This document shows positions 1-64,000 of a stretch of DNA of 64,000 nt, one piece after another. Each line of letters begins with the position of its first letter. The stretch's first letter is position 1. The translations under genes and the position numbers were made by a program. The stretch comes from Thermoanaerobaculia bacterium. Lineage in GTDB: Bacteria > Acidobacteriota > Thermoanaerobaculia > Gp7-AA8. The stretch covers positions 5,115 through 69,114 of the forward strand of contig DASPHZ010000014.1 in NCBI GenBank assembly GCA_035629395.1, written 5' to 3'. Under the pieces are notes generated by a model. The model saw nothing but the letters and a program-made list of their open reading frames with translations. It did no database searches and was not told where the DNA came from.

Positions 1-1753
1 CCGCGAGCTGCTGGCGGTACTTCTTCGTCTTGATCAGTTCGCGGTCCTTGCGATTGCCGAGGTTGCAGACCTCGAGGAGCATGCGCGTGGGGACCATGTT
101 GTGGCGGATGACGGCGGGAACCCAGGCCTTGCCGTTGCGGATCACGTTGTCGCGCACGGGCTCGAACGGATGCACCTTCAGTCCTTTGCGGTCGAACGAC
201 GTCATGATCGACTCGGCGAGATCGCGCGACAGACCTTCGGCCACGAGCGCGTCCTGCCGCGAATGCGTGACGCTCGGCTGCTCCCGCACCTCGGCGCGCG
301 CAAGATAGATGTCGCCCTTCTTCTGGAACGACCCGGTGACGTGGCCCGCGCCGGGGATGTACGCCATCGCGCCGCGCAGCGAGGGGTGGAGCGAGTCGGC
401 GTGGATGGAGAGGAAGACCACCTTCTCCGACGCGGTGCCGCTTTTCATGGCGCGGCGGAAAATCGAGTTCGCGAGATACCAGCGCAGGTTCACGCCGACG
501 ATGGCGTCGTCGAGCAGATACTTCGGCGTGGTCTGCACGTAGTGATCGTTCGCGTCGGCGAGGACGTTCTTCTCCGGAATGGTGAAGCCGTTCGCTTTCG
601 ACTTCGTCGTCATCGACACCTTCGCCGCGCTGTCTTTTTCGAGGAGGCGGCGGAGACGGCAGGCCACGTCGTAAACGTAGGTGGCCTCGAAGACGTCGTC
701 GTGCTCGGTGCCGACGTCGCGGCCACCGTGTCCCGGATCGAGAATCACGTGCACGCCCGACAGACCCGTGGCCCGCGTGCGTTTGGCGACGCGGTCCGAC
801 TCGCGCCGCGTGGCCTCGCGCGCGACGCGTGTGGGATCGTCGTGCGGCAGGTACTCCGGCAGCAGCAGGTCCATCGGGATCTTCACCGGATAGCCGACCG
901 GGATCTTCGACACGTCGTCGATCTCGTTGAACTTCACGAGCCGGTCGAGAACGTCGCCGACGTCCTTCGCGTAGACCCGGCCCGTGAAGCGGATGGCCAC
1001 CGATGAATAGAGCGCCTCGCCCTTCTGCAGGCGATAAACGGCGTGAGGCTCGGCGGACGCGCGGTCGTAGGTCAGCGCCGGCTGTCCCGATACGACCGCT
1101 GTCGCCTCCGGAACATTTTCATCCGCTGCTGCACGCTGAGTCGCATCGTCCGATGGTTTCCGAACCTCTGCTGCCGTCTTCGGTGCATTCTCTTCCTCCG
1201 AGCTCCCGCCGAATGCGGCGGTGAGCAACCGTTTGGGAACGAGGATCACGTCACCTTTGCGGGTCGAGAGTCCCTGACTCGGATTGGCTTTGCGGATGAG
1301 GGTGTAGTTCGCGCCGTCGCCGGTGAGCCACTCGGCGATCTTCCAGAGCGATTCCCCCTCGATGCCGCGCGCACCGACGACGACGTGTTTCCAGCCGTCG
1401 GCGGTCAGCGAGTCCTGCGGAAAGAGTGTCCTGACGATCTCGCGCTGCAGTTCGGGCTTGAGCAGCGTGAAGGGCACGCGCACCGAGTGGTGCGTCTTGA
1501 GGTTGTCGTCGAGCTGGTTGAGCGCGGCGAGGTCTTCCCAGTTCGAGGCGTCGCCCGTGACGCGTTTCGCGAGCCGCGTCCAGGCATCGCCTTGATGCGG
1601 TTTGACGACGGCTTCGATGTCGTAGTCGCGCGTGAGCGTGGCGCGCAGTTGCGGAGAGACCTGTGCGGTGGCAATGGGGGCTGCCTGCGGCGGCGCAGCC
1701 AGAAGAACCGCAGCCTGGAGACTCAGGAAGAAACCCACCCACCCATTACGCAC
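1..1753 (-). CDS. N-acetylmuramoyl-L-alanine amidase (AmiC-like) with N-terminal signal peptide and LysM-like repeats; 3' end lies beyond the window start
   Basis: The reverse-strand translation of the first ~900 nt gives VFLSIHADSLHPSLRGAMAYIPGAGH, the amidase_3 catalytic motifs. The upstream part encodes a GFFLSLQAAVLLAAPP signal peptide and LysM-like repeats (GDGANYTLIRKANPSQ...GDVILVPK). It starts with GTG around 1738-1753. It is absent from the ORF track because it runs off the window. Confidence 0.8.
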   Translation of the reverse strand, partial: MRNGWVGFFLSLQAAVLLAAPPQAAPIATAQVSPQLRATLTRDYDIEAVVKPHQGDAWTRLAKRVTGDASNWEDLAALNQLDDNLKTHHSVRVPFTLLKPELQREIVRTLFPQDSLTADGWKHVVVGARGIEGESLWKIAEWLTGDGANYTLIRKANPSQGLSTRKGDVILVPKRLLTAAFGGSSEEENAPKTAAEVRKPSDDATQRAAADENVPEATAVVSGQPALTYDRASAEPHAVYRLQKGEALYSSVAIRFTGRVYAKDVGDVLDRLVKFNEIDDVSKIPVGYPVKIPMDLLLPEYLPHDDPTRVAREATRRESDRVAKRTRATGLSGVHVILDPGHGGRDVGTEHDDVFEATYVYDVACRLRRLLEKDSAAKVSMTTKSKANGFTIPEKNVLADANDHYVQTTPKYLLDDAIVGVNLRWYLANSIFRRAMKSGTASEKVVFLSIHADSLHPSLRGAMAYIPGAGHVTGSFQKKGDIYLARAEVREQPSVTHSRQDALVAEGLSRDLAESIMTSFDRKGLKVHPFEPVRDNVIRNGKAWVPAVIRHNMVPTRMLLEVCNLGNRKDRELIKTKKYRQQLA

Positions 1754-1773
1754 GAGGGGATTGTACACCTGGA

Positions 1774-1873
1774 GGGCCGAGGGGCGAGGGGCGAGGGGCG
1801 AGGGGCGAGGGATACAGCCAACGCCCGAGCACCCCCTCGGCCCTCGGCCCTTGGCCCTCGCCCCTCATCCCTC
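1774..1873. repeat. Long GC hairpin: (GAGGGGC)x4-5 tandem heptamers on + strand paired with the complementary (GCCCCTC)-like run about 20 nt downstream. Probable terminator for the upstream minus-strand lipoprotein gene and 5' leader structure of the amidase gene
   Basis: I can read ggccgaggggcgaggggcgaggggcgaggggcgaggg, then a loop (tacagccaacgcccgagca), then ccccctcggccctcggcccttggccctcgcccctcatccctcgg. The arms are inverted complements. Confidence 0.6.
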
Positions 1874-1878
1874 GGCGG

Positions 1879-2172
1879 TCAGCCCTCGCTGCACCTCACA
1901 TTCGCCACACACCGATTCACCTTCCGCCCGCCCGAACACGACAGCGTCACGTAATCCATGTTCGCGCCCTTGCACTCGTTCGCGGCGCAACGCGTGCGTG
2001 AGAGCTCGCGGCAGACGCTCTGGCCGGCGGCCATGTGCCTCGGCGCTTCCTGCGGCATCGAGCCCGGAAGCGAGGCGCCGCCGTTGCGCATCGGCTCGCC
2101 CGGGATGGCGGGACGGCTGCCGTAGCAGGCGGAGAGAAGAACCAACGCGCAGACACAAAGGACATGGCGCAT
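1879..2172 (-). CDS. Small Cys-rich lipoprotein (97 aa; lipobox LLSAC; 6 Cys in the C-terminal 45 aa)
   Basis: There is a strong SD GGAGG 6 nt upstream of the ATG. The signal peptide is MRHVLCVCALVLLSAC, and the mature part is Cys-rich. Confidence 0.6.
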   Translation of the reverse strand: MRHVLCVCALVLLSACYGSRPAIPGEPMRNGGASLPGSMPQEAPRHMAAGQSVCRELSRTRCAANECKGANMDYVTLSCSGGRKVNRCVANVRCSEG

Positions 2173-2206
2173 GTACGCACCTCCGCCCTACAAGATAGGC
2201 GGCCCG

Positions 2207-3607
2207 TCAGCGCGCCGCAAGCATCGGCGGGAGCGTGCGCCAGTACCCGGTCTCGCGCTCGAAGAACGCACCCGCGCGGAAAAGCGTCCGCTCGCCGAAA
2301 TGCGGAGCCATGACCTGCAGCGAAAGCGGCAAGCCATTCGCGCTGAATCCCGACGGCACGGCGATGCCCGGAATCCCGACCAGATTCGCCGGCGCCGTGA
2401 AGATGTCCGACAGATACATCGCCAGCGGATCCTCGGTCTTCGCGCCGATCGGAAACGCCGGCTCCGGCGTCGTGGGCGTGAGCAGCGCGTCGACGCCTTT
2501 GAATGCCTCAGCGAATTCGTGCCGCAGTTTCGCGCGCACGCGCTGGGCGCGTCCGTAATACGCGTCGTAGTAGCCGGCGGACAGTGCGAAGGTGCCGAGC
2601 ATGATGCGCCGCTTCACCTCCGCGCCGAAGCCTTCACCGCGCGAAGCGTCGTACACCTCGGAGAGCGTCCGCGCCATCTCGCTGCGATGTCCGTAGCGGA
2701 TGCCGTCGAACCGCGACAGGTTCGCACTCGCCTCGGCGTTCGCCACGATGTAGTAGATGGCAATGGCATAACCGATCGTGGGGATGCTCACCTGCTCGAT
2801 GGTCGCGCCGCCGCGACGCAGCACGTCCACGGCCGCGTCGAAGTTCGCCCGCACTTCGCCTTCGAGTCTGTCCACCGCCTTGGACACGATGCCGAAACGC
2901 ATCCCTTGCACGCCGCGCTCGAGATCGTGCGCATACTCCCCTGCCGGCTCGCTGCTGGAAGTCGAATCGTACGGATCGTGTCCGGCGACGATCTCCAGCA
3001 CTTCCGCGCAATCGCGCACGGTCTTCGTGACGATGCCGATCTGATCGAGGCTCGACGCAAACGCCACGAGACCGTTTCTGCTGATGCGTCCGTACGTCGG
3101 CTTGAATCCCACGACGCCACACAAGGCCGCCGGCTGGCGCACCGAGCCGCCCGTCTCCGAACCGAGGGCCACCGGCACCATGCGCGCGGCGACGGCCGCG
3201 GCCGAGCCGCCCGACGAACCGCCCGGCACGCGCGACGGATCCCACGGGTTGCGCGCCGGTCCGAACGCGGAGTGCTCGTTCGACGAGCCCATCGCGAATT
3301 CGTCCATGTTGGTCTTGCCGACGATGGCCGCGCCGTTCGCGCGCAAACGCGCGATGGCCGTCGCGTCGAACGGCGAACGGAAGTCGCGCAGGATGTGCGA
3401 GCCGCACGTCGACGGCATGTCCGTCGTGACGATGTTGTCCTTCACCGCGACCGGCAACGCGCCCGGCTGCGCCTCGCGATGCACGTGCAGAAACGCGTTC
3501 AGCGATTCGTTGTGCGTCTCGATCGCGCGGAGACACGTCTCGACATACTCGCGCGGCGAGACCTGCTCGCGCGCTTCGGACCACGGCAAGGCGAGGACGT
3601 CATTCAT
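2207..3607 (-). CDS. gatA: Glutamyl-tRNA(Gln)/aspartyl-tRNA(Asn) amidotransferase subunit A
   Basis: Amidase signature family: GGSSGGSAAAVAA, GSETGGSVRQPAALCGVVGFKPTYGRISR. I chose the start at MNDVLALPW (3607). The longer ORF extension to 3754 is Arg-rich junk overlapping gatC. Confidence 0.9.
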   Translation of the reverse strand: MNDVLALPWSEAREQVSPREYVETCLRAIETHNESLNAFLHVHREAQPGALPVAVKDNIVTTDMPSTCGSHILRDFRSPFDATAIARLRANGAAIVGKTNMDEFAMGSSNEHSAFGPARNPWDPSRVPGGSSGGSAAAVAARMVPVALGSETGGSVRQPAALCGVVGFKPTYGRISRNGLVAFASSLDQIGIVTKTVRDCAEVLEIVAGHDPYDSTSSSEPAGEYAHDLERGVQGMRFGIVSKAVDRLEGEVRANFDAAVDVLRRGGATIEQVSIPTIGYAIAIYYIVANAEASANLSRFDGIRYGHRSEMARTLSEVYDASRGEGFGAEVKRRIMLGTFALSAGYYDAYYGRAQRVRAKLRHEFAEAFKGVDALLTPTTPEPAFPIGAKTEDPLAMYLSDIFTAPANLVGIPGIAVPSGFSANGLPLSLQVMAPHFGERTLFRAGAFFERETGYWRTLPPMLAAR

Positions 3608-3947
3608 CGCCGGCCTCGCGGGACGGCGGCGTGGACGCTGCCGCGCCCATCGTCGCGACGCCCGCGTTCCCTTCGATGACCTTCGGCACGACGAACAAGC
3701 CGTCGCGCCACGAGGGCGCGTTCCGTGCGACGAGCTCGCGGTCGAGCGACGCATGCGGCTCGTCCGCGCGAAACGGCGTCACGGTCGCATCCCGCTCCTC
3801 GAATCCCTCCACATCCACCTCAGACAACTGGTCGATGTACGTCAGGATCTTCGTCATCTCCGCGGCCATGCGCTCCAGCCCCGCGTCGTCGAACTGCAGA
3901 TGCGCGAGCGCGGCCACGCGCCGTGCTTCGTCGAGATCGATCTTCAT
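3600..3947 (-). CDS. gatC: Glu/Asp-tRNA amidotransferase subunit C
   Basis: MKIDLDEARRVAALAHLQFDDAGLERMAAEMTKILTYIDQLSEVDVEGFEE is typical GatC. It sits immediately upstream of gatA, and its stop is 2 nt before the gatA ATG. Confidence 0.85.
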   Translation of the reverse strand: MKIDLDEARRVAALAHLQFDDAGLERMAAEMTKILTYIDQLSEVDVEGFEERDATVTPFRADEPHASLDRELVARNAPSWRDGLFVVPKVIEGNAGVATMGAAASTPPSREAGDE

Positions 3948-3950
3948 GGC

Positions 3951-5051
<1,101 letters not shown>

Positions 5052-5103
5052 GGACCGGGGGCGGATCGTACCATGTGGCTACGAGCGCCCCGATCGGCGC
5101 GCG

Positions 5104-6327
5104 TCACTCGTAACGCAGCGCTTCGACCGGATTGAGCCGCGCCGCGCGAATGCTCGGCAGGATCGTCGCCAGGAACGACACGAGAATCGAGAACGCCGAG
5201 ATCACCAGGAGATCGACCGGCCGCGTCACGAACGGAATCGACGAGACGAAATACACCTCCGCGATCTCGGGCGGGAACGTCACCAGTTCATACCGCGTGA
5301 TGATCCAGCACACCGCACTGCCGAGCACCACGCCCAGGAGCGTACCGGCGAGGCCGACCATCGTCCCATACCAGAGGAACACCTTCAGCACGAGCCGCGG
5401 CCGCGCGCCCATCGACGTCAGGATCCCGATCTCGCGCCGCTTTTCCTGCACCGTCATCACCAGCGTCGAGACGATGTTGAACGTCGATACGAACACGATC
5501 AGGCCGATGACCACGAACAGCACGAGCTGCTGGATCTGCAGCATCGAAAAGAGCGCGCGATTCATCTCCCGCCAGTCGCTGACGGTGTAGCGCCGATCCG
5601 TCCGCGACTCGATGGCCTCGGTCACGCGATCGATGTCCGCACCCGGCGCGAGCTTCACTTCGATCAGGTTCGCCGCGCCGCCCGCACCCGAGAGCTCGCG
5701 CGCTTCGCCGAGGTCGATGAAGAGCCAGCGCGCGTCGAATTCGTAGAAGCCGGTCGAGAAAACATTCGTCACGAGGAACGAAGTCGTGCGCGGCATGAAC
5801 CCGCGCTCGCCGCTGGCGGCCACCGTCACGCTGAGAGCGTCTCCGGCCTTCACGCCGAGCTTCGCGGCCAGGTATTTGCCGACCGCCACTCCGCGCTCGC
5901 GCGACGGTGTGTCGAACGTGGCGCGCGGTCCGACGATCTTCGCCAGCATCGGCGAGCTCTGCCCGCGCGTCGGCTCGATTCCTTTCATCATCACTTCGGA
6001 GCCGGTGGTGTTCGTTTCCGTCGTCACGACCGCGTGCAGAAAGAGCACGGGCGACGCGAGCGCGACACCGGGCGTCGTGCCGATGAGATCGACGAGGCGT
6101 GCGGGATCGGCGATCGGCGCACCGATCGCGTAGACGAACACCTCCGCGTTGCCGCCGAGCAGCTTCGACTGCAGGTCGCGGCGATAGCCGGTCATGAGAG
6201 CCATGGAGATGACGAGCGCCATCACACCGATGACGAGCCCGAGGACCGAGGCCAGACCGACCGCGGAAACGAGCTTGTCGGTCGGACGGCGGAGATACCG
6301 CCAGGCGATGCGCCGCGCGAGCATCAT
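5104..6327 (-). CDS. Lipoprotein-releasing system permease, LolC/LolE (FtsX-like ABC permease)
   Basis: Has the MacB/FtsX topology: an N-terminal TM helix, a large periplasmic domain and C-terminal TM helices (LVLFVVIGLIVFVSTFNIVSTLVMTV...). Confidence 0.8.
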   Translation of the reverse strand: MMLARRIAWRYLRRPTDKLVSAVGLASVLGLVIGVMALVISMALMTGYRRDLQSKLLGGNAEVFVYAIGAPIADPARLVDLIGTTPGVALASPVLFLHAVVTTETNTTGSEVMMKGIEPTRGQSSPMLAKIVGPRATFDTPSRERGVAVGKYLAAKLGVKAGDALSVTVAASGERGFMPRTTSFLVTNVFSTGFYEFDARWLFIDLGEARELSGAGGAANLIEVKLAPGADIDRVTEAIESRTDRRYTVSDWREMNRALFSMLQIQQLVLFVVIGLIVFVSTFNIVSTLVMTVQEKRREIGILTSMGARPRLVLKVFLWYGTMVGLAGTLLGVVLGSAVCWIITRYELVTFPPEIAEVYFVSSIPFVTRPVDLLVISAFSILVSFLATILPSIRAARLNPVEALRYE

Positions 6328-7865
6328 CGGCGGACGATCCGATCTTCCACGTTTACGTCGACCTTGCCGCGCGCGCGGATGTACTCCTCGACCGTCGTGC
6401 GAAAGTCGGGCATGTCCTCGCTCACTTTCGGCGGACGCGTCGCGTCGGTTGCGAAGAGCATGTACTCATCCTCGTCGGCGCCGTGCAGATAGAGGTAATC
6501 CGTCGACGCGACCGTGTACGTCGCGTTGACGTCGAGCATGCGTTCGCCGATCTCGACGTCGCGCGGCTCGACGACGTACCCCTCCCCGACCTTGCGGTAC
6601 GAAAACTCCATCCCCGAGACCTGCAGGAAACGGCCTGCGGCATCGTCGGCCTGCGAGACCGAGTTGCGCAGCATGTCGAGGAGCTGCTGCCCCGTCACAC
6701 GAAACGCGACGAGCTTGTTCTTGTAGTTGAAGATCCCCTCCATGTCGTACTTCGTGATGGGACCGGGAACGATGTCGTCGTTGATGCGGATCGAGCCGCC
6801 GTTGATCACGGCGATGTCCGTACCCATCCGCGCGCGCACGGCGTCGGTGATGAGATTGCCGAGGGCGGTCTCGCGTCCGCGGATCGCGGTCTCGACACCT
6901 TCGAGCAGGTTCTTCGTCGTGGCGATGTTCTCGTTCGGGCCGAGAACCTCGGGCTGCGCGAGGCGAACGAGCCATTCCTGCACGCGCGCATCCACCTGCT
7001 CGTCTTTCGGGATGGTCTCGTCCAGCACCACGCGCAGAGGCACGGCCCGCGCACGCCCGTCCGGCGGCACCACGACGTCGTAGACGACCACGCTCTTCGC
7101 GTCGGCATCGGCCTTGGTGATCCACGTGCCGTCGATCCGCGTCTGCATGAACATGTGATTATGTCCACCGATGACGAAATCGATGCCGGGGACGTCGCGG
7201 ACGAGCGCCAGGTCGTCGACTCGCTCCTGATGCGTGATGGCGACGATCACGCGTGCGCCTTCGCGCCGCAGGTTCGCCACGGCCGCGCGCGCGGCCTCCT
7301 TCACATCCGTCGATTGCATGTCCGGCTTCTTCAACGGCAGCGTCAGCCCGAAAAAGCCGATGCGCACGCCGTCCACCTCGCGCACGATCGTCTCTTCCAC
7401 TCCCGGAAAGCGGCGATCGCATTCGGGAGCGCACCGCAGCACGTTCGTGGAGACCCACGGAAACTTCGATTCGGCGAGGCGGCGCGGCAGCACGCTCACG
7501 TCCTTGTTGTCGAATTCGTGATTGCCGAACGTGATGAGGAGCGCGGGATCGAACAGTTCCGCGTCGCCGTCGAGGAGGTTCATCACGTCGATCATCGGAC
7601 GCGCCTCGAGGTACTTGCTCATCACCGACGGATAGAGCGCGTCGCCGGCGTGCACGATGAACACCGGCGTGCCGTCCGACTCGAGCTGCTCGCGCAGCGT
7701 CCGGATGCGCGCCATGCCGCCGAGCCGTCCACTTTGGAGTCCTTCGACCTTGTAGACGTCGTTGATCTGGAGAAGCCGGAAACGCACCGGCTGCGGCGCC
7801 ATCGTGGCGCATCCCGTCAGTAGAAACGCGAGAACGAGCGCGACGAGTCTCATGGCGCCGATCAT
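6324..7865 (-). CDS. Bifunctional metallophosphatase/5'-nucleotidase family lipoprotein (UshA-like)
   Basis: Lipobox LTGC; calcineurin-like motifs (GNHEFD, GGHNH); C-terminal 5'-nucleotidase domain. Confidence 0.8.
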   Translation of the reverse strand: MIGAMRLVALVLAFLLTGCATMAPQPVRFRLLQINDVYKVEGLQSGRLGGMARIRTLREQLESDGTPVFIVHAGDALYPSVMSKYLEARPMIDVMNLLDGDAELFDPALLITFGNHEFDNKDVSVLPRRLAESKFPWVSTNVLRCAPECDRRFPGVEETIVREVDGVRIGFFGLTLPLKKPDMQSTDVKEAARAAVANLRREGARVIVAITHQERVDDLALVRDVPGIDFVIGGHNHMFMQTRIDGTWITKADADAKSVVVYDVVVPPDGRARAVPLRVVLDETIPKDEQVDARVQEWLVRLAQPEVLGPNENIATTKNLLEGVETAIRGRETALGNLITDAVRARMGTDIAVINGGSIRINDDIVPGPITKYDMEGIFNYKNKLVAFRVTGQQLLDMLRNSVSQADDAAGRFLQVSGMEFSYRKVGEGYVVEPRDVEIGERMLDVNATYTVASTDYLYLHGADEDEYMLFATDATRPPKVSEDMPDFRTTVEEYIRARGKVDVNVEDRIVRR

Positions 7866-7893
7866 ACGATGTCCGGTTCATAATCCCCGCCGC

Positions 7894-10188
7894 ATGAAAC
7901 GACTGCTCGTCCTCCTCGCGATCGCCCTGCCGCTCACCGCGCAGATTCCGTCGCCGTCGCAGCATCTGAAGCTCGACATCGGCAAGGACCGCGTGCTCGC
8001 CGACTACAGGCAGATCCGCTCGTACTTTGACGCGCTCGATCAGGCTTCCCCTCGCCTCGACGTCGAGGTCCTCGGCAAGACGGTGCTCGGCGAGAACATG
8101 TTCATGGCGGTCATCTCGTCCGAGGAGAACATCCGCAACAAGGCGCGGATCAAGGAGATCGCCAAACGCCTCGCCGATCCGCGCGGACTCACGGATGCGG
8201 AAGCGGAGCGCCTCTATCGCGAGGGCAAGGCCGTCGTCCTCGTGACGTGCAACATCCACTCGACCGAGATCGCGTCGAGTCAGATGGCCATGGAGTGGGC
8301 ACATGCACTCGTCACCGCGAATGACGACGAGACGAAGAAGCGCCTCAATGACGTGGTCGTGCTGCTCGTGCCGTCGCTCAATCCCGACGGCCAGACGATG
8401 ATCACCGATTACTACCGCAAGTACGTCGGCACCAAATACGAGGGCGGCCGCCTGCCGTGGCTCTATCACCATTACGTCGGCCACGACAACAACCGCGACT
8501 GGTACATGCTCACGCAGCCGGAGACGCGCGCGCTGAGCCGCGCCGTCTATCACGAGTGGAACCCGCAGGTGTTCGTCGACGAGCACCAGATGGGCAGCGA
8601 AGGGCCGCGCATGTTCATCCCGCCATTCGCCGATCCGCTCGATCCGGACGTGCATCCGCTGATCTGGCGCGAGGCGAACATGGTCGGCTCGAACATGGCC
8701 TTCCGCCTCGAGCAGGCCGGCAAGAGCGGGCTCATTTACGGCTATCAGTTCGACGCGTACTGGATCGGCGGGACGCGCAATACGGGTTGGTGGAAGAACA
8801 TCACCGGATTGCTGCTCGAGGTCGCGTCGGCGCGCATCGCCTCGCCGATTTACGTCGAGCCGAACGAGCTCCGCGGCGGCGCGAAAGGGCTCATCGACTA
8901 CAAGGCGACCATCAATCACCCGAACCCATGGAAGGGCGGCTGGTGGCGGATGCGCGACATCATGGACTACGAGCGCATCGCCTCGGATGCCCTCGTCGAG
9001 CTGGCGTCGCGCTACCGCGAGGATCTGCTGCGCAATCTCGTGACGCGTGCGCGTGCGGCGGTCGCTTCCGCGCAACCGCGTGAGGCGTACGTCATCCCGA
9101 AGAATCAGCGCGACTGGCCGACCGCGCAGCACCTGGCGTGGCTCATGGCCGAGCACAACGTCGAAGTGCGTCAGGCCGCGAACGGCGACTACTGGCTTCC
9201 GCTCGCGCAGCCGTACGCGAAGTTCATCGAAGAGATGATGGAGCCGCAGCGGTATCCCGAGGTGCGGCTCCAGGCGGGACGCGACATCCTGCGCCCGTAT
9301 GACGTCGCGACGTGGACGCTGCCGCTGCAGATGGGTGTGACGGTGCAGCGCTCGCTGCTTCCGGAGAACACCACGCGCGTCACCGAGATCAAACCGGACA
9401 CGAAGGAAGTGATCGCACGCGGAAACAAGCTCGCGCGCAAGCCGAACGTGGCCACGTACAAGCCGTGGTCCGCGTCGATGGATGAAGGGTGGACGCGCTG
9501 GCTGCTCGACACGTACGGCGTGCCGGTCAAAGGCGTGTCTCCGCAGGATGTGCAGAAGGGTCTCACCGGAATCGACGCGCTGATCCTCCCGGACATCCAC
9601 AAAGAGGTCCTCGCCGCGGGCCGCCGCACGAGTGAAGTCACGATGCGCTACGAAGAGGAGATGCCGCCCGAATACCGCGGTGCCCTCGGATCGAACGGCG
9701 CCGAGGCGCTGCGCAAGTTCGTCGACGCGGGAGGCTCACTCATCGCCTTCGGAGACTCCTGCGACTACGTCGTCGAACAGTTCAACATCCCCGTGCGCAA
9801 TGCCCTCGCGGGAGTGCGTTCCGAGGATTACTCGAACCCCGGCTCGCTCGTCCGCATCCACCTCCGCCCCGACCACCCCGTCACCGCCGGCATGCCCGCA
9901 CAGACCGCGGCGTTCCTCGACGGCGCCATTGCCTTCGACACCACCTCCCCCGCCACCGACATGCAGCGCTGGGTCCTGGCCTCGTACCCCGAAGCGGACG
10001 AAGACATCCTCCTCTCCGGCTGGATCCACGGCGCCGACCGCCTCACGCGCAAAGCGGCGGCGGTGGCGGTGACGTACGGCAAAGGAAAGATCGTGCTGTT
10101 CGGTTTCCGGCCGCAGCATCGCGGCCAGACGCACGCGACGTTCCCGCTGGTGTTCAACGCGTTGTGGTGGAGCGTGGCGGGTCCTTGA
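7894..10188 (+). CDS. Secreted M14-family zinc carboxypeptidase-like protein with a C-terminal ThuA/class-I-GATase-like domain
   Basis: Signal peptide MKRLLVLLAIALPLTAQ; M14 motifs (HSTEIAS...NPDG...HDNNRDW...EHQMG). The ORF-track start at 7762 is an upstream extension without signal peptide logic. Confidence 0.75.
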   Translation: MKRLLVLLAIALPLTAQIPSPSQHLKLDIGKDRVLADYRQIRSYFDALDQASPRLDVEVLGKTVLGENMFMAVISSEENIRNKARIKEIAKRLADPRGLTDAEAERLYREGKAVVLVTCNIHSTEIASSQMAMEWAHALVTANDDETKKRLNDVVVLLVPSLNPDGQTMITDYYRKYVGTKYEGGRLPWLYHHYVGHDNNRDWYMLTQPETRALSRAVYHEWNPQVFVDEHQMGSEGPRMFIPPFADPLDPDVHPLIWREANMVGSNMAFRLEQAGKSGLIYGYQFDAYWIGGTRNTGWWKNITGLLLEVASARIASPIYVEPNELRGGAKGLIDYKATINHPNPWKGGWWRMRDIMDYERIASDALVELASRYREDLLRNLVTRARAAVASAQPREAYVIPKNQRDWPTAQHLAWLMAEHNVEVRQAANGDYWLPLAQPYAKFIEEMMEPQRYPEVRLQAGRDILRPYDVATWTLPLQMGVTVQRSLLPENTTRVTEIKPDTKEVIARGNKLARKPNVATYKPWSASMDEGWTRWLLDTYGVPVKGVSPQDVQKGLTGIDALILPDIHKEVLAAGRRTSEVTMRYEEEMPPEYRGALGSNGAEALRKFVDAGGSLIAFGDSCDYVVEQFNIPVRNALAGVRSEDYSNPGSLVRIHLRPDHPVTAGMPAQTAAFLDGAIAFDTTSPATDMQRWVLASYPEADEDILLSGWIHGADRLTRKAAAVAVTYGKGKIVLFGFRPQHRGQTHATFPLVFNALWWSVAGP

Positions 10189-10226
10189 CGTACGTGCCAT
10201 CTGGCACGATATTGGGTGCCAGATGG
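10185..10226 (+). promoter_or_regulatory. Sigma70-like promoter (TTGACG-17-GATATT) with an operator palindrome GTGCCA-TC-TGGCAC in the spacer and a second half-site (GGTGCCAGATGG) overlapping the antitoxin ATG
   Basis: Read directly: ttgacg tacgtgccatctggcac gatatt gggtgccagATGg. Confidence 0.45.
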
Positions 10227-10693
10227 AAACGACACCAGCAGATGTCGAGCGCTATCGCGAACTGCGCCGCACCACGGCGCGTCCGCATGCCTACGCGGCG
10301 CTGCTCGGCCTCTCCGTTTATGACGCCGAACCGCTGATGAAGGCAATGCACAGAGGCTTCGCGTGGAAGACATTCACGCGCCTCGTCGACAACATCGGTC
10401 TCCCCGCGGATGAGATCGCGAGCGTGCTCGACCTCCCGCTACGCACGCGTGCGCGCCGCAAAGTGGAAGGACGGTTCGGGTCCGATGAATCGGATCGCCT
10501 GCTCCGTCTCGCCCGCGTCTATGCCCGTGCCCTCGACCTCTTCGGCGGTGACCGCAAAGCTGCGTTGCGCTGGCTCACGGAACCGAAGATCGCATTGTCG
10601 GGGGCAATTCCGTTGCACCTCGCGAAGACCGATTTCGGTGCGCGCGAAATCGATGCGACGATCGACCGCATCGAGCACGGCGTGTACATGTAG
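10223..10693 (+). CDS. Xre-like antitoxin of a RES-Xre toxin-antitoxin pair (DUF2384/MbcA-ParS-like)
   Basis: 156 aa. It sits immediately upstream of a RES-domain gene (2-nt gap). The C-terminal region (LTEPKIALSGAIPLHLAKTDFGAREI) is typical of DUF2384 antitoxins. Confidence 0.75.
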   Translation: METTPADVERYRELRRTTARPHAYAALLGLSVYDAEPLMKAMHRGFAWKTFTRLVDNIGLPADEIASVLDLPLRTRARRKVEGRFGSDESDRLLRLARVYARALDLFGGDRKAALRWLTEPKIALSGAIPLHLAKTDFGAREIDATIDRIEHGVYM

Positions 10694-10695
10694 CT

Positions 10696-11157
10696 GTGCT
10701 CACCGCATATCGCATCGTCAAGGCGCGCTACGCGGACGACGCGTTCGCCGGCATCGCTTCGAGGCGCCACGGCGGACGCTGGAACCCTCCCGGCATCCCC
10801 ATCGTGTATACGTCCGCGACGATCTCGCTCGCGGCCCTCGAAACTCTCGCGCACATCGAAAGCACGGTACTCAACGAGTTCGTCGTCATCCAGTGCTGGT
10901 TTCCCGAGGTGCTCGTCGAAGCGATCGAGCTCGCGACTCTACCCGACGGCTGGAGCGCCGTCCCTCCACCCGCAACATTGCAGCAAATCGGATATGAGTG
11001 GTTCACACGCCGCACGTCCGCGGTGCTGCAGGTACCGAGCGTCGTCGTCGATGGACGAGAGTCGAACTATCTGCTCAACCCGGAGCACGAAGACTTCCGC
11101 TCGATCGACATCGGCAGCCCGCAGCCATTCCTCTTCGACTATCGCCTGTTCACTTGA
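10696..11157 (+). CDS. RES-domain toxin (MbcT/ParT-like NAD+-targeting toxin)
   Basis: 153 aa. Conserved R (RRHGGRWNPPG), S (YTSATISLAALE) and E (HIES/EFVV) blocks of RES domains. Its size and position after the Xre antitoxin fit. Confidence 0.8.
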   Translation: MLTAYRIVKARYADDAFAGIASRRHGGRWNPPGIPIVYTSATISLAALETLAHIESTVLNEFVVIQCWFPEVLVEAIELATLPDGWSAVPPPATLQQIGYEWFTRRTSAVLQVPSVVVDGRESNYLLNPEHEDFRSIDIGSPQPFLFDYRLFT

Positions 11158-11804
11158 CCCACCACCCGCCGCGCCGCGAGCATCGCGGGGACGTAGTCCC
11201 GCGTCTCACCGGGGAGCTGGTCCCAGATGCGGTAGTAGTCCGCGTCCGTGCCGGACTCGCGTCCCGTCGCCTCGGTCATGATGCGGGCGACGCGGTTTTC
11301 GCCGGTGTTGTACGCGGCGGCGGCGAGGTACCAGGAGCCGAAGCGGTTGTAGAGCTGCGCCAGATACGTCAGCGCGGCGTCGGTCGATTTCTCGGGGTCG
11401 ATGCGGTCGTCGACGGTTTCGTCGACGCGCAGGCCGTAGCGGCGGGCGGTGTCGGGGACGAGTTGCCAGATGCCGCGGGCATCGGCGGCCGAATGCGCCT
11501 CGGGGTTGAGTCCCGATTCGATCATCGCCAGGTACACGAGATCCTCGGGCATGCCTTTGCGGCGCAGTTTCTCGCGGATCATCGGCGCGTACTGCGGCAT
11601 GCGCTCGACGTACGTCGCGAACTCGGCAGCCTTCTCGCCGGTGGTGAAGCGGGCGACGTGGTACTCGACCCGCTCGTGCGGGAGGTCGGCGAGCTGATCG
11701 CGAGCCGCGGCGGGCGCGGCAGGAGTGGTGGACGGAGCCGAGGTGGTGGATGCAGGGGCGGTGGCGCAGGAAACGAAGAGGAGTGCGAAAAGAGCGCGCT
11801 TCAT
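11139..11804 (-). CDS. Lytic transglycosylase lipoprotein (SLT domain)
   Basis: Lipobox LFVSCA; SLT catalytic motif LAMIESGLNPEAHSAADARGIWQL...YNTG. Confidence 0.8.
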   Translation of the reverse strand: MKRALFALLFVSCATAPASTTSAPSTTPAAPAAARDQLADLPHERVEYHVARFTTGEKAAEFATYVERMPQYAPMIREKLRRKGMPEDLVYLAMIESGLNPEAHSAADARGIWQLVPDTARRYGLRVDETVDDRIDPEKSTDAALTYLAQLYNRFGSWYLAAAAYNTGENRVARIMTEATGRESGTDADYYRIWDQLPGETRDYVPAMLAARRVVGQVNRR

Positions 11805-11823
11805 GAGCAGAAAGAGCGCCAGA

Positions 11824-13317
11824 TCACCTCACCCACCCGTACTGCGTGTTCGACGGCAACCCGCCCGCGGCCCTGTACGTCTGCCGCAGCTTCGTCAGCG
11901 CGTCGTTCGGCAGCGCCCGCAGTTTCGCGGCGGGATCGATGCGATAGATCTTCGCCGCGGAAAGGCCGAACACCTTGCGCTTCACCTCGTCCGTCAGCGG
12001 CTTGAAGCCGAAGCGCTGCATGTACTCCTCCGGCATCTGCAGGCGCCGGAACGCCTCGATCTGCCACTGCGGTGAGCCCCACCAGATCGAGTCCGTCCCC
12101 CACAGCACGTGATCGTCGCCGAACGCGTCGAGCATCATGCCGACGATGTACGCCGCCGCGCGAGGATGCGTCACCGCGACCATGCCGAACGTCGTCCCCA
12201 GTTCCATGTACACGTTCGTCATGCGCGGATTCTGCTTCCGCGCCTCGCACAGATCGGAGATCCACGGCACGTACGTCGTCGTCCTGAAATCATCCTCGGC
12301 CGCCTTCAGCAGATCCTGAATGCCGCGGAAGGCGGCGTGGTAGATGAGGAAGTTCATGTCCGGAAAATCGAGCGCCGCCTTCGGCACGTCGCGCGGGCTG
12401 CTGTGCTCCATGTCCCAGACCGGCAGCGGCAAGCCTTTGTGGACGCAGATGGTCTTGATGCCCACGCGCCGCGAATACTCGTACGCCGGATACGCAACCT
12501 TCTCGTCGTCCATCCACCACCCCCGCCCGTCGTCCGCGAGCGGCTGGCCGGGATAGCCCTTCCACGCCTCGATCTTCAGTTGCTCGACCTGGCGCTGCAT
12601 CTCTTCCATGTTCTGCGTGCCGAGGTCGGGGGAGAAGAGACCGTGGGCGATGAGACGCTGCGAGCGCGCGAGGCCATTCACCTGCGCCCGCGTTTCCACC
12701 ATGTCTGCAGCGGGTAGAACATTTTGACTTTCGGTGCGCGAGGGGAGACCGGTAATGACCGCGACGACGGTGTCGCTGTCGAGGAAGATCTCCTTCACGT
12801 AATTGGCGAGATAGAGGTCGTCCCGTGCGTGCGCGCGTCCTTTGAGCGCCTCGTTGCCCATCATCCCGCCGAACTCGCGGTAGCGCAGCAGCGGCGGCAT
12901 CTCGATGACGCGTCCCGCGGCGACGTGATGGGTCTGGACGTCGAAGATGAACTCCTGCTTCGGCCTTTTTTCCGCCGTCGCCCCCGGCTCCGTCACTTCG
13001 GCCGGATCGACGTCGAACGAGCGGCAGCCGAACACCGCGTTCATCGCCAGGAACGCCGCCGCCATGCCGCCGCTGCTCGCGAGAAAGTGCCGCCGCGACA
13101 CCCCCAGCTTCTTCGCCGCCCCATCCGCGATCTCGTTGAGCTTCGCCTCGACGCGCTGCTGCTCCGGCGTCTGCGCGATCGGGATGAACTCCTCGTTCGA
13201 GACGATCTGCGTCGGGATCGGGAGGAACGTGTTGCGGACCGCGTCGACGTCGCACTTGCGCAGCAGTTTCTTCATGCGCCCCAGTGTCGTGCCGCGCATC
13301 GGCGGCGTTCGCGACAA
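11824..13317 (-). CDS. Amidohydrolase-family metal-dependent hydrolase with Tat signal (RRHFLASSGGMAAAFL)
   Basis: Twin-arginine motif; TIM-barrel amidohydrolase-like length (~480 aa); His/Asp-rich blocks. The start could be M15 (MKKLL). Confidence 0.65.
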   Translation of the reverse strand: MSRTPPMRGTTLGRMKKLLRKCDVDAVRNTFLPIPTQIVSNEEFIPIAQTPEQQRVEAKLNEIADGAAKKLGVSRRHFLASSGGMAAAFLAMNAVFGCRSFDVDPAEVTEPGATAEKRPKQEFIFDVQTHHVAAGRVIEMPPLLRYREFGGMMGNEALKGRAHARDDLYLANYVKEIFLDSDTVVAVITGLPSRTESQNVLPAADMVETRAQVNGLARSQRLIAHGLFSPDLGTQNMEEMQRQVEQLKIEAWKGYPGQPLADDGRGWWMDDEKVAYPAYEYSRRVGIKTICVHKGLPLPVWDMEHSSPRDVPKAALDFPDMNFLIYHAAFRGIQDLLKAAEDDFRTTTYVPWISDLCEARKQNPRMTNVYMELGTTFGMVAVTHPRAAAYIVGMMLDAFGDDHVLWGTDSIWWGSPQWQIEAFRRLQMPEEYMQRFGFKPLTDEVKRKVFGLSAAKIYRIDPAAKLRALPNDALTKLRQTYRAAGGLPSNTQYGWVR

Positions 13318-13330
13318 AGGGATGAACGGT

Positions 13331-14419
13331 CTAGCCCGGAACGGGAACGGCCGCCGGAAGGGAGATCGTGAACACGGAGCCCTGGCCGACGACGCTCTCC
13401 GCGGTCAGCTCTCCGTCCATCGCGCGGGCGAGCTCGCGGGCGATCGCGAGCCCCAGGCCGACTCCACGCTGCGTGGACTCGGTACGCTCCGGATCGAGCT
13501 GTACGAACGGCTCGAAGACGGTCTCGAGCTGCTCGCGCGGGATGCCGACGCCGGAGTCGCGCACGTGAATCCGCACGTTGCTCTCGTCGCGCTCCCCCAG
13601 AATCGCGATCGTGCCGCCCGGCGGCATGAACTTGATGGCGTTGGTGACGAGATTCAGCAGCACCTGCTGGAAGCGGTCGGGGTCGGCGTGCACGAATACG
13701 TCCTCCGCGCAGTCGACGGCGAGTGCGTGTCCCGCCTCCGCGATGCGCTCCCGCAGCAGACGTTCGGTCTGCGCGATCGCCTCCGCCACGCGCACGGGTT
13801 TCACGGCGACTTCGACGTGTCCGGACTCGAGCTTCGCGAACGAGAGGATGTCGTTGATCATCCGCAACTGCGTCGTGCACGCCTCGCGGATCCGCGCGAT
13901 CGCATCCGCCTGCGCCTCGTTCAGCGGCCCATGCATGCCGCCGGCGAGCAGCGCCGCGTTGCCGGAGATCGACGTCAGCGGATTGCGCAGGTCGTGCGAC
14001 ATCATCGAGAGGAACTTCGCTTTCGCCGCATTCGCGCGATCCGCCGCGCGGCGTGCTTCGAGCAATTCGCTCTCGTACTGGAACCGCTGCTGCATCCGCA
14101 CGAAGACGCAGTCGCTGACGAATGCGCCATTGCGCTCGCGACGCAGAGCGTGCATCAGCATCGGCACGTCGGTGCCGTCTTTCGCACGCAGCGTGAGGTA
14201 GATCTCCTCCACGCGCCCTTTCATCTTCAGCAGAGGAAAGAGGTGCGTCTGGTAGAACACGCGTGCGCCGGGCGAAAGGAGTTTCTGCACGTGCCAGCCC
14301 AGGAGCTCGATGCGGGTGGCGCCGAGCTGCGTGGCCAGTGTCGTGTTGATCTCCAGGATCGTGCCGTCGTCCCCCAGCGAGACGAAACCGCAAGGCGCCT
14401 GGTCGAGCAGCGGTTCCAC
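13331..14419 (-). CDS. Cytoplasmic PAS-domain sensor histidine kinase (HisKA + HATPase_c)
   Basis: H-box FLSMMSHDLRNPL; N box LVTNAIKF; G boxes DSGVGIP and GVGLGL; N-terminal PAS-like domain; no TM segments. Confidence 0.8.
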   Translation of the reverse strand: MEPLLDQAPCGFVSLGDDGTILEINTTLATQLGATRIELLGWHVQKLLSPGARVFYQTHLFPLLKMKGRVEEIYLTLRAKDGTDVPMLMHALRRERNGAFVSDCVFVRMQQRFQYESELLEARRAADRANAAKAKFLSMMSHDLRNPLTSISGNAALLAGGMHGPLNEAQADAIARIREACTTQLRMINDILSFAKLESGHVEVAVKPVRVAEAIAQTERLLRERIAEAGHALAVDCAEDVFVHADPDRFQQVLLNLVTNAIKFMPPGGTIAILGERDESNVRIHVRDSGVGIPREQLETVFEPFVQLDPERTESTQRGVGLGLAIARELARAMDGELTAESVVGQGSVFTISLPAAVPVPG

Positions 14420-14420
14420 C

Positions 14421-15221
14421 TCAGGCCCCCGCCAGATACTCCTTCATGAGCGAGATGGTCTCCTCGGGATGGCTGACATGCGGGCAGTGTCCCGTAGCCT
14501 TCATCAACCGCAACGTGCTCTCCGGCGTCACGCGGTGGACATACCGCCCCACCTCCGTGGGCGCAATCGCATCCTCGGCGCACTGCAGGATCAGCGACGG
14601 CACGCGCACGCTCTCGAGATCGCTGCGGTTGTCGGAGAAGAACGTCGCCTCCGCGAATCGCCGCGCGAGCTTCGGATCCGTCGAGCAGAAACTCTCGTGC
14701 AGTTCCTCCGTGAGCTCGGGCCGTTCGGGGTTCTTCATGATCACCGGCGCGAGGAACGTCGCCCAGCCGATGAAGTTCTTGTCCATGAGGTCGAGCAGCC
14801 CTTCGATGTCCTCGCGGGCGAAGCCGCCGTGATACTCGGCGTCGTTGATGTAGCGCGGCGACGGGCCGACCATGATCAGTTTCGCGAACCGCTCCGGCTC
14901 GCGGCCCGCGGCAAGCACGCCCACCATGCTGCTGACGGAGTGGCCGACGAAGATCACGTCGCGCAGGTCGAGCGCTTCGCAGATCTCGAGCACGTCCTGC
15001 GCATAACCGTCGAGCGTCGCGTACCGCTCTTCGTCGTACGCGGAGAGATCGGAGTGGCCGCAGCCGACGTAGTCGAAGAGAACGAGGCGGTAGTCGGCTT
15101 CGAACGCGGGCGTCAGAAAGCGCCACATGTTCTGGTCACAGCCGAAGCCGTGAGCGAACAGCATCGGCTGCGAGCCGCGGCCGAAAACTTTGACGTTGTT
15201 GCGGGCGAGAATGTCAGTCAT
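14421..15221 (-). CDS. RsbQ/D14/KAI2-family alpha/beta hydrolase
   Basis: 266 aa. Nucleophile elbow VGHSVSSM is identical in type to RsbQ/D14/KAI2 (GHSVSAM). Acid (AEDAIAP) and His ([11 protein letters not shown]) complete the triad. Its stop abuts the kinase start (1-nt gap). Confidence 0.85.
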
Positions 15222-15241
15222 CGCCCGCGATCCTATCCGAA

Positions 15242-16876
15242 TTATCTGACTGCCGGGAGCACGTACTGGGGGACGTACTGCCGCTGCGGCACGAACGTCG
15301 CCGGATCGGCGTAGTTGCCGCCGAAAAAGACCACTGCCAGACCGAGCTCAGGGATGCCCATCGAGACCTGGCCGCCGTTCCCGCCGGCAAAATACGCACG
15401 CACTTTGCGGTCGCGGTACGGGAACTCCATCGACCACCATTGATAGCCGTACTGGATGCCGGACAGCTCGTAACGCGGCTTCCACGACGCGCGCACCCAC
15501 TCCGCGCTGACGATCTGTTTTCCGCGCCACTTGCCGCCGTCGAGCATGACCTGGGCAAGCTTGAGGAAATCGCGCGCGCGCAGACGCATGCTGCCGCCCA
15601 TGTAGGCTTCGCCGAGGGGCATGAGCGGGATGGCGTAGCGGCCGAATTGCAGCGGGGCGGCGAGCTTTTCGTGGAAGAGCTCGGGCAGCCAGCGGCCGGT
15701 CTGTTTCGCGACGACGGCGCCGGCGAGATTCGTGTTGATGCTGCAGTACACGGCCGTCTCGCCGGGCGCGCGAATCATGTTCAGTCGCAACGAGTACGCG
15801 ATCTGGTCTTCCTGCTCGGCGACGTTGTCCTCGGCACCGGGCGATTGCGAGTCGCTGTCGTCGCAATCGAGCCCCGAGGCCATGTTGAGGAGATGCTCGA
15901 GCGTCATCGACTGCGCACGCGCGTCGTTCGTCGGCGTCTGCATTGCCGCGTAGACCTTCGTCGACGCGGGGATGTTCGCCGCGCCGGCGAGCATCGAGGC
16001 GACGCTCTTCGCGGCCGAGCGGAGGTCGTGGATCTCCTCGCGATGCGAGCCGTGAAAGTACTCCTCGAGCACGAGCCTGCCGTTGCGCGCGAGGAGCACG
16101 GCGTGAACCTGCTGCGAGCCGAGGGTATCGACGGGATTGTCGAGGATCATCTGCAGGAACTTCGCGAGCGCGGCGCGATCGAGGCCGGCGTCTTCGACGG
16201 TCGCCACGGGCCAGCCGTCGTCTTCGAGCGGCGGTTTGCGATACGCGTATCTGCTGTTCTTCGCGCGCGGATAGAACCGCGCTTCCTCCGCGGGAGTGGC
16301 GCGCTGCAAGTCGTACCAGCCGCCGCGCGCGGGGAAGGCGAGCTGGTCGTCAACGTATTGACCTTCCGTCGAGAACGCGGCGGGGCCGGTGAGCTTCACC
16401 TCCGTTCCGTCGACGGTGATCGCGTCGACGCGCTGAAAGCGGCCGAAGTTGCGCTCGGGATTGCGGAAGAACGTCGCCAGCGTGCCGTCCTCCTTGCGCG
16501 TGACGGGGAGAAAGAGCGTGAGCGTGTCGGCCATCGGCTCGACGTTGCCGCGCCAGCGGTTCGGGCGCTGTTTTTCGAGCGTGACCGGCGTGGCGAAGCG
16601 CGTGCCGGTCAACTGCGTATGCGGCTGGATCCAGTGGCCGGTGATGCGGTCGTGCTGGATCCGGCCGCGGAACGTGCCTTCTTCGTGCGGCAGGTCGAAC
16701 GTGACGCGGTCCTGTTCGACGCGCACGGCGGCTTCGCGTCCGGCGATCTCGGCACGCCAGGCGTCCCCGTCCTTTTCGATGGTCAGCATGCCGTGCACCT
16801 CGGGGCCGAACGATTTCTTCGCATGCCAGAGGCCGGTCACGTCTGCAAGCAAAACGATGAGTGCGAGCGCTTTCAT
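15242..16876 (-). CDS. Exported serine hydrolase of the beta-lactamase/PBP4-like fold
   Basis: Signal peptide [10 protein letters not shown]; SxxK motif (SAAKSV) and the beta-lactamase fold in the C-terminal half. It forms the distal 544 codons of the artefactual 1028-aa ORF 15242..18328. Confidence 0.75.
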
Positions 16877-16883
16877 GGCGTCA

Positions 16884-17674
16884 TCATCGGGACGTTGCAC
16901 GCGCACCGTCTTGTGCGCGCGGAACGTGTTTGTCGCGGCGGAACGCTGCGGGCGTCGTGCCGGTGGCGCGGCGGAACGCGTGCGTGAGCTGGCTCTGGTC
17001 GGAGAATCCGGTTTCGAGTGCGAGCTCGGCGAGCGGGAGGTCGGTCGTGGTGAGGAGAGCGCGCACGCGGTCGATGCGGCAGCGGCGGAGGTACTCGCCC
17101 GGCGAGCAGTCGAAGTACTGACGAAACGCGCGCGCGAGGTGGATGGGATGGACGCGCGCTTCGCGGGCGAGCTCGCGGATCGCGACACGTTCGGTGCAGC
17201 GGTCGTGCAGCGCGTCGCGCACCTGCAGCAGCCAGCGCGGCGCACGTCGGTCCGGATGCGCGAGGCTGCGCGCGAGAAGTCCCGCGAGCTCGAGGCCGAG
17301 TCCTTCGAGGACGAGGTCGGAGAAGGTGGCGGACTGACGCAATTCGCGGCGGGATGGATGGATTCGATGCGGTGGGCGATTTCGGGAACGAAGGAGACGG
17401 CGAAGAATCGTCCGAGGTCGGTGCGGAAGCGGTCGCGATGCGTGGTGCCGGCGGGATTGAAGATGAGCGCGCCCGCGCCGCACTCCCCTTTCCGGTTGCG
17501 CGCTTCGGTCACATACGTGCCGCGCACGACGAAAACGAGATGCGCGACGTCGTGCGTGTGCCGCGGCACTTCCGCGTCCGGGACACGGGCGATGCGCTCG
17601 GCGTATTCGAAGGAAGCAGTGCGCAGCTCTCGCTCCGCGCCACCGAAGAAGGCAGCCCACTCGCGCGAGTACAT
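16884..17674 (-). pseudogene. AraC-family transcriptional regulator interrupted by a single-base frameshift near 17340-17355 (could be a sequencing error)
   Basis: The N-terminal cupin part (MYSREWAAFF...FAVSFVPEIAHRIESIHPAA) is in one frame. The C-terminal AraC HTH (VAIRELAREARVHPIHLARAFRQY...FSDQSQLTHAFRR) is in another. The combined length of ~263 aa is typical. Confidence 0.6.
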
Positions 17675-17851
17675 GCACTGATGTACGTGCGGGACACGGG
17701 GAAGTTGGGCCGGCGCCGGCGGCTCGGTGGAAACACGTGCGGTCGCGGGGAACGCACAGTGCTCCCGTGTGGCGTGCGTTCCGGCCTGGCCAACCAGCGC
17801 TGCCGGCCGCCCCGGCCCACGTCGGGGTCCCGCTCCGGTACGATCGCGCGA

Positions 17852-18517
17852 ATGATTCCGTGGACCCTGCTCGACACCGCGGTCATCCCGGGCGACGGCG
17901 GCGAGATGCGCCTGTACCAGCGCGGCGACGAGTACTCGATCCGCGTCGGGCCGTACGAACTGATGAACAGCCGCGTCCACGCATCGGAGGATGCGCTGGC
18001 GGAGCTCGTGTGCGAGCGCATGGGTGGCAGCAACAGGCGCGTACTCATCGGCGGACTGGGGATGGGGTTCACGCTGACCGCCGTGTTGCAACGCATCGAT
18101 GCGAAGAGCGAAGCGATCGTCGCGGAGCTCGTTCCTGCGGTCGTGGCGTGGCATCGCGGACCGTTGCGCGGCGTATCGAAAGGCGCGCTGGACGATCGGC
18201 GCGTGACCATCCGCGAAGAAGACGTCGCCAGGGTGATCGCCGACGGCGCGTACGACGCGATCCTCCTCGACGTCGACAACGGCCCCGCCGGACTCACGTC
18301 GAAACACAACGATCGCCTCTACACCCACGGCGGGCTGCGGCGCGCGTATGACGCCCTGCGTCCGAAAGGCATCCTCGCCGTCTGGTCCGGCGGTCCGGAC
18401 GACGCGTTCGTGAAGCGCCTCAGACAGACCGGCTTCACGGTCGAAGAAGTGAAGGTCCGCGGTCGCGGCGCGAAAGGCGGCCCGCGCTACGTCATCTGGC
18501 TCGCTTCACGCCCGTGA
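17852..18517 (+). CDS. Spermidine synthase-like (PABS-fold) protein, short form
   Basis: MIPWTLLDT...RVLIGGLGMGFTLTAVLQ...ILLDVDNGP resembles a polyamine aminopropyltransferase/SAM-MTase fold. Confidence 0.55.
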   Translation: MIPWTLLDTAVIPGDGGEMRLYQRGDEYSIRVGPYELMNSRVHASEDALAELVCERMGGSNRRVLIGGLGMGFTLTAVLQRIDAKSEAIVAELVPAVVAWHRGPLRGVSKGALDDRRVTIREEDVARVIADGAYDAILLDVDNGPAGLTSKHNDRLYTHGGLRRAYDALRPKGILAVWSGGPDDAFVKRLRQTGFTVEEVKVRGRGAKGGPRYVIWLASRP

Positions 18518-18854
18518 TCCCGTGTGCCTGCTTCAGCAGATCGCCGATCACCTTCCACGACAGCCCGCTGTCGAGACGCACGCCCAGCCAGCCCGCCTTC
18601 CCCACGTACGGCGGCACGAAGAAATGCTTCGGATCGCCTTCGACGAGCGACTGCTGGGCCCCCTCCGGCGCGTTGCACCACACCGCGACGTGACCGCTGC
18701 CGTGATGGTCGTTGTCGGTGGTGAAGAACATCCGCCCTCGGACGAAGAACGCCGCCTCGCCGTGCGAAAGCTTTTCCGTCACTCCCGGCAACGCCATGGC
18801 AATCGCGCGCACGCGCTCGATCAACTCCGCCGCGTCTACTTTCTTCCGAGCCAT
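18492..18854 (-). CDS. MmcQ/YjbR-family small DNA-binding-like protein
   Basis: 120 aa; conserved GEAAFFVRGRMFF and VGKAGWLGVRL blocks of YjbR-like proteins. Confidence 0.5.
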   Translation of the reverse strand: MARKKVDAAELIERVRAIAMALPGVTEKLSHGEAAFFVRGRMFFTTDNDHHGSGHVAVWCNAPEGAQQSLVEGDPKHFFVPPYVGKAGWLGVRLDSGLSWKVIGDLLKQAHGITGVKRAR

Positions 18855-19672
18855 GCGTTCATGATCTCCTTCGCCGGAGCGGACGGCGGTCGGTACTGCA
18901 GATCGTCGAGCGTCACCCGGATCGGCGACTGCCGCGACACCGTCGCCAGCTCCTTCGACAGCTTCGCCATCTCCGCGTGCTCCTCGAGCTTCGCGGCCAG
19001 CTTCTGATTCTTCATCCTGCCGAGGTTCTCGTAGACGCCTTCGAGGGAACCGTATTGCTGCAGCAGTTGCGCGGCCGTTTTCGGTCCCACCCCGCGTACG
19101 CCGGGAATGTTGTCCACCGCGTCGCCGGCCAGGCCGAGATAGTCCGTCATCTGCTCGGGCAGCACGCCGAACTTTGCGACGACCGCGTCGGCGTCGAACC
19201 GCAGATCGCGCGCGGGATCGACGAGCGTCGTGCGCGCATTCACGAGCTGCGCGAGATCCTTGTCGCTCGACACGACGACGTACTGCACCTTCTTCGCGTC
19301 CGTCTGCTCGATGATCGTAGCGATCAGGTCGTCCGCTTCGTGCGTCTCGTCGATGTACGCCGCGACGCCGATCGCTTCCGTCACCGCGAGCGCCGGGTCC
19401 ACCTGCGCCTCGAGCTCCGGCGGCGAGGCCTCGCGCTGCGCCTTGTAGGGCGGATAGAGGTCGTTGCGGAAACTGCCGTTGAAGTGGCGGTCGAACGCCA
19501 CGGCGATGTGCGTCGGCGTTTCGTCGGCGATGTACTTCGCGAGGAACATCGTGAAGCCGTACACGGCATTCGAGATCTTCCCTTTGCCGTCGACGATCGA
19601 TTTCGGCACGGAGAAGAACGCGCGGAAGAGATACGGACTGGCGTCGATGAGGTGAACGGTGGGCGTCGGCAT
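18836..19672 (-). CDS. 5'-3' exonuclease / flap endonuclease (PolI N-terminal-like, Xni/ExoIX family)
   Basis: VHLIDASPYLFRAFF, AVAFD, EADDLIAT, and the H3TH region GIPGVRGVGPKTAAQLL. I chose the start at MPTPTV. Confidence 0.8.
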   Translation of the reverse strand: MPTPTVHLIDASPYLFRAFFSVPKSIVDGKGKISNAVYGFTMFLAKYIADETPTHIAVAFDRHFNGSFRNDLYPPYKAQREASPPELEAQVDPALAVTEAIGVAAYIDETHEADDLIATIIEQTDAKKVQYVVVSSDKDLAQLVNARTTLVDPARDLRFDADAVVAKFGVLPEQMTDYLGLAGDAVDNIPGVRGVGPKTAAQLLQQYGSLEGVYENLGRMKNQKLAAKLEEHAEMAKLSKELATVSRQSPIRVTLDDLQYRPPSAPAKEIMNAWLGRK

Positions 19673-19700
19673 CGGATCAGATCGTGCATCGATTCCAGGC

Positions 19701-20651
19701 ATGCTGGCAATGATCGTGTTCACGGTGATGGCCTCGTGCATTCCGATCCAGCAGCCCGACGCGGTGCCGGATCATGGCTTGCGCGCAGTCGCAGGAGTGT
19801 TCGTCGATCTGGAGGACGTGGACGACTCGCCCGGAACCGTGGCCGGCGCGCTCGCGCGCGACGGCGCATGTACGGTGATCTTTCGCGCGGATGTCCCGAC
19901 GATGGAAGGGATGCGACCGTGGGTAGACGCGGCGAAGAAGGCCGGCCTGACGGTGTACGCGGGCCTGAACTACGGCAACATCTCACCTGACGATGCGCCC
20001 GGGCAATTGCGCCGATGGGCGGAGGTCGACAGGATCACGGCCGGGCAGCTGGCAGCGCTCCCGTTCGACGGGTGGTACATCGCGCGCGAGCTGTACAACT
20101 TCAGCGATTCTCCCGACGCGATTCGCACGCATTACATCGACGAGGTGATGCCGGCATTGCTGGACGGCCGCAAGGTCCTGATCTCGCCGTACTTCAATCC
20201 AGCAAACGATCGCCAGCTCCGCGGCCCGCGTGCCACCGCGGAGTTGTTCCACGCGCTGTTCGTGAACAGCGGGATCACGGCGGTGGCGCTCCAGGATCGC
20301 GTCGCCGCGCGCGTCGATCCCTGCTCCATCGGCTGTAGCTCGTGGTCCGAGGACGAGTTCATCGCCCAGGCTGCGATGTACGAGCGCGAATTCGTGGCGG
20401 CGTTCCTCGGCAGTGGAATCGAGCCGTGGATCAACATCGAATCGTACGAGTGGAGCGATGACGTCGCCACCTGGAGTCGCGTCGCAAAACAACTGCGCAT
20501 CGTCCCGCCACAGGCCGCGAAAGTGGTGACGTGGCATTACTCGGCGTTCTACGAACAGCTGCTGCACGCCGCCTATCTCCGCGACGTGCGTCCGCAGTCG
20601 TGTCCGAAACCGCGCCGCCGCGCCGTGTCGCACTATCATCGCCACCCATGA
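19701..20651 (+). CDS. Hypothetical lipoprotein (signal MLAMIVFTVMASC), possibly a glycoside-hydrolase-like TIM-barrel/DUF4434-type protein
   Basis: Lipobox and coding periodicity. A 4-nt ATGA overlap with the downstream dppA-like gene suggests an operon. Confidence 0.5.
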   Translation: MLAMIVFTVMASCIPIQQPDAVPDHGLRAVAGVFVDLEDVDDSPGTVAGALARDGACTVIFRADVPTMEGMRPWVDAAKKAGLTVYAGLNYGNISPDDAPGQLRRWAEVDRITAGQLAALPFDGWYIARELYNFSDSPDAIRTHYIDEVMPALLDGRKVLISPYFNPANDRQLRGPRATAELFHALFVNSGITAVALQDRVAARVDPCSIGCSSWSEDEFIAQAAMYEREFVAAFLGSGIEPWINIESYEWSDDVATWSRVAKQLRIVPPQAAKVVTWHYSAFYEQLLHAAYLRDVRPQSCPKPRRRAVSHYHRHP

Positions 20652-21532
20652 AATCGCTCGCACTCGTGCTGCTCTTCGCCGCCTCGCTCTCCGCACAGCC
20701 GCGCGGTCTCAAGGTCTACCTCTCCGCGGACATGGAAGGCATCGGCGGAGTGGTCACGGGCGAGCAACTGAGCCCGGCCGGATTCGAGTACGCGAAAGCG
20801 CGCGAGTTCATGACGGAGGAAGTGCTCGCGGCCATCGCGGCCGCGCGCGAGGCGGGTGCGACGGAGATCGTCGTCAGCGACTCGCACGGCAACTTTCAGA
20901 ACCTGCTGCTGGAGCGTCTGCCGAAGGACGTGCAGGTCATTCGCGGCGGACCGCGTCCGTTGTCGATGATGCAGGGCATCGACGCCACGTTCGACGCGGT
21001 GCTGTTCATCGGCTACCACAGCAGCACGAGCAATCCGGCCGGCGTGCGCGCGCATACGATCTCGTCCGCGCGTCTCGCGGACGTGCGCATCGACGGCGTG
21101 TCGATGCCGGAGGCGGGCATCAACGCACTGATCGCCGGACACTTTCGCGTGCCGGTGGTGATGATCTCCGGCGACGACGCGGCCGTCGCCGAGGCGCGCA
21201 AGATCATCGGCGACCTCGAAGTCGCGATCGTGAAGGAGTCGTACGGATTTCACTCCGCGAAGACGCTGACCCCCGAGGCAGCGCGGGAACGCGTCCGCGA
21301 CGCGGTGAAGCGCGCCCTGCAGAATCGCACGCGCTTCCAGCCGATGACCGTGAAAGCGCCGTCCACTCTGGAAGTGCAGTTCAAGAATTACCGCCCCGCG
21401 GAGATCCTCGCCTTCCTGCCGAACGTCGAGCGCATCGACGCGCATTCAGTGCGCTTCGTCGGCAAGGACATTCTCGAAGTCGCACGCTTCCTCTCCTTCG
21501 CCACGAATTACGAACCAGGCCTCGAGCCCTAG
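20648..21532 (+). CDS. D-aminopeptidase DppA (peptidase M55) family, exported
   Basis: Signal MKSLALVLLFAASLSAQ; M55 blocks YLSADMEGIGGVV and VVSDSHGN. Confidence 0.75.
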   Translation: MKSLALVLLFAASLSAQPRGLKVYLSADMEGIGGVVTGEQLSPAGFEYAKAREFMTEEVLAAIAAAREAGATEIVVSDSHGNFQNLLLERLPKDVQVIRGGPRPLSMMQGIDATFDAVLFIGYHSSTSNPAGVRAHTISSARLADVRIDGVSMPEAGINALIAGHFRVPVVMISGDDAAVAEARKIIGDLEVAIVKESYGFHSAKTLTPEAARERVRDAVKRALQNRTRFQPMTVKAPSTLEVQFKNYRPAEILAFLPNVERIDAHSVRFVGKDILEVARFLSFATNYEPGLEP

Positions 21533-21672
21533 CGCGAACGCGCGTGGCGTTCATCCTTCATCTCTGCCGCCGCCCGTCGCCGCTGCCACCCTACGTCGCG
21601 ATTCGTTCACAGCCGTGACAAGACTCTTCGGCGTGCGATGACTAAGTTGATCGGCGAAAGGAAACACGCTCA

Positions 21673-21990
21673 ATGAAAAGACTGGTCATCCTCCTGGTCG
21701 TCCTCTTCACCGCCACCACGCTCCTCGCCGGAGGCAAGGAGTGCAACCTCAACAAGTCCGCGAAGTCGGTCGAGCTGACCGGCACGGTCGCGAAGATCGG
21801 CTCCGGCGACGAAGCGAAGACGGTCTTCCGTGTCGCCAACGGCAAGAGCTACACCGTCTGCCACGAGAGCAAAGCCGACGTCCTCGGCGTCAGCAAAGAC
21901 GGCGCGACCGTCAAGGTCAAAGGCAAGCTCATGAACTGCGGCGAAGAAGGCGGCGAGACGCTCGTCATCAGCGAAGCGAAGCGCGTCTGA
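21673..21990 (+). CDS. Small exported hypothetical protein (105 aa, 3 Cys)
   Basis: Signal peptide MKRLVILLVVLFTATTLLA and an upstream AAAGGAAA RBS. It is a stand-alone gene between convergent neighbours. Confidence 0.5.
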   Translation: MKRLVILLVVLFTATTLLAGGKECNLNKSAKSVELTGTVAKIGSGDEAKTVFRVANGKSYTVCHESKADVLGVSKDGATVKVKGKLMNCGEEGGETLVISEAKRV

Positions 21991-22027
21991 CGCGGATGTG
22001 GCGACGGCCGCCCCCGGCCGTCGCCCC

Positions 22028-23023
22028 TCACACCCGCAGCGCGATCTTCCCGAACTGCGCGCCCGCGGCCATGTGGTCGAGCGCGGCGCCGAGCTCGTGA
22101 CGCTCGAAGACGCGATCGATCACCGGCTCGATCCTCCCCTCCTCGATCGCGGCATTCATCTTCTCGAACGACGCGATCGATCCGACGGACAGCCCGCGCA
22201 ACGCCACCGCGCGACGGAAGACTTTCGGCAGATCGATGTTCACCATCGAGCCGCTGAGAAACCCGATGAGATAGATGTTGCCGCCGGGACGGACCGCTTC
22301 GAGAGAACGCGCGATGGTCTCGCTGCCGCCGACGTCGACGACGTGCTGGGCGCCTTCGCCCTCCGTGAGCTTCACGACTTCGTCCTGCCACTCGGGATTC
22401 GTGCGGTAGTTGATCGTGTGATCGGCGCCGAGGGCGCGGGCGCGCTCGAGTTTTTCGTCGCTGCTCGAGGTGATGATCGCGCGCGCGCCGAGGTGCTTCG
22501 CGAACTGCAGCGCGAAGAGCGAGACGCCGCCGGTGCCCTGCGCGACCACCCACTCACCCGCTTTCACGTTTCCGCCGTTGACCAGCGCGTGCCAAGCGGT
22601 CACCGCGGCGATGGGAAGCGAGGCCGCCTGTTCGTCGGTGAGATGTTTCGGCGTGCGGACGAGATGCGTTTCGTGTCCGACGCGATACTCACTCATCACG
22701 CCGTCGAGCGTCATGCCGAGGGAGGTGGTGATGGCCTGGCGCGTAGGCGTGCCGTCCTGCCACAGCGGGCGCATGGCGAAGATGACGCGGTCGCCGGCCG
22801 CGAATCGCGTCACCCCTTCGCCGACGCTCACGACTTCACCGGCACCGTCGGAGAGCGGGACGAGCGGAAATTGCACGGCGCCGTAATCACCGCGGATGAG
22901 GGCGAGATCGCGATAGTTGACGGACACCGCTTTGATGCGCACGAGCACCTCGCCGGGACCCGGCTCCGGCCGCGGTTTGTCGACTTCCACCAGGTTCTCT
23001 TTTCCGGAGGCTCGCAATTCCAT
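22028..23023 (-). CDS. Zinc-binding alcohol dehydrogenase / NADPH:quinone oxidoreductase (MDR family)
   Basis: Nucleotide-binding motif AQGTGGVSLFALQFAKHLGA and the MDR fold. Confidence 0.8.
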   Translation of the reverse strand: MELRASGKENLVEVDKPRPEPGPGEVLVRIKAVSVNYRDLALIRGDYGAVQFPLVPLSDGAGEVVSVGEGVTRFAAGDRVIFAMRPLWQDGTPTRQAITTSLGMTLDGVMSEYRVGHETHLVRTPKHLTDEQAASLPIAAVTAWHALVNGGNVKAGEWVVAQGTGGVSLFALQFAKHLGARAIITSSSDEKLERARALGADHTINYRTNPEWQDEVVKLTEGEGAQHVVDVGGSETIARSLEAVRPGGNIYLIGFLSGSMVNIDLPKVFRRAVALRGLSVGSIASFEKMNAAIEEGRIEPVIDRVFERHELGAALDHMAAGAQFGKIALRV

Positions 23024-23045
23024 GGACCACATACGTCACTCCTTT

Positions 23046-23095
23046 GTTCGAACTTCTTCGAACAATGTAATTGTTCGACTCTTTTCGAACAATGA
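23046..23095. promoter_or_regulatory. Operator-like palindromes in the divergent QOR/ArsR intergenic region: CGAACAAT-gta-ATTGTTCG, flanked by two more TTCGAACAAT copies
   Basis: Read directly: ttgttcgaacttcttcgaacaatgtaattgttcgactcttttcgaacaatg. Confidence 0.45.
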
Positions 23096-23118
23096 CGAAT
23101 CGGTTAACATCGCCGGCG

Positions 23119-23424
23119 ATGGCCAAGATGTCTCTCCCCGACGTGCTGTACGCGCTCAGCGATCCGCTGCGCCTGAAGATCGTGCGGCAGCTCGCGGACG
23201 AGGGCGAGATGTCGTGCGGCACGTTCGACGTGCGCATCCCGAAATCCTCGCTGTCGCATCACTTCAAGGTTTTGCGCGATGCGGGCGTGATCGCGACACG
23301 GGGTGAGGGCGTGCGGCGCATGAACTCGCTGCGACGCGCAGAACTGGATGCCGCGTTTCCGGGATTGCTGGAGGCGGTGCTGCACGCACCGCTGCCACGG
23401 GAACGCCGGCGTCTCGCCGGCTGA
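23119..23424 (+). CDS. ArsR/SmtB-family HTH transcriptional regulator
   Basis: LSDPLRLKIVRQLADEGEMSCGTF...SLSHHFKVLRDAGVI is a canonical ArsR wHTH. It is divergent from an oxidoreductase gene. Confidence 0.75.
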   Translation: MAKMSLPDVLYALSDPLRLKIVRQLADEGEMSCGTFDVRIPKSSLSHHFKVLRDAGVIATRGEGVRRMNSLRRAELDAAFPGLLEAVLHAPLPRERRRLAG

Positions 23425-23520
23425 TCCGGCAGCGCCGTTGCTGCCGGCTGGGAACCGGAGCTCTCGTCGAGACCGGCTCGCGGAAAATCGCGTGGCACGT
23501 CCCCCGCACCCCTCCCGCCC

Positions 23521-24270
23521 GTGCGAGTCGCCACGTTTCTCCTGTTCGCGAGCCTCGCCTGCCGCCCTGCCATGACCAGCATCCCCTTCACCCACTACAT
23601 CGCCCTCGGCGACAGCATCTCCATCGACAGTTATCCCGCGGCCGACGTCGCGCGGCGTTACGCCGGCAAGGCCAGTACGACCGAGCTCGGCGCGGTCTCG
23701 CTGCTCGTGCGCAATGACGACAAGTTGTGGCCGGAGTTCCGCGGACGCGATCTGCGGATTCCCGTCGACGACCTGACCTCGGACGGCGCCACCACGCACA
23801 GCCTGCTGCGCCAGGTGGAGCGCGTCACGCGCAGCGACGAAGCCACGCTGATCACCATCACCGCGGGCGGGAACGATCTCCTCGGCGAGATCGGCGGGAG
23901 TGAGAGTCCGGCGCACGAAATCTTCGCGAGGCTCGAGACCGCGGTCCGCAAACTGCTCGCGCTCCGTCCCAACGCCACCATCCTCATCGGCACCGTCTAC
24001 GATCCGTCGGACGGCACGAACCGCCTCCCCGGATACGGCCGCACGCTCGATCGCGAGGCGCAATGGCTCGCCGAGTACAACGGGCTCGTACGGACGTTCG
24101 CACATTCCGATCCGCGCCTCCGCCTCGCCGACATCCACCGCCACTTCCTCGGCCACGGCATGACCGTAAGCGAGCGCGAGCGCTGGTACCTCGCCGAATC
24201 GATCATCGAGCCGAGCGCACGCGGCGCGAGCGAAGTGCGGCGCGTGTGGCTGGAGGTTCTGGGTCTCTGA
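23521..24270 (+). CDS. SGNH/GDSL-family hydrolase, exported
   Basis: GDSIS block I, GGND block III and a C-terminal DxxH. GTG start with an N-terminal hydrophobic leader. Confidence 0.7.
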   Translation: MRVATFLLFASLACRPAMTSIPFTHYIALGDSISIDSYPAADVARRYAGKASTTELGAVSLLVRNDDKLWPEFRGRDLRIPVDDLTSDGATTHSLLRQVERVTRSDEATLITITAGGNDLLGEIGGSESPAHEIFARLETAVRKLLALRPNATILIGTVYDPSDGTNRLPGYGRTLDREAQWLAEYNGLVRTFAHSDPRLRLADIHRHFLGHGMTVSERERWYLAESIIEPSARGASEVRRVWLEVLGL

Positions 24271-24304
24271 CTTGCAATCCTTGCAATAAGTAGTAAGGAA
24301 AGGA

Positions 24305-26110
24305 ATGCCTATGAGATCGATACTACGAAGTACCGCAGCAGTCGCTCTGCTCGGTCTCGCGCTTGCCGGACCGGTAGATGCGCAATCGACAACAGACCGG
24401 GAGAAGCTGACGGCGCAGTCGCGTCTCACGACGGCCGAGGCTGCATTAGCGTCGGCGCAGGCGGCGGGAGCGGCAACGTTCGCGACCGACCTGTACAACG
24501 ACGCCTCGAACCGCCTTCGTGAAGCACGCACGAACTGGAGCCACGACAACCGCAACACCCGTGAGATGGCCGCACTCCGCGCCGTCGAAGCGCACCACGC
24601 CGCTCTCGCCGCGGAAGCACAGGCCAACCTCCTCGCCGCAAACAGCGAGATCCGCACGTTGCGCACCGACATCGGCACCTTCGGCGGCACCGCCGCCACC
24701 ATCGACCTGTACGAACCGCCGGCCATGACGAGCCGCGGCGTGACGTCGGCGGACCGCGTGATCATCGCCGAGAACGCCATCCGCATGGCTCGTGCAGCCG
24801 GCGCGGAGCGCTTCGCCGCGAACGACCTCGAGCGCATCGAGGGGACGCTGAAGACCGCGCGCACGCTGGCGAAGAACGACAAGCAGAACGACAACGCCGA
24901 TCACCTCGCGTACGTCGCCGAGATGGAAGCGCGGCGTCTCGAGCTCGTCGCCCGCCGCAACGCCATCAGTCCGCGACTGCCGGAGCTGCGTGCCGAGCGC
25001 ACGCGTCTCGCGCAGCGGGCGCAGGACATGCGGGCGCAGGAAGAGCAGCAGCGCCGTCTCGCCGCCGAACAGCAGGCCGCCGAACTGCGCCGCCAGCTCG
25101 AACAGCAGTCGACGAATCGACAGGCCGAACAGGCCGAGCTGCAGCGCCTGCGCGAGCAGGTCGCGCACACGGAGATGCAGTTCCGCACGCAGCTCGACCA
25201 GGACCGCGCGGCGCGCATCGCCGCCGAGCAGCAGCTCGACGAGGTGATGCGCCGCTACGAGGCCGCGCTCACCGAAGACGGTGCAAACGCGATCGAAGTC
25301 GAGAATCTGCGCCGCCAGGTCGAAGACCAGTCGCTCGCCTTGCGCACCATGCAGGAGCGCGAGCGCGCCAGCGAAGCGTACGTCGGCACGCAGATCCAGA
25401 GCCTCGAACAGGCGCTCGAGCGTGAACGTGCCGAGGGACAACTGACCGCGGACGTACTCGCACAGCGCGAAGAGGAACTGCGCCGTCAGCGTGCCGACCT
25501 CCAGCGCCTGCAGACCGAGCGTGAAGAGTCGGCGCGTCTGCGCGCGGAAGCGGAGCGCGTGCGCACCGAGGCCATCGCGGATGCGGAGCGGAGACGCTCG
25601 CTGGCGGAGGCGGAAGCCGAGCAGTTGCGCCAGCAGGTCGCGCAGACGTCGGCCGCGCTCTCGACCGCGCAGGAAGAGCTGCTGCGCCGCGACACCGTCG
25701 CACGCGAGCGCGTCGAGACGATGCAGCAGGAGCTCGCCCGTCTCGCCGAAACGCGGCAGACCGAGCGTGGCTTCATCGTGACGCTGCCCGGCCTCTTCTT
25801 CGACACCGGCAGCGCGACCCTCAAATCGGGTGCGCGCAACACGCTGTCGAAGATCGCCGATCAGCTTCGCGTCAACGTCGACACGCGCATCACCGTCGAA
25901 GGTCACACGGATGCGGTAGGGAGCGAAGAGCTGAACCAGTCGCTGTCCGAACGCCGTGCGGCCGCCGTGCGCGACTACCTCGTCAGCCGCGGCGTCCCCG
26001 CCGATCGCATCAGCATGACCGGCCTCGGCGAATCCGCGCCGATCGCCACGAACGACAGCCCCGCGGGAAGGCAGCAGAACCGCAGGGTCGAGCTGGTGAT
26101 CGCGCAGTAA
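24305..26110 (+). CDS. OmpA-family peptidoglycan-binding protein with N-terminal DUF4398-like domain and a long Q/R/E-rich coiled coil
   Basis: Signal peptide. The C-terminal OmpA domain reads FDTGSATL...VEGHTDAVGSEELNQSLSERRAAAVRDYL. About 250 aa of coiled coil lie between. Confidence 0.8.
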   Translation: MPMRSILRSTAAVALLGLALAGPVDAQSTTDREKLTAQSRLTTAEAALASAQAAGAATFATDLYNDASNRLREARTNWSHDNRNTREMAALRAVEAHHAALAAEAQANLLAANSEIRTLRTDIGTFGGTAATIDLYEPPAMTSRGVTSADRVIIAENAIRMARAAGAERFAANDLERIEGTLKTARTLAKNDKQNDNADHLAYVAEMEARRLELVARRNAISPRLPELRAERTRLAQRAQDMRAQEEQQRRLAAEQQAAELRRQLEQQSTNRQAEQAELQRLREQVAHTEMQFRTQLDQDRAARIAAEQQLDEVMRRYEAALTEDGANAIEVENLRRQVEDQSLALRTMQERERASEAYVGTQIQSLEQALERERAEGQLTADVLAQREEELRRQRADLQRLQTEREESARLRAEAERVRTEAIADAERRRSLAEAEAEQLRQQVAQTSAALSTAQEELLRRDTVARERVETMQQELARLAETRQTERGFIVTLPGLFFDTGSATLKSGARNTLSKIADQLRVNVDTRITVEGHTDAVGSEELNQSLSERRAAAVRDYLVSRGVPADRISMTGLGESAPIATNDSPAGRQQNRRVELVIAQ

Positions 26111-26127
26111 CGACACCCCTTCAACTA

Positions 26128-26154
26128 CCCTCTCCCCGCGATGCGGGGAGAGGG
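26128..26154. terminator. REP-like palindromic hairpin CCCTCTCCCCGC-gat-GCGGGGAGAGGG after the OmpA-family gene
   Basis: A perfect 12-bp inverted repeat, read directly. It shares its core with the hairpins at 49637 and 52942. Confidence 0.5.
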
Positions 26155-26166
26155 TACGATGGACTC

Positions 26167-26784
26167 ATGAAAATAGGCATCATTGGCGCGGGGTACATCG
26201 GTGCGACCGCCGCACACCTCTTCATCGACGCGGGACACGAAATCGCCATCGCCAATTCGCGCGGCCCGGAGACGCTGCGCGAGCTCGCCGGCGAGCTCGG
26301 CCCGCAAGCGCGCGCAGCGACCGTCGAAGATGCAGCCCGGTTCGGCGAGGTCGTGCTCCTCGCGATTCCGTTCAAGGACTACACGACGCTTCCCGTCGAC
26401 GCGCTGCGCGACAAGGTCGCGATCGACGCGATGAACTACTACCCGGATCGCGACGGCCACTTCCCGCAGCTCGATGACGACGAGATCACGTCGAGTGAGC
26501 TGGTCGCGCAGCATCTCGCTGGTGCGCGGCTCGTGAAGGCATTCAACACCATCTGGTTCGAGCACCTGCGCAAACAGGGACAGAAGGACGTGGCGGTGGA
26601 ACAGCGCCGCGCGATCTTCATCTCCGGCGATCACGACGAAGCGAAGCGCGTCGTCACGAAGCTCATCGAGGAGATCGGCTTCGGCGCCGTAGACCTCGGA
26701 TCGATGCGCAACAGCCGCCGCCAGCAGCCCGGCGCGCCGGTGTACAACCGCGACGTCACGGTCGAACAGGCCGCGAATCTCTAG
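26167..26784 (+). CDS. NADPH-dependent F420 reductase-like / NADP oxidoreductase (Rossmann)
   Basis: MKIGIIGAGYIGATAA dinucleotide fold; resembles the F420-dependent NADP reductase (Npd) family. Confidence 0.65.
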   Translation: MKIGIIGAGYIGATAAHLFIDAGHEIAIANSRGPETLRELAGELGPQARAATVEDAARFGEVVLLAIPFKDYTTLPVDALRDKVAIDAMNYYPDRDGHFPQLDDDEITSSELVAQHLAGARLVKAFNTIWFEHLRKQGQKDVAVEQRRAIFISGDHDEAKRVVTKLIEEIGFGAVDLGSMRNSRRQQPGAPVYNRDVTVEQAANL

Positions 26785-27785
26785 CGCAGCAACACCAGCG
26801 CGAGCGCGATGAGCGCGGCGACGACGGCGCTGCCGGCCAGTCCGAGGGACATCAGGGCGAGGCTGCGCCAGCGGGTCTCGGCGTTCTGCAGCGCGCGTGC
26901 GAGAGGATCGTCGCGCATCACGCCTTCGAACAGCGACTGCTGCATCACCGACTTCGACGCCACCACGTCTTCCGCGGCGCGGACGAAATGACGCTGATGG
27001 ATCGCCTTTCCTGAATCCGATCCGCGTTCCGCTGCCGCCGCGGCGGCGGCTTTCAGCACCGCGTTCTTGATGTCGCCGCCGCTCATCTCGAAGCGTTGCG
27101 CCAGCTCGCGGAAATTCACGTCGCGCGCGAGCGGCGTCTTGCGCGGATGGATCTGCACCTGCCAGATGCGCTCGCGATCCTCGACCGCCGGCATCACGAA
27201 GCGCACGTGCGTGCGGATGCGGCGCTCGAACGCGGGGTCGAAGTTCGCGGCGAGATTCGTCGCGAAGATGACCACGCCGTTGAACGCGTCGAGCTCGCGC
27301 AGCAGCACGTTCACGGTGAGATTGCTCTCGCGATCCTGCGGCAGTCCCGACGCGGACGAGCGTCGCGTGGCGATCGCATCCGCTTCGTCGAAGAACAGCA
27401 CCGCGTTCTGCTCGACGGCTGCACGGAAGGCGGCGGCGATGTTCTTCGGCGTCTCCCCCATCCACATCGACTCGACTTCCGCGTAATCGACGACCAGCAG
27501 CTTCATCCCCAGCGCATGAGCAATCGCCTCGGCGCAGATGGTCTTGCCGGTGCCCGGAGGTCCGGCGAAGTTGAACGCGAGACCGAGGCCGGAGGCGTGA
27601 CGCTCGCCGAGTCCCCAGCGGCCGAAGATCAGGTTGTGATTGCGGACCTGCGCCAGCGCTTCGTCCAGCGTACGGCGCGTTTCGGCCGGGAGGACGACGT
27701 CCGCGAACGTGCGCTCGGGGATGACGGTCTCCACCGCGCGGCGCGGCGTGCGTCCGGTGAAGAGGGAAAGGATCGGCGAAGCCAT
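26781..27785 (-). CDS. AAA+ ATPase with C-terminal transmembrane anchor
   Basis: Walker A GPPGTGKT, Walker B LFFDEAD, sensor/arginine finger. C-terminal helix SLALMSLGLAGSAVVAALIALALVLL. I chose the start at MASPILSLF; the upstream ORF extension is Arg-rich junk. Confidence 0.75.
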   Translation of the reverse strand: MASPILSLFTGRTPRRAVETVIPERTFADVVLPAETRRTLDEALAQVRNHNLIFGRWGLGERHASGLGLAFNFAGPPGTGKTICAEAIAHALGMKLLVVDYAEVESMWMGETPKNIAAAFRAAVEQNAVLFFDEADAIATRRSSASGLPQDRESNLTVNVLLRELDAFNGVVIFATNLAANFDPAFERRIRTHVRFVMPAVEDRERIWQVQIHPRKTPLARDVNFRELAQRFEMSGGDIKNAVLKAAAAAAAERGSDSGKAIHQRHFVRAAEDVVASKSVMQQSLFEGVMRDDPLARALQNAETRWRSLALMSLGLAGSAVVAALIALALVLLR

Positions 27786-27859
27786 GATGTTCTTCGGAGC
27801 GCTGGCCGGTTCGCCGGCGTCCTGGTCGGCATCGACTGCGGCTGGAGACCGGCGCTCCG

Positions 27860-28654
27860 TTACAGATTTTCGATGATCTGCACATCTCCGGCCGACAGCT
27901 CGAAGTCGAGGGCGCCGAGGTCTTCCCGCATGTGCTCCGGGTCGGTGGTGCCGGTGAGCGGGAGCATCCCCACCTGCAGCGCGAAGCGGAACACGATCTG
28001 CGCGGGTGTGCGGCCCGTACGCGCGACGACCTCGCGGAAGCGCGCACTGCGCAGCGCGGCCATGTTCGCCGTCAGCAGCGAGAAACCTTGATAGACGATG
28101 TCGCGCGCGCGGCAGAACGCCCGGACGTCGGCATCCCAGTGCGTGCGCGCGTAGCAGCGGTTCTGCACGAACGTCGGTGGCACGCGCGCGAACGAGACGA
28201 GCTCTTCGAGCTGATCGAGCGCGACGTTGCTGACGCCGAGAAAACGCACGTTCGGGAGCGACTCCATCGCTCGCCACGTTGCGCGATCGACGTTCGTGAG
28301 ACCGCGGCGGCGCTGCGGTCCGTGCAGCACGTAGGAATCGATGCGGTCGACCTGCAGATGCTCGAGCGAGCTGGCAAACGACTGCTGCACCTGCGTGGCC
28401 GGATCGGCGTTCGGATCGTACGGCAGGCGGTGATCCTGTCCGTCGCGATATGTGAATTTCGTCTGGAGGAACAGCTCATCGCGCGGAATCCCGGCGCTTC
28501 GAATGGCCGCGCCGACGCCTGCCTCGAAGTAATGCTTGCGCTGATTGGCCGTGTCGATGCCGCGGAAGCCGGCGTCGAGGGCGAGACGCGTGAGACGCTC
28601 GGTCGCGTCTTCCTTCCAGGCGGTGCCGTAGAGGAACGGCGGAACGTCCGTCAT
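27860..28654 (-). CDS. Aldo/keto reductase
   Basis: AKR fold blocks (YGTAWKE..., LHGPQR, GVSN). Confidence 0.8.
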   Translation of the reverse strand: MTDVPPFLYGTAWKEDATERLTRLALDAGFRGIDTANQRKHYFEAGVGAAIRSAGIPRDELFLQTKFTYRDGQDHRLPYDPNADPATQVQQSFASSLEHLQVDRIDSYVLHGPQRRRGLTNVDRATWRAMESLPNVRFLGVSNVALDQLEELVSFARVPPTFVQNRCYARTHWDADVRAFCRARDIVYQGFSLLTANMAALRSARFREVVARTGRTPAQIVFRFALQVGMLPLTGTTDPEHMREDLGALDFELSAGDVQIIENL

Positions 28655-29139
28655 TTGTCGTCGTCGTGCGCCATCTCGTCGATCGCCACCGCGATGGCGA
28701 GCACGAGCGCGTCATCTTCGCCGGCGGCGACGTCGATGCCATACGTATCGCGGAACGAGAACCACTGCTTCGACACCTGTGCGATCGTGTCGCCGTCGCG
28801 GCGCAGCGTGTACTCGTGATCGAGGATCGAGCCGTCGACGTCGAGGTCGTGTCCGCCCGCGATCTTCACGTCGAATTTCGTGCGGAATGGCGCGAAGAGC
28901 GCCTTCGTCACGGTGGCCGCGACGTCGTCGCCGCGCAGGATGTCCATCTTCTCGCGGATGGACATGAGCTTGCCGCGGATGGTGGCGACGACGTTCCCCT
29001 GGCGATCCTTCAGCTCGAAGCGGTCGCGCAGGGAAAAGGCCTTGCCGTCGACTTCGTACGCGGGGTTGCCGTGCTCGTCTTCGATCGTGAAGTCGTCGCC
29101 GATGGCGAACAACTTCTGGCGCATGCGATAGCGGGTCAT
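28651..29139 (-). CDS. LURP-one-related / tubby C-terminal-like family protein (DUF567)
   Basis: 162 aa. MRQKLFAIGDDFTIEDEHGNPAYEVDGK...LAIAVAID matches the LOR family. Confidence 0.7.
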   Translation of the reverse strand: MTRYRMRQKLFAIGDDFTIEDEHGNPAYEVDGKAFSLRDRFELKDRQGNVVATIRGKLMSIREKMDILRGDDVAATVTKALFAPFRTKFDVKIAGGHDLDVDGSILDHEYTLRRDGDTIAQVSKQWFSFRDTYGIDVAAGEDDALVLAIAVAIDEMAHDDDK

Positions 29140-29192
29140 GTCGTAAAAATTAATGGCTCCGGGATCTCTTGTCTCCCGGAGCCTTTCTCAGC

Positions 29193-29515
29193 GCGTTGAC
29201 AGCCACAAGAGTGCATTCGCGCCAATGTGCCTCGGCGGCCTATCGCGCCGTCCGCGGCGAGTTCCGGTACGTTGACATCAGCGACAGTGCATCCGTCCCG
29301 GAACCGCTCGTCGTCGACGGTCTATCGCACCGTCCCGACCGGCTGCAGCGTGTTGACAGCTACGTAGAGCATCCACGCCGGAGCCACTTGCCTCGATGGC
29401 CTGTCGCGCCATTCTCGGCTGCCTCACCACGTTGACATCCGCGACAGAGCGTTCGTGCTGGGGCGAGCTTCAACGTAGGTCCGCGACCTCGCGAAAGCAA
29501 CGTTTTTCGCTGTTA
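29193..29515. repeat. Four degenerate ~80-bp tandem direct repeats, each starting GTTGACA(G/T)C...GCGACAG.GCAT and containing CTATCGC.CCGTCC
   Basis: Read directly. GTTGACA cores sit near 29196, 29272, 29353 and 29433. The repeats are non-coding, upstream of the LURP gene and downstream of the desaturase gene. Confidence 0.5.
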
Positions 29516-29634
29516 CATTTTCAGCGGTTTTCCACAGTCGTCCGCAGGTGTGGTGCAGTGGTATCTGGGCATGTACGTGGAAGGTGCGGCAGCGCAACGA
29601 AATCGGCCGCGGGCGGCTGCTGAAAGTCTGTTCG

Positions 29635-30375
29635 TCACGCCGCCTTCGTCACGTCCTTCCCCGTCAGCATCGCCCAGATCTCCGACGACGCACCATCCCA
29701 GTACCCGCACTTCGCGTCGAACGCCTCCGGATTGCGGTACGTGCCGAACAGCATGTCGATCACCGGCAGGTCGCAGTAGTTGTAGCGGTGCACGCCCCGC
29801 TCGTGATGCACGCCGTGGCTCTCCGGCCGCTGGATGATGTAGCCGAGCCACCGCGGCGTGCGGATGTTCGCGTGCTGGAACACCGCCGCGAACGTGAGGA
29901 ACAGATTGCCCACGACGCCTGCCTCCATCGAGACGCCGAGGATCGGGAAGAAGACGAGACTGGCAATCGAGCCGAAGCTGATCGCGTCCAGCGGCGAGAG
30001 GTAATACGCGCCGAACGCGTCCACCCCTTCGACGCTGTGATGCATCTGATGCACCCAGCGGAACAGAAAGTCCGAGCGGTGCACGAGGCGGTGATACCAG
30101 TAATGGCCGAGCTGGTAGACCAGCACCGCGACGGCCGCGCCGCCCCACGTGCCCAGCGGCGCGAGGTTGAAGAGCGTGCGGTCACCGATGGCCCATGACC
30201 AGAACATCGGAATGACGAAGGACAGGGCGAACACGAACAGCGTCACGGCCAGGGCCCGCACGCGCCAGTAGCGCGGGGTCTGGTAACGGCGCGCCCGGTA
30301 CGCCAGGTCCAGCAGGAGAAAGGTGGGGATCATCCCCAGGGTGAGCCAGGTGGCGATTGCAGTGATGTCGTTCAT
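29635..30375 (-). CDS. Sterol desaturase / fatty acid hydroxylase superfamily membrane protein
   Basis: Three His boxes (HYWYHRLVH, HQMHH, HGVHH) and 4 TM helices. Confidence 0.75.
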   Translation of the reverse strand: MNDITAIATWLTLGMIPTFLLLDLAYRARRYQTPRYWRVRALAVTLFVFALSFVIPMFWSWAIGDRTLFNLAPLGTWGGAAVAVLVYQLGHYWYHRLVHRSDFLFRWVHQMHHSVEGVDAFGAYYLSPLDAISFGSIASLVFFPILGVSMEAGVVGNLFLTFAAVFQHANIRTPRWLGYIIQRPESHGVHHERGVHRYNYCDLPVIDMLFGTYRNPEAFDAKCGYWDGASSEIWAMLTGKDVTKAA

Positions 30376-30412
30376 GCTGCACAACTTCGGTCACGGAGGA
30401 GCGGCGAACCTG

Positions 30413-32038
30413 ATGGAAATCTGGCAAGATCGAGGTGGAATCGTGCTCCAGTTCGCCGACTTTGCCCTCGATGCCGACCGGCACCGCCTCACCCGCGGCG
30501 GGCGCGAGCTCCGCGCCGAGCCGAAAGTCCTCGGCGTCCTCGCCTATCTCGTGGCCAACCGCAACCGCGTCGTCCCGAAGGAAGAGCTGCTCGACGCGCT
30601 GTGGGAAGAGCGTCACGTCTCCGAGTCCGCCCTCACCCGCGTCATCCGCGATCTCCGCAAGCTCCTCGGCGACTCCTCCGCCGAGCCGCGCTTCATCCGC
30701 ACCGTCTACGGCCGCGGCTTCGTGTTCATCCACGAACTGGCCGATGTCCAGCCCGCCGCGCAGCAGAAGTCGATCGCCGTCCTCCCCTTCACCGACCTCT
30801 CCCCCGAGAAAGACCAGGGATGGTTCTGCGAAGGGCTGGCGGACGAGATCATCAACATGTTGACGAAAGTGGCGAGCCTGGACGTCCTCTCGCGCCAGTC
30901 GTCGTTCGAAGGAGCCGATCCGCGCAAGCTCGGCGTGGCGCACGTGCTCGAAGGGAGCGTACGGAAGTCGGGATCGCGCATGCGCATCACCGTGCATCTC
31001 GTCGACGTCGCCACCGCGCGCACGATCTGGAGCGAGCGTTACGACCGCGACGCGCACGACGTCTTCGCCGTGCAGGAAGACATCGCCGAGCACGCGGCGA
31101 CCGCCCTCCTCGGCGTCCTCGGCGAAAGCGAACAGGCGGCGATCCATCGCCATCCGCGCGCGGAGCTCGCGGCGTGGGAGCTCTACCTCAAAGGCCGCCA
31201 GCTCGCGCATCAGGAGGTGCGGCGCAGCCTCGAAGCGGCGCGGCAGTTGTACGCACGCGCCGTCGAGATCCAGCCGTCGTTCGCGCTGGGGTGGTGCGGC
31301 ATGGCCGATGCGATGGCCGATCTCTACCTCTACCACGTGCGCGACGAGTCGTGGCGTCAGGGCGCGGACGAGGCCAGCCGCCGCGCGGTGGAGCTCGACC
31401 CGTCACTCGCGGACGCACACACGTCGCGCGGTCAGGCACTCGTCCTGCGCGGCGCATACGACGAAGCCATCGACGAATTCGAGACCGCCATCGCACTCGA
31501 CCCGCGCTCGTTCAACGCGCACTTTCTCTACGCGCGCCTGCTCTGGACCCTCGGCCGCGGCGAAGCGGCACTGGCGCACTGCGAGCGCGCCGCGGCCATC
31601 CGTCCCGACGACTACCAGACGCCCACGATGCTGCTGCAGGTCTACTACGCCCTCGGCCGCGAGAGCGATCGCCACAACGCCGCGTTACGCACCGAAGAAT
31701 TGACGCGCAAACGGCTCGAGCTGCGTCCCGACGACGTCCGCGCGTTGTGCATGAACGCCGAGGCGCATTACGTGCTGGGGGAACGGACGAAGGCGATGGA
31801 GCGCATCGACGATGCGTACCGCATCGACCCGAACGACGTCTGCACGCTCTACAACTCCGCGTGCGTCTACGCGCTCGACGGTGCGATCGACAGCGCCCTC
31901 ATCGCGATCGAAGGCGCGGTGCGCGGCGGCTACACGTATCGCGAATGGCTCGAATGCGACGCCGACCTCGTGCACCTGCGCGACGAGCCGCGCTTCCGCG
32001 CGCTCATCGAGTCTTTGCCGCGGGCGTCTCGATCGTAG
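30413..32038 (+). CDS. Winged-helix (OmpR/CadC-type trans_reg_C) DNA-binding protein fused to a TolB-N-like linker and TPR repeats
   Basis: N-terminal FADFALDADRHRLTRGGRELRAEPKVLGVLAYLVANRNRVVPKEELLDALW matches the trans_reg_C fold. The C-terminal half has TPR-like helical repeats. Confidence 0.75.
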   Translation: MEIWQDRGGIVLQFADFALDADRHRLTRGGRELRAEPKVLGVLAYLVANRNRVVPKEELLDALWEERHVSESALTRVIRDLRKLLGDSSAEPRFIRTVYGRGFVFIHELADVQPAAQQKSIAVLPFTDLSPEKDQGWFCEGLADEIINMLTKVASLDVLSRQSSFEGADPRKLGVAHVLEGSVRKSGSRMRITVHLVDVATARTIWSERYDRDAHDVFAVQEDIAEHAATALLGVLGESEQAAIHRHPRAELAAWELYLKGRQLAHQEVRRSLEAARQLYARAVEIQPSFALGWCGMADAMADLYLYHVRDESWRQGADEASRRAVELDPSLADAHTSRGQALVLRGAYDEAIDEFETAIALDPRSFNAHFLYARLLWTLGRGEAALAHCERAAAIRPDDYQTPTMLLQVYYALGRESDRHNAALRTEELTRKRLELRPDDVRALCMNAEAHYVLGERTKAMERIDDAYRIDPNDVCTLYNSACVYALDGAIDSALIAIEGAVRGGYTYREWLECDADLVHLRDEPRFRALIESLPRASRS

Positions 32039-32217
32039 GCAGAACGCATTCGCTCCGCCAACAAAACGGATGATCGACGAGGCCGATGCGGCGAGTCGTT
32101 TCATCTGCCGACGTCGTTCCGACGCGGGAGTCCCGCCCGCCGCCGTCGTCGTGCATCTTTCGAATTCTCCGCGCGGAATCGCAATGCGCGCTCCGCGTAC
32201 ACGTACACTTGCGGGCG

Positions 32218-33786
32218 ATGCGGTCCGCTCCCGCACCCCTTCGTGCACTCGTGCTGCAACTGCTTCTGCTCGCCCTCGCGCTGGGGGTCGTCGCGGCGTT
32301 GCAGTACCGCTGGATCCGCCGCGTGAGCGTCGTCGAGCACGAGCGGATGCGCGCGCAGCTCGAAGCCTCGGCGAGAGACCTCGCGCTCGACGTCAGCCGC
32401 GAGTTCCGCGTCGTATTCGAGACCTTCCTCAAACCCGAACGCGCGGACCTCGTGCCCATCGTCGAGCGCTGGTTCACCGAAGCGGACCATCCCGGCCTCG
32501 TCCGCACCGTCTACACCGCGGATCGCGACGGTGACGTGTGGACGCTGCGCGTGTTCGACGCTCGATCGCGCGCCTTCGTCGAAGCGGAATGGCCGCCCGC
32601 ATTCGCCGAGTTGCGCGAATCGCTCGCCACCCTCGGCGACCGCGGTCCCGATCCGCGCTGGCCTCCTCCTTTCTTCGAGCGCGTGCCGGCGCTGTTCATC
32701 GTGCAGTTGCCCGCGCGGATGACACCGGAGTTCCTGATCGGACGTCCGCGCCGCGTGGTCCTCATCCAGGTCGATTTGCAGGTGCTCGAACAGAAGATCC
32801 TGCCCGCCCTCGCGGCGCGGCATCTCGGCCACGGCGCCGAGGTCGCGCTGCTCGGTCGGGGTGAGCGCAAAACGGCGGACGTGCTCGTGCCGGTGCAGAC
32901 CATCCCGCGGCGCCGTCCCGACCCGCCGCTGCGCGACCGCCCCGCCCCACCACCCGCGTGGCAACTCGCCGTCACGCCTCCCGGCGGCGGCATCGACGCC
33001 GCGGTGCGGAAAGCGACGCGCCGCAATCTCGCCATCAGCGGCGCGGTCCTCGGCCTCCTCGCCATCGCAGGTCTCGCACTCATCGCGCTGCTGCGCCGCG
33101 GCGAGCGTCTGCGCGAACGGCAGGCGCAGTTCGTGGCCGCGCTCAGTCACGAGCTCAACACCCCGCTGGCCGCACTGCGCCTCGCCGGCGAGAACCTCGA
33201 GGACGGCCTGGCGCAGGATCCGGAGAAACTCGCGCGTTACGCGCAGACGATCGTCAAGGAATCGACGCGCCTCAGCGACATGGTCGGCGAAGTGCTCGCA
33301 CTCTCCGGCATGCGCGCGCCGCGACGCGCGACTCCTCGCGAGCCGGTGAACGTCGCCAAGATCGTCGATGACGCCGTCGCGCAATGCCGCGCGGCCATCC
33401 GCAACGTGGTCCCGATCGAAGTCCGCGTCGAAGCGAACCTGCCGCAGATCCAGGCCAACGACGCGGCCATCACGCGTGCGGTGCAGAACCTCGTCGCGAA
33501 CGCGTTGCGCCACGGCGGCGACACGATCGGCGTGCACGCGCGGCGCAACGGCAATGGCGTGACGATCGCCATCGAGGATCGCGGACCGGGTGTCGCGCCC
33601 GACGACGTGCCGCATCTCTTCGAGCCCTTCTATCGCGGACGCAACACCACCGCGAAAGGGACCGGCCTCGGGCTCACGATCGTCCAGGAGATCGTGGCCG
33701 ATCACGGCGGCACGGTCGAATACCAGGCACGCAGCGGAGGCGGCTCCGTCTTCGTCATTCATCTGCCGGGAGAGCCGCATGCCTGA
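32218..33786 (+). CDS. Membrane sensor histidine kinase (2 TM, periplasmic sensor, HisKA, HATPase)
   Basis: H box LSHELNTPL; N/G boxes (NLVANALRHG, DRGPGV, GTGLGL); two TM helices. I chose the start at MRSAPAPLRALVLQLLLL. Confidence 0.8.
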   Translation: MRSAPAPLRALVLQLLLLALALGVVAALQYRWIRRVSVVEHERMRAQLEASARDLALDVSREFRVVFETFLKPERADLVPIVERWFTEADHPGLVRTVYTADRDGDVWTLRVFDARSRAFVEAEWPPAFAELRESLATLGDRGPDPRWPPPFFERVPALFIVQLPARMTPEFLIGRPRRVVLIQVDLQVLEQKILPALAARHLGHGAEVALLGRGERKTADVLVPVQTIPRRRPDPPLRDRPAPPPAWQLAVTPPGGGIDAAVRKATRRNLAISGAVLGLLAIAGLALIALLRRGERLRERQAQFVAALSHELNTPLAALRLAGENLEDGLAQDPEKLARYAQTIVKESTRLSDMVGEVLALSGMRAPRRATPREPVNVAKIVDDAVAQCRAAIRNVVPIEVRVEANLPQIQANDAAITRAVQNLVANALRHGGDTIGVHARRNGNGVTIAIEDRGPGVAPDDVPHLFEPFYRGRNTTAKGTGLGLTIVQEIVADHGGTVEYQARSGGGSVFVIHLPGEPHA

Positions 33787-34480
33787 AGCGCGCACGGGAC
33801 GGCTGCTGCTCGTCGAAGATGAGGAGAGTCTCGCCTTCGCCCTCGAAGACCGGCTCACGCGCGAAGGGCACAACGTCACGCTCGCGCGCGACGGCGTCAC
33901 GGCAATGGAGCTCGCGACGAGCCGCGCGTTCGACATGATCATTCTCGACGTCACCCTGCCGCGCAAGGATGGCTTCGCGGTCTGCGCGGAACTGCGCGAG
34001 AGCCACGTGCGCACGCCCATCCTGATGCTCACCGCCCGCGCCGGCGTGAACGATCGCGTCCGCGGTCTCCGCCTCGGCGCCGACGACTATCTCGCCAAAC
34101 CGTTCGCGACCATCGAGCTGCTCGCGCGCATCGAAGCGCTGCTGCGCCGCGCGCCGGCGCGGCCCGCGTCGACGGAGACATTCGTCGCCGGCGACGTCAC
34201 CGTCGACTTCGTGCACGGCACCGCCACGCGCGCGGACACGCCGCTGCAGATGTCGCCGCTGGAGATGAAACTGCTGCGCTACCTCGCCGAGCGCCGCGGC
34301 CTCGTGGTCAGCCGCGACGAGCTGCTCGAAAAGGTGTGGGGACACGCGGCGGGACTGGCCACGCGCACGGTCGACGTGCACATCGCCTCGCTGCGCCAGA
34401 AGCTCGAGCGGAATCCCGCGCAGCCGGAAGTGATTCAGACGGTGTACGGAGCGGGTTACTCCATTCCGGAAACCTCATGA
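33779..34480 (+). CDS. OmpR-family response regulator
   Basis: Receiver with D54-like MIILDVTLP; C-terminal trans_reg_C (MSPLEMKLLRYLAERRGLVVSRDELLEKVWG). Overlaps the kinase stop by 8 nt. Confidence 0.85.
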   Translation: MPEARTGRLLLVEDEESLAFALEDRLTREGHNVTLARDGVTAMELATSRAFDMIILDVTLPRKDGFAVCAELRESHVRTPILMLTARAGVNDRVRGLRLGADDYLAKPFATIELLARIEALLRRAPARPASTETFVAGDVTVDFVHGTATRADTPLQMSPLEMKLLRYLAERRGLVVSRDELLEKVWGHAAGLATRTVDVHIASLRQKLERNPAQPEVIQTVYGAGYSIPETS

Positions 34481-34965
34481 ATCCCCTCGACGAACTGGCG
34501 GCGCTGCACGCGCGCGTGGACGAAGCGGCGGCGAAGCTCGCCGCGACGCACGCGGATCGCCTCGCCTGCAAACGCGGCTGTTTCGGCTGCTGCGTCGACG
34601 GCGTGACGGTGTTCGCGATCGAAGCCGAGCGCATTCGTCAGGCGCTTCCGGTTGGTGATGCTCACCCACCCGGACGCTGCGCATTCCTCGACGAACACGG
34701 CGCCTGCCGCGTCTACGCGGTACGCCCGTACGTCTGCCGCACGCAAGGCCTCCCCCTGCGCTGGATCGACGAAGAACAGCAGGCCGAGCTCCGCGACGTC
34801 TGCGAGCTCAACGACGGCGAGCCGGGCATCGAGACGCTGGAGAGCGAGGATTGCTGGACCATCGGGCCGTTCGAGCGCGAGCTCGCGGACTTGCAGATGA
34901 AATCGTCCGGGCACCTGCGGCGCGTGGCGCTGCGCGAGATCCTGACGCCCATGCCGGAAGCCTGA
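34477..34965 (+). CDS. YkgJ-family cysteine-cluster (CxxCxGCC) zinc/iron-binding protein
   Basis: CKRGCFGCCVDG...CAFLDEHGACRVYAVRPYVCRTQG is typical of UPF0153/YkgJ. ATGA overlap with the response regulator stop. Confidence 0.65.
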   Translation: MNPLDELAALHARVDEAAAKLAATHADRLACKRGCFGCCVDGVTVFAIEAERIRQALPVGDAHPPGRCAFLDEHGACRVYAVRPYVCRTQGLPLRWIDEEQQAELRDVCELNDGEPGIETLESEDCWTIGPFERELADLQMKSSGHLRRVALREILTPMPEA

Positions 34966-35013
34966 CAGCTCCATCAGGCGCATCCGTTGCACCTCGCGAT
35001 ACGCTAGCTCTGC

Positions 35014-35841
35014 ATGTACCGCTACCTTCGCTACGTTCCGAAAAACCGCCTGAGCCGTGCCGTCGGCCGCCTCGTGCACGCGCGGCTGCCGAAATCTCTG
35101 GCCCGTCTGCTCGTGCACCGCTTCGCGCGCACGTACCAGATCGACCTCGACTCCGCGGGCAAACCGGTCCACGAGTACCCGTCCATCGGCCACTTCTTCA
35201 TCCGCGATCTGCGCGAAGGTCTGCGTCCGATCGAGTCCGACTTCGTGAGCCCCGTCGACGGCGTGCTGCGCAACTACGGCAAAGTCGAGCACGGCCGGCT
35301 CGAACAGATCAAAGGGAAGACGTACACCGTCTCCCGTTTCCTCGGCGACGACCGCAACGCCATCCGCTTCGAGCACGGCGTCTTCTTCAACCTCTATCTC
35401 AGTCCTCAGGACTATCACCACGTGCACTCCCCCGTCGGCGGCAACATCACCCGCAGCGTGCACATCCCCGGCAAGCTCTGGCCGGTGAACGACTGGTCGC
35501 TGCAGAACGTCGACGAGCTCTTCTCGATCAACGAGCGCGTCGTCACCTACATCGAATGCGACCTCGGACTCGTGGCCGTGGTGATGATCGGCGCGACGAA
35601 CGTCGGCAAGATCACCGTCACGTACGACTCGTTCATCTCGAATGTCGTCGGTACGGCGAAGACGGTGGTGCGCGACTACGCCCCGCCCAAACCGATCGCC
35701 GTCGGCGACCGCCTCGGCACGTTCCACATGGGCTCGAGCGTCGTGGTCCTTCTCGAGCCGGGCAAAGTCGACCTCTCGCGCGTGCGACTCGAAACCGGCA
35801 AGAAGACGCAATACGGCGCGGCGATCCTCCATCGCGCCTGA
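35014..35841 (+). CDS. psd: Phosphatidylserine decarboxylase proenzyme
   Basis: Conserved FHMGSS self-cleavage region and GATNVG. Confidence 0.85.
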   Translation: MYRYLRYVPKNRLSRAVGRLVHARLPKSLARLLVHRFARTYQIDLDSAGKPVHEYPSIGHFFIRDLREGLRPIESDFVSPVDGVLRNYGKVEHGRLEQIKGKTYTVSRFLGDDRNAIRFEHGVFFNLYLSPQDYHHVHSPVGGNITRSVHIPGKLWPVNDWSLQNVDELFSINERVVTYIECDLGLVAVVMIGATNVGKITVTYDSFISNVVGTAKTVVRDYAPPKPIAVGDRLGTFHMGSSVVVLLEPGKVDLSRVRLETGKKTQYGAAILHRA

Positions 35842-35890
35842 TGCGGCAAGGCGGCCCGGCAGCGAGCCGATCCGTGCGAAACTCCACGGC

Positions 35891-36988
35891 ATGCACAAAC
35901 TGCTGGTCGCCCTGGCGCTGTGCGCGCCCGTCTACGCGCAGTCCGTCGTCGAATATCCCGTCGCGTATCCGAACGTCCCCTCCGTCGAGACCGGCGCGTG
36001 CCACGCCGCACCCACCGGCTCGACGCACGAGATCACGTTCGACGCGAAAGGCGGCAACACGCTCTGGATCACAGGGCAGAACTACGATCAGGTCGTGCGC
36101 GTCACCGAGTCCGGTGCGATGACGTTCTACGCTATGCCCACCGGCAGCGGTCCGCACGGGATCGAGTTCGACGCCGACCGCAGACTCTGGGTGACGCTCG
36201 AGTTCCACGGCCAGATCGTCCGCCTCGACGCCAACGGCAGGATCGACAAGACCTACGACGTCACCCTCGAGTGCCCGACCTGCGCCAAAGGCGCGCGCAT
36301 CAACACCCACCCGCACGGCCTCTGGTTTGGCCGCGACGGCAAGACGATCTGGTACACCGGCAAAGGCACCGGCACCGTCGGCCGCATCACGCCGGACGGC
36401 AAGCACACGACCTTCCCGCTGACGAAGACGGTCGGCAGCGTGCCGATCTACGTCCGCGCCGGCAACGACGGCACGATGTGGATCACGGAGCTCGTCGGCA
36501 ACGCCATCGCGAAGATCACCGAAGACGGCGAGCTGACGGAGTTTCTGATCCCCACGCACAACAGCCGCCCCATCGCCATCGTCCCCGAGCCGGGCAACAG
36601 CAGGAACATGTGGTTCTCCGAGGAGGCGGGCAATCGGGTGGCGCGGATCACGCCGGAAGGAAAGATCACCGAGTTCCCGATCCCGATGACTCAGCCCAAC
36701 GTCATCCTCGCCGGCCTCGCCTTCGACGACGCCGGCAACCTCTGGGTGCAGCAGTACGTCGACCAGAACAATCCCACGCCGGCCAATCCGAGCCCCGCGG
36801 GCAGCGATCACATCATCCGCATCGACAAGTCGATCCTCACCGCGACCGACCTGAGCCAGGTCCCCGTCACCTTCTACAAAGTGCCGACCACGCAGACCGT
36901 CATGCATCGCATCATGCAGGGGCCGGACGGCAACATCTGGTTCACCGAGCTCGGCTCGAACAAAGTGGGGAAAGTGATCGTCAAATGA
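35891..36988 (+). CDS. Secreted beta-propeller protein of the virginiamycin B lyase (Vgb)-like family
   Basis: Signal MHKLLVALALCAPVYAQ. Repeated blades end in (I/V)T..G....F.(I/L)P (ITEDGELTEFLIP, ITPEGKITEFPIP, GPDGNIWFTELG). Confidence 0.55.
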   Translation: MHKLLVALALCAPVYAQSVVEYPVAYPNVPSVETGACHAAPTGSTHEITFDAKGGNTLWITGQNYDQVVRVTESGAMTFYAMPTGSGPHGIEFDADRRLWVTLEFHGQIVRLDANGRIDKTYDVTLECPTCAKGARINTHPHGLWFGRDGKTIWYTGKGTGTVGRITPDGKHTTFPLTKTVGSVPIYVRAGNDGTMWITELVGNAIAKITEDGELTEFLIPTHNSRPIAIVPEPGNSRNMWFSEEAGNRVARITPEGKITEFPIPMTQPNVILAGLAFDDAGNLWVQQYVDQNNPTPANPSPAGSDHIIRIDKSILTATDLSQVPVTFYKVPTTQTVMHRIMQGPDGNIWFTELGSNKVGKVIVK

Positions 36989-37107
36989 CGCTTCCAATAT
37001 GCCTGACGCGTCTACGTCTTCAATACGGCGGGTGACGCGTCGTTGAATCCTGGCGTAACCTCCTTGCGCTGATTGCTCACCGCGGCGCGCCCCGCCCATC
37101 CATTCCG

Positions 37108-38088
37108 GTGCGCGCCTTCGTCCTCACCCGCTACGGCGGACCCGATGTCCTCCGCATCGCCGAGGTGGCGACGCCGGAGCCGCGTGCGAACGAAGTGCGC
37201 GTGCGGGTGCAGACCATCGGCATCAACTTCGCGGAAATCCTCTCCCGCCGCGGTCTCTACGGCTGGGCGCCGAAGCTCCCCTACGTCCTCGGCATGGAAG
37301 CGTTCGGCGTCATCGACGCCGTCGGCTCCGAAGTCACGTCGCATGTCGCCGGCGCGCCGGTGCTCGTCGGGACGAAGTTCGGCACCTACGCCGACTTTCT
37401 CTGCGTCGCCGCCGATCGTGCGCTGCCGGTGCCGCACGGATTCACTCCCGCACAGAGCGCGGCGTTCGCGGTGAACTACCTCACCGCCTGGATCGGCCTC
37501 ATGGAGCTGGCCCGCCTCCGCCCCACGGATACGCTGCTCGTGACCTCCGCCGCCGGCGGCGTCGGCTCGGCCGCGGTGCAACTCGCCTCACGCTTCGGCG
37601 CGAACGTCGTCGGCATTGCCAGCCCCGGCAAGCAGGACTTCGTCCGCTCCCTCGGCGCGTCGACCGCTCTCGATTACGACGACGAGTTCCCCGCCGCGGA
37701 CGTCATCCTCGAAATGACCGGCGGTCCCGCATATCGCAAAGCCGTGCACAACCTCGCGCCGATGGGACGCATCGTCGTGGCCGGTGCGAGCGACGCCTTC
37801 CCGCGCACGCGCAACCCGTTCGCCCGCATCGCCGCGCTGCGCAATCTCCCGCGCACGAGCGTCTTCGACATGCTGCGCCGCAGTTACGGCGTGATGAGCT
37901 TCCACGGCGGCTGGCTTCTCGAGTCGGGTTCCGTCGCGCGCGCGTTTCAGGATCTCGTCGCCTTCACCGAGCAACACGCCATCACACCGGCGGTGAGTCA
38001 CGAGCTCGCGTTCGAGGAAATGGCCGATGCCCATCGCGTCCTCGAGGAACGGCGTAATCTCGGCAAAGTGGTGGTGCACACGACATGA
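37108..38088 (+). CDS. Zinc-binding dehydrogenase / quinone oxidoreductase (MDR family)
   Basis: TSAAGGVGSAAVQLA nucleotide-binding motif and the MDR fold. Confidence 0.8.
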   Translation: MRAFVLTRYGGPDVLRIAEVATPEPRANEVRVRVQTIGINFAEILSRRGLYGWAPKLPYVLGMEAFGVIDAVGSEVTSHVAGAPVLVGTKFGTYADFLCVAADRALPVPHGFTPAQSAAFAVNYLTAWIGLMELARLRPTDTLLVTSAAGGVGSAAVQLASRFGANVVGIASPGKQDFVRSLGASTALDYDDEFPAADVILEMTGGPAYRKAVHNLAPMGRIVVAGASDAFPRTRNPFARIAALRNLPRTSVFDMLRRSYGVMSFHGGWLLESGSVARAFQDLVAFTEQHAITPAVSHELAFEEMADAHRVLEERRNLGKVVVHTT

Positions 38089-41000
38089 CGAAATTCCTGC
38101 TCGCCGTACTGCTCGCGCTTCCTGCCTCCGCGGCCATGCACGTCTGGACCGGTGCCTCGAGCAACCGTATGTCCGACGCGGCGAACTGGATCGGAGGCGC
38201 GCCCGGAGACGCCACAGCCGCCGAGCTCCTCTTCCCGCCCGGTCCCTCGACGTTCGCCATCACGAACGATCTCCCGGCGCTGACCGTGCGCGCGATCTCC
38301 TTCACCGGCACGGGCTATACGATCGGTGGCCAGCCCATCGCGCTCGCGCCGGATGCGCAGATCGTCGATACCGCGCGAGGCTCGAACACCATCGAGACCG
38401 ACGTCCAGCTCTCCGGCGGTGCGACGCTTTCCAGCGAGGCCGGCGGCATCACGTCGAGCGAGCTCACGCTCTCCGGCGCCATTACCGGTACGGGGCCCGT
38501 CATCGTGTCCGGCGGCAGCCGTACGATCTTCGCGGGCACGCGTCCGAACACGTACTCCGGCGGCACGCACGTCGTCTACGGCACGCTGCGGCTGGCGAAG
38601 AGCGACCACGTCGACGCGGTTCCGGGGGACCTCGACATCGCCGCAAGCGGCGCGATCCTCGGGGAAGGAGGCCGCGTCGAGACGGTGGCCAACGAGCAGA
38701 TCCCCGACTCCGCCACGATCTCCCTCGGCGTCCGCGGATCGATGGGCATCGGCGCGATCGAGACAGTCGGGCCGCTGCACCTCGACAGCAATGCGGAGAT
38801 CACCACCGCCATCGCCACGAGCGGATTCATCACGCCCTTCGGCATGCTCATCCTCGCCGGTGACATCACCGTCGGCGCCTCCTCGCAGAACAGCGCACAG
38901 CTTCGCGGAGACATCGCGCTCTCCGGCATGCGCACCGTGACGTTCTGCTACGAATGCCCGACGCTCACCATTTCGGACCTGCGCGATCACATGCCCGGCT
39001 CCGGCCTCATCGTGCGCACGATGGACGAGACGCCGTGGATGGGGGGCGTCGGCACCAGGGCGACGTATCGCGGTCCGACCATCGTCGACGGTGGTGCGGC
39101 CGCGATCGCCAATCCGAACACCGCCGTGCGCCTGCGCAACGGCAGATTCGCCGGCACCGTCGCATCGCTCATCGCGGAGCGCGGCAGGATCTCGGGCGTC
39201 ACCACCACCGGCGATCTGCGTCTCAGCCCGCTCACGACGGTGCGGATGTCGTCCTCGGCATCGCCGTCCTATCGTGCCGGCGGCGTCGTCGATCTCGCGG
39301 GCGCGACGCTCGATTTCGAGGTGGACGTCAACCTGAGGCGGGAACTCGGTGCTACGTACGTAGCACTTCGCAACGACGGCCCCGGACCGATCCGCGGCAC
39401 GTTCGCGAATGTGCCCGAGGGACGAATCCTCGCGGATCGCTTCCGCGTGTCTTACGTGGGGGGCGATGGCAACGACATGACGCTGACCGAGGTGGGCCGC
39501 TACCGCACGAGCGTGACCATCAGCGCCTCGCCGCGGCACGACCTCACGCCGGGCCAGCAGGTGACGCTCGAAGCGCGCGTGTCGAGCGAGAACAGCGGCA
39601 ACGTTGGCAACGCGGGGCAGGTCGTCTTCCGCGACGGCAGCACCATCATCGGCACAGCGCCGCTGTCGAACGGCGTCGCTGAGCTGACGTTCGCCATCGC
39701 AGGCGGCGTGCACGATTATTCGGCGAGCTACGAAGGCACCGCCACGTTCGCACCATCCACCTCGGTTTCCACGCGGCTCGAAGTGCGTCCGCCGGCGCCG
39801 GTGATCACCTCGATCGAGCCCGCGTCAGCGCAGGCCGGCAGCACCGTCGACGTCGTGGTGCGCGGCACCGACTTCTATCCCGGCGGCTACGTCACGGTCG
39901 CCAGCACACGCGTCGAGACGGCGTTCGTGTCGGCAACCGAAGTGCGCTTCACGTGGCACGTGCCGCGGTCGGCGCAGAACATCTCCGTCGCCATGCAGTA
40001 CGCGCAACCCGCGCCCGGCCGTTTCTCGAACATCGTGCAGGTCCAGGTCACCGGGGTCCCGCCGCTGCCGACCGCGCTCACGTTCGAGCCGCGCGCGGTC
40101 TCCGGTTCCGTCGTTCCCGGCGGGGGCGGAGCGTGGATCGCGCTGCTCCGGCAGCCATCCGGCGCCTTCGAGGTTCGCGATACGTTCATCGGCGATACCG
40201 ACCGCGACGGCATCGTGCGGTGGGAGCAGCCGGACGACGTGCCGTCCGAGAGCACGTGGATCCTCGTCGACATGACCGACGGCCGGATCTCCGCCGGCAC
40301 GCCGAAACTGATCGCACCGCATCAGACCGAGCATCCCGTCCTCTTCCTCCGCGACGAGCAGGAAAACTATTCGCGGGTGCAGTTGCACACATCCGGCAAC
40401 GACGAGCACGTGCTGTGGGTGCGCCCCGGCGTCGGCGCATGGACGGCGGCGGTGACGGATGGAGGTCCGAATGATCTGGACGGGACCTTCAACAACTACG
40501 CGTTTCTCGACGCTGCGAAGATGCGCCCTGCCGGCGCCTCCATCGTGCCGGTTCCACCCGGATTCCAGCCGGGAGACGTCTTCGTTCGCGTCAAAGGCCT
40601 CGAGCGGCAGTGGTTCGGTGTGCACATCGACGAGCAGCGCCTGCGCGCGTCCGACGGCGCCGGCGTCCTGCGCTTCGCGCGGCGCGACGGCGACAACATC
40701 GGCTGGCGCGAAGGCGACCCGGTGCGCGTCCCGGTCATGCGCGTCGGCGGCACCGGCGGGGAAGTCTCGGTGCGTTACCTCATCGAGGCGGTCACCGCGA
40801 CGGGCGCGATGTTCGGCGTTCCAAGCCTCGGCACGCTGACGTTTGTCCCCGGCCAGATGCTCTCCGTCATCGACATGCCGGTGGTCGACGACGAGGCCTA
40901 CGCGGGGCGCCTCACGTATCGCATCACGCTCTCGAATCCCGCCGGCACGACCATCGAAGGGAACCCGGTGCACACGCTCCGCGTCGACGACGACGACCCG

Positions 41001-49727: not shown

Positions 49728-52700
49728 ATGCGCACACGAAACGCCCTTGCAGCGCTCCTCACGTGCTGGCTTTCGCTCCCGCTCGTCGCCTCCGACCCGG
49801 TCGTCTTCAACGCGAAAACCGCCGATCCCGAAGCAGGCGTCATCATCGAGTTCCATGAGCCGCCGCTCCTCGCGCAGTCGCAGACGCGCGAAGCGCTGCG
49901 CTCGATGGAATCGCTCCACGACCGGCTCGAGCGCGACCTCGCCGCAATCGACACCCGCGTCGCGGCCAGCGCCGGATCGCGTGCACTGCGCTTCCGCTAC
50001 CGCCTCGCCTTCGCCGGCGCGAGCGCACGCGTATCGCGCACGTCCATCGCCGCCATTCGCGCGCTTCCCTACGTCAAAGCCGTGCACCTCGACCAGCCGA
50101 TGGAGGCGTACCTCGCGCAGAGCGTCCCGCGCATCGGCGCACCGAAAGTGTGGGACGAGCTCAACGTCCGCGGCCGCGGCATCGTCGTCGCCGTCCTCGA
50201 CACCGGCATCGACTATCGCCACCGCGCCCTCGGCAAGGGCTTCGGCCCCGGCTTCAAGGTCGCCGGCGGCTACGACTTTTTCAACGACGACGAAGACCCC
50301 ATCGACGACCACGGCCACGGCACGCACGTCGCCGGCATCATCGCCGGCACCGAGGCGCCGGTCCTCGGCGTCGCACCCGAGGCCACGCTGCTCGCGTACA
50401 AAGTGCTCGGGGATGAAGGCCAGGGAACCATGTCGACGATCATGGCCGCCGTCGACCGCACCGTCGATCCGAACGGCGACGGCGATCCCTCCGATCATGT
50501 TGACGTCGTCAACATGAGCCTCGGCGGCCCGCGCGTTCCGGACGATCCGCTCGTGCAGGCCGTCGAACGTGCGACCGCGGCAGGCGTCGTCTTCTGCATC
50601 TCCGCGGGCAATTCGAAGATCGCCGGCTCCATCCGTTCTCCCGGCCTCGCGCCGTCCGCGATCACCGTCGGCTCCACCGACGACAACGACCACACGTCGG
50701 TCTTCAGCTCGCGCGGTCCCGTCGGCGGCGAGTGGACGCTCAAGCCGGAAGTCGCCGCACCCGGCGAGAACATCATTTCGGCGAAGCGTCTCTCCGGCAC
50801 GATCACCGCGAGCGGGACATCCATGGCCGCGCCGCATGTCGCGGGCGTCGCCGCGCTCCTGCTCGAACACCGTCCGGAATGGACGCCGGCCGACGTCAAG
50901 GCCGCCATCGTCTCGACGGCGAAGCCCACCGCCGAGGCGGACACTACTCCCTCGATCCTCGGCGTCGGGCCGCGTCGACGCGCGACGTGCACTCGACGCC
51001 ACGATCCTCCCCTCCCCCGCCGCGATCTCGTTCGGCATCGTGGCGAAAGCCGGCCAGCCGTTCACGTCCACCCGCTCGCTGCGTTTCACGAATCGCGGCA
51101 AAGAGCCCGAGACGCTGACGTTCCGCGTGCCGCCACTGCCGAAAGGCGCGAAGCTCACCGTCACACCCTCCGAGCTGACCGTCCCCGCCGGCACGGTCAG
51201 CGAGGTCACGCTCACGCTGACGTTCGACCAGGCCACGCCCGAGCCGACGGAGAACAACGCGTCGTTCGCCGGCAGGATCGAGATCACGGGCTCCCGGTCG
51301 TCGCTCGTCGTCCCGTGGGCTGTCGTCAACGGCGACGTCCTCTCCCTGACGTACACCGGCAGCGACGACTTCGAGATCGCCGTCTACGCCTCGATCAATC
51401 TCTCGCCGATGTGGGTGGAGGGGCCGAAAACGTTCGGCACGTTCGCGGTCTACGCCGCGGACATCGCCATCCTCGACACGAAGTACGACACGGAGCCGCG
51501 GCTGATCATCCGCGAGCTCGAGCCCGTGCGGGGGTACACGCAGGTGACGATCTCGCCCGACGAGGCGAAACACCGGATGGTGTTCGACGGCGAAGACGTG
51601 CGCGGCGTGCCATTCGCGGACATGGCCTCCGACGAGAAGAACACGAGCCTCGTCACGCAACACTTCGTCTTCCCGACGGGCGGCCGCGTGCACATCCAGC
51701 ACGGACGCGGCAAACGCTCGATGCGCATCTCACCGCTCGCGAAAACCGATCTGCGCACGTACGAGGCGATGATCACGCCCGATGACGTGTACATGTCGAT
51801 GCGGCAGACGTGGTCGATCCAGGATGACGTCGGACTCGGCGCGCGAGCGAGCGACTGGGCGTCGCAGACCATCCACAACCGCTGCGAGACCGATTGCGTC
51901 GTCACGCTCGGTGCCGGCATCGGCGGCTTCGTCAGCCTCGGCTTCACGTGGTACTCGATGCCGAGCGGCGACCGCACGTGGAAACTGCATCTCACCGAGC
52001 CGCAGGTGCCGGACCGCGACTTCCGCGCACACGTGATCGTCCGCGAGACGACGGTGCAGCCGCACGAGCGCCTCGCCAACGTCTGGTCGTACATCACGTC
52101 GTCGCTGCGCAACAAAGGCGGACGCATCGCCGTCTCGCCGTCGAATCGCTCGACTCCTGCCGATTACTTCCCTCCCAGCTCGCACCATCCGCTCGCGTTC
52201 GCGGAAGGCCCCGTCGCACTCTGGATGGCGATGGGGAAAGACCGCTATTTCGAGATCCAGCCCCACGGACCGCTGGCGACCGGATACGGCGAGAACGCGC
52301 TGCACGTCAGTGCGAAGCGCTTCGACATGCAGGGCAACGAGGTCGAGCTGGTCCCCAACGACGTGCCGGGCCGGTACTCCTCGCGACGTGAGGTTCCGCA
52401 GGGACCGTATCGCCTCGAGGTCACCGACACGTATCGCGTCGCGGGCCTCCCCGGCCGTGTCAACGCGACCGTGCATTACGACTCGCGCACGCCCGGCATG
52501 CCGAGCCTGATGATGCTGCACGTCGAGGACGCGCACGGTCTCATCACCTCGACGGTGCCGAAGCGGACGCCCGCGCGCCTCTCATTCGCGGCGCGCGAAT
52601 GGACGTACCTCTCCACCGGCAATGTCTATCCGCGCATCGCGCCGGTCGACACATCGGCCACACGCGTGTGGTGGCGCCGCAGCGGCACGACCGAGTGGCA

Positions 52701-52932
52701 GCCGCTTTCCGTGACGATCACCGGCAGCGACCATGAATTCAACTTCGAGCTGAGCGGCTCGGCCGGCACGACGTACGTCGCCGACCTGACGAATGCGACC
52801 CTCGAGGAAGGCGCGATCGATCTGAAGATCGCGCTCAAAGGCGAGAACGGCGCGACGACGGAGAGCGTCTACGAGCCGGCGTTCCTCGTGACGCCACCGG
52901 GCGACAGCCGGCGCCGCGCCGTCGGAAAATGA
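49728..52932 (+). pseudogene. Secreted subtilisin-like S8 peptidase (~1068 aa with a long C-terminal extension) interrupted by a +1 frameshift at a GGG run near 50968-50975 (may be a sequencing error)
   Basis: The catalytic triad motifs VLDTGID, HGTHVAGI and GTSMAAPHVAG are in frame 0. After ...ILGVG the protein continues in frame +1 as RVDARRALDATILPSPAAISFG.... Removing one G from GTCGGGCCGC restores GVGRVDA. Confidence 0.7.
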
Positions 52933-52941
52933 TTTTGCTTT

Positions 52942-52975
52942 CCATCCTCTCCCCGCCATTGCGGGGAGAGGATGG
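52942..52975. terminator. REP-like palindromic hairpin CCATCCTCTCCCCGC-cattg-GCGGGGAGAGGATGG after the S8 peptidase gene
   Basis: A 15-bp perfect inverted repeat, read directly. Confidence 0.55.
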
Positions 52976-53057
52976 GCCTCACCCGCGCTGTTCCTGCGTC
53001 TCCTGATCTTTTCAGAAGAAACACATCGGCGGCGCGAGCGCGGCGTAGGCTGCTCCC

Positions 53058-53672
53058 ATGCAGCTCCTCGCCGCGATTGCGCTCGCCGCGGCCGTCACGC
53101 TCGCACCCGACGGCCCGCCGCCGCGCGTCCTCGAAGAAGACATCACCTTCGATTGCCGCTCCTGCGGAGCCGAACAGCCGCAGACCATCTGGGACGAGCC
53201 GACCTGCGACGAGCTCGACCTCGACGAAGCGCTCATCGAGGCGATGCATCGCGGCGACCGTTCCGCCGTCGCGCTTCTGCAGCGCCGCCACGAGACCGCG
53301 TTCACCGTGCAGCAGAGAATCGACCTCGCCGCCGCGCTCCTCGGACAGGTCGCTGACGATCGCGATTACTGGAAGGAGCTGTTCGCGCTCGCCCAGATCG
53401 CCGTTCGCGGCCAGTTCGCATCGGAGCCACACGAGACGCTCGCCTTCCGCGCGCTCTCCAACATCAGCAACGACCGCCGTGCCCGCCCGCTGCTGCTCGA
53501 CGGCCTGCGCAGCGAGAACCTCGACGTGATCCTCGCCTCGACCTCCGGCCTGTCGTTGCATCGCGACGCGCGCGACCTGCAGGCGATTCGCGACGCACTC
53601 GAAGGACGTCCCGGCATGGAATGGGTGATCGAAGACGCCGTCCGGCTTTTCGCGCTCGAGCCGAGTTGGTAA
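53058..53672 (+). CDS. Hypothetical exported protein (204 aa, Cys pair CRSCG...TCDELD near N-terminus)
   Basis: Signal-like MQLLAAIALAAAVTLA and coding periodicity. I recognise no family. Confidence 0.45.
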   Translation: MQLLAAIALAAAVTLAPDGPPPRVLEEDITFDCRSCGAEQPQTIWDEPTCDELDLDEALIEAMHRGDRSAVALLQRRHETAFTVQQRIDLAAALLGQVADDRDYWKELFALAQIAVRGQFASEPHETLAFRALSNISNDRRARPLLLDGLRSENLDVILASTSGLSLHRDARDLQAIRDALEGRPGMEWVIEDAVRLFALEPSW

Positions 53673-53872
53673 CCAAACCTCACCTTCCGCGATGCCGGCC
53701 GTACGCTGCCTCCATGCAGCGCCGAAGCGCGCGACGCGCAGAACGCCGTCCGCGGCCGCTTCGAGTCCGGAAAGACGAGCGCGATCTCGCGCCGATTCAC
53801 AAAGAGCCTCGAGGGCCCCTGCCATGAACCCGGGCCGATCGACGGACACCCCTTACAATCGGCGCAATCCGC

Positions 53873-55510
53873 ATGCGCCGTCTCCTCCTCATCGTCGCGC
53901 TCGCGACGAGCCTGCACGCGCAGGACTCCGTCCGCACACTCCTGCAACGGGGCATCGCGCACGAAGAGGCGGGCCGGCCCGCCGAAGCGGCACGCGCATA
54001 CAACGCCGCGCGCACGGAAGCGGAGCGCACCGACGACCGCGAAGGTGTCGCCGAAGCGCTGACGCTCCTCGGCTACGTCCACTACTACCGCGGCGACATG
54101 AACGAAGCGCTCGTGAATCTTCAGCGCGGCTACGACCTCGCACAGCAGAGCGGCAGCGAGCGCGTGCAGCGCATGACGCTCGAGCACATCGCGCATGTCT
54201 ACGCCGACACGAAAGTCGCGCAGTACGACCGCGCCATCGACTACTACCGCCAGCTCCTCGCGCAGTACGAGGCCGTGAGCGATACGGCGCTCGTCGCCGA
54301 CACGCTCTTCAACATCGGCAGCACGTACGAGCGCAAGGAGGATTTCGAGTCCGCCCTCGCGTGGTATCGGCGCGCGCTGGTCGCCGAGGAGAAGCTCGCA
54401 CGCGTCGACGAAGCGGCTTTCGTGAAGCGGTCGATCGGCGCGACCCTCGGCAAGCTGGGACGGTATGCCGAGGCGCTGCCGGTGCTCGACGAGGCGCTGC
54501 GCGTGTTCCTCAGGGACCAGCATCCGGAGCGCGAGATGATGGTGCGCCAGACGCGCGGCATCGTGCATCGCCGCGCCGGAAACGTCTCCGCGGCGATCGT
54601 GGACCTCGAGGCGACGCGCTCGTATTTCCGGCAGCAGAAAAACGTCCGCTACCTCGAAAAGTCCGAAGAGGAGCTGGCGCTCGTCTATGCGGCGGCGGGA
54701 CGGTGGCACGATGCGTACGACGCGAGCACGCGGAGCGCCGCACTGCAACGCGAGCTCGCCGCGAAACTGCGTGAAGAGCACAGCTCGCGGCTGCGCGTGC
54801 AGTTCGACGCCGAACGCAAGGAACAGGAAAACCGCGCACTCCTGCGCGACAAGGAGGCGGCCGCGCGCATCGACCGCCTGCAGCGCATCATCCTGATTCT
54901 CGGCGCCGCCATCATCGCCGTACTCGCGTACCTGATGTTCCGCCTGGCGCGCGAGCGGCGGCGCATGCGCGAGATGGCGATGACGGACGAGCTGACGCGC
55001 CTTCCGAATCGCCGGCATTTCTTCGCCGTCGCGGAACAGACCGGCGGCCCGCTCGCGCTCCTCGCCTTCGACATCGATCACTTCAAACGCGTCAACGATA
55101 CGTGGGGCCACGCGGCAGGCGACGTCGTGCTGCAGCGCGTCGCGCATGCGTGCCGTGCGGCGCTGCGGCCCGGCGACACGATCGGACGCACCGGCGGTGA
55201 AGAGTTCATGGTCCTCCTCCCCGCGACGAACGAGGACGCGGCGGTGCACGTGGCCGAGCGTCTGCGCGCTGCCGTGGAAGCGCTCGACTTCGCAGAGATC
55301 GATGCGGAGATGCGCGTCACGATCAGCATCGGCGCCGCCGAGCGCACGCGCGACGAATCGTTCACCCGCCTCGCCGCGCTCGCGGACGAGCTCCTGTATC
55401 GCGCCAAAAACGCGGGCCGCAACCGCGTCGTGGCTACAACTGCCCCAGCAGAAATTCGAGCCGCGTCCGATAGCGCCGCGACAGCGGCACATGCGTCACG
55501 CCATCGCTGA
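53873..55510 (+). CDS. Periplasmic-TPR / transmembrane / GGDEF diguanylate cyclase (active-site variant GGEEF)
   Basis: Signal peptide, TPR repeats, TM helix (IILILGAAIIAVLAYLMF). GGDEF domain: RLPNRRHF, DIDHFKRVND, GGEEF, LYRAKNAGRNRV. Confidence 0.8.
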   Translation: MRRLLLIVALATSLHAQDSVRTLLQRGIAHEEAGRPAEAARAYNAARTEAERTDDREGVAEALTLLGYVHYYRGDMNEALVNLQRGYDLAQQSGSERVQRMTLEHIAHVYADTKVAQYDRAIDYYRQLLAQYEAVSDTALVADTLFNIGSTYERKEDFESALAWYRRALVAEEKLARVDEAAFVKRSIGATLGKLGRYAEALPVLDEALRVFLRDQHPEREMMVRQTRGIVHRRAGNVSAAIVDLEATRSYFRQQKNVRYLEKSEEELALVYAAAGRWHDAYDASTRSAALQRELAAKLREEHSSRLRVQFDAERKEQENRALLRDKEAAARIDRLQRIILILGAAIIAVLAYLMFRLARERRRMREMAMTDELTRLPNRRHFFAVAEQTGGPLALLAFDIDHFKRVNDTWGHAAGDVVLQRVAHACRAALRPGDTIGRTGGEEFMVLLPATNEDAAVHVAERLRAAVEALDFAEIDAEMRVTISIGAAERTRDESFTRLAALADELLYRAKNAGRNRVVATTAPAEIRAASDSAATAAHASRHR

Positions 55511-55722
55511 GCAGGAGGTCGCTCGTGCAGCAGGACGCGTACGCGAAGGCGAACGTGTCGCCGTAGCCGAGGAGGTTCAGCGGGAGGTCACGGCGAAAGG
55601 GGTCGCGGAGCAGAAAGTCCCGGAGCGCACCGCGCGTCCACGGCTCGACCACTTCCTGCAGAAACGCGAACGCGGGAACGAGCAGCGACGCCGCGACGAT
55701 CTGCATCCGGGTCCACCTCGCT

Positions 55723-56250
55723 TCATCGTGCCCCTTCCACCTGCGACTCGAGATACACCGGATCGTTCGACGCGTTGTCGATCATCGACGCGAACGCGAG
55801 GAACGGGGCCATGCTCCCGCTCTCGATCGCAATCCATCCCTCGCCCGTGAAGCCGGGGAACATCGCCGCCACCGATCCCTGCACGAACGCGAGCGGCGGC
55901 AGGCGCTGCTCGTACACGCCGCGCTCGCCCGACGCGTCGTGCAGGCGCAGGCGCAACGTCGTCTCCGCTTGCTCCGACGCGTTCAGCAGACCGACGTTCG
56001 TGCGGAACGCGCCGGTCTGCCGGATGCCGGTGAGGAACACGCGATCGTCCGGCCCATGCAGCGACTGCGACGGCACGCCCGGCACGAGCTGGCCGTACGT
56101 CTTCCCTTCCGCGTCCGTCGTGAAGACGCGCGCCCGCGCGGTGATCCTGCGGCAGTCGGCGTCGCACTGCGTGCAATCGCTGCCTTCGCGACACGCGAAC
56201 AGCATCACGAACCCGATGCGCACGTCGTCGTTGCCGAACAGCGTCCGCAT
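55723..56250 (-). CDS. Hypothetical protein (start uncertain; could extend to 56325)
   Basis: Coding-like composition (…VFLTGIRQTGAFRTNVGLLNASEQAETTLRLRL…); no family recognised. Confidence 0.35.
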   Translation of the reverse strand: MRTLFGNDDVRIGFVMLFACREGSDCTQCDADCRRITARARVFTTDAEGKTYGQLVPGVPSQSLHGPDDRVFLTGIRQTGAFRTNVGLLNASEQAETTLRLRLHDASGERGVYEQRLPPLAFVQGSVAAMFPGFTGEGWIAIESGSMAPFLAFASMIDNASNDPVYLESQVEGAR

Positions 56251-56263
56251 GAGGTCCGGCAGA

Positions 56264-56871
56264 TGACGGCGCTCGCCGGGCGCGAACGCCGGCAGCTTCA
56301 CCGCCACGACGCGGGCGGCCATCATTTCGATCCGCGCACGGTCGAGCTGCGGTTCAACATTACCGGCGAGAACGGCATCTTCCTGCCGCTGGTCTTCGAT
56401 CTCGAAGCGGGAGTGCTGCACTGGCTCGACCTGCAGTCGCGCGGCGAGCTGCATCTCAACAACGTCGAGACCTCGAATCGCGCCATCACCGCGCTCTGCC
56501 CGCGGCTCATCGCGTATTTCGAGAGCGGCACGCGCCCCTCGATGTTCGACCTGGGACTGAATACGGCCCACGCTCGCGGCGAGCGATCTGCTCTCCGCCT
56601 GACTCGTCTATACTTCCGCCCGTCCATGAAGACGTCGTTGCTTCCTGCAGATACCGTCCGGGAGAAACTCGGCCATTACCTCGGGCCGTTCACCGCCAAA
56701 AACGCCGTGCAGCTCGCCGCCAAACAGAGCGCGGGCACCGACGCGGACCGGGTCACGCGCGCGCAGATCCCCGCGCTCGTCGAAGCACTCGGCCCCACCC
56801 TCCGCACGCTCCTCGGCAAGAGCACCGCCGACAAAGTCGCGGAAGAGATCAGGCGCGAGCTGGCGGTCTGA
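56264..56871 (+). CDS. Hypothetical protein (start uncertain)
   Basis: Good coding periodicity through 56330-56870 (…LRFNITGENGIFLPLVFDLEAGVLHWLDLQSRGELHL…KVAEEIRRELAV). Its 5' region competes with the minus-strand ORF. Confidence 0.4.
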
Positions 56872-56875
56872 GGGC

Positions 56876-57637
56876 ATGCAGCGACTGATTCTCGTCCCCC
56901 TCGCCGGCGCCGTGCTGGCCCTCGCCTCGATGGCGCTGGGCGCGGACGCCGCGCCGCAGTTCCTCCGCGCGCTGCTCGTGGCGTCGCTCCTCCTGATGGC
57001 GGGGAGCGGCTTCCTCACGGCCGCGCGCTTCTCGGCCGGCGATCGCCTGCTGCTCTCGTGGTTGCTGCTCGGCGCGGGCTATCTGTTCTCCGCCGTGCGT
57101 CACGGCACGCGCCTCATCGCGTACTTCGAGCCGTCCATCGCGCTGCCGCCGGCGGTCAACACGATCCTCGTCATCGCGCAGAACGTCGCCATCGCGCTCG
57201 CGCTGCTGCTGTTCGTGCTCGCGTGGCGCGCGACCGGCCTCACCGCGCCGGTGTCGCGACAGGCACAGCTCCTCTCCATCGCGGCCGGCATCACCCTCGC
57301 CGTCCTCGCCGGTGGCTACCCGCTCCTCCAGGGCCTCGGCACGACGGACACGAACCCGATCCTCCTCGTCTCGACCGCCGGCGACATCGTCGGCCTCGCG
57401 CTCATCGTGCCGCTCGCGCTCTCCGCATTCGCCATGCGCGGCGGGCTGCTCATGCACACGTGGGTCTATCTCGCCGCGAGCGAAGTGGCCTGGCTGCTGT
57501 ACGACGTCTGGTGGGCCTTCGAGCCGCGCATCCAGCTTGCGGAGAACGTGAACACCGCGATCTTCGAGGCGCTGCGCATCGTGGCCATCCTCTGCGCGTT
57601 CACAGCCTCGGCCGCGCAGCGGCGCGCGATGCGCTGA
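56876..57637 (+). CDS. Integral membrane protein, 6-7 TM helices, family unknown
   Basis: Hydrophobic helical stretches throughout; 253 aa. Confidence 0.55.
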   Translation: MQRLILVPLAGAVLALASMALGADAAPQFLRALLVASLLLMAGSGFLTAARFSAGDRLLLSWLLLGAGYLFSAVRHGTRLIAYFEPSIALPPAVNTILVIAQNVAIALALLLFVLAWRATGLTAPVSRQAQLLSIAAGITLAVLAGGYPLLQGLGTTDTNPILLVSTAGDIVGLALIVPLALSAFAMRGGLLMHTWVYLAASEVAWLLYDVWWAFEPRIQLAENVNTAIFEALRIVAILCAFTASAAQRRAMR

Positions 57638-57677
57638 CCGAGAACCCGCCGCGCCGCGCGCCGTATCACCACGCATC

Positions 57678-59207
57678 GTGAACGTACGGCCGCTCGCAGT
57701 CCTCCTCGCCGCCGCCACACTCGCCGCATGCCGCCACGCGCGTCCCGAGGCCGATCCGCTCGCGCAGTTGCCCGCGACGATCGAGTCGACGCGCGCCGCG
57801 CTGCGCATTCCCGGACTCTCCGTCGCAATCGTGCGTGACGGCGAGATCGTCCTCGCGCGCGGCTTCGGAATGGCCGATCCCGCGAAGAACGTCGCCGCCG
57901 GTCCGGAGACGCTCTATCCGATCGGCTCGATCACGAAGACCTTCACGGCGACGCTGATGCAGCAACTCGCCGAAGAAGGCCGCCTCGATCTCGATGCGGA
58001 GGTGCGGGGCTTCGTCGACTGGGAAGTCGCGCCGGGCATCCGCATCCGCCACGTGCTGTCGCACACGTCCGAAGGCGTGCCGGGCACGCGCTTCTCGTAC
58101 AGCTCGCGCTTCAACTGGCTCGACAACGTGGTCGAAGCGGCGACGAAGGAAAGCTTCCGCACGCTCATGACCACGCACGTCCTCGAGCGGGTCCAGCTCC
58201 GCGACACGCTCCTCGGCGAGGAGCACGAAGGCTACGCCGAAAGTCTTCCCGCGCTCGCCGCGCCGCATCGCGTCGACGGGAAGGACGTCGTGCGCTCCAG
58301 GTACCCGCCGATGGCCTTCCACTCCTCGTCCGGAATTTCGTCCACCGTCACCGACCTCGCGCGCTACAGCATCGCGCTCGATGAAGGACGACTCCTCTCC
58401 CCCGCGGCACTCGAGCGCGTGTGGACGCCGGTGACCGCGCCGAACGGCAACGCGTTCCCGTACGGCGCCGGCTGGTTCTCGCAGACGGTTGCCGGCGAGC
58501 GCGTGGTGTGGCACACGAGCTGGTGGCCCGATGCCTACTCCGGCCTGCTCGTGAAAGTGCCGTCGCGCAGACTCGCGCTGGTGCTGCTCGCGAACAGCGA
58601 CACGCTCGTGTCGCCGCAACGCGGCTCGTCGAACGTGCTGCTCTATCCGATCGCCAACGCCTTTCTGCACGCGATGCTCGGCGGCGAGCAACCGTTTCGC
58701 GGCACCGCGCTCGTCGCGCAAAGCCTGATCGCCACCGCGAATGGCGACACCGCGCGCCGCGATGCGCTGCTATCCGAAGCGATGGCGTGCTGCGCGGGCG
58801 ACCTCGCGGGCATCGGCGATGACGATCGCCTGCGCCTGTTCGCGGCGAGCGACGATCCCGCGGTGCGCGCGCTCGCCGTCGAAGCCGGCCAACGCCTCGC
58901 CACCGCGTTCCCCGAGAACCTCGGCATCCAGTTCGACGTGGCGCTGCTGCGCGGCCGCGTGCGTCCGTCGATGCGCATCAACGGCGACGACGCGCAAGGC
59001 GCCGTGGCCGCGCTCGACCAAATCGCCGCGAGCACGCAGGCGAAGCCGAAGTGGATGGACGCGTGGAGCCACTACCTCGTCGCCGAGCACATCGCCGCGA
59101 CCGAGCCGGAGCGTGCGAAGCTGCTCGCGAATCGCGCACTGGCCACCGGCGTCGACACGGACGGCCTGCGCCGGCGCGTCGAGGAGCTCCTGCAGAAGCT
59201 GCCGTGA
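57678..59207 (+). CDS. Serine hydrolase lipoprotein of the class-C beta-lactamase/esterase family
   Basis: Lipobox LAAC; SxxK as PIGSITKTF; YxN-like and downstream motifs; 509 aa with a C-terminal extension. Confidence 0.75.
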   Translation: MNVRPLAVLLAAATLAACRHARPEADPLAQLPATIESTRAALRIPGLSVAIVRDGEIVLARGFGMADPAKNVAAGPETLYPIGSITKTFTATLMQQLAEEGRLDLDAEVRGFVDWEVAPGIRIRHVLSHTSEGVPGTRFSYSSRFNWLDNVVEAATKESFRTLMTTHVLERVQLRDTLLGEEHEGYAESLPALAAPHRVDGKDVVRSRYPPMAFHSSSGISSTVTDLARYSIALDEGRLLSPAALERVWTPVTAPNGNAFPYGAGWFSQTVAGERVVWHTSWWPDAYSGLLVKVPSRRLALVLLANSDTLVSPQRGSSNVLLYPIANAFLHAMLGGEQPFRGTALVAQSLIATANGDTARRDALLSEAMACCAGDLAGIGDDDRLRLFAASDDPAVRALAVEAGQRLATAFPENLGIQFDVALLRGRVRPSMRINGDDAQGAVAALDQIAASTQAKPKWMDAWSHYLVAEHIAATEPERAKLLANRALATGVDTDGLRRRVEELLQKLP

Positions 59208-59241
59208 ATTTTGTCCGCGCCGCGCGCGGTTTTCCGTCGCG

Positions 59242-60582
59242 ATGCTGACTCGGCGGACGATGATCCGGACGACGGCCGCCGCGTTCGCGGGGCTCACCGC
59301 CCTGCGTGCACGCGCGGACTCCGTGCCCTCGCCGTACGGCGCGCTCACGCCACGCGCCGCGGAGAACGCGAACGAATTCTTCCTCGCGCTGCCGCCAGAC
59401 TTTCGCTACACCATCCTCAGCCGCGCGGGCGATCTCATGGAGGACGGGACGCCGTCGCCGCGGTTCCCGGACGGGATGGCGGCGTTCGGCGTGGGCAGCG
59501 AGCTGCGGCTCGTCCGCAATCACGAGATCCTCGACGTCACGCTCGCGCTCGTGCCGGGACGTTCGTCGTACGACGCGCTCGCCGGCGGCGGCACGACGAC
59601 GATCGTCGTCGATCCGCGGTGGCGCGTGCCGCTGCGGCAGTTCGTGAGCCTCAGCGGCACGTCGACGAACTGTGCGGGCGGGCCGACGCCGTGGGGCTCG
59701 TGGATCACGTGCGAGGAGACGACGCGCGGCGAAGGCGACGGCTTCACGCGATCGCACGGCTACTGCTTCGAAGTCCCCGCCGCCGCGGACACGCTCGTGC
59801 CTGCCCTCCCGCTCCCCCACCTCGGACGCTTCGTGCACGAAGCCGCGGCCGTCGATCCGCGCACCGGCATCCTCTATCTGACGGAAGATCAGGAGCAGGC
59901 CGGCCTCTATCGCTGCGTGCCGAATCGCCCTTTCGAGCTCGCGTCGGGTGGACGACTGCAGATGCTCGCCGTGCGCGATCTCGCCGCGTTCGACGGCGCG
60001 CAGGGACAGACCGTGGGCACGCGTCTGCCCGTGTCGTGGGTGGAGATCGCCGATCCCGATCCCTCGGACGCGGAGACGAATCCCGGCGCCGTCTTCGCGC
60101 AGGGACGCGCACGCGGCGGCGCGCAATTCCGCCGTCTCGAAGGCGCGTGGTTCGGCAACGGCAGCCTCTTTTTCGTCTCGACCACCGGCGGCGCGAACGC
60201 CATCGGACAGGTGTGGCAGTACCGAGCGCGCATCGCCAGACGCCGCGCCGTCGGCGCGCAGCAAAGTGGATCGTGGGACGGCGATCTCACGCTGCTCTTC
60301 GAATCGCACTCCGCCGAGGAGGCGCGGATGCCGGACAACCTCACCATCACGCCCCGCGGCTCGCTGCTGCTGTGCGAGGACAACATGGTCGCGAATCACC
60401 TGCACGGACTCACGCCGCACGGCGACGTCTTCCCGTTCGCGCGCAACATCCTGCGCGGCAATGAGGAAAGCGAGTTTGCCGGCGCGACGTTCAGTCCCGA
60501 CGGCGAGACGCTGTTCGTCAATCTGCAGCGCGCCGGCGTGACGCTCGCGATCTGGGGTCCATGGCAGCGCGGTCCGCTCTGA
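59242..60582 (+). CDS. Tat-exported DUF839/PhoX-like beta-propeller protein
   Basis: Twin-arginine signal MLTRRTMIRTTAAAFAGLTAL; resembles the PhoX/DUF839 family (…LCEDN… region). Confidence 0.55.
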   Translation: MLTRRTMIRTTAAAFAGLTALRARADSVPSPYGALTPRAAENANEFFLALPPDFRYTILSRAGDLMEDGTPSPRFPDGMAAFGVGSELRLVRNHEILDVTLALVPGRSSYDALAGGGTTTIVVDPRWRVPLRQFVSLSGTSTNCAGGPTPWGSWITCEETTRGEGDGFTRSHGYCFEVPAAADTLVPALPLPHLGRFVHEAAAVDPRTGILYLTEDQEQAGLYRCVPNRPFELASGGRLQMLAVRDLAAFDGAQGQTVGTRLPVSWVEIADPDPSDAETNPGAVFAQGRARGGAQFRRLEGAWFGNGSLFFVSTTGGANAIGQVWQYRARIARRRAVGAQQSGSWDGDLTLLFESHSAEEARMPDNLTITPRGSLLLCEDNMVANHLHGLTPHGDVFPFARNILRGNEESEFAGATFSPDGETLFVNLQRAGVTLAIWGPWQRGPL

Positions 60583-60606
60583 CGGCGTACCATTTCCAGC
60601 TCACGC

Positions 60607-61692
60607 ATGCGCCGAACCACCCGATCGACCTGGATCATCGTCGGAGCGATCCTCGCCGCCTCCCTGATCCTCGGCCCGATCTCCCTCGCCATCCTCGGCC
60701 TCAGCGCCGGTGACGGCTTCTTCGCGGGACTCGTCCTGGCGGTGCTGCCCGTCCCGTTCTACGTCGCTTTCGCATTGTGGGTCGACCGCTTCGAGTCCGA
60801 GCCGCCGTGGCTGCTCGTCGTGGCGTTCGTGTGGGGCGCGGCCATCGCGGTCTTCTTCTCGCTGCTCTTCAACATGGTGCACGAGGGCGTGCTCGCGGCG
60901 CTGACCGATCCCGCGTCGGCGTCGATGCTCACGGCGGTCCTCTCCGCACCGTTCATCGAAGAGCTGACCAAAGGCGCCGCGCTGCTGCTGCTCTTCGTGT
61001 GGAAGCGCGATCACTTCGACAACGTCACCGACGGCATCGTCTACGCGTCGATGATCGGACTCGGTTTCGCCATGACGGAAAACGTGCAGTACTACGGCGA
61101 AGCGTTCACCACCGACAACGGCTCGGGCGTGGCCGCGATCTTTTTCCTGCGCGGCATCATGGGACCGTTCTCGCATCCGCTCTTCACGAGCATGACCGGC
61201 ATCGGTTTCGGCATGGCGCGCGAGAGCAACCGCACGTCGACGAAGTGGCTCGCACCCATCGCGGGACTCGGCGGCGCGATGCTGCTGCATTCGCTGTGGA
61301 ACCTCTCCGCGAATGCCGGACTCGCGTTCTTCGCCGCGTATCTGCTGGTGATGATGCCCGCCTTCTTCGCGGTGATCGTGATCGCCGTCTTCTCGCTGCG
61401 CCGCGAGGCGATCGTCATCCGCCGCCATCTCGAAGCCGTGCTCGCGGAAGGAGTGCTCAGCCGCGACGACGTGGCCGTGCTCTGCTCCGTCCAACGCCGC
61501 ATCGCCACGACTTCACGCGCGCTGTTCGCGCGCGGCATCGGCCAATGGCGCGCCCGCCGCCGCTTCCACGCGCTCGCGACCGAGCTCGCCTTTCACTCCT
61601 GGCGCTGCAGCCGCGAAACGAGCGCGGACGCGGACGCCATTCACGCCGAGCTGCGCGAGGCGGTGCGCTCCGCCCGCGCGAAACTCGCGTAA
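60607..61692 (+). CDS. PrsW-family intramembrane glutamic protease
   Basis: Conserved EELTKG and FAMTEN motifs and a conserved His region (HSLWN) within multiple TM helices. Confidence 0.7.
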   Translation: MRRTTRSTWIIVGAILAASLILGPISLAILGLSAGDGFFAGLVLAVLPVPFYVAFALWVDRFESEPPWLLVVAFVWGAAIAVFFSLLFNMVHEGVLAALTDPASASMLTAVLSAPFIEELTKGAALLLLFVWKRDHFDNVTDGIVYASMIGLGFAMTENVQYYGEAFTTDNGSGVAAIFFLRGIMGPFSHPLFTSMTGIGFGMARESNRTSTKWLAPIAGLGGAMLLHSLWNLSANAGLAFFAAYLLVMMPAFFAVIVIAVFSLRREAIVIRRHLEAVLAEGVLSRDDVAVLCSVQRRIATTSRALFARGIGQWRARRRFHALATELAFHSWRCSRETSADADAIHAELREAVRSARAKLA

Positions 61693-61729
61693 AGCGGGGC
61701 GGCCGTTGCCGGCCACCCCGCTCCCGAGC

Positions 61730-62662
61730 TCAACGGCGGTAGTAGGTGTCGACGCGATCGATATCGCGCGCTTCGAAGACGCCACGGCGCGTCCAATCGC
61801 CCCAGATCTCGACGACGTCGCCGGCGCGGACGAGATCCGCTTCACGGTCGCGTGCGAACACGGTCACGAAGCTGCCGGTCGCCTCGTTGCGCACCACGAA
61901 CGAGTTGCGGCGATGGTCGACGCTCTCCACGACGCCGTACAGCTCACCGGTCGAGCGCTCGTCGTAGTAGTCGTAATAGCCCGCGTCGTTGTACCAGCCG
62001 CCGAGGCGGATGGAGAGGCCGATGCGGAACCGGTCGCGGTGGTAGTAGCGGGTGGGAACGTAGAACGGATAGCGCGCGCCGTCCACCCAGATGCGATAGC
62101 CGCCGCCGTACGGATGCACGCGCGACACGCGTCCGTGCGCGTAGTACGGCTGCCGGCCGGAGCGGTTGTTGTGGCGATAGGAATTGTCGTTGCGATACGA
62201 GCGGCCGGAGCGCGAGTCGTCACGGCGGTTGTCGTACCCGCGGTCATTCCCGCGGCGCGACTCCGTGCCGCGGCGTGATTCCGTGACGCGACGCGAGTCC
62301 GTGCCGCGGCGCGATTCCGTCACGCGACGCGAGTCCGTGCCGCGGCGTGATTCTGTATTGCGGCCCGACTCATCGCGCCACGCGCCGTTGCCGCGACGCT
62401 GGTCGCGCGTGCCGCGCACTTCGATCTCGCTGCCGCTCGAGCGTCGCGAGCGCTCCCGCACCGCCGCATCGTTTCGCGTTTCGTCACGGCGCGACCGTTC
62501 GCGCGTCGCGCTCGCACCCTCGCGGCGGATTGCGCCACCCTCGCTGCGACGTCCACGCGTCCCGTTCTCATGACGGGATTCTGCAAAAGCGGACACTCCG
62601 ACGAGCGCCGCGATCCCCACCGCCAGTGCGGTCCGTCCCGCTAACCTCTTCGTTTCACTCAC
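61730..62662 (-). CDS. Secreted protein with an Arg/Ser/Glu-rich low-complexity repeat region (SRRVTESRRGTD x3) and a Tyr/Trp-rich C-terminal domain
   Basis: Signal peptide MSETKRLAGRTALAVGIAALVGVSAFA. Contains three 36-bp tandem DNA repeats. Confidence 0.5.
   Translation of the reverse strand: MSETKRLAGRTALAVGIAALVGVSAFAESRHENGTRGRRSEGGAIRREGASATRERSRRDETRNDAAVRERSRRSSGSEIEVRGTRDQRRGNGAWRDESGRNTESRRGTDSRRVTESRRGTDSRRVTESRRGTESRRGNDRGYDNRRDDSRSGRSYRNDNSYRHNNRSGRQPYYAHGRVSRVHPYGGGYRIWVDGARYPFYVPTRYYHRDRFRIGLSIRLGGWYNDAGYYDYYDERSTGELYGVVESVDHRRNSFVVRNEATGSFVTVFARDREADLVRAGDVVEIWGDWTRRGVFEARDIDRVDTYYRR
62263..62370. repeat. 3 x 36-bp tandem repeat (CGCGA(C/G)TCCGTGCCGCGGCG(T/C)GATTCCGT(G/C)ACGCGA) inside the coding sequence
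   Basis: Read directly. In-frame, encoding 12-aa repeats. Confidence 0.7.
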
Positions 62663-62757
62663 GATAGCCCTCCAGGGTCGTTCATACTGCTGCCCCTGCT
62701 ATCGCAAGCGGAGCGCCGATCCCGGAGGCCGGCGCTCCGGGCGTACACTCGCGCCCC

Positions 62758-63684
62758 ATGGATCCATTGACGCACGCCCTCGCCGGCGCGGCGGTGGCGT
62801 GGAGCGTGAGCGGGCAGCGTCTCGGCAAACGCGCGCTGGTGCTCGGCGCGGTGGCGGGACTGCTCCCCGACCTCGACGTCTTCATCCGCAGCGCGAGCGA
62901 TCCGCTTCTGGCCATCGAGCATCATCGCGGGTTCACGCATTCGTTCGCGTTCGTGCCCATCGGCGGACTTCTCGCCGCGTTCCTCGCCGGCGCGCGCAAA
63001 GCGTGGCTGGCGGGCATCCTCGCCTACCTCACCCATCCGCTGCTCGACGCCTCGACGACCTACGGCACGCAGTTGTTCTGGCCGTTCCTCGATACACGCG
63101 TCGGCCTGGACGTCATCTCCATCGTCGATCCCATCTTCACCTTGATCCTGGCGATCGCGTGCATCGCGCGATGGAACCGTGCCGCGCTAGCGATCGCCGT
63201 GCTCTGGCTCGCACTCGGTTTCGTGCAGCGCGAGCGCGCCAGCGCCGCGCAACTGCAACTGGCGCGGCAACGCGGCGACCGCGTCGAGCGCGCGGCCGTC
63301 TTTCCGACGTTCGGCAACACCATCGTCTGGCGCTCGCTCTACAAAACGAACGGCATGCTGCGCATGGACCGCATCCGCGTGCCGTGGTTCGGAAGCGCGG
63401 CCATCGCGCAGGGATCAACGGTGCCGGACGCGATGCCGCGCCACAGCACAAACTCCGTCCGCGATCTCGAACGCTTCGCCTGGTTCTCCGACCGCTGGCT
63501 CGCACGCGATCCCGAAGACCCGACGCTCCTCGGCGATGCGCGCTATTCGCTGCACAACGATCGCTACAAACCGGTGTGGGGCATCCGCTTCACCCCGCAA
63601 ACGCGGTGGGTCGATCGCAGTCGCGAGCGCAGAGTCTCGCCGCGTGAAACGTGGGACGAGATCACCGGCAGACGATTCCGGTAG
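62758..63684 (+). CDS. Membrane-bound metal-dependent hydrolase, YdjM-like
   Basis: MDPLTHALAGAAVAW...HRGFTHS matches YdjM/DUF457-type hydrolases. Confidence 0.65.
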   Translation: MDPLTHALAGAAVAWSVSGQRLGKRALVLGAVAGLLPDLDVFIRSASDPLLAIEHHRGFTHSFAFVPIGGLLAAFLAGARKAWLAGILAYLTHPLLDASTTYGTQLFWPFLDTRVGLDVISIVDPIFTLILAIACIARWNRAALAIAVLWLALGFVQRERASAAQLQLARQRGDRVERAAVFPTFGNTIVWRSLYKTNGMLRMDRIRVPWFGSAAIAQGSTVPDAMPRHSTNSVRDLERFAWFSDRWLARDPEDPTLLGDARYSLHNDRYKPVWGIRFTPQTRWVDRSRERRVSPRETWDEITGRRFR

Positions 63685-63694
63685 GATCGCGCGC

Positions 63695-64000
63695 ATGCCG
63701 GTCTTCATCGCGATGCTGCGCGGAGTCAACGTGGGCGGCCATCAGAAGCTGACGAGTGCCGCGTTGAAAGAGGTCTGCGAAAGCGCCGGCTTCACCGCGG
63801 TGCGCACCTACCTGCAGAGCGGCAACGTCGTCTTCGCGAGCACGAGCCGCTCGCGCACCGCCATCGCCTCACGCCTGCGCGCGGCGCTCGCGAAACGCAC
63901 CGGCGTCGATGTCGCCGTGCTCCTGCGCACACCGGCTGATTTCCGCGCGGTGATCGACGAGAACCCGATGTCCGGCGCGGCCGAAGAGCAGCCGAACCGC
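63695..64000 (+). CDS. DUF1697-family protein, 3' end beyond window
   Basis: MPVFIAMLRGVNVGGHQKLTSAALKEVCESAGFTAVRTYLQSGNVVF is the conserved DUF1697 N-terminus. It runs off the window end. Confidence 0.6.
   Translation, partial: MPVFIAMLRGVNVGGHQKLTSAALKEVCESAGFTAVRTYLQSGNVVFASTSRSRTAIASRLRAALAKRTGVDVAVLLRTPADFRAVIDENPMSGAAEEQPNR

Follow-up and report, generated by a model that had tools for sequence, protein, structure and literature searches.

What does an RsbQ-like hydrolase gene accomplish when the gene directly behind it encodes a histidine kinase, and has such a pairing been seen before? The RsbQ family matters because bacterial RsbQ is regarded as the ancestor of the plant KAI2/D14 receptors, and because RsbQ proteins bind butenolides. 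The present pair lies in a 64,000-nucleotide stretch of bacterial DNA, which is referred to here as the window. As set out below, the pair probably constitutes a bipartite RsbQ-PAS sensor that works in the cytoplasm and has a histidine kinase output, and the regulator that it would address appears to lie elsewhere in the genome.

Gene structure and gene junction

Two open reading frames, both on the minus strand, are confirmed where the original prediction had placed them:

14421..15221, minus strand: RsbQ-like alpha/beta hydrolase gene (266 aa, ATG start, TGA stop at 14421-14423)
13331..14419, minus strand: soluble PAS-HisKA-HATPase histidine kinase gene (362 aa, GTG start)
14417..14423, minus strand: gene junction ...GCC TGA G GTG GAA... 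(hydrolase stop, one spacer nucleotide at 14420, kinase GTG)

The predicted 1-nt gap between hydrolase stop and kinase start is borne out both by direct reading of the sequence and by the independent gene calls for the source metagenome contig (ENA ERZ27257310 k141_2155567), which specify identical 266-aa and 362-aa products separated by the same single nucleotide. The GTG start of the kinase is supported by homology, since the kinase so begun aligns from its first residue with the first residue of an RsbP-like protein of Bacillus type; and third-position GC, at 0.87-0.88 in the hydrolase and kinase frames, fits the expectation for real genes in a genome of 67% GC. An antisense ORF (12947..14449, plus strand) that a GC3-based caller preferred over the kinase is judged spurious, homology and the ENA gene calls both favoring the kinase. 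A single transcript probably yields both the hydrolase and the kinase, and the transcription unit may extend beyond the pair because the upstream same-strand beta-lactamase-family gene ends only 20 nt before the hydrolase start; promoter, terminator, and Rfam scans of positions 11000-18600 returned nothing informative.

The hydrolase groups with RsbQ and the plant receptors

The best solved relative of the hydrolase is B. subtilis RsbQ (PDB 1WOM), with 61% identity (161 of 265 positions; E 4.9e-114, 383 bits). Ranked by bit score, the solved relatives run from RsbQ (383) through Olei00960 (277) and the KAI2/D14/HTL proteins (156-204) to the first unrelated alpha/beta hydrolase (61), so that the RsbQ/KAI2/D14 clade stands more than 95 bits (156 versus 61) above any other hydrolase. 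The Pfam matches are to Abhydrolase_6 and Abhydrolase_1, and NCBIfam gives weak matches to enol-lactonase and BioH, all of them far under cut-off. By sequence, then, the protein is a member of the RsbQ/KAI2/D14 clade, as had been proposed, and by bit scores it does not group with generic esterases.

The nucleophile elbow and Asp/His triad on which the original assignment had been based are present, each catalytic residue aligning to its RsbQ counterpart (S95, D217, and H245 to RsbQ S96, D219, and H247):

14931..14945, minus strand: nucleophile elbow G93-H-S95-V-S97, followed by S-M; S95 is the catalytic Ser by sequence reading and alignment to RsbQ S96
14571..14573, minus strand: codon for catalytic Asp217, by alignment to RsbQ D219
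14487..14489, minus strand: codon for catalytic His245, by alignment to RsbQ H247

The pocket also appears to be conserved. Specifically, i) F26, Y124, L142, and F195 are identical in the alignment to F27, Y125, L144, and F197, the RsbQ pocket residues as listed in a published paper; and ii) judging from a single one-residue indel across 265 aligned positions, the helical cap should have the same length as in RsbQ. Both B. subtilis and Stenotrophomonas rhizophila RsbQ bind and hydrolyze synthetic butenolides, leaving a covalent adduct on the catalytic His, the residue equivalent to H245; these two RsbQ proteins and the plant receptors are the only ones for which butenolide hydrolysis with such a His adduct is on record.

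The kinase begins with an RsbP-type PAS domain

The kinase opens with a PAS domain (Pfam match to residues 4-92) that resembles the PAS domain of RsbP, the B. subtilis partner of RsbQ:

14096..14419, minus strand: RsbP-PAS-type domain, residues 1-108, the most N-terminal domain of the kinase (alignment to P0013; AlphaFold2 pLDDT >93)
14219..14272, minus strand: predicted F-alpha helix, residues 50-67, containing R53, F55, H59, and P62 (AlphaFold2)

The alignment to P0013, a Bacillus-type RsbP-like PAS-PPM protein, is gap-free from residue 1, with 45% identity and E 1e-41; RsbP residue numbers used here are those of P0013 (chosen from P0012-P0015) rather than of B. subtilis 168 RsbP itself. Ten positions have been published as specific to the RsbP-PAS class, namely C10, a hydrophobic residue at 13, L48, a basic residue at 53, F55, position 56, H or Y at 59, P62, E72, and P86 (PMC3183031), and the kinase has the full set of signature residues (C10, V13, L48, R53, F55, Y56, H59, P62, E72, and P86). 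A motif search found no DIT motif (D[IV]T) anywhere in the kinase protein. Among 76 aligned PAS proteins (75 homologs and the window kinase), F55 and E72 never vary, and conservation reaches at least 90% at R53, H59, and P62; in nearly all of the best 150 PAS library matches, the RsbP-PAS domain is likewise the most N-terminal. A PDB search of solved PAS structures turned up no RsbP-PAS structure, the best PAS match having E 2.6e-4, and a word-index protein search with the window PAS domain gave 11 fragmentary matches, none of them a named RsbP.

We conclude from these alignments that the kinase PAS domain is homologous, not merely analogous, to RsbP-PAS. The original comparison with RsbQ-RsbP thus holds as to the relation, but the word "analogous" was too weak, since the whole input module is homologous, its PAS domain being an RsbP-PAS domain. 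Direct binding of RsbQ to RsbP-PAS has been demonstrated only for B. subtilis RsbQ-RsbP, where the RsbP substitutions F55A and Y59A abolish both RsbQ binding and signaling (PMC3183031); by analogy, the F-alpha helix is probably the hydrolase-contact surface of the window kinase.

Linker and kinase output

Beyond the PAS domain the protein continues into a helical linker and standard kinase domains:

13943..14086, minus strand: predicted continuous signaling helix, residues 112-159, which starts where the PAS domain ends, spans the linker, and becomes DHp helix 1 (AlphaFold2)
13994..13996, minus strand: codon for the phospho-acceptor His142 in the H box SHDLRNPL (motif search; within Pfam HisKA)
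13352..13684, minus strand: HATPase_c domain, residues 246-356, with N box at 256, G1 at 288, F at 302, and G2 at 319 (Pfam and motif search)

The helix is taken from a monomer model built on a shallow 21-sequence alignment, in which the catalytic domain is of low confidence. Four linker residues are conserved (R112, E116, A122, and A126), three of them (R112, E116, and A126) without variation across the 76 aligned PAS proteins. In all 41 canonical HisKA sequences (40 homologs and the window kinase), E116 is separated from the phospho-acceptor His by 26+7n residues; the distances found are 26, 47, 54, 61, 75, 82, and 96 residues, every one of them 5 modulo 7. Linkers that change length in steps of seven fit the expectation for a coiled coil.

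The output domains are HisKA (residues 132-200, 1.2e-18) and HATPase_c (residues 246-356, 4e-30) by Pfam; the protein matches solved histidine kinases at E 3e-33; and none of the H, N, G1, F, and G2 boxes is disrupted. The original description of a PAS-HisKA-HATPase kinase lacking transmembrane segments is upheld by these domain matches and by hydropathy, the maximum 19-residue Kyte-Doolittle value being only 1.32. Pfam finds no PPM (SpoIIE/PP2C) phosphatase domain in the kinase. The protein therefore has the input module of an RsbP but is not an RsbP, its output being HisKA and HATPase_c with no PPM.

Conservation of the pair and its surroundings

At least 588 relatives of the hydrolase occur in species-representative genomes, and PAS representatives at E<=1e-10 number about 1,600. 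Lack of conservation of the pairing in related genomes had been named as a refutation of the original prediction, and the pairing is conserved: in 77 of the 80 closest loci (the best 80 of the hydrolase relatives), a PAS gene lies directly downstream of the hydrolase on the same strand, and two of the three loci that lack one are contig ends. These 80 loci are drawn from Acidobacteriota, Gemmatimonadota, Bacteroidota, Cyanobacteria, Verrucomicrobiota, Chloroflexota, and Myxococcota, and across seven or more phyla the hydrolase relatives have a median identity of 70%. Stop-to-start spacing in the related loci is mostly -23 to +35 nt, with frequent overlaps of 1 or 4 nt. HATPase_c is the output in 63 of 76 PAS proteins (75 downstream proteins and the window kinase), GGDEF in 5, and STAS in 2, and the kinase class appears to be the commonest output class in soil phyla.

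The surroundings of the pair are a different matter, flanking genes being unconserved even in the closest locus. In the window the pair sits within a run of six same-strand genes, 1-31 nt apart, encoding AraC, beta-lactamase-family, hydrolase, kinase, amidohydrolase, and SLT proteins, and across the roughly 12.8 kb surrounding the pair no gene for a STAS, anti-sigma, or sigma-factor protein appears among the domain calls. The kinase had been called an orphan, and it is one: no response regulator is adjacent or fused to it, and the only receiver domain found across the 64-kb window belongs to an OmpR-type regulator (33590..34480, plus strand) that is about 19 kb off and directly behind its own kinase (32086..33786, plus strand). 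The closest clades are likewise orphan; in Bacteroidota relatives a single-domain receiver adjoins the kinase, an arrangement that hints at a CheY-like partner, and in Pyrinomonadaceae relatives the receiver is fused to it.

A known sensor family

The original prediction regarded the coupling of an RsbQ-like hydrolase to a PAS histidine kinase as poorly described wiring, and here the literature says otherwise. In PLoS One in 2011, Nadezhdin, Brody and Price presented 45 RsbQ-PAS pairs whose outputs are PPM phosphatases, histidine kinases, or diguanylate cyclases (GGDEF) (PMC3183031), and an eLife paper of 2025 repeats the description of the module (PMC12143880). The hydrolase-PAS-kinase pairing has been known since 2011 and is common in soil bacteria, and there is nothing new in kind at this locus. 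As of 2011, the target of the module was known for B. subtilis only (PMC3183031), and our literature search found no experimental study of any member of the kinase class.

Proposed mechanism and alternative explanations

From B. subtilis RsbQ-RsbP and related proteins we infer direct contact between hydrolase and PAS domain, the class of ligand, and the direction of regulation. We suggest that i) the hydrolase and kinase would be co-produced, probably from the single transcript proposed above; ii) a small hydrophobic molecule, most likely a butenolide-like lactone, would enter the capped Ser-Asp-His pocket of the hydrolase; iii) the hydrolase, depending on whether its pocket is occupied or covalently modified, would dock differently on the PAS domain (at its F-alpha face) and on the first part of the linker, much as RsbQ sits against PAS domain and linker in an AlphaFold2 model of a 2RsbP/2RsbQ complex (PMC12143880); iv) the change in docking would pass along a dimeric coiled coil that runs unbroken into the DHp helix; v) the change in the coiled coil would set the autophosphorylation of His142; and vi) the phosphoryl group would pass to a response regulator whose gene lies in another part of the genome.

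The strongest competing explanation concerns the ligand rather than the machinery. The module could report an endogenous metabolite of metabolism or energy state, as traditionally assumed for B. subtilis RsbQP, rather than an exogenous plant or microbial butenolide; exogenous synthetic butenolides only inhibit, and do not activate, RsbQ signaling in B. subtilis (Melville et al.), the same authors suggest an endogenous and possibly non-enzymically formed ligand, and both window proteins are cytoplasmic. The median identity of 70% among hydrolases of seven or more phyla would suit equally well a metabolite that is universal and a signal that is common in the environment, and we regard an endogenous ligand as a real possibility that falls somewhat short of an even chance.

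A second explanation would reverse the roles of the two proteins: the PAS domain would be the true sensor, and the hydrolase an accessory enzyme that converts a precursor and hands the product or cofactor to the PAS pocket, catalysis being essential (Model 1 of Nadezhdin et al.). Catalytic-triad mutants of B. subtilis RsbQ are indeed null (PMC3183031), the triad is fully conserved in the window hydrolase, and the unusual conservation of the F-alpha helix could reflect a shared PAS ligand. However, Ala substitutions at Q53 and C56, which face the pocket in the authors' computed PAS model, have no effect, whereas substitutions at the modeled outward-facing residues F55 and Y59 are null and break RsbQ binding (PMC3183031); the plant homologs and RsbQ work by ligand-induced conformational change, with a covalent His adduct on the hydrolase; and a protein-protein interaction model is the most plausible one according to Melville et al. 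We therefore consider a sensing PAS domain unlikely.

A more ambitious version of the preferred reading would make the orphan RsbQ-PAS kinase of soil Acidobacteriota and Gemmatimonadota a cytoplasmic receptor for plant or microbial butenolides (strigolactone, karrikin, or KL-like) that feeds a phosphorelay, a bacterial counterpart of KAI2/D14. The rhizosphere of strigolactone-deficient rice is depleted in Acidobacteria (cited by Melville et al.), and such a receptor, if true, might help explain the depletion; we think it improbable as stated and offer it as speculation.

Finally, the idea that the hydrolase has an ordinary catabolic role, as the esterase or lactonase of an AraC/beta-lactamase-family/amidohydrolase cluster, with incidental adjacency to the kinase, can draw on the tight spacing of the six same-strand genes and on the sub-threshold enol-lactonase and BioH matches, but is rejected as very improbable and largely refuted by synteny, because the beta-lactamase-family, AraC, and amidohydrolase genes recur in none of the 80 related loci while the hydrolase-PAS pair is kept in nearly all, the NCBIfam matches are all far under cut-off, and the hydrolase is closely similar to a signaling protein, RsbQ.

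Comparison with known systems

Having weighed these alternatives, we return to the RsbQ-PAS sensor of the kinase class and to the systems that it most resembles. Olei00960 of Oleispira antarctica (PDB 3QVM) ranks second among the solved relatives of the hydrolase (277 bits, E 1.3e-81) and resembles it less than B. subtilis RsbQ does; its PDB entry is titled only "Olei00960". LuxP-LuxQ of Vibrio harveyi, an analogy drawn by Nadezhdin et al. (PMC3183031), is alike in that a separate ligand-binding protein contacts PAS domains and controls a histidine kinase; however, LuxP is periplasmic and non-catalytic, LuxQ is a membrane kinase, and neither is homologous to the window proteins.

Plant KAI2/D14 receptors share with the hydrolase the alpha/beta-hydrolase clade (156-204 bits), the triad, the capped hydrophobic pocket, and the residues F26, Y124, and L142, which are common to RsbQ and KAI2; the difference lies in the partner, which is the MAX2 F-box/SMXL proteolysis machinery in plants and the PAS domain of a kinase in the window. 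Closer still is B. subtilis RsbQ-RsbP, with a hydrolase 61% identical to that of the window and an adjacent, bicistronic-style gene pair; the PAS domain and linker start are 45% identical to those of the Bacillus-type RsbP-like protein and share its residue numbering, but the output is a HisKA/HATPase kinase instead of a PPM phosphatase. That difference may make the kinase class a convenient test system, suited to ligand screening, because autophosphorylation in vitro is an easier read-out than the sigma-B partner-switching cascade.

The best match is the RsbQ-PAS module itself (PMC3183031), with which the window pair shares i) a hydrolase gene directly upstream; ii) an N-terminal RsbP-PAS domain with the signature residues and no DIT motif; iii) a helical linker; and iv) a histidine kinase output. 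It differs in its host, apparently an uncultured Thermoanaerobaculia-like member of the Acidobacteriota known from a metagenome, and in a kinase that has no adjacent or fused receiver. Since the module was described in 2011, the window locus is best regarded as one further member of a known sensor family, and as one example among many RsbQ-PAS modules.

The hydrolase-kinase gene pair

Two minus-strand genes span 13331-15221 of the window:

15221..14421, minus strand: RsbQ-like alpha/beta hydrolase gene, 266-aa ORF with an ATG start
14419..13331, minus strand: PAS histidine kinase gene, 362-aa ORF with a GTG start

At the junction the sequence is GCC-TGA-G-GTG, and the 1-nt gap reported between hydrolase stop and kinase start is therefore exact. 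Independent gene calls on the ENA metagenome contig that contains the window (ERZ27257310, k141_2155567; 97,950 bp) give the identical two products with identical spacing, and GC at third codon positions is 0.88 in the hydrolase and 0.87 in the kinase (window GC 67%); the gene pair of the original prediction is thus confirmed in every detail. An overlapping plus-strand ORF (12947..14449) was set aside as a gene, because its codon-position GC (0.77/0.48/0.75) is less gene-like than that of the kinase frame (0.71/0.43/0.87) and because it is missing from the ENA gene calls on that contig; most probably the high GC content has produced it as an artefact.

Identity of the hydrolase

Among all solved structures the top match to the hydrolase is Bacillus subtilis RsbQ (1WOM; E 4.9e-114, 383 bits), followed by Oleispira Olei00960 (277 bits); some 55 plant KAI2/D14/HTL/DAD2 chains match at 156-204 bits, and the first match outside the RsbQ/KAI2/D14 clade falls to 61 bits, placing the protein in the RsbQ/D14 clade, as had been proposed, and not with generic esterases or dehalogenases. 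Hydrolase and RsbQ are identical at 161/265 positions (61%) with one single-residue indel; the elbow G93-H-S95-V-S97-S-M, D217, and H245 align with RsbQ S96/D219/H247; and F26, Y124, L142, and F195 are the same residues as the pocket residues stressed for RsbQ by Melville et al. (F27, Y125, L144, and F197, the last of which occludes the pocket). NCBIfam gave sub-threshold matches only (enol-lactonase, BioH, and similar families). Judged by its sequence, the hydrolase is a predicted RsbQ.

The kinase input domain is of the RsbP type

Pfam places PAS at residues 4-92 of the kinase, HisKA at 132-200, and HATPase_c at 246-356; the H box is SHDLRNPL (His142), the kinase also has its N, G1, F, and G2 boxes, and hydropathy over the protein reveals no hydrophobic segment. 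Residues 1-129 align gap-free, residue 1 on residue 1, with P0013, a 305-aa Bacillus-type protein used here as an RsbP stand-in (PAS plus PF07228 PPM phosphatase; source name "phosphoserine phosphatase RsbU/P"), at 45% identity, 71% positives, and E 1e-41, so that RsbP residue numbers carry straight over to the window kinase. The RsbP-PAS signature is C10, L13, L48, Q53 (consensus basic), F55, C56, Y59 (consensus H/Y), E72, and P86, with a conserved P62 and a missing DIT motif (PMC3183031); the window kinase has C10, V13, L48, R53, F55, Y56, H59, P62, E72, and P86, and a motif search of the protein found no DIT motif. Across 76 aligned proteins (the window kinase and 75 homologues) P9, N25, F55, T58, and E72 are invariant in the PAS domain, as are R112, E116, and A126 in the linker, and conservation of R53, H59, and P62 is 90% or higher. 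The wiring had been called analogous to RsbQ-RsbP; given the gap-free match and the signature residues, the entire input module is instead homologous.

Conservation of the pairing and diversity of outputs

A search of one genome per species returned at least 588 hydrolase relatives. In the 80 best loci (L001-L080; 64-81% identity to the window hydrolase), found in Thermoanaerobaculia, other Acidobacteriota, Gemmatimonadota, Bacteroidota, Cyanobacteria, Verrucomicrobiota, Chloroflexota, and Myxococcota, an RsbP-PAS-like domain starts about 0-330 nt 3' of the hydrolase on the same strand in 77, so the pairing is conserved in related genomes. Between hydrolase stop and PAS gene start most loci have -23 to +35 nt, and 1-nt or 4-nt overlaps are frequent. 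Two of the other three loci are contig ends; the third, the Pseudanabaena MAG locus L065, is the only informative one that has no RsbP-PAS after the hydrolase (at 2025), a receiver domain beginning there about 226 nt 3' with several further receivers close by. Median identity is 70% for the hydrolase and 48% for the PAS domain, so of all parts of the module the hydrolase is under the tightest constraint.

Outputs of the 76 PAS proteins by Pfam (the window kinase and 75 proteins encoded downstream of related hydrolases)
HATPase_c: 63/76 (57 also HisKA, 7 also receiver)
GAF-GGDEF: 5/76
STAS: 2/76

One STAS case, in a Pyrinomonadaceae MAG (L037:2834-3619, plus strand), is a hydrolase followed by a 262-aa protein of RsbP-PAS, conserved linker, and STAS (Pfam STAS 3.1e-13); a second Pyrinomonadaceae MAG (L034:1782-2549) probably has the same architecture.

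The family has many members: PAS plus linker (residues 1-130), searched against the full library, matched 1,607 representatives clustered at 50% identity (E<=1e-10), and in almost every one the match is N-terminal. Unlike the rest of the family, a few very large proteins, P0143 (4799 aa), P0147 (2098 aa), P0024 (974 aa), and P0026 (1076 aa), carry 4-12 repeated internal matches at 29-35% identity.

Periodicity of the linker

E116 and the phospho-accepting His lie 26 residues apart in the window kinase and 25 homologues, and 47, 54, 61, 75, 82, or 96 residues apart in the remaining homologues with the canonical H box (S-H-E/D-L-R-x-P-L). The separation equals 26+7n in 41/41 canonical HisKA sequences; with six independent length classes, chance alone would give this pattern with a probability of about (1/7)^6. 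In the other H-box type, from Bacteroidota (T-H-D-L-Q-E-P-L-R-K), the separation is fixed at 57 in 21/21 proteins. The module is thus coupled to two DHp types, each with its own fixed helical register. An AlphaFold2 monomer model of the kinase has a PAS domain at pLDDT >93 (F-alpha, residues 50-67), one unbroken helix (112-159) running through linker and His142, and a catalytic domain at low confidence. The linker acts like a coiled coil.

Receivers and gene neighborhood

A receiver-domain profile built from hybrid homologues found one receiver in the 64-kb window, within a separate conventional two-component pair (32086-34480, plus strand):

32086..33786, plus strand: HisKA/HATPase kinase, overlapping or abutting the next ORF
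33590..34480, plus strand: OmpR-type regulator, directly behind that kinase

The PAS kinase is accordingly an orphan with no adjacent response regulator, as first suggested. Receivers are likewise missing within 6 kb on either side in the most similar Thermoanaerobaculia and Gemmatimonadota loci. Among the Bacteroidota loci examined, the pair adjoins a separate gene for a single-domain (CheY-like) receiver of roughly 130-150 aa, and in Pyrinomonadaceae the receiver is fused to the kinase; this placement is a hint as to what kind of partner regulator to seek.

Receiver position by lineage
Bacteroidota, immediately downstream of the kinase: L028, L035, L039, L047, L049, L053, L062, L064, L070, L080
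Bacteroidota, upstream, before the hydrolase: L044, L056, L063, L067, L069
Pyrinomonadaceae, fused to the kinase: L010, L012, L014, L015, L018, L020, L073

The neighbors of the window pair include:

10223-10693, plus strand: Xre-like antitoxin (PF20432 + PF09722)
10696-11157, plus strand: RES-domain toxin (PF08808)
11824-13299, minus strand: Amidohydro_2-family gene, 31 nt 3' of the kinase
15242-16876, minus strand: beta-lactamase-family serine hydrolase, 544 aa, ending 20 nt before the RsbQ-like gene
16884-17342, minus strand: short AraC-type regulator, 7 nt upstream of the beta-lactamase-family gene

None of these occurs in any of the 80 related loci; the only recurring flanking genes are SLT and M14 peptidase genes, in the closest locus (L001), where SLT directly follows the kinase. 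The toxin-antitoxin pair (10223-11157) lies between the SLT and M14 genes and is probably a recent insertion, since L001 keeps both genes without it. In this genome the beta-lactamase-family and AraC-type genes may be co-transcribed with the sensor pair.

Relation to the known RsbQ-PAS module

The proposed hydrolase-PAS-kinase sensor is right in kind, but the wiring is not new. Nadezhdin, Brody and Price (2011) described 45 cases of adjacent RsbQ and RsbP-PAS genes, the output being a PPM phosphatase, a histidine kinase, or a diguanylate cyclase. They showed that RsbQ binding requires PAS, that PAS alone suffices for it, and that both binding and signalling are lost with F55A, and they proposed two sensing models (PMC3183031). 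A 2025 eLife paper on RsbU restated that in various phyla the module drives kinases and GGDEF cyclases, and its AlphaFold2 2RsbP/2RsbQ model seats RsbQ on the PAS domain and linker (PMC12143880). We found no experimental studies of kinase-class members in the literature. B. subtilis RsbQ binds and hydrolyses GR24 and dGR24, leaving a covalent His adduct, and its signalling is inhibited by exogenous butenolides (Melville et al.), which are therefore not mimics of the native ligand; Stenotrophomonas rhizophila RsbQ has similar butenolide chemistry (Wang et al.). We conclude that the proposed sensor rediscovers a module already in print, to which the window pair belongs, and that a butenolide-like ligand is a candidate only.

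Three minor additions are new here: i) the way receivers differ by lineage, being absent, adjacent, or fused; ii) the linker's strict heptad periodicity which, together with the continuous helix, agrees with signal transmission through a rigid helix, as proposed for PAS kinases and the RsbQ-PAS module; and iii) the STAS-output variant, which lies outside the three outputs listed in 2011 and would link the sensor straight into a partner-switching pathway.
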